Below are positions 1 to 64,000 of a stretch of 64,000 nucleotides of DNA, piece after piece. This stretch comes from Eledone cirrhosa (lineage: Eukaryota), in the NCBI GenBank assembly GCA_964016885.1, contig OZ024761.1, positions 29,264,001-29,328,000 of the forward strand, written 5' to 3'. The first letter of the stretch is position 1. Each line of letters opens with the position of its first letter. The translations under genes and the position numbers were made by a program. A model generated the notes under the pieces. The model was not told the origin of the DNA. It searched no databases and worked only from the letters and a program-made list of their open reading frames with translations.

Positions 1-26718: not shown

Positions 26719-27061
26719 TTATCATCATCACCGTTTAACGTCTATTTTCCACACCAGCATGGGCCACACTGCACATTTACAAAGATATTTCATTTCCAGT
26801 TAATACAAAATACAAGAAAAAAAAAGCTATATACGAAATACAACTAAGAAGAGAAGCTAAGACTTAAGTATATCAATATAATGTATGGCAGGCAGTGAAC
26901 ATCAAGGTTAGCATGGGTCATACAGAAACCTGGGGACGTAGGGCCATTAACGGAGATGAATGAAGGAGTAGCAGCAGTAATTGACATGAACCCACATTTA
27001 TATAGATGCACATATATATATAAATAATATAAGATCAAAAGATGGTTAAAAGAGTTCCATG

Positions 27062-27132
27062 TATTTTATTATGCGCATTTCAAAAACAAATATCATCATA
27101 GGATGATATTTGCGTTCTCATCAGATAAAATA
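27062..27132 (-). ncRNA. Type I hammerhead ribozyme motif (PLE-type)
   Basis: TATTTTAT-CTGATGA-stem II (CAAATATCATC/GATGATATTTG)-GAAA-TGCGCA-TA-ATAAAATA: 8-bp stem I, intact core, palindromic stem III, AUA cleavage triplet. Confidence 0.8.
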
Positions 27133-27274
27133 GGGAGACATGATATGAAGCTTAAAAAACACTCGGATGAGAACGCAAATATCATCCTATGATGATATTT
27201 GTTTTTGAAATGCGCATAATAAAATACATGAAACTCTTTTAACCATCTTTTGATCTTATATTATTTATACTCAA

Positions 27275-27528
27275 TAAAGTACCAGTAATGCACTGGGTAA
27301 TTGCTGGCCTTGTGCCTAAAGTAGAAACAATTATTTATACTCAAGGGCGGTGAATTGGCAGTATCGGTAGAGTGTCGGACATGCTTTCCAGCATAGTTAT
27401 GTCCCTTTACGATCTGAGTTCAAATCCCGCCGAGGTTAACTTTGCCTTTCATCCTTACAGGGTCGATAAAATAAAGTACCAGTAATATACTGGAATAATT
27501 GCTGGCCTTGTGCCAAAAGTAGAAACAA
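27275..27528 (+). mobile_element. SINE family B: 5'-truncated copy (27275-27330) plus full copy (27345-27528)
   Basis: A box TGGCAGTATCGG, B box GAGTTCAAATCCC; ATTATTTATACTCAA occurs three times around the two copies. Confidence 0.9.
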
Positions 27529-27906
27529 TTATTTATACTCAAGTCCTATAAACTGTTGAGTGCTACTTATCCGATATTTGCATTGCTTTATTGTGCTACA
27601 ATAAAACTCACCTCCTACATATATATATATAAATACATATATTAACATACGTATATATATATACATATATATATAAATATATATAAATACATATATATAT
27701 AAATATATATAAATACATATATATATAAATATATATAAATACATATATATATATATATAAATACATATATATATAAATACATATATATATATATATAAAT
27801 ACATATATATATATATATAAATATATATATATAAATACATATATATATATATATATATAAATACATATATATATATATATAAATACATATATATATATAT
27901 ATATAA

Positions 27907-27964
<58 letters not shown>

Positions 27965-27966
<2 letters not shown>

Positions 27967-28498
27967 CGCTGGTATGGACATGTGATGTGTATGAAGGATG
28001 ACAGCTGCATAAAAAGGTGCAGAGCACTAGAAGTCGATGGAAACCGCGGAGTGGGGAGACCCAAGATGACCTGGGATGAGGTGATAAAAGCCGACCTTAC
28101 CCAATTACACCTTTCAAAGGTGATGACATAGGACCGTGACCTCTGGCGTCACGCAGTAATACAGAATACCCGACCTCCCATGGGTACAAGCTGAAGCATA
28201 TAGGCACTATGCCTCCACACACCCCACTACAAGGTGGTCGTGGAGGTGCCACGGCAAAAAAGCACCCAGCCCACACTGTAAAGTGGACGTGTAGGCGCCA
28301 CGAAAAAGCACCCAGCACTCACTGTAAATGAGGTTGGTGTTAGGAAGGGCATCCAGCTGTAGAAATCAAGCCAAATCAGTTCCTGTATGAGCAAGGCATG
28401 GTCAGCCAACCAGATACTGACCACAACAGGACAACCTGTCTAACCCATGCTAGCGTGGAAGAATGGACGTAAAACGGTGATGATGATGATGATGATGA
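27965..28498 (+). mobile_element. RTE LINE 3' end, long-UTR subfamily
   Basis: [45 protein letters not shown], then 3'UTR and (GAT)n. Confidence 0.88.
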
Positions 28499-28541
28499 TA
28501 TATATATATATATTTATTAAAATAACAGATTAAAGTTTAAG

Positions 28542-28572
<31 letters not shown>

Positions 28573-28578
28573 CACATG

Positions 28579-28910
28579 CATCATCATCATCATCATTTTA
28601 CGTCCACTTTTCTCTGCTTGCAAGGGTGGGACGGGAACTGATTCTGGCTTGATTTTTACAGCTGGATGCCCTTCCTAACACCAACCTCATTTACAGTGAG
28701 TGGTGGGTGCTTTTTTTGTCGTGGCACCTCCATGACCACTTTGCAGTGAATGATATGGACCCCAGTCCCTATCATCTCATTTCTACAGCTGAGTAAACTG
28801 GAGCAATGTGAAATAAAGCGTCTTGCTCAAGGAAACAACACATCACCCTGGCCGAGAATTGAACTCACAACCTTTCGTTTGCGAGGCCAATGCTCTAACC
28901 ATTAAGCCAC
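28579..28910 (-). mobile_element. SINE family A
   Basis: Near-identical to 1068-1408. Confidence 0.88.
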
Positions 28911-28913
28911 TAT

Positions 28914-29130
<217 letters not shown>

Positions 29131-29253
29131 TACATACACACATATTACATATATTCATTTATTTATTCATTCCTGAAAATATTGACCCCTAACCAGAACG
29201 GAACAAAGCAGATTAAAGCTAGATGGCATGATACATATTTATACACACAGATG

Positions 29254-29284
<31 letters not shown>

Positions 29285-29362
29285 GTGTGTATTTACACAC
29301 AAATGCACACATACACACACATATATATATATATATGTATTTACACACAAATACACACACAC

Positions 29363-29408
<46 letters not shown>

Positions 29409-29514
29409 CCTAAACAAGAGAATAATAGAAAAGAAGTTTACAGAGAGCTAGTGTGTAAAGCTAGCACTGTGTGTGTATGACAGGAATAATGTGTGTATAC
29501 CAACCACAGTGCAT

Positions 29515-30945
29515 ATAAATCTACCACTGTGTGTATAAGTCTACCACTGTCTGTGTAAGTCTGTAAGTCTACCACTGTGTGTATGTCTAACACTGCATAT
29601 AAGTCTACCACTGCGTATAAGTCTACCACTGTGTATAAGTCTACCACGATGTATAAGCCTACCACTTTGTGTACAAGTCTACCACTGTGTGTATAAGTTG
29701 ACCACTGTGTATAAGTCGACCACCGTGTATAAGTCTACCACTGTATATAAGTCTACCACTGTGTGGAAGTCTACCACTGTGTATAAGTCTAACACTGCAT
29801 ATAAGTCTACCACTGTGTATAAGTCTACCACTGTGTATAAGTCTACCACTGTGTATAAGTCTACCACTGTGTATAAGTCTACCACTGTATATAAGTCTGT
29901 GTGTATAAGCCTACCACTGTGTGTATAAGTCTACCACCATGTATAAGTCTACCACTGTGTAAGTCTACCACTTTGTGTATAAGTCTGCCACTTTGTGTAC
30001 AAGTCTACCACTGCGTGTATAAGTCTACCACTGTGTATAAGTCTACCACTTTGTGTAACTTTACCACTGTGTATAAGTCTACCACTATGTGTATAAGTCT
30101 ATCACTGTATGTAAGTCTACCACTGTGTATAAGTCTACCACTGTGTATAAGTCTACCACTGTGTATAAGTCTACCACTTTGTGTAAGTTTACCACTGTGT
30201 ATAAGTCTACCACTATGTGTATAAGTCTATCACTGTATGTAAGTTTACCACTGTGTATAAGTCTACCACTGTATGTAAGTCTACCACTGTGTAAGTCTAC
30301 CACTGTGTATAAGTCTACCACTGTGTATAAGTCTACCACTGTGTATAAGTCTACCACTGTATGTAAGTCTACCACTGTGTACGTCTACCACTGTGTATAA
30401 GTCTACCACTGTGTATAAGTCTACCACTGTGTATAAGTCTACCACTGTATGTGAGTCTACCACTGTGTATAAGTCTACCACTGTATGTGAGTCTACCACT
30501 GTTTATAAGTCTACCACTGTATGTGAGTCTACCACTGTATAAGTCTACCACTGTATGTGAGTCTACCACTGTATAAGTCTACCACTGTATGTAAGTCTAC
30601 CACTGTATAAGTCTACTACTGTGTGTACGTCTACCACTGTGTATAAGTTTACCACTGTGTATAAGTCTACCACTGTATGTGAGTCTACCACTGTGTATAA
30701 GTCTACCACTGTATGTTAGTCTACCACTGTATGTAAGTCTACCATTGTATAAGTCTACTACTGTGTGTAAGTCTACCACTGTATGTAAGTCTACCACTGT
30801 ATAAGTCTACCACTATGTAAGTCTACCACTATAACTCTACCACTGTATGTATGTCTACCACTATAAGTCTACCACTGTAAGTCTACCACTATAAGTCTAC
30901 CACTGTAAGTCTACCACTGTGTGTAGGTCTACCACTGTGTATAAG
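29515..30945. repeat. 18-bp minisatellite AAGTCTACCACTGTGTAT with 14-20-bp variants
   Basis: Direct reading; VYKSTT ORF periodicity. Confidence 0.96.
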
Positions 30946-32061
30946 TTTAAGAATGTGTATCACTATTTGTGCATGATGATGATGATCTGTCCCCTAGTAA
31001 ATATACTATAAACATTTGAATTAACAAAGCTGTCTTTAGGTATGTTCTACTACTGTAAATCATTCATGGATGTTAAGAGACAACAGGATGACCAAAAAGT
31101 AAGAATCAACAACAACAACAACCACAACAACAACAACAGCAACAGCAACAAAACCCAGCACCCGATCAAAACAGCTGTTTTCTACATATAATTGACTGAC
31201 AAACCCAACAGAGAAAGCATCTAAATTTGCTATTAGATTATTCATCAGCTACTAATTGTAATCAGACTAATTAGGTGTAAAGTAAAAAGATAATATTGGG
31301 TAAAGATAATCAGCTGTGATAATACTTCCGCACTAGATTGGTTTTAACGAAAATTTAGAGAACAGTAGTTATTTTTGAGAGGGGGAAGAGGAAAAAAAGA
31401 ACAAAAATTTAATATAATTTTGTCATCTTTACATATTTATTTTTATTTTTATCTCATTTTTATTTTTCTAATTGTTTGTTGTTATTTTTTGTTTTTTGTA
31501 TTTTGTTTTTTTTTTCTTGGGGGGGGGGGGGGGGGGGGGGGGGTATGTGTTTTTTTTTCTCTTTCTATTTTCTGATAAAATGAAAGACACTCAACATGAA
31601 AACAAAAGAAAAAAATTTTTTTTAAATATATAAAATTAAATTGAAACAAACAAAAATAAAAACCTGCAATGCAGTAAAAAAAAAAAAATAAATAAAATAC
31701 AACAAAAATATAATATATAAAATAATTAATTAATAATTAATTATACAAATTTAAAAGTTTTTTTGTTTTTTTTTTCATTACACAAGACAATTATTATTAA
31801 TGTAGGATGAAAGCAAGTTCGATATTGTCATGGAAGATTGGTTAGTTAGGAATAAACGATACCAGTCATCTCTACATCAAACAATTGATGATAGGGGAAT
31901 ATGTCTAGACTTGATTCACTACTTTGCCCATCTTTATATCTACTCCGTGCCCCTCCCCGTAACAAACTCATCCAACCTGATCTAGTATATGTATACAGAG
32001 ATAGGTTTCTATTTAGTTTTGTTGTTGTTCTTTAGCCTTGTTTTGTTCTTTGTTTTTGCTC

Positions 32062-32445
32062 ACTCCAAGCAAGGCAATAAAGTCACTAAAATGTAAGTGG
32101 GTCACTGAGAAGGGAGAAGGACAAGACAGAGAGGGCAATAAAGTCACTAAAATACAAGGAGTTACTAAAAAGGGAGAAAGACAAGACAGAGAGGGCAATA
32201 AAGCCACTAAAATACATGGGGTCACTAAGAAGGGAGAAGGTCAAAACAGAGAGGGCAATAAACCCACTAAAATACAAGGGGTTACTAAGAAGGGAGAAGG
32301 ACAAGACAGAGAGAGCAATAAAGCCACTAAAATACAAGGGGCTACTGAGAAGAGAGAAGGAGAAGACAGTAAGGACAAAACCCCAAGCAAGGCAATAAAG
32401 CCACTAAAATATAAGGGGTCACTGAGAAGGACAAGACAGAGAGAA
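32062..32445. repeat. 60-bp tandem repeat, ~6 copies
   Basis: GCAATAAAGCCACTAAAATACAAGGGGTTACTAAGAAGGGAGAAGGACAAGACAGAGAG units. Confidence 0.92.
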
Positions 32446-32639
32446 CATAGTCCCAAGTAGCCCTCTAATAAAACACACTATTTATACTACAGTAGCCTTC
32501 TAATAAAACACTATTTTATATACTTTACAAAAAAAAAATCCCTCCATATTCTTGGTTATCTTTAAAATTGATTAAAACACATAGGCAGTGTCTTTTGAAA
32601 GAAATATGGCAGTGTAAAGGTTAAGGTGTATATATCAAC

Positions 32640-32820
32640 ATCATCATCATCATCATTTTACGTCCGCTTTTCTCTGCTTGCAAGGGAGGGACGGGAACTG
32701 ATTCTGGCTTGATTTCTACAGCTGGATGCCCTTCCTAACACCAACTTCATTTACAGTGAGTGCTGGGTGCTTTTTTTGCCGTGGCACCTCCACGATCACT
32801 TTGCAGTGGAATGATATGGA
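32640..32820 (-). mobile_element. SINE family A, 5'-truncated
   Basis: Matches 1068-1255. Confidence 0.85.
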
Positions 32821-32828
32821 AGTCTGTC

Positions 32829-32889
<61 letters not shown>

Positions 32890-33242
32890 GATATATATAG
32901 ATATATACATATTTACCTATATATATATATATACACACATTGACATATATATATGTATATGTACATATTGTCATATATATATATTTATATATATATATAT
33001 ATATACATGTTGATATATACATATACATATATATATTTATAATATACATATTGTCATATATATATATTTATATATCGGTATGGTGAACTAACTGTTGTGT
33101 AACCACTTCTACCTAACTCGTCCCATAGACTGAGTGCTCTACCACTACGGATATTACCTTCCAGTGTTCTACCTCTATTTATATATATATATATATATAT
33201 CAAGTAAGTATGTTTTGAAACAGTGAGCAGGTTTGTAATTAG

Positions 33243-33432
33243 AAAATAGAATAGCTTTCACCGTATTTTTGACTAAAGGAATTTTAGCCTGATAATTGGG
33301 TTTAGAACCCTCAGATAAATGGAAAAAGATGAGTGTCAATACTCATCTTTTTCCATTTATCTGAGGGTTCTAAACCCAATTATCAGGCTAAAATTCCTTT
33401 AGTCAAAAATACGGTGAAAGCTATTCTATTTT
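33243..33432. repeat. Perfect fold-back palindrome, ~92-bp arms, 6-nt loop
   Basis: 33243-33334 is the reverse complement of 33341-33432. Confidence 0.92.
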
Positions 33433-33447
33433 ATATATATATATATA

Positions 33448-33605
33448 TAATTGTTTCTATTTTAGGCACAAGGCCAGCAATTACCCAGTACATTACTGGT
33501 ACTTTATTTTATCGACCCCGTAAGGATGAAAGGCAAAGTTAACCTCGGCGGGATTTGAACTCAGACTGTAAAGGGACGTAACTATGCTAGAAAGCATGGC
33601 GTCCA
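33448..33605 (-). mobile_element. SINE family B
   Basis: Diagnostic tail and reverse B box. Confidence 0.85.
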
Positions 33606-34905
33606 TGACATATATATATATTTATATATATATATATAAAATATATATATATTTTTTTATGGCTTCCTTGTTCAATCATCTTACCAGAAGCCTAACATTA
33701 TTTATGTAAGCGGACAGTACTTGATTTAGGAGTCGCAGAAACCCAAATGCTGGATTTTACCAACCATCCAGGGGTCCGGGTAAATTTTCAATCACATATA
33801 TTTTTATTTGTTTGACCCGAATTACTTGGTCGTTTCTTTGGCTGCGCGGATGTTTGTTTAACCATCGTCTCAGTGTGTTTGGCCTTTAACGTATGTTGTA
33901 GCTCTGGTTCTTCTGAACCATCGAGCGCTTGCCACACATCTCGGAGGTTGTTTTTCGTTAATTCCTAAGCCGAAATACGATTCTCGCTAATTTATATTTG
34001 TATATATTTATATATATAGATATATATACATATTTATATATATATATATATATATGTATATACATATTGACATACATATATATATATATGTATATATATA
34101 CAGACAGAGAGAATTCAGTGTAGAGATAGAATATGGGAAGTGACAACTGCAGTTCAAAAGTCTGATATTCATCAGTGTTCTTGCAAGGTCTGCAAACAGT
34201 CTACAGAGTTCTAACTTTACCTTTCTCACCCCACCAACCTCACCCATACACACACACCACCACCACCACCACCACCCTCACTCATACACACACCACCACC
34301 ACAACAACAACAACACATATAGACACACAACACACATACACTAGCAACCCCACCACCAGACACAACCCACCACCACCACCCAGACACACCCCACTACCAC
34401 CACCACCACCCTCACCCATACACCCCCACCACCACCATCACCACCACAACACATATAGACACACAACACACACTAACAACACCACCACCACCCTTACACA
34501 AACCACTACCATCACTAACACCACCACCCAGACACACCCCACTACTACCACCACCACCATCACACACCACCACCCAGACACACCCCACTACCACCACCAC
34601 CATCACACACCACCACCTTCAGCATAACTACCTATACACACACCACCACCACCTCCCACACACATACACACCACCACCACCATACACCACCACCACCATA
34701 CACCACCACCACCAACACCACCATGACACACACACACACAGACAGACACACACACACACAGACACACACACACACACACACACTTACACTGACACAAAGC
34801 TTTCAGTTTAATTTCCTGTTGTTAAGCTGACAACAGTAAATGTGTTGTTAAACAAATAACACACACACACACACATATATGTGTGTGTCTGCACATATGC
34901 ATGTG

Positions 34906-34957
<52 letters not shown>

Positions 34958-35228
34958 TATATATACCACCATGTGTATATACATATATATATATATAAAA
35001 AACATGAGAATATATATACCACCATGTGTATATACATATATATATATATACCACTATTTGTAAATACATATATATACATATATATAGGTATATGTATGTA
35101 TATATATATATATATATATATGTGTATATATATATATATGTATACAGTTTACATATGTATGTATATATATGTATATAAATATGTATATATATATATATAT
35201 AAATATGTATATATATATATATATACAC

Positions 35229-35259
<31 letters not shown>

Positions 35260-35381
35260 TATATATATATATGTATGTATATATACACACATATATATAT
35301 ATATACATATATATACATATATATGTATATATACATACATATACCTATATATATGTATATATATATGTATTTACAAATAGT

Positions 35382-35416
<35 letters not shown>

Positions 35417-35471
35417 ACAGTTTACATATGTATATATATATGTATATATATATATATGTATATATACACAC

Positions 35472-35536
<65 letters not shown>

Positions 35537-35668
35537 TGTATCTGTAAAAATCGGATTTCCCAATCACAGACAGTTTCAGATAGAAGCAAATGAAACAAAC
35601 CGGAAACATACATTGAAGCAATGTGTCATATGAAAAAAATAATAGACCAGAGAGCATGTATACATATA

Positions 35669-35724
<56 letters not shown>

Positions 35725-35767
35725 CACACACACATATATATATACACACACATATATATTTATGTAT

Positions 35768-35800
<33 letters not shown>

Positions 35801-35837
35801 ATATAAGATCAAAAGATGGTTAAAGGAGTTCCATGTA

Positions 35838-35904
35838 TTTTATTATGCGCATTTCAAAAACAAACATCATCATGCAATAATATTTGTGTTTTCATCAGAT
35901 AAAA
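35838..35904 (-). ncRNA. Type I hammerhead ribozyme motif, second copy of the 27-kb family
   Basis: TTTTAT-CTGATGA-stem II-GAAA-TGCGCA-TA-ATAAAA; core identical to the 27-kb copy, stem II diverged. Confidence 0.75.
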
Positions 35905-36071
35905 CAGGAGAACATGATATGAAGGCTAAAAAACACTTGTGGATAGTGCAGTTTTAAATCAACATATCATAATATCTTATATTATGTATACTCCAGTCCT
36001 ACAAACTGTAGAGTGCTTCTTATCCGATATCTGCATTGCTTTATTGTACTACAATAAAACTCACCTCCTAC

Positions 36072-36104
<33 letters not shown>

Positions 36105-36151
36105 CACACATATATATATACACACACATATATATTTATGTATACACACAC

Positions 36152-36185
<34 letters not shown>

Positions 36186-36269
36186 CCTCCCATCCTCATT
36201 CACACCCCCCCCCCATTACTGCCTCTCCGTGCCCGGTTGTGGAAACAACAATTAACCTAGTGTTATGTT

Positions 36270-36860
36270 CCATGATAAAATGCACCCAGGCTGCTCGCCC
36301 TGCAAAGGGGTAGTGCTGATGTCCCAATAAAATGTGCCCAGCCCACCATGTAAAGTGGTTGTGCTCATGTCCCGAGAAAATTCACCAACCCCACCCTGTA
36401 AAGTAGCAGTGTTGATGTCAAATACACCCTGCCCACTCTGTAAAGTGGTAGTGCTAAAGTCCTGATAAAATGTACCCAGTCTGCTTGCCCTGTAAAGTAG
36501 TAGTGCTGATGTAAAATAGTGCTGTAAAGTAGTAGTGCTGATGTCCCGATAAAATACACCCAGCCCACTCTGTAAAGTGGTAGTGCTAAAGTCCCCGATA
36601 AAATGCACCCAGCCTGCTTGCCCTGTAAAATGGTTGTGCTGATGTCCCGATAAAATACACCCAGCCCACTCTGTAAAGTGGTAGTGCTAAAGTCCCCGAT
36701 AAAATGCACCCAGCCTGCTTGCCCTGTAAAATGGTTGTGCTGATGTCCCAATAAAATACATCCTTTCCACTCTATGAAGTGGTAATGCTGGTGCTTTGAT
36801 AAAATGCACACAGTCCAACCTGTGAGGTGGTAGTGCTGGTGTCATGGTAAAATGTGTCTA
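36270..36860 (+). repeat. Degenerate ~45-50-bp tandem array related to the RTE 3'UTR module
   Basis: Repeated AAAATGCACCCAGCC...CTGTAAAGTGGTAGTGCTGATGTCCCGAT. Confidence 0.75.
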
Positions 36861-37172
36861 GACTTCTGGCATTCTTGGTCCTCGAACCACCTCTCTATTC
36901 CTTGATATCTGGATAGAGTCAGCCACCTGCAGGAGCAAGCTCCATGAAGTGAACTGGCTTCTAGTCAAATCTCACAATCATTGTAACCCCACAGTCTAAC
37001 CAGCTCTGTCAACATGTAAACAGACATTCATAGCAACATACCCAGTCAACCAGCTCTCTGAATATATAACCCCACAATCCAGCTCTCTCAATATGTTACC
37101 CCACAATCCATCCAGCCAGCTCTCTCAATATATAACCCCACAATCCAGCCAGCCAGCTCTCTCAATATGTTA

Positions 37173-38970
37173 CCCTACAGTCCAGCCAGCTCTCTCGTCA
37201 TGTGAGTCCAGTCAGTTCTCTCACCATGTAACCCTACAGTCCAGCCAGCTCTCTCGTCATGTGAGTCCAGTCAGTCCTCTCACCATGTAGTCCTACAGTC
37301 CAGCCAGCTCTCTCGTCATGTGAGTCCAGTCAGTTCTCTCACCATGTAACCCTACAGTCCAGCCAGCTCTCTCGTCATGTGAGTCCAGTCAGTTCTCTCA
37401 CCATGTAACCCTACAGTCCAGCCAGCTCTCTCGTCATGTGAGTCCAGTCAGTTCTCTCACCCTGTAACCCTACAGTCCAGCCAGCTCTCTCGTCATGTGA
37501 GTCCAGTCAGTTCTCTCACCATGTAACCCTACAGTCCAGCCAGCTCTCTCGTCATGTGAGTCCAGTCAGTCCTCTCAACATGTAGTCCTACAGTCCAGCC
37601 AGCTCTCTCGTCATGTGAGTCCAGTCAGTCCTCTCAACATGTAACCCTACAGTCCAGCCAGCTCTCTCGTCATGTGAGTCCAGTCAGTCCTCTCAACATG
37701 TAGTCCTACAGTCCAGCCAGCTCTCTCGTCATGTGAGTCCAGTCAGTCCTCTCAACATGTAGTCCTACAGTCCAGCCAGCTCTCTCGTCATGTGAGTCCA
37801 GTCAGTCCTCTCAACATGTAGTCCTACAGTCCAGCCAGCTCTCTCGTCATGTGAGTCCAGTCAGTCCTCTCAACATGTAGTCCTACAGTCCAGCCAGCTC
37901 TCTCGTCATGTGAGTCCAGTCAGTCCTCTCAACATGTAGTCCTACAGTCCAGCCAGCTCTCTCGTCATGTGAGTCCAGTCAGTCCTCTCAACATGTAGTC
38001 CTACAGTCCAGCCAGCTCTCTCGTCATGTGAGTCCAGTCAGTCCTCTCAACATGTAGTCCTACAGTCCAGCCAGCTCTCTCGTCATGTGAGTCCAGTCAG
38101 TCCTCTCAACATGTAGTCCTACAGTCCAGCCAGCTCTCTCGTCATGTGAGTCCAGTCAGTTCTCTCACCATGTAACCCTACAGTCCAGCCAGCTCTCTCG
38201 TCATGTGAGTCCAGTCAGTCCTCTCAACATGTAGTCCTACAGTCCAGCCAGCTCTCTCGTCATGTGAGTCCAGTCAGTCCTCTCAACATGTAACCCTACA
38301 GTCCAGCCAGCTCTCTCGTCATGTGAGTCCAGTCAGTCCTCTCAACATGTAGTCCTACAGTCCAGCCAGCTCTCTCGTCATGTGAGTCCAGTCAGTCCTC
38401 TCACCATGTAACCCTACAGTCCAGCCAGCTCTCTCGTCATGTGAGTCCAGTCAGTCCTCTCAACATGTAACCCTACAGTCCAGCCAGCTCTCTCGTCATG
38501 TGAGTCCAGTCAGTCCTCTCAACATGTAGTCCTACAGTCCAGCCAGCTCTCTCGTCATGTGAGTCCAGTCAGTCCTCTCACCATGTAACCCTACAGTCCA
38601 GCCAGCTCTCTCGTCATGTGAGTCCAGTCAGTCCTCTCAACATGTAACCCTACAGTCCAGCCAGCTCTCTCGTCATGTGAGTCCAGTCAGTCCTCTCAAC
38701 ATGTAACCCTACAGTCCAGCCAGCTCTCTCGTCATGTGAGTCCAGTCAGTCCTCTCAACATGTAGTCCTACAGTCCAGCCAGCTCTCTCGTCATGTGAGT
38801 CCAGTCAGTCCTCTCACCATGTAACCCTACAGTCCAGCCAGCTCTCTCGTCATGTGAGTCCAGTCAGTCCTCTCAACATGTAGTCCTACAGTCCAGCCAG
38901 CTCTCTCGTCATGTGAGTCCAGTCAGTCCTCTCACCATGTAACCCTACAGTCCAGCCAGCCAGCTCTCTC
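37173..38970. repeat. 59-bp satellite, ~30 copies
   Basis: CCTACAGTCCAGCCAGCTCTCTCGTCATGTGAGTCCAGTCAGTCCTCTCAACATGTAGT. Confidence 0.97.
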
Positions 38971-39209
38971 AACATACATTGTAGAAACAGAACATGCCTC
39001 TTTCTACAAACTGTGACTACAAATCATTCATTATACAACATACACTGCTATCAACACAACATAAACAATACATTACTACCAACACAACACAAACATACAC
39101 ACACTACCCATACTGGATAAACATACACACACTACCCATACTGCATAAACATACTCATACTACCAACACACTATAAACATGCACATTGTACCAATACAAC
39201 ATAAACATA

Positions 39210-39470
39210 CACATACTACCAACACAACGTACACATACTACCCACACAACGTACACATACTACCCACACAACGTACACATACTACCAACACAACGTACAC
39301 ATACTACCAACACAACGTACACATACTACCAACACAACGTACACATACTACCAACACAACGTACACATACTACCAACACAACGTACACATACTACCCACA
39401 CAACGTACACATACTACCAACACAACGTACACATACTACCAACACAACGTACACATACTACCAACACAAC
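39210..39470. repeat. 22-bp minisatellite AACACAACGTACACATACTACC
   Basis: Direct reading. Confidence 0.95.
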
Positions 39471-40147
39471 AGTAATTCATCATTTTCCAACCTACTTACA
39501 TAGTGAAGACACGTATTAGCTAAATCACATCACACATGTAAACACACTTACATACACATATATATATATACACACTCCCATATATACACACAGCCTTACT
39601 TGCATGTACACGCATACATACATAGTTTATACACACATGTATGTGTGTATGTATGAAGATTCAAATATATGTTCACACATTTGCTATATAACATGCACAC
39701 AATTTATGTATGCATGTATGTACGTATGAAGAATCCCATATACATCCACACATTTGCTATGCATACATACACATATATACACTCCCGTGTGTACACATGC
39801 AGCCGTAACATGAATACATACACACACAAACACACACACATACACACACAAGTATACACACATACACACACATGTTAATTCCACAAGCAGGCTGCTCCGT
39901 TGATCAAACAATTGAAGCAGATGTGTTCAGAACTGACAGTGGCTCAACACATCTGGAGTAAAACCAACAAGATGAGATGCTCATGGTTAGAACATCTTTT
40001 ATCATAAATCTGTTCTAGCAAGGTGTGATGGTGGTGGTGGTGGTGGTGGTGGTGTACTAAACAACTAGAACATTCTGTTGACTGGAATATGGAGAAACAA
40101 CACAAAAAAAAAAGAAAACAAGTGTGATGGAGGGAGGGAGGGGAAAC

Positions 40148-43040
40148 ATATATATATATACATATATATACATATATATACATATACATATATACATATA
40201 TATATATACATATATATATATACATATATACATATACATTATATACATATATATATACATATACATATATATATATACATATATATATATACATATATAT
40301 ATATACATATATACATATACATATATATACATATATACATATATATATACATATACATATATACATATACATATATATATATACATATACATATATACAC
40401 ATATACATATATACACATATACATATACACGTATATATATATATATATATACATACATATATACATGTATATATATATATATATATACATACATATATAC
40501 ACATATACATGTATATATATATACATATACATACATATATATACATATATATATATATACATATACATACATATATATACATATATATATATACATATAC
40601 ATACATATATATACATATACATATACATGTATATATATATACATATACATATACATATATACATATACATATATACATATACATATATATACATATATAT
40701 ATATACATATATATATATACATATACATATATATATATACATATACATATATACATATATATATACATATACATATATACATATACATATATACATATAC
40801 ATACATATATATACATATACATACATATATATATATATATATACATATATACATATACATATATATATATACATATACATATATATATATATACATATAC
40901 ATATATATATACATATATATATATATACATATATATATATACATATATATATATATGTGTGTGTGCGTGTATATATATACACACACATATATATACGAAA
41001 AATAAACAAAACGATAATTAAAACAGAGGGAGGGTGGGTGTTAACACTGCAGAGGGGGGGGGGTGAAGGCCACAAGTGTGTGTGTGTGTATGTTAATGTA
41101 TATTTGTGTGTGTTGGTGTGTGTGTGTATGCTGATGTATATTTGTGTGTGTTTGTGTGTGTGTATGTTGATGTATATTTGTGTGTAGGTGTGTGTGTGTG
41201 TGTGTTTGTGTGTGTGTATGTATGTAGCTGTAGGTGTGTGTATGTATGTAGCTGTAGGTGTGTGTATGTTGATGTATATTTGTGTGTAGGTGTGTGTGTG
41301 TGTATGTTGATGTATATTTGTGTGTAGGTGTGTGTGTGTGTGTGTGTTGATGTATATTTGTGTGTGTTGGTGTGTGTGTATGCTGATGCATATTTGTGTG
41401 TATGTAGCTGTAGGTGTGTGTATGTTGATGTATATTTGTGTATGTTTGTGTGTGTGTATGTATGTAGCTGTAGGTGTGTGTATGCTGATGTATATTTGTG
41501 TGTAAGTGTGTGTGTGTGTGTGTTGATGTATATTTGTGTGTAGGTGTGTGTGTGTGTGTGTTGATGTATATTTGTGTGTGTAGGTGTGTGTGAATGTTGA
41601 TGTATATTTGTGTGTGTTGGTGTGTGTGTATGCTGATGTATATTTGTGTGTATGTAGCTGTAGGTGTGTGTATGTTGATGTATATTTGTGTGAAGGTGTG
41701 TGTGTGTGTGTTGATGTATATTTGTGTGAAGGTGTGTGTGTGTGTTGATGTATATTTGTGTGTGTAGGTGTGTGTGTGTGTATGCTGATGTATATTTGTG
41801 TGTGTTGGAGTGTGTGTATGTAGGTGTGTGCATGTTGATGTATATCTGTGTGTGTGTGTAGGTGTGTGTATGTTGATGCATATTTGTGTGTGTGTGTGTA
41901 GGTGTGTGTATGTTGATGTATATTTATGTGTGTGTATGTAGCTGTAGGTGTGTGTATGTTGATGTATATTTGAGTGTAGGTGTGTGTGTGTTGATGTATA
42001 TTTGTGTGTGTAGGTGTGTGTGTATGTTGATGTATATGTGTGTGTGTAGGTGTGTGTGTGAATGTTGATGTATATTTGTGTGTGTTGGTGTGTGTGTGTG
42101 TATGTAGCTGTAGATGTGTGTATGTTGATGTATATTTGTGTGTGTGTATATAGCTGTTGGTGTGTGTATGTTGATGTATATATATTTGTGTGCAACTGTG
42201 TGTAGCTGTGTGTGTGTGTGTGTGTGTAGCTGTGGGTGTGTGTGTAGCTATGTGTCCATGTAGCTGTATGTGTGTGTAGCTGTCTGTATGTGTGTAGCTG
42301 TGTGTATGTGTGTAGCTGTATGTATGTGTGTAGCTGTGTGTATGTGTGTAGCTGTATGTATGTGTGTAGCTGTATGTATGTGTGTAGCTGTATGTATGTG
42401 TGTAGCTGTGTGTATGTGTGTAGCTGTATGTATGTGTGTAGCTGTGTGTATGTGTGTAGCTGTATGTATGTGTGTAGCTGTATGCATGTGTGTAGCTGTA
42501 TGTATGTGTGTAGCTGTGTGTATATGTGTAGCTGTATGTATGTGTGTAGCTGTGTGTATGTGTGTAGCTGTATGTATGTGTGTAGCTGTATGTGTGTGTA
42601 TAGCTGTGTGTATGTGTGTAGCTGTGTGTATGTGTGTAGCTGTATGTGTGTAGCTGTGTGTATGTGTGTAGCTGTATGTATGTGTGTGTATGTGTGTAGC
42701 TGTATGTGTGTAGCTGTGTGTATGTGTGTAGCTGTGTGTAGCTGTGTGTATGTGTGTAGCTGTATGTGTGTGTATAGCTGTGTGTATGTGTGTAGCTGTG
42801 TGTATGTGTGTAGCTGTATGTGTGTAGCTGTGTGTATGTGTGTAGCTGTATGTGTGTAGCTGTATGTGTGTAGCTGTGTGTATGTGTGTAGCTGTATGTG
42901 TGTGTATAGCTGTGTGTATGTGTGTAGCTGTATGTGTGTAGCTGTGTGTATGTGTGTAGCTGTATGTATGTGTGTGTATGTGTGTAGCTGTGTGTGTGTA
43001 GCTGTATGTGTGTAGCTGTATGTGTGTAGCTGTGTGCTGA
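40148..43040. repeat. Compound (TACA)n, (TG)n-derived and 18-bp TGTGTGTAGCTGTATGTA minisatellites
   Basis: Direct reading; accounts for the 993-aa spurious ORF. Confidence 0.93.
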
Positions 43041-43896
43041 TATATATTTATGAGTGTAGGTATGTGTGGTATAGGTGTATATGTACAGGTGTGTTGATGT
43101 GTGGAGGGCCGAGAGAGAAGGCGTGTGGCACGTAAGGGGGGGAGCAGGGGTGGGTAAGTGGTTGGGTGGGTGGGGGAAGAAACTGAGGCATGCAACTCTC
43201 AGTGAGCAACAATTTGGCACCAGTAAATTTCCTCAACAGAAACTGCAACTGACAGAAGTTAGCTGATGGAATGGAAAGAGGAGTAGGAGGAGGGGGAAGT
43301 GATGGTAGGAGTGGTGGTCATAGGTGTGATGGTGGTGGAAGAAACAAAGAAAGCAACTGGAAGGAAGGTAAGGTGTTGCGTGGTGGTAGGGAGGAGGAAG
43401 GGGAGGAACTTGTGGCGAAGGGGGTGTGAAAGACAGAAGCTGTAAGATGTGGAGAAAGTAATAAACAAAGAATATTTTATGGATTAGGGCAAAAAAATAA
43501 CTTTCTCGTTATTAAGTTGGTGTTTGGAACATAACTTAACAAAGGTCCGTACACGAAATTATGACAGAAGGTTTTGAGCTGCATAAAATTATGATGGAAG
43601 GTTTTTAGCTAAGTATAAACACTTTAAAATAAACAGCTCCAGGCAAGTTGTTAACAAAAAGGTTAAGCTGGTGTTTGGAACATAACTTAACAAAGGTTCG
43701 TACATGAAATTATGACAGGTTTTGAACTACATAAAATTATGATGGAAGGTTTTTAGCTAAGTATAAACACTTTAAAATAAACAGTTCCAGGCAAGTTGTT
43801 AACAAAAAGGTTAAGCTGGTGTTTGGAACATAACTTAACAAAGGTTCGTACATAAAATTATGATAGAAGGTTTTTAGCTAAGTATAAACACTTTAA

Positions 43897-44117
43897 CCCT
43901 TTAGCATTTAAAACAGCCGTAACCGGCCAGAATTCTCTAACCTCTTTCTGATCAAACAGGCTGTAACCGTCCACTCATACTGATTTGAAAGTTTTGTTCT
44001 CAAAATAAATAATATCAAAATCTCATACATTCTATATTATGTGAGATTATCATGTCAGATAAAGTCTTTACTGTGAAAATACAATAGTATATATAGAGTA
44101 ATGTAAATGCTAAAGGG
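43897..44117. mobile_element. piggyBac-type MITE, 221 bp, TTAA target-site duplication
   Basis: TTAA-CCCTTTAGCATTTA...TAAATGCTAAAGGG-TTAA; empty site CACTTTAAAATAAACAG present in upstream repeat units. Confidence 0.9.
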
Positions 44118-44384
44118 TTAAAATAAACAGTTTCAGGCAAGTAGCTATCAGAAGTGTAAAGCTGGTGTTTGGAACATAACTTAATGAAGGTTTAAACAAA
44201 CAATTATCCGTCATAGAACCAGGGACAGCTCCAGGAACCATGAATAGTTCCAGATAGGTGGTTGGTGTTTCGAACAGTTCCAGGCAGGTTGCTGGTGTTT
44301 TGAACATATCTTAACAAAGGATCAAACAATTATCACTCATAGTAGTTCATAAAACCAAAAGCACTTCCAGCCAGGTTGCTGGTA

Positions 44385-46630
44385 TTTGGAACATAACTTA
44401 ACATACGTTCTAAACATTATCCCCCATAAAATCAAGGGCAGTTCCAGACATATGCTTGGAACATAACTTAACATAGGTTTTAACCATTATCCCCCATAAA
44501 ACAAAGGCAGTTCCAGACAGGTGCTTGGAACATAACTTAACATTGGTTATAACCATTATCCCCCATAAAACCAAGGGCACTTCCAGACAGGTGCTTGTAA
44601 CATAACTTAACATAGTTTCTAACCATTATCCCCCATAAAACCAAGGGCAGTTCCAGACAGGTGCTTGGAACATAACTTAACATAGGTTCTAACCACTATC
44701 CCCCATAAAACCAAGGGCAGTTCCAGACAGGTGCTTGGAACATAACTTAACATAGGTTCTAACCACTATCCCCCATAAAACCAAGGGCAGTTCCAGACAG
44801 GTGCTTGGAACATGTGTCTGGAACATAACTTAACATAGGTTCTAACCACTATCCCCCATAAAACCAAGGGCAGTTCCAGACAGGTGCTTGGAACATGTGT
44901 CTGGAACATAACTTAACATAGGTTCTAACCACTATCCCCCATAAAACCAAGGGCAGTTCCAGACAGGTGCTTGGAACATGTGTCTGGAACATAACTTAAC
45001 ATAGGTTCTAACCACTATCCCCCATAAAACCAAGGGCAGTTCCAGACAGGTGCTTGGAACATGTGTCTGGAACATAACTTAACATAGGTTCTAACCACTA
45101 TCCCCCAGAAAACCAAGGGCAGTTCCAGACAGGTGCTTGGAACATGTGTCTGGAACATAACTTAACATAGGTTCTAACCACTATCCCCCATAAAACCAAG
45201 GGCAGTTCCAGACAGGTGCTTGGAACATGTGTCTGGAACATAACTTAACATAGGTTCTAACCACTATCCCCCATAAAACCAAGGGCAGTTCCAGACAGGT
45301 GCTTGGAACATGTGTCTGGAACATAACTTAACATAGGTTCTAACCACTATCCCCCATAAAACCAAGGGCAGTTCCAGACAGGTGCTTGGAACATGTGTCT
45401 GGAACATAACTTAACATAGGTTCTAACCACTATCCCCCATAAAACCAAGGGCAGTTCCAGACAGGTGCTTGGAACATGTGTCTGGAACATAACTTAACAT
45501 AGGTTCTAACCACTATCCCCCATAAAACCAAGGGCAGTTCCAGACAGGTGCTTGGAACATGTGTCTGGAACATAACTTAACATAGGTTCTAACCACTATC
45601 CCCCATAAAACCAAGGGCAGTTCCAGACAGGTGCTTGGAACATGTGTCTGGAACATAACTTAACATAGGTTCTAACCACTATCCCCCATAAAACCAAGGG
45701 CAGTTCCAGACAGGTGCTTGGAACATGTGTCTGGAACATAACTTAACATAGGTTCTAACCACTATCCCCCATAAAACCAAGGGCAGTTCCAGACAGGTGC
45801 TTGGAACATGTGTCTGGAACATAACTTAACATAGGTTCTAACCACTATCCCCCAGAAAACCAAGGGCAGTTCCAGACAGGTGCTTGGAACATGTGTCTGG
45901 AACATAACTTAACATAGGTTCTAACCACTATCCCCCAGAAAACCAAGGGCAGTTCCAGACAGGTGCTTGGAACATGTGTCTGGAACATAACTTAACATAG
46001 GTTCTAACCACTATCCCCCATAAAACCAAGGGCAGTTCCAGACAGGTGCTTGGAACATGTGTCTGGAACATAACTTAACATAGGTTCTAACCACTATCCC
46101 CCAGAAAACCAAGGGCAGTTCCAGACAGGTGCTTGGAACATGTGTCTGGAACATAACTTAACATAGGTTCTAACCACTATCCCCCAGAAAACCAAGGGCA
46201 GTTCCAGACAGGTGCTTGGAACATGTGTCTGGAACATAACTTAACATAGGTTCTAACCACTATCCCCCAGAAAACCAAGGGCAGTTCCAGACAGGTGCTT
46301 GGAACATGTGTCTGGAACATAACTTAACATAGGTTCTAACCACTATCCCCCATAAAACCAAGGGCAGTTCCAGACAGGTGCTTGGAACATGTGTCTGGAA
46401 CATAACTTAACATAGGTTCTAACCACTATCCCCCAGAAAACCAAGGGCAGTTCCAGACAGGTGCTTGGAACATGTGTCTGGAACATAACTTAACATAGGT
46501 TCTAACCACTATCCCCCAGAAAACCAAGGGCAGTTCCAGACAGGTGCTTGGAACATGTGTCTGGAACATAACTTAACATAGGTTCTAACCACTATCCCCC
46601 AGAAAACCAAGGGCAGTTCCAGACAGGTTG
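44385..46630. repeat. Satellite array: ~70-bp units, then ~22 homogeneous 83-bp units
   Basis: GGAACATAAC starts at 44667 and 44737 (70 bp apart), then 44820, 44903...46563 (83 bp apart). Confidence 0.96.
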
Positions 46631-46772
46631 CTATCAAAAAAATTAATGAAGTGAATCTTTGGTGACTAGATTTCCTGCAAAAAAAAAAATTTCTAATTAA
46701 AAACAAGACAGCTTATATTGACATTAACCTCAAGCAGATATTTAGATCATGTCTTCTTTATAACCTTCTCTA

Positions 46773-46858
<86 letters not shown>

Positions 46859-47017
46859 TGTGTATACATGTGCATGTGTGTGAAAGGTGCATGTGTGTGT
46901 AACTGTGGGTATATATTTTGTGTAAGTGTGCATATGTGTGTGTCTTGGTGTGAAATGTATATATATATATATGTGTGTGTGTATATATGTGTGTGTGTAT
47001 GTGTGTATATATATATA

Positions 47018-47056
<39 letters not shown>

Positions 47057-47133
47057 GTGTGTGTATACGTTTATATATGTGTGTGTATATATATGCATGT
47101 GTGAATATGTATGTGTATGAGTGTGAGTGTATG

Positions 47134-47204
<71 letters not shown>

Positions 47205-47361
47205 ATAAATGTAGCCCATGGAAATGTTGAAAATAGACATGTGTATGTGTGTGTATGTGTAAATACATGCGCACATATAAATGCACTAATAGTCGTGTAT
47301 GTATGTGTGTGAATATATATATATATGTATGAGAGTGTCTGTGTGTGTGTGTATTTGTCCA

Positions 47362-47396
<35 letters not shown>

Positions 47397-48577
47397 CCAT
47401 GTGCGTGTGCCTGTGTCCATGCGTGTGCCTGTGTATGCAATGTGTTCGTCCTTGATGAAACAATAACCACAGAATACATGCATTGCATTTAGACTTCTTC
47501 ATATACATATTTGTGTGTGTTTTTCTGCATTTGTATGCGTGTGAGAGAGTGTGTGTGTGTCTGTGTGTATGTGTGTGTGTGCATGTCTATGTGTGTGTAT
47601 GTTTGTGTGTGTGTATGTTTGTGTGTGTGTATGTCTGTGTGTGTGTATGTCTGTGTGTGTGTATGTCTGTGTGTGTGTATGCATGTGTGTATGTATGTAT
47701 GTCTGTGTGTATGTTTGTGTATATATACATCTATCTGTCTTTCCAGCTGTTGGTCAATGTGTTGAATATACATACACAAGGTGAAACCATAAACTGGAGT
47801 GCATACTAAATTAAAGCAAAAAAGTGCCCGTCCTCACCTCCCGCTAAGGTCCAATCAGCTAAATAAACAACCACTAAAAACTAACTAACTAAGGAAGGAA
47901 GGACTAAATGCAAGCAGGGTTTACAATCAGTGTTCTGTGTCACTTCTAGCAATATCACAAAATCTAATTTGGAGAGGATTATGAGTTTGGACAATGTTGT
48001 ATTGTGTTGTGAGATGAAGATTCTTAAATTTCGCAACCTTTATTGCCTTGTAGCATGTTGTAAATTATATGGAGTTATAGATCTTTAGTATCATAACAGA
48101 CCCTTTGTCTCAGAAGTAACCTTATACAAGATGGCCGAAGGAAGAAAGTTAATATAAAGAATGGTGTCCTCATGTGTACAGACGCTATAAAATAAAATGA
48201 AGGCTCTTGAAGTTGGAAAAAGAAGTTGTGAAATAAACAGCCGATGGCAACTTCTTTTTCCATCATTGAGGGTTTTCATGCACAAAGATGGTATTTTATA
48301 GCAACTTCATGCATGAGTACACCACTTGTTATGAAGCTGCTCTTAACAGTAAGGCTTGATTGAATTAACTAATTTCTGTGCACTCCAGTTCCATATAGAC
48401 TGGGCCAGAGAATCAAACTCTCTACCCACACAAAATCGTTTTTCTCACTATTTAACGTATTAGTGTACACTCTGTTTTCCATTAGTTGGCATCTTAATGA
48501 TACTGGCTTAATTAAAGCATTGAGTGAGTGGGAAAACTATCGAAGGTATATCAGCCCTATTCAATGACTTTGTTTCA

Positions 48578-48614
<37 letters not shown>

Positions 48615-48985
48615 TGCAAACTCATGTTTGAGCATTGTCATCACCTGATAAAATGCTCAAAAATGTGAGGCACGAATGCAGTTCTTTAAACCAGCCAAAG
48701 AATTGCACCCTCTGGCACATATATGGCAACTGTAGGCTCCTCCGGGACTTTCCATTGCTTTGTTCTGGCTGTGTGTTCTCATGTGTCTTTTAAGCCCTCC
48801 CATGCTAGCACATTCCTTGCCACATTCCTTACACCTTTTCAGATCATAATCTACCTGAGGTCTACTGATTTGACTTTGTTTGTGTCTAAGTCAAACCAAC
48901 TTTACTCAGGCAGACTCAACCACGGTGCTAGCAAACCAGATGATGTTCAACAGCAGGCAGTTCAGAACACACACACATATATATA

Positions 48986-49322
48986 TCATTTCATCATCAT
49001 CATTTCATTTTACGTCCGCTTTTCCCTGCTTGCAAGGGTGGGACGGGAACTGATTCTGGCTTAATTTCTACAGCTGGATGCCCTTCCTAACACCAACCTC
49101 ATTTACAGTGAGTGCTGGGTGCTTTTTTGCCGTGGTACCTCCACAACCACTTTGCAGTGGAATGATAGGGACCCCAGTCCCTATCATCTCATTTCTACAG
49201 CTGAGTATACTGGAGCAATGTGAAATAAAGTGTCTTGCTCAAGGAAACAACACATCACCCGGTCTGAGAATTGAACTCACAACCTTTCGATTGCAAGGCC
49301 AATGCTCTAACCACTAAGCCAT
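48986..49322 (-). mobile_element. SINE family A
   Basis: Near-identical to 1068-1408. Confidence 0.88.
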
Positions 49323-50157
49323 GTATATATCATCACACACACTACCATCATTTGACATTCATTTTCCTTCGTTAGCATACGTTCGACGGATTGTCCATTC
49401 AGTAGCAAATCGGGTCAGGTGACCATGTCTAGCTCATATAGGACTGTTTTCGGCTAGGTTTCTACGACTGGATGCCCATCCTAACCCCAACCACATTTAT
49501 ATATATCATCATCATTATAGTTTTTACGTTTGCTTTTCCATGCTTGCATGGGTTGGACAGGTCTTTCTCAACACACCATCTATCTATTTATATATACATA
49601 TATAAATATTTATATGTACATATATATATATATTTATATACATATATATATTTATATATATATATGCATATATATATATCTATATATACATATATATATA
49701 TATATAAGTGTTAAGCTCGGTTAGTACAATAGCACCATACCAGGAACATATGTTTCATTGGACTGTAAGGCCAACTTGTTCAACCCGTACCGATGGAAAT
49801 GAACCGGAAAAGGTTATTTAAAAAATGAAAATACGGAGAGTGCTCCCAGGGGGAGGTAATATTGAAATTCATCCTATTGACTTGAGTTGCTCCAGACCTT
49901 AGATATCTTTACCAAACTATTCCCACCATACATATATATATATATATGCATAAATATTGTATTTTAAAGTGCCCAGGATTTCCTCTCCTTTGAGCACATT
50001 ATTTACAGGGAACGGTGAGGGTCTATGGCTCTGTTAATGTATCGTAAATATTCATATATACATATATATTTATATATACATAAATATTTATGTATACATA
50101 TATATATTTATAAATAAATATATATACACACACACACACACATATATATTTAAATAT

Positions 50158-50192
<35 letters not shown>

Positions 50193-51656
50193 CATACTAC
50201 ATATTGAGTGCATGAAACGGTGAAAGAAAAAAATAAATACAAATACAAAATAAAGACAATTCTGATATTATGTCTCATGAAGTGGCGTGGGAGGTGGGGG
50301 AGGATATTCACAGTAGCAAAACAAAAATAATAATAAAAGGAGATAGAAAACTCTGGATACTTGAGTGCATATCTGCTTGGAAAATAAAAAAAAAAACCCT
50401 CAAAAAGCATCAATAAGATAATATCAAGGTATATCTAATGGGGTGGAAAGTGGGAATGTACCAACTGGGGGGAAATGGCACGTCATACAAGGAATAGCGG
50501 AGTGTCTGTAAATCATGAAAATATTTATATAAATGTTGAATTTTTTATATACTAGAATTTCTTTCAATATGCTGATGTGTATGTATATATGTGTGTGTGT
50601 GTGTGTATGTGGATATACATACATTTATAAGCATGAGTATATAAATATAAACGTGTAAACACAGACACACTTACAAAAATACATTCACACAAATACACAT
50701 ACATTCACGCAAGTGCACACACATACATATGTATGAGTATCATCATCATCATCGTTTTACCTCGATTCTTCCACGCTAGCATGGGTTAGACGGGTTGTCC
50801 TGTTGTGGGCAATGTTAGGTCAGCTGACTTTATCTTGCTCATACGGAGCTAGATGCCCTTCCTAACCACTCCACAGTGGGAGGGGATGAGGGCATATTGC
50901 CTATATGCTTCAACTTCGGGTTGCCCCTGAGGGAAGTCGGGTATATAAATATAAGCGCACAAACACACACACACTTACAAACATGCATACTCACTCACAG
51001 ACATACATCTTCACAATTACACATACATTCACACACACACATATATTCACATATACATTCACACACACACACACATACATTCACACACACACATACATAT
51101 GTATGAGTATATAAATATAAATGCACAAACACAGACACACTTACAAACATGCATACTCACTCACAGACATACATCTTCACAATTACACATACATTCACAC
51201 ACACACATATATTCACATATACATTCACACACACACACATTCACACATACATTCACACACACACATACATATGTATGAGTATATAAATATAAATGCACAA
51301 ACACAGACACACTTACAAAAATAGACTCACAGACATAGATTCACACAAACACACATACATTTACACAAACATACACATACACTCACACACAGCATAGGAA
51401 ATGGAATGCCAGCCACTGTTTTGCTATACCTCTTCACCATCCCCTTCCTTCCTTTTACATACTCATTGTATGACGGATAGACGGAAGAAGCTCAAATTTA
51501 TATATATATATTTATATATATTATATATATATATATATATATTATTTTTCAACGGAAATACTTTATATTATATATATATATATTATTTTACCACAGAAAT
51601 ATTTTATATTATATATATATTATATATATTAAATATATATATTATAAATATATAAG

Positions 51657-52361
51657 CTTGCATGCTCCGTTGGATGTGTAATAGTAATATACATGAACGG
51701 CAAAGCATAAATGAACTAAGGGAGAAATTAGGAATAAGAGGAATCAGATGTTGTTTACTCGAGAGAAGACTACGTTGGTATGGTCACGTGATGCGCATGA
51801 AAGACGACAGCTGTATAAAAAAGTGCAGGGCAATAAAAATAGACGGTAGCCACGGAGTAGGCAGACCCAGAAAAACCTGGGACGACTTGATAAATTCCGA
51901 CCTCACACACTTACACCTCTCCAAGACAATGTCACTGGACCGAGATCTTTGGCACTACACAGTAATACAGAAGATCCCCCTTGCCTAAGTACAAAGCGAA
52001 ACCTACAGTCAGTAGGCACCTCTAACAAAAATACACCCCCACCCCATCCACACCACCCCTTTCGATGTAAAGTTATGTCGGTACCACAACATCTAGTCTG
52101 AAATAAATGAGGTCGTGTAGGTGTCACGAAAAAAAAACACACAGTCCACGCTGTAATGTGGCCATGTAGGTAACACGGTAAAAACCTCCCAGTCCACACT
52201 GTAAACGTGGTTGGTGTTAGGAAGGGCATCCAGCCGTAGAAAACCCGCCAGACAGTCCTATACAAGCAAGACAACCAATTTTGCCTCAAGTGGGACAATT
52301 CCCATCCAAACCCATGCAAGCGTGGAAGATGGACGTTAAACGATGATGATGATGATGATGA
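51657..52361 (+). mobile_element. RTE LINE 3' end, long-UTR subfamily
   Basis: MLRWMCN...[38 protein letters not shown]...GRPRKTWDDLINSDL, 3'UTR, (GAT)n. Confidence 0.9.
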
Positions 52362-52374
52362 TATATATATATAT

Positions 52375-53400
52375 AGGAAAGACTTAATAAAAACCTTCGC
52401 TAGTTTTAATCTTAAAATTACCATTGACACTAACCTTTCTAATGTTAATTTTCTAGATATAAACCTAGATCTGCCTACTGCTTCTTATAAACCATACCAT
52501 AAACCTAATGAAAATTTAAAATATATAAATAAAGGCTCTTGCCATCCTCCTATAGTTTTTTAAAATCTTATCCCTAATATTAGCCGTAGGATCTCCACCC
52601 TCTCTTCCTCAGAAGCTATTTTCAATAAGGCGTCCCCCTACTATAATAAAGCCCTTCATAATACCGGATTTAGCGAACTGATTAAGTACATACCCAACAA
52701 TACTAACTCCTTTAAACATAATAATAGGAAAAGAAAAATAATCTGGTTCACACCCCCCAACTCGTTAGCAGTTAAAACTAATGTAGGCAAAAAATTCCTA
52801 GAGCTCTTAGATAAACATTTCCCTAGAACACATAGATACTATAAGATCTTCAATAGAAACTGTGTCAAAATCAGCTACTCCTGCGGTCCCCCTATTAAAT
52901 CTTATATCCTCAATAAGAAAATACCCAGAGAACATCAAAATTGCTCCTGTAGAGTCAAAAGTGAATGCCCATTACAAGGTAAATGCAACACCAAAGCCAT
53001 TGTATATGCAGCTAAAGTGACAACCACCAGCAACAACCTACCAGCCACCAGTGAACGATATGTGGGTATGACACAAGACAAATTCAAAACGCGTTATTAC
53101 TCACATGTCGCATCTTTCCGACATCCTGAAAAAAGATTTACAACAGCTCTGGCTAGCAGAATATGGGATTTGAAAGACCAAGGTATCCAATATAAATCAG
53201 ATTGGTCAATTTTGAACCAATCTAAAGAATATGCAAGAGGAACAAAAAGATGCGTACTCTGCATAAGTGAAAAATATTGGATTTTACAGAACCTTAAATC
53301 ACCAAAAACCTGCCTAAATGCAAAAACAGAAATGTTCACCAGTTGCCCACACATGAAATCACACTTGCTTTCCAACTCATATAAATTAACTCACTTTAAG
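52375..53400 (+). mobile_element. Penelope-like element (Neptune/Nematis-type), 5'-truncated: end of RT, linker, GIY-YIG endonuclease; one in-frame stop
   Basis: VNFLDINLDL..YKPYHKPN..YINKGSCHPP, RKIIWFTPP..VKTNVGKKFL..DKHFP..KIFNRNCVKISYSC, CSC..CPLQGKC..IVY..YVGMT..FKTRYYSH..CVLCISEK..LN; TAA at 52561-52563. Confidence 0.9.
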
Positions 53401-54884
53401 ATACTTATCCTCCATAAACTCTTGTTCTTCACTTTCCTTAAATTACCCTCTTTACAGACTTCTCTTTCTGATTTATTTTTAACTTTATTTTTACTTCACA
53501 TCCACAGAGTGACCCCCCCCCTCCCCCACTTGCTTTTTTATTCACTTACTTTATATCTTCACGATTTTACATATTTTACTTCCCCATTTTCTTTCACTAC
53601 CTGATATCACATGGCACTTGCGTTTTCAACTCCAGATATATTCTGTTGTCCCTCAGCCGCTTTTATGTATGTTTACTTGTGTATAATTTGTACTCATTTA
53701 TTCATACGGCTGGTTTTTATATTGTATGTATGCGTGTAAGTGTGCATGTGTGTGTATACGTGTTTGTATATGTATACGAATGCATTCGTATGTGCGCGTG
53801 TATGTGTATATGTGTGTGTATGTGTGTTTTATATCTATGTTTTTTACATACTTATATATATGTGTCCGTGTGTATATGTATATATATATATGTGTGTGTA
53901 TATATATATAAGTATATGGTCGTGTGTGTGCGTGTGATTAGATGTACATGTATGTATATATATGTACTTTGTGTGTATGTATGCGCGCTTTTGTATGTAT
54001 GTACACATGTATGTGCTTTTGTCTGTACGATTTATATATATATTTTCATATATATATGTGTGTGTACGAACCTATGTATGTTTTCTATTTTTTCTAGTGT
54101 TACTTTATAATTGATAACCCCTCCCTCTTACTTTCTCTTTGATTTAATTTTTTTATTCTCATATACTTTTTCATTTTTTCATTTTCATATTTTATATTTT
54201 TTATTTTATATTTTTTATATATTTATCGACTTTCAGCCTGACACTGCTTTGACTGATACACTCCCTTCCCTGTATATATCACTTGTATGTATGTGGTTGC
54301 ACGGTGGGTGTGTGTGTGTGTTTATATGCGTGCTTTCATACTTGTATGTGTATATATTTCAATCCTTAGTCCCTGAGTCTGTATGTACGTTAACTCTATT
54401 ATCTTACAATTTCTTTTTTCAACATATATTATATACGTATTTGTGGTCACACATACACTGATATGGTTGCCCTCATGTATGTACTTACACACACATTTTT
54501 TCACTATACACATGCATTTGTACATACACACATATGTACATTTGTAGGTGCATATACACACATTTATACACATACCCTTACTATATTTCCTTATTTTATT
54601 TTTATATATCTCTTGCATTACTTTTATTTATATATTTTTTTTGCCCGTTAAACTTTTGCCTTTCTTGAGGAGATTTTTCAAATATTTCACTATGTTTTAA
54701 ATTGCCTTGTCCACGAACAAATGAGGACGTTTCTTGTATTCGTCTTATTCGGGAAACCTCTGGTAATGAGGTAATTATATTGTATTGTTTATTATACATT
54801 ATATATATATAAATATTTTTATATTTATATAAATATTTGCAGTGTTTCAAAACAAAGCAAAAGAAAATTAAATGCTATTACATT

Positions 54885-54909
54885 CACCACCACCACCACC
54901 ACCACCACC

Positions 54910-54943
<34 letters not shown>

Positions 54944-55112
54944 TCATCGCCATTGCTGTCATCATCATCATCATCGCCATTGCTGTCATCATCATCATCA
55001 TTGTCATCAGCATCAGTACTACCACCATCAACCTCATCATCCTCTTCATCATCTTCCTCTTCATCATTATCCTCTTCGTCATCATCATCATCATCAGTAT
55101 TATCATCACCAT
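54885..55112. repeat. (CAC)n/(CAT)n low-complexity repeat
   Basis: Direct reading. Confidence 0.93.
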
Positions 55113-55488
55113 TTTTTAACATTTTTACATCCACTTTTCCATTTCCTGGCTGGGGACTTTTTGAAGCAGTATTCTAAATCTGGCTGCACCCCCTAACAGC
55201 AACCATTTCAGCTGTCTTTTACAACATACAAGGGGTACAGTAGTGTACCCCATTCTAACTGGGACTAAACAACAACAACATTAAATCTGGTTATATTCAT
55301 CACCATCATCAACAACATCATTTTTGCATCCACTTTCCCAAGCTGGCATGGGTTGGATGGGGATGTTTTGAGGCAGTATTTCAAATCTGGGTGCACCTCC
55401 TAACACCAACCATTTTAGCTGTCTGTTACAACATGCAAGGGGTACAGTAGTGTACCCCATTCTAACTGGGACTAAACAACAACAATTC
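55113..55488 (-). repeat. Tandem duplication of a diverged RTE/SINE-tail-like segment
   Basis: AAGGGGTACAGTAGTGTACCCATTCTAACTGGGACTAAACAACAACA occurs twice (one extra C in the first copy); CCTAACACCAACCA motif. Confidence 0.7.
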
Positions 55489-56084
55489 AAGAAGACAATT
55501 TGGCCAGACCTAAATAACTAAATCTAAAAACAAAATAGAAACTAAATTGCATTAGCCTAAATTAAATTAAAAGTGACTCTGAATTTAATTACATTAAATG
55601 AGACTAGGTTTTAACACAATTAAAGGCCAATTAACACTGAAAGATTAAGTAAAAAGTAAATTAAAGATTAAAGTAGATTAGACTAATTTTGACTAAATTA
55701 AAACAGGCTAAATTGCACACAGTTGATCATTAAATTTCACTCAAATCATTTAGGATACAATGATTAACACATTCAAATTACATACAATCAATTGAATTAG
55801 ATTAGTGTTTTAGACCATGTTAAATCTGGCTAATTACATGCTAAAAAAAACAGACTTAATTAGATCCATACTAATTTAGATATTCATTAATTAAGGATAA
55901 ATTACATGCTGTTAACAACTAAATTAGACCTAAACTGATTTAGATTACATTAAAATAGGGCAAATTACAAACAAGAGAGTTAATTGGAACAGACTAACTA
56001 AGATTTTCATTGGGTAAGATTAAATTATGTACAACTAAATTAGACATAGACTAGGACAGAAATGTGCCAATCATCAGATCAGAC

Positions 56085-56500
56085 AAAAGAAACAATGATT
56101 CTATTGGTTTCTCCATTGACGATACAATCTGTCAGTCACAACACCTGGCAGATGAAAATAAACCAATCATCAGATCAGACCAAAGAAACAATGTTTCCAT
56201 TGGTCTTTCCATTGCTGATACTATCTGTCTGTCACAACTCCTGACAGAAGAAAGAAGCTGATCATCAGATCAAACAAAAGAAACAGTTTCCGTTAGTTTT
56301 TCCATTGCAGATACTATCTGTCAGTCACAACACCTGGCAGAAGAAAGGAGCTGATCATCAGATCAGACCAGAGAAACAATGTTTCCATTGGTCTTTCCAT
56401 TGCTGACATTATATCTATCAGTTACAACTCCTGGCAGAAGAAAGGAGCTGATCATCAGTGCTGACACTATCTGTCAATCACAACTCCTGGCAGAAGAAAG
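56085..56500. repeat. ~76-97-bp tandem repeat, ~5 copies
   Basis: ATCATCAGATCAGACCAAAGAAACAATGTTTCCATTGG...GCAGAAGAAAG units. Confidence 0.88.
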
Positions 56501-56512
56501 TGAAAGATGAAG

Positions 56513-56810
56513 ATAAGTACCCTCTAATAATGACTGCTAATTGAGGCAATTACCTTCAATAATAATTAAGGGTACTACCTTAATTAGCAGTCATTATAAT
56601 GACTGCTAATTAAGGTAGTACCCTGAAATAATGACTGCTAATTAAGGCAAGTACTCTCTAATAACAAAACCTAATTAAGTCAAGTACCCTTCATTAATGA
56701 CTTCTAATTAAGGCAAGTACCCTTAAATAATGACTGCTAATTAAGGTATTACCCTCTAATAATGACTGATAATTAAAGTAAGCACCCTGCAATCATTACT
56801 GCTAATTAAG
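56513..56810. repeat. ~33-bp tandem repeat containing a perfect 56-bp palindrome (56569-56624)
   Basis: AAGTACCCTCTAATAATGACTGCTAATTAAGGC units, one of them inverted. Confidence 0.88.
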
Positions 56811-57249
56811 ACACAAGACCAGTAAATTTTAAAGGAAGAGTATAGTTATATTACTAAATCACACCAAATAATTAATTCTTTTCCAAATTTCAGGCAGTGG
56901 TCTTTCATCATAAATATGGTGATGAAAAAAGGGTTAACTAGCAACAACTATCCACAACAGCAGCAACCGCAGCAGCCTGTGTTGTTTATTCATCAATATC
57001 ACAACTGTATTATTGCTGTTGATTCTGCTGTTGCTGCAGCAAATGAAGAGAGTGAAAATCTCAGAGAAATTCTATCACATGTCTACATGTATGCATATAT
57101 ATATGTTTGTGTGTGTATATATATATGTATATATATATATAGTATATACATCAATAAGTGAATTCAGCTTATATGAAGTCTATACAATCACATACAATTA
57201 TATATAAACACACACATCCATATATAGTGAAGAAAATCACAAATGTATA

Positions 57250-57360
57250 GAAGAAGAAGAAGAAGAAGAAGAAGAAGAAGAAGAAGAAGAAGAAGAAGAA
57301 GAAGAAGAAGAAGAAGAAGAAGAAGAAGAAGAAGAAGAAGAAGAAGAAGAAGAAGAAGAA
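57250..57360. repeat. Pure (GAA)n microsatellite
   Basis: Direct reading. Confidence 0.97.
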
Positions 57361-57490
57361 ATTTTAGAAAAAAAAGGAAAGAAAACATCAAGGGAAATAT
57401 ATTGAAATAGGAATAAATTAGAATAAAAAATAAAATAAAATAAAGTTAGAATAGAATAGGATAAAATAAAAATATATATATATATATATA

Positions 57491-57564
57491 CAGGGTGTCC
57501 CAAAAAATGTAATCACATATTAGAATGCTGTTGAAGTGTATATACAATTTTGGGGAACACCCTA
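57491..57564. mobile_element. 74-bp Tc1/mariner-type MITE in (TA)n
   Basis: TA-CAGGGTGTCCCAAAA...TTTTGGGGAACACCCTA-TA imperfect terminal inverted repeats. Confidence 0.7.
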
Positions 57565-57811
57565 TATATATATATAATAAAGTAAAAAATAAATATAATA
57601 AAATAAAGTAATATATATATATATATATATGCATATATTATATACATATACATAAGTATATATATATAATTTACTTTATTATATATATATATAATAAAAT
57701 AAAGTAAAATATATATACATATAATAAAATAAAGATATATACATATATATATAGTAAAGTAAATATATATGTATATATATATATATATATATAACAAAAT
57801 AAAGTAATATA

Positions 57812-57939
<128 letters not shown>

Positions 57940-58004
57940 ATGAAGTAGATAAAAAGGTGTCGACTTGGTAAATGATGGGAAACAGATTTGTAGGTAAACA
58001 AATT

Positions 58005-59395
58005 AGAGGAGGAAATTAATTAAGGTGAAGGAAGGTGGAACAGCGAGGGGATGGGGGAGGTAGAAGGGAGGGTGGGGAAGGAGGAGAGGATGGGAGACAG
58101 AGTGAGAAAGATGAGAGAGAGGATGGGGAGAGAAAGAGAGAAAGAGTGAGAAAGATGAGAGAGAGATGGGGAGAGAGATTGAAATAGAAAGAGTGAGAAA
58201 GATGAAAGAGAAACAGGAGAGAGAGAGTGAGGTGCAGAGAGAGAGAGTGAAAGATAAAAAAATTGAGTAAGATGACAGAGGTGGGAGAGAGAGGGAGAAA
58301 GATGAGAGACGGGATGAGGAGAGAAAGTGTGAGAGAGAGAGTGAGAAAGATGAGAGAGAGAAGATGGGCAGAAAGAGTGAGAGAGAAAGAGTGAGAAAGA
58401 CAAGGGAAAGAAGAGGAAGTGGGTAGGAGAGAGAGAGACAGTTGGGAGATTGATAGAAGAGGAAGAGGAAAGAAGATGAAAGGGAGAGAGAGAGAGAGAG
58501 AGAGAGGGAAAGAGAGTGAGACTGAGGGAAAGAGAGAAAGACTGAGGGTGAGAGAGGGAAAGAGAGAGAGCCTGGGGGAGGAAGAGGGAAAGAGAGAATG
58601 AGGGGGAGACATTTAAAACAAGATAAGCACTTTAACATATTAATTGAAAAACCTAAGACCTCCACCACTACCACTACTACCACAACCACCACCATTATCA
58701 TTCCCACTATCACTACCACCATACCACCACTACCACAACCACCAGCATTGTCACTACCACTACCATCACCACCACTATTACCACCACTACCACAGACATT
58801 GTAACTACCACCACTACTACGACCACAACAATAACCATTACCCTCACCACCATACTACCATTACCACCACCACCACTACCACCAACATCAAAACTACCAC
58901 CACCATCACCGCCACCACGATCATTACCACCACCACCACCACCACCACTATCACCATCATCACAACTACCACCACCTCACTATCACACCCACCATCACCA
59001 CTATCACCATTATCACAACTACCGCCCCACTATCGCAACTACTACCCCCACCATACTACTACCTTAACCAACACTATTGTCACTACCATCACCAGCACAA
59101 CAACCATTACCTCAAACACCATACTACTGTTACCACCACCACCACTAAAATCACCACATCACAACCACCACTATCACTACTACCACCAGCACCAGCACCG
59201 ACACCACTATCACAACCACAACTATCACCACTACCACCAGCACCAGCACCGACACCACTATCACAACCACAACTATCACCACTACCACCAACACCACCAT
59301 CACAACCACCATCCCACTATCACAGCCACTTACCACCACCAACACCATTGCCACTACCACCACCCTCATCACCCCTTCCTCCACACAAACAACTA
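58005..59395. repeat. GA-rich, then CAC-rich low-complexity regions
   Basis: Direct reading. Confidence 0.9.
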
Positions 59396-59571
59396 AACAA
59401 TATGTCACCATTCCAGTAATTTGAAAGATAGTTAAATGGCAAAAAATTGGTACAAAATGGTGAAATGTGAAAGAAGTAACAAATAAATATATTTAGGATT
59501 AAATAAATAGCTTTGCTAAGTGGAGTGTTAATGTTGTTGATGGGGTGATTGGGGTGATGGTGATCTATTTA

Positions 59572-59948
59572 CAGGGTGAGGACGATATTTGTTCGCAAGA
59601 TTACTGTCTAGGAAACAATAAAACAGTAGTTTTATTTTTTAAGATATATTTATCAAACTTGGGTCAGTTTGTCTTCATGACTTGTTCTTTCGACCTCACT
59701 CGATAAACCCGCCATTGGCTTTGATGACGGCCTCGGAACCGGCTATAAGGCTTTCGTCAGTGTCCCCTGACTTAGGCCCCTAAAAGCACTTGTGATCCTG
59801 GCCTTCAGATCGTCTTTCGTATTGCAGCTAGATCTGTTGGTGTCTCGTTCCACTGCGCCCCACACAAAGAAGTCGAGGGGATCGCAGTCAGGTGAGCTGG
59901 GAGGCCAGATGTCAGGTGAAGTGTGGTCGACGAAGTTCTCAGAGAGTG
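59572..59948 (-). mobile_element. Tc1/mariner (maT/DD37D-like) transposon 3' end with transposase C-terminus
   Basis: Minus strand: PDIWPPSSPDCDPLDFFVWGAVERDTN...DDLKARI...EAVIKANGGFIE* (stop at 59696-59698); terminus TA-CAGGGTG at 59570-59578. Confidence 0.85.
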
Positions 59949-60066
59949 GGATTGTTCGAGTGCAAGGCTTTTCCCCACTTAAAAAAAAACCTTCAAAGCA
60001 CAGGCATTGCTTGTTCAGGATATGTTACAAGTGATTGCAATACTCTTAGCAGACTTTGCAGCCATC

Positions 60067-60110
<44 letters not shown>

Positions 60111-60184
60111 CAGGTTCAATCGGGGGTAACCACAGTAAGTAAGGTACTCAATACATAGCAGAGTATAATGTTTAATATAGAATT

Positions 60185-60236
60185 GGCTTCTACAGGACTA
60201 GAATTGTTTCATTCGAAGGAAATCATCAGAAAAGCC
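60185..60236 (-). ncRNA. Hammerhead-like motif in a microsatellite-embedded island
   Basis: GGCTTTT-CTGATGA-T-TTC CTTC GAA-T-GAAA-CA..TG-TA-GAAGCC. Confidence 0.6.
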
Positions 60237-60269
60237 GACTGTTGGCTTTCCTGCACATTTCTGTATTAA

Positions 60270-60325
<56 letters not shown>

Positions 60326-60676
60326 GAAGATAGACATTAAACGATGATGATGATATATATACACACACAGCTGGAACACGGAATAGAGTAATACATATAC
60401 ACACACACAGACACACACACACACACACATATATGTATATACATATACATATATAAATATACATATATAAATACACATATATATTTATATATATACATAT
60501 ATAAATATACATATGTATGTATACATACATATCACCTTGACCGACCAGTCAGTCAGGGGCCGATCGGCGCCGCTGGTCACTGCACGTCGTGCTGTTTTAG
60601 CCATAAGATAACGCCATCCCACTGGCTGGGCGGGCAGGCTGATACATACATATATGTATACATAAATATACATATA

Positions 60677-61060
60677 TATCATCATCATCATCCTCATCAT
60701 CATCATCGTTTAACGTCCATGTTCCACGCTTGCATGTGTTTGGACGGGAGTTTTCCCACTTGAGGCAAGAGTGGTTGACTTGCTCGCATAGGACTGTCTG
60801 GCGGGTTTTCTACAGCTGGATGCCCTTCCTAACACCAACCACATTTACAGTGTGGGGCTGGGAGGTTTTTACCGTGTTGCCTACACGGCCACATTACAGC
60901 GTGGACTGTGTGTTTTTTTGTCGTGACACCTACACGATCTCATTTGTTTCGGCCTGGATGTTGTGGCACCAACATAACTTTACATTGAAAGGGGCGGTGT
61001 GGATGGAGTGGGGGTGGTGGGACGGGGTTGTATTTTGTTAGAGATGCCTACTGACTGTAG
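60677..61060 (-). mobile_element. RTE LINE long-3'UTR fragment
   Basis: Reverse complement of 52003-52360. Confidence 0.85.
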
Positions 61061-61269
61061 TACATACATATATATATATATAGTTGAACAATGAATACAA
61101 ATAAGACAGGTTTATTACTTAATTAATCCATTGTTCTATGATCACTTCAAATAGATGGATAAACTAGATTGTATTAAGACATTGACGAATAGATATCAGT
61201 TATGTAACTCCATAGCCCCAATAAAATATAGCAATTCTGTTTATCTTCAGAAACAATGGCTAAAGAAAT

Positions 61270-61500
61270 GAACATGTGGTTATAATGTCTCAGGAAAGAA
61301 TTGCTCAACAGATTTTACAGGCAAGACCAACCGGCAGGAGACGCAGGGGTAGACCCTAAGCATCATGGTTGGATAACATCCATGAGTTTGGCTGGTCATG
61401 TTTGGGGATCCAGCCGGATCAGTTGGAGATGGTTGCTTCTGACAGGACTTGTTGGAAGGTGTGTTTGAGGACTCTGGCCCCCACAACCCCTTCAGGAATA
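61270..61500 (+). mobile_element. RTE LINE C-terminal fragment of a different, Expander/Rex3-like lineage
   Basis: HVVIMSQERIAQQILQARPTGRRRRGRP*ASWLDNIHEFGWSCLGI...ASDRTCWKVCL. Confidence 0.75.
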
Positions 61501-61734
61501 AGTGGGCAAAGAAGAAGAGACGAAGGCACAAACAGTCCAGGTTAAAAAACACACAGGCATATGAGTTACAACAACACCATTGGTCAGCATTGGTGATGCA
61601 GTGAGGGGACACTAGTTTTAGGGCGTATACTTCTCATAGAATCTCCTACAACCAGCTAAAACATAGTCAATTGTTAGAGGGCGAAATAAGCAGTTTAAGG
61701 GTGTAAACAATGATGTGAAGATGTATCGGCCTTT

Positions 61735-62900
61735 GTGTGTGTCTCAGTCTCTAGCGTCGGTGCAAATGCACCGACGCTAGAGACCGAGACACACACACCA
61801 CACATTTCCTGGAAGTACTCAAACTGAACGGATACACGACATCCACCACAAACCGTGCCAGAAAGAACAGAGGACACCACACCCGAGGCATTAACACTTG
61901 CTTCCTGAAGCTCCCACACTTCAGTGACGAAACAACAACAGCCATTCGCAGAGCTATCAGACGAGAGGGACTAGATATCCAACTGGCCCACTCAGGTCCT
62001 TCTCTACGCGGACAGCTAACCAAAAGACACTCCACCAGACATGACAACTGCTGCAGGCTAGCCAGCTGCCCCATCAATGACACAGACCTATGCCACCAGG
62101 CATACGTCGTATACAGACTAGAGTGTGACAAATGCAACAACTTCTACGTAGGTAGCACCACCAGACCACTCCACATAAGAATAAAAGAACACCTCAATAC
62201 TAACGATTCCTCATTTAAGAAACACCTAGTTAAATGCAAAAACACCGACAAAACCATAACAGTTAGGATAGAAACTAAGGAAAGAAACCTCAGCAATCTT
62301 AGAATTAAGGAAGCACTAATTATAGACAAAACACAACCACCAATCAATAATAGACTAGAACTCAACACCCAATTTATAACTTGATAGAGCTTCTAGCCCC
62401 ATATTTACACACACACCCCACACACACACGCGCACACACACGCTTACACCTCCACTTATTCTCTCTCACACACACACATACACACACACACACAAAGACC
62501 AGTTCTAACACAAGATAACATCTATCCCCCACATTTACGTATAGACCTATCTCCTCACACTCACACACACACATACTTACACCTTCATGCATTCTCCCAC
62601 ACACTTAAACAGGCATGTACAAAAAAAAAACCTTTTTAAAGGAAGACTACTCTTTATCCACCTAACCTTAACTCTTTGACATTAGAGATAGAACAGATAC
62701 TCTATACCATTTCCTGTCAGCATGACTTGGCAAGCTATTTAGAACACTGGTTTAACCGCTTTACTTCCCTCCGAAGAAGAGATATTATCTCGAAAATTAA
62801 GGACATTTAAATAAATCTAAGGTAAAAGACTAATTGTCAACAATATCTTTTGCATTTGCATTCTTTATTCTATGTTCATACCTGCATTGTTTTGGCTTTA
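61735..62900 (+). mobile_element. Penelope-like element (Poseidon/Penelope-type), 5'-truncated; open GIY-YIG frame 61755-62384
   Basis: LKLNGY..FLKLPHFSD..CPI..LC..YVVYRLECDKCNNFYVGSTTRPLHIRIKEH..LRIKEALII..PPINN; 5' fold-back; hammerhead-like motif at 62768-62802. Confidence 0.9.
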
Positions 62901-62916
62901 TTATACATATACAAAC

Positions 62917-62973
<57 letters not shown>

Positions 62974-63204
62974 AATATAAAAGGGCAACTTTTGGTCATC
63001 CACAACAGCAACTTGTGCCCTGGAAAAGAACTTTCCAGATGCAACATCTTGGTCAGATATTACCAAAGGAGGACTCCAACCCCTCCCCTACCCTATACCT
63101 TTATGAACAGAAACAAACAGCCTCTTGAGCCTCTCACCCTTCATCCAGCAGAACATCCAAGATGTGACAAATGGAAGGAGAACGAGAGAGAGAAAGGGTT
63201 GCAT

Positions 63205-63312
63205 CAGTACTGGGCTTGTACTTTATTTATCAACCATCGAAAGCATGAAAGGCAAAGGGGACCTCGATGGGATTTGAACCAAGAAAGCATAACCAATTCT
63301 CTGATGACGCTA
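63205..63312 (-). mobile_element. Degenerate SINE family B fragment
   Basis: GTACTTTATTTATC..ATGAAAGGCAAAG..GGGATTTGAAC. Confidence 0.65.
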
Positions 63313-63442
63313 CCATATATATAACACCATATATATATATATATATAACACCATATATATATATATATATAAGTGCATGTAAAAATATACACATATATAT
63401 ATATAAATATATATATATATAAGTGCATGTAAAAATATACAC

Positions 63443-63477
<35 letters not shown>

Positions 63478-64000
63478 ATACCATATATATATATGTATAT
63501 ATATACATATTTATACATATTAAATTAAATATATATATAATACATGTCTGTGCATCTCTCTCTCCCTTTCTCTCTCTCTTTCTATATATATATATACATA
63601 CAAACACACATATATATACAAGCACAGACACATGTGCATATGCACAAATACAAACACATGTACACATGCACAAATACAAATACACACACATACACACACA
63701 TATATACACATATACACCTATACATATTTTTTTCTCCCTTCTCCTTGCTTAAGAGAGAAACAATGAAGACAAAGAGATGATTGCAGAGAAAGCAATGAAC
63801 AAGTAGGAAATAGGATATCTGAAAAATCTTAACATATGCATTCCCCTGAGGTTAATAAATCTCTGCAGTGAATTCCTTCCTAAGTCCCGACATCTTCTAA
63901 TCTCTTTGCTATCTTCTTCATCAATGTTATTTTTTCTTTCTATTAAAGACATTCATCAGTCATGCATTGCATTCAGTAGGTTTTTTTGTTGTTGTTATTT

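What the first reader, a model, noticed from the sequence alone, without database searches (positions are those of the whole stretch)
27019..27620. Best hammerhead sits in a ~104-bp-arm hairpin with PLE-like inverted-pLTR-plus-tail architecture
Seen: arms 27019-27122 and 27166-27269 differ at only one base that I can find. The minus strand reads TATTTTAT-CTGATGA-11-bp stem II-GAAA-TGCGCA-TA-ATAAAATA. The plus-strand arm begins mid-core (GATGA) and alone continues into a ~90-bp tail ending in (TA)n. The palindromic stem III (ATGCGCAT) resembles minimal PLE hammerheads that are thought to work as dimers. Inference: a young insertion with a potentially active ribozyme.
Basis: partly seen in the sequence, partly recalled or inferred. 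Interest (0 to 1): 0.75.

Follow-up and report, generated by a model that had tools for sequence, protein, structure and literature searches.

The report
Truncated Hydra-clade Penelope end pair
The hairpin and its self-cutting-RNA (hammerhead) motif are real, but they are the ordinary head-to-head leftover of an abundant Penelope-type jumping gene, and at this spot the motif is predicted to be locked up by its own mirror-image copy, so it is likely inactive here.

Summary
Observation largely confirmed; identity ordinary. The arms 27019-27122 and 27166-27269 differ at 1 of 104 bases, and the minus strand carries a complete type I hammerhead (27132-27062) with an 8-nt palindromic stem III. The 'tail' does not follow the right arm directly: about 270 bp of SINE DNA, bounded by three copies of a 15-nt target, lies between them. 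Genome searches tie both arms to a ~3.7-kb element (RT plus C-terminal GIY-YIG, pLTR at both ends) with the Hydra-clade motifs DKT, CxCx5C and CxxC/CxH. It differs from the published Hydra-1_Obim. Copies end at two sites about 85 nt apart, in (TA)n or (CA)n, and 38 of 40 two-armed insertions pair one tail-less with one tailed end (20 expected). That sharpens a known PLE pattern and likely reflects two priming events. The locus is young but not exceptional. Folding favours a dimeric hammerhead, but a read-through transcript buries it in the 104-bp duplex (73.5 kcal/mol penalty). The inversion junction was not seen in short-read contigs. The scan has noted the same pattern on other DNA. Interest low.

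The parts
27012..27019 (.). Left (TA)n target remnant; the element end is blurred into it
   Evidence: family ends fall in microsatellites
27019..27163 (-). 5'-truncated, tail-less pLTR copy (element positions about -38 to +106, C3 of the hammerhead = +1); ends at site A
   Evidence: 98.6% identical over 145 nt to a natural pLTR copy, L108; end class
27062..27132 (-). Type I hammerhead motif: stem I 8 bp, core CUGAUGA (27124-27118), 16-position stem II with G10.1-U11.1, GAAA, palindromic AUGCGCAU (27078-27071), H17 = A at 27070
   Evidence: core intact in 116 of 140 distinct copies
27164..27165 (.). Two-base inversion junction (CG); each base fits one of the two arms
27166..27274 (+). 5'-truncated pLTR copy that starts inside the hammerhead core (+3) and so has no whole ribozyme; its last 15 nt are the SINE target
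27275..27344 (+). 5'-truncated SINE piece plus a copy of the 15-nt target (27330-27344)
27345..27542 (+). Near-full SINE copy plus a third copy of the 15-nt target (27528-27542); closest genomic relatives 97-99% identical
27543..27620 (+). Remainder of the ~85-nt PLE tail, ending at site B; in full-length copies this is the 5' untranslated DNA before the ORF
27619..27964 (.). Right (TA)n-rich microsatellite target

Best explanation
This locus is a 5'-truncated, head-to-head insertion of a Hydra-clade Penelope-like retrotransposon into a (TA)n tract, later interrupted by SINE DNA, and it likely arose when the element's RT-endonuclease cut the target and primed two separate cDNAs, one at each of the family's two fixed start sites about 85 nt apart, whose short ends were then joined. 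Shown here: family membership by sequence, the parent's pLTR-ORF-pLTR layout, the two end sites, the one-tail-per-insertion pairing, the SINE interruption. Inferred: two primings (from the anatomy and the in vitro work on Poseidon_Ac), and joining by short microhomology or end-joining. The hammerhead is the family's standard pLTR motif. It is predicted to fold only as a double hammerhead, for example between the two pLTRs of a full-length transcript; at this locus it is a passenger, predicted to be masked in the arm-arm duplex.
For: Arm and tail continue 5' through an AT-rich UTR of about 1.0-1.1 kb into a GIY-YIG ORF in the same orientation. L091 holds pLTR-tail-ORF(715-aa open frame)-UTR-pLTR-tail, with cores 3,669 nt apart. 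The ORF has YRDD, SDKT, CNCPVRTKC, CNLC and CLH, and aligns at 36-40% to 11 database proteins with RWK/RWR/RWI and DKT/DKS motifs. Two of those hit Pfam GIY-YIG and one RVT_1. The predicted fold matches reverse transcriptases, TERT at ranks 2-3. Of 193 alignments, 77 end at +96..+107, 70 at +187..+192, 32 run on into the ORF and 14 end elsewhere. 38 of 40 two-armed units pair site A with site B (20 expected, p 7e-10). In 24 of 38 such units, this one included, each arm holds sequence the other lacks, so neither can be a fold-back copy of the other. Double-hammerhead energy -40.5 against 2 x -15.1 kcal/mol for monomers, monomer stem III probability 0.0; read-through penalty 73.5 kcal/mol. Published basis: PMC8557442 (section 11, Fig. 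2 legend), PMC3846280, PMC11167929 (two internal RT start sites define the tail; both strands cut and extended), PMC4209133.
Against: The inversion junction is not covered by any listed short-read contig in runs X1-X4 (130 pieces not shown, and the tool says a hole proves nothing). The family ORF has RWI, not RWK, and hits no Pfam family itself. No tree with reference PLE clades was built, so clade membership rests on motifs and on likeness to database proteins. In 10 of 38 units the tailed arm also reaches further 5', which a fold-back route could explain, and 4 are about equal; some switch points are imprecise. Loci were the best hits of my queries, so they lean towards young, similar copies. 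The folding numbers are nearest-neighbour predictions without tertiary contacts.
Confidence: 0.88

Rival explanations
1. The two arms came from one template by self-priming or fold-back (for example on an antisense RNA, as proposed for rotifer Penelope), not from two primings at the cut target.
For: Arms of one unit are more alike (mean 3.0%) than arms of different units (5.6%), and agree at subfamily site +92 in 28 of 31 units. 17 of 101 5' ends fall at -70..-65, at a short palindromic CATATG, giving palindromic junctions. Proposed in PMC3846280 (passages).
Against: At this locus and in 24 of 38 units each arm has sequence missing from the other. The A+B pairing and the in vitro two-site initiation (PMC11167929) are simpler under two primings. 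Like arms are also expected if both cDNAs come from RNA of one source copy.
Confidence: 0.2
2. The hammerhead at this locus is an active, transcribed ribozyme (from a start inside the spacer, or by co-transcriptional folding), or the hairpin serves as a dsRNA or editing substrate for the host.
For: The left-arm core is intact and differs from the column majority at 1 of 122 sites. A transcript starting in the spacer needs only 5.0 kcal/mol to reach the hammerhead fold.
Against: No second whole hammerhead lies in the locus to form the dimer, and read-through RNA is fully masked. Single minimal PLE hammerheads showed no detectable cleavage and dimers low cleavage (PMC4209133); the Poseidon_Ac motif cleaved only with protein (PMC11167929). 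Rare variants hit the core about as often as the rest (1.6% against 2.0%), as expected of neutral decay after insertion.
Confidence: 0.08
3. The palindrome is a fold-back read or assembly artefact.
For: No listed contig spans the junction in X1-X4, and no listed piece spans the whole stretch.
Against: The flanks beyond the arms are not mirrored. Each arm carries correct family sequence that the other lacks. The left flank-arm joint is in a 332-nt short-read contig at depth 7 (possibly the assembly's own sample). The same layout with other junctions occurs in 40 units on many contigs.
Confidence: 0.04
4. It is a MITE-like or retrozyme-like non-autonomous unit with fixed terminal repeats.
For: Long inverted arms, high copy number, and a modest hotspot of 5' ends (17 of 101).
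Against: Junctions and arm lengths vary continuously from about 40 nt to over 3 kb and run into the ORF. There is no tandem array of hammerhead units here, which retrozymes require by the definition in 10.64898/2026.07.22.740005 (part 1).
Confidence: 0.03

Closest known systems
Hydra clade of C-terminal EN+ Penelope-like elements (Craig et al. 2021, PMC8557442; section 11, passages and supplement part 2 read)
   Same: RT plus C-terminal GIY-YIG, DKT, CxCx5C linker, CxxC and CxH around the conserved E and N, hammerhead in the pLTR, (TA)n targets, inverted 5'-truncated copy with a one-sided tail.
   Different: RWI instead of RWK; unit about 3.7 kb against 'generally <3 kb', owing to a ~1.1-kb AT-rich UTR and an Asn-rich linker of about 60 residues; stem II of 16 positions against 3-7 bp in the paper's Hydra hammerhead sheet.
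Hydra-1_Obim (Octopus bimaculoides; supplement of PMC8557442)
   Same: The only cephalopod Hydra family in that sheet; (TA)n insertion; non-G-C closing pair of stem II (A-U) and a palindromic short stem III.
   Different: Different hammerhead sequence and ORF start, by eye (no alignment computed); described without a pLTR, whereas this family has clear pLTRs.
Poseidon_Ac (PAc) of the green anole (Frangieh et al. 2024, PMC11167929; parts 1-2 of 4 read)
   Same: Two internal RT start sites whose interval is the genomic tail; AT-rich targets; hammerhead near the pLTR-ORF junction.
   Different: Tail here about 85 nt against the usual 30-40, and it lies wholly before the ATG (ending 78 nt upstream), whereas PAc initiates inside the ORF. 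No enzyme test here.
Minimal PLE hammerheads (Cervera and de la Pena 2014, PMC4209133; parts 1-2 of 4 read)
   Same: Type I topology, palindromic short stem III, long stem II, dispersed single copies, opposite-strand pairs 100-700 bp apart.
   Different: G10.1-U11.1 (U11.1 in 138 of 140 copies) instead of the highly conserved G10.1-C11.1; stem I 8 bp; no unpaired base between 9 and 10.1.

Membership tests
EN+ Penelope-like element | Single ORF with RT and GIY-YIG endonuclease | tested here: met
   715-aa open frame with YRDD and a YFG..F..R endonuclease region; homologues hit RVT_1 and GIY-YIG; fold matches RTs and TERT. No copy with an unbroken frame from the ATG (about 800 aa) among the 150 listed; longest 715 aa.
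EN+ Penelope-like element | Direct-repeat pLTRs flanking the ORF | tested here: met
   L091: pLTR-tail-ORF-UTR-pLTR-tail
EN+ Penelope-like element | Inverted 5'-truncated copy and a tail at one end | tested here: met
   38 of 40 two-armed units, this locus included
EN+ Penelope-like element | Hammerhead motif in the pLTR, sense to the ORF | tested here: met
Hydra clade | DKG modified to DKT | tested here: met
   SDKTN
Hydra clade | Linker CxCx5C | tested here: met
   CNCPVRTKC
Hydra clade | [quoted passage not shown] | tested here: met
   CNLC-LAE ... IN-RRTDLFSL-CLH
Hydra clade | N-terminal RWK motif | tested here: inconclusive
   RWI at the matching place in nearly all copies; among 11 database relatives 8 have RWK, 2 RWR and 1 RWI
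Hydra clade | Insertion into (TA)n | tested here: met
   Most ends abut (TA)n; 11 at +188 abut (CA)n
Hydra clade | Position in an RT phylogeny with reference PLE clades | not tested
Type I hammerhead ribozyme | Core C3-A9, G12-A14, A15.1-U16.1, H17 and three stems | tested here: met
   stem III only as an intermolecular helix
Type I hammerhead ribozyme | G10.1-C11.1 closing pair of stem II | tested here: not met
   G-U or A-U in the family; published Hydra motifs also show G-U or A-U there (Penelope-13_HM, Penelope-17_HM, Hydra-1_oBim), so it is not obligatory in this clade
Type I hammerhead ribozyme | Self-cleavage 3' of NUH | not testable with these tools
   needs an in vitro assay or stranded RNA ends
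Non-LTR retrozyme | Tandem non-coding units, each with a hammerhead | tested here: not met
   No such array at the locus; arms continue into a coding element

The most novel reading that the evidence does not exclude
PLE integration is obligately asymmetric: a dimeric RT-endonuclease primes one cDNA at each side of the break, always one at the upstream and one at the downstream start site (38 of 40 here), each site marked by a small hairpin just behind it, while the hammerhead is kept under RNA-level constraint in source copies but plays no part in setting the ends. This Hydra family, with an 85-nt tail lying before the ATG, would be a clean substrate to test that.
Probability: 0.55. Interest if true: 0.45.

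Novelty: new member of a known kind. Interest (0 to 1): 0.22.

Why it matters
The locus itself is ordinary: one of at least hundreds of truncated copies. Its family is a Hydra-clade PLE with clear pLTRs that is not in the Hydra sheet of PMC8557442, and it gives numbers for a pattern published in words: one tailed and one tail-less end per insertion. That bears on how these telomerase-related elements integrate, which is still open. It also shows that an intact hammerhead core in a PLE remnant is no sign of activity in place, because the inverted arm masks it.

Tried and rejected
Rfam: no hammerhead family among the 15 matches for 26900-27620; the whole-window scan listed 150 of 376 matches, nearly all microRNA-like hits to microsatellites. 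The repeat finder on the whole window was swamped by (TA)n. Pfam and PDB-sequence searches with the family ORF gave nothing. Sequencing runs: no RNA holder listed, which is no evidence on expression. Contigs and RAD reads could not span the palindrome. Idea that the two arms come from different subfamilies: rejected as a rule (concordance at +65 and +92); the discordance at +25 is probably due to my query carrying that variant. Idea that U11.1 or the ~85-nt tail is unique: rejected or doubtful, since published Hydra motifs have G-U or A-U there, and several Hydra consensus sequences run about 90-130 nt past the listed hammerhead while others stop within about 20 nt (my arithmetic on the sheet). 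Selection on the core: 0 of 11 core sites against 20 of 111 other sites carry a variant in 5 or more copies, too few to be significant. No absolute age was attempted: the organism and rate are not established. The literature search for the effect of a G10.1-U11.1 pair gave no measurement that I read.

Full report
Observation. The arms 27019-27122 and 27166-27269 are inverted repeats that differ at 1 of 104 bases, around a 43-nt non-palindromic spacer, and the mirror stops at both outer ends. The minus strand carries a full type I hammerhead: stem I of 8 bp, CUGAUGA at 27124-27118, a 16-position stem II (11 contiguous Watson-Crick pairs, a C x U mismatch, and G10.1-U11.1 at the base), GAAA, the palindrome AUGCGCAU, and H17 = A at 27070. 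The 71-nt motif folds better than all 200 shuffles (z -3.05). Rfam has no hammerhead match here. The SINE's best relatives are 97-99% identical. Whether this was one SINE event or two is not settled; partial-plus-full tandems of this SINE occur elsewhere.

What it belongs to. The arm had 624 first-look candidates in the 3.0-Gb genome, 40 scored, with matches of 95-100%. A second, more diverged copy lies in the window at 35793-36073. Walking 5' from the arm leads through an AT-rich UTR of about 1.0-1.1 kb to a GIY-YIG ORF in the same orientation. L091 holds the whole layout, pLTR-tail-ORF-UTR-pLTR-tail, with 3,669 nt between cores. The ORF has YRDD, SDKT, CNCPVRTKC, CNLC and CLH, with RWI near the start. 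These match the Hydra-clade diagnostics of PMC8557442 (section 11), except RWI for RWK. It has 203 database relatives at E<=1e-20 among 7,999 scored candidates, 120 listed at 29-40% identity; I aligned 11 of them. Two hit Pfam GIY-YIG and one RVT_1; the family ORF itself hits nothing. A model (mean pLDDT 67) matches reverse transcriptases, with TERT at ranks 2 and 3. The one cephalopod Hydra family in that paper's supplement, Hydra-1_Obim, has another hammerhead and another ORF start, judged by eye. Among the 150 best endonuclease hits none has an unbroken frame of full length; the longest is 715 aa.

Two ends, one of each. Of 193 de-duplicated alignments to a natural pLTR (a few duplicates may remain), 77 end at +96..+107 (site A), 70 at +187..+192 (site B), 32 run on towards the ORF, and 14 end elsewhere; most ends abut (TA)n, some (CA)n. 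Among 40 two-armed units with both ends in the DNA I held, 38 pair A with B, one is AA and one BB; independence predicts 20 (p 7e-10). These loci were best hits of five queries, not a random sample. In 24 of the 38 A+B units the tail-less arm reaches further 5', in 10 the tailed arm does, and 4 are about equal. In the first group, which includes this locus, each arm has sequence that the other lacks. So neither is a fold-back copy of the other, and a fold-back read cannot explain the locus. The pattern is published in words: an inverted 5'-truncated copy and a tail often at one end only (PMC8557442, Fig. 2 legend; PMC3846280, passages). PMC11167929 (parts 1-2) showed in vitro that Poseidon_Ac cuts and extends both strands and starts at two internal sites that delimit the tail. 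Two primings, one per side of the break, is therefore my inferred mechanism. The tail here is about 85 nt and ends 78 nt before the ATG.

Age. In 31 of 40 units the arms overlapped enough to compare (9 dropped for short overlap). Mean divergence is 3.0% within units and 5.6% between units; four units have no difference, and this locus ranks 12th of 31 with 2/101 when the junction base is counted. The left arm differs from the column majority at 1 of 122 sites, as low as 21 of 140 copies, in a set biased towards it. So it is fairly young, not exceptional, and older than its SINE insert.

The ribozyme. The monomer does not form stem III (probability 0.0). The double hammerhead scores -40.5 kcal/mol against -15.1 for each monomer, which supports the dimer idea. 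At the locus, only the left arm has a whole motif. A minus-strand read-through RNA folds into the arm-arm duplex, and forcing the hammerhead costs 73.5 kcal/mol; a transcript starting in the spacer would pay 5.0. The core is intact in 116 of 140 distinct copies, and U11.1 is nearly fixed (138 of 140). All 8 stem I and II variants seen in 4 or more copies keep the pair on the ribozyme strand (nominal p 0.008, but they are linked in subfamilies, so this is not independent evidence). Six of the 8 are A/G changes. A>G is 19.5 per 1,000 in stems against 4.9 outside, an excess that vanishes among rare variants. This fits constraint on the stems in source copies, or A-to-I editing written back by the RT; I cannot separate the two. 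Rare variants hit core and flanks alike (1.6% and 2.0%), as expected of neutral decay once inserted. PMC4209133 (parts 1-2) reports no cleavage for a single minimal PLE hammerhead and low cleavage for dimers; PMC11167929 found that the PAc motif needs protein and is dispensable for insertion in vitro.

Reads. A 332-nt contig of run X1 at depth 7 joins the left flank to the left arm; that run may be the assembly's own sample. No listed contig spans the inversion junction in X1-X4 (130 pieces not shown). The tool warns that a hole proves nothing, and long perfect hairpins are known to sequence poorly (my knowledge). The junction therefore remains unconfirmed by reads.

Leads from earlier scan notes, checked here. 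A bulged hairpin (4+4 or 5+4 bp) starts a few bases behind site A in most of 94 copies (-5.6 kcal/mol); the one behind site B is weaker and less well defined (28 copies, about -3.7). 5' ends cluster at -70..-65 in 17 of 101 cases, 14 of them in the 30 loci, and not at stem II. The scan has reported Hydra end pairs and long-plus-short pairing on other DNA; a look-up by sequence found nothing for this family.

Literature coverage. Searches. Read: PMC4209133 parts 1-2 of 4; PMC11167929 parts 1-2 of 4; PMC8557442 passages, section 11, supplement part 2 of 59 and search hits in it; 10.64898/2026.07.22.740005 part 1 of 5 (its supplements are closed); passages of PMC3846280, PMC13282606 and PMC2837043; PMC4824008 as a search listing only. 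I found no description of this family in what I read, but Repbase and Dfam could not be searched, so it may already be named there.

Verdict. A real feature and a textbook PLE insertion: a new member of the Hydra clade. The dimer-type hammerhead is the family's standard motif and is likely silent at this site. Interest 0.22.

Noticed in passing
window 35793-36073: Second insertion of the same family: a 175-nt tail-less minus arm with a whole hammerhead (A10.1-U11.1, 11 differences from the majority in 122 nt) and a 100-nt tailed plus arm; an older subfamily.
   Followed up: partly
window 52375-53390: 5'-truncated ORF of another Hydra-type PLE family (41% and 38% identical to this family's ORF in two stretches), starting at a (TA)n tract; its 3' end and hammerhead were not traced.
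   Followed up: partly
window 23690-23990: Head-to-head inverted pair of another repeat with CTGACGA...GAAA hammerhead-like words on both strands, plus a further partial copy across a (TA)n tract; probably another PLE family.
   Followed up: no
window 2430-2530: Degenerate hammerhead-like stretch (TTTTAT-CTGAAGA-GAACAC ... ATAATAAAAT) that resembles this family's motif but lacks GAAA.
   Followed up: no
window 2653-2834 and 16872-17250: The same SINE family occurs as an inverted pair (2653-2834) and as a tandem (16872-17250); many more copies lie in the window.
   Followed up: no
L091:4560-4890 (residues about 491-570 of the 715-aa frame): Asn/Ser-rich low-confidence insert between RT thumb and the CxCx5C linker, absent from 10 of the 11 aligned relatives; recalls the N-rich inserts of rotifer Penelope (PMC3846280).
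   Followed up: partly
L006, L015, L027, L121: Both arms start at about the same place (three of them at -69..-68, at a CATATG palindrome), giving nearly perfect palindromic insertions.
   Followed up: partly
window 44736-46628, 37159-38960, 29564-30946, 5075-6897: Long, homogeneous minisatellite arrays (83, 59, 18 and 26 nt units; up to 99% matches).
   Followed up: no
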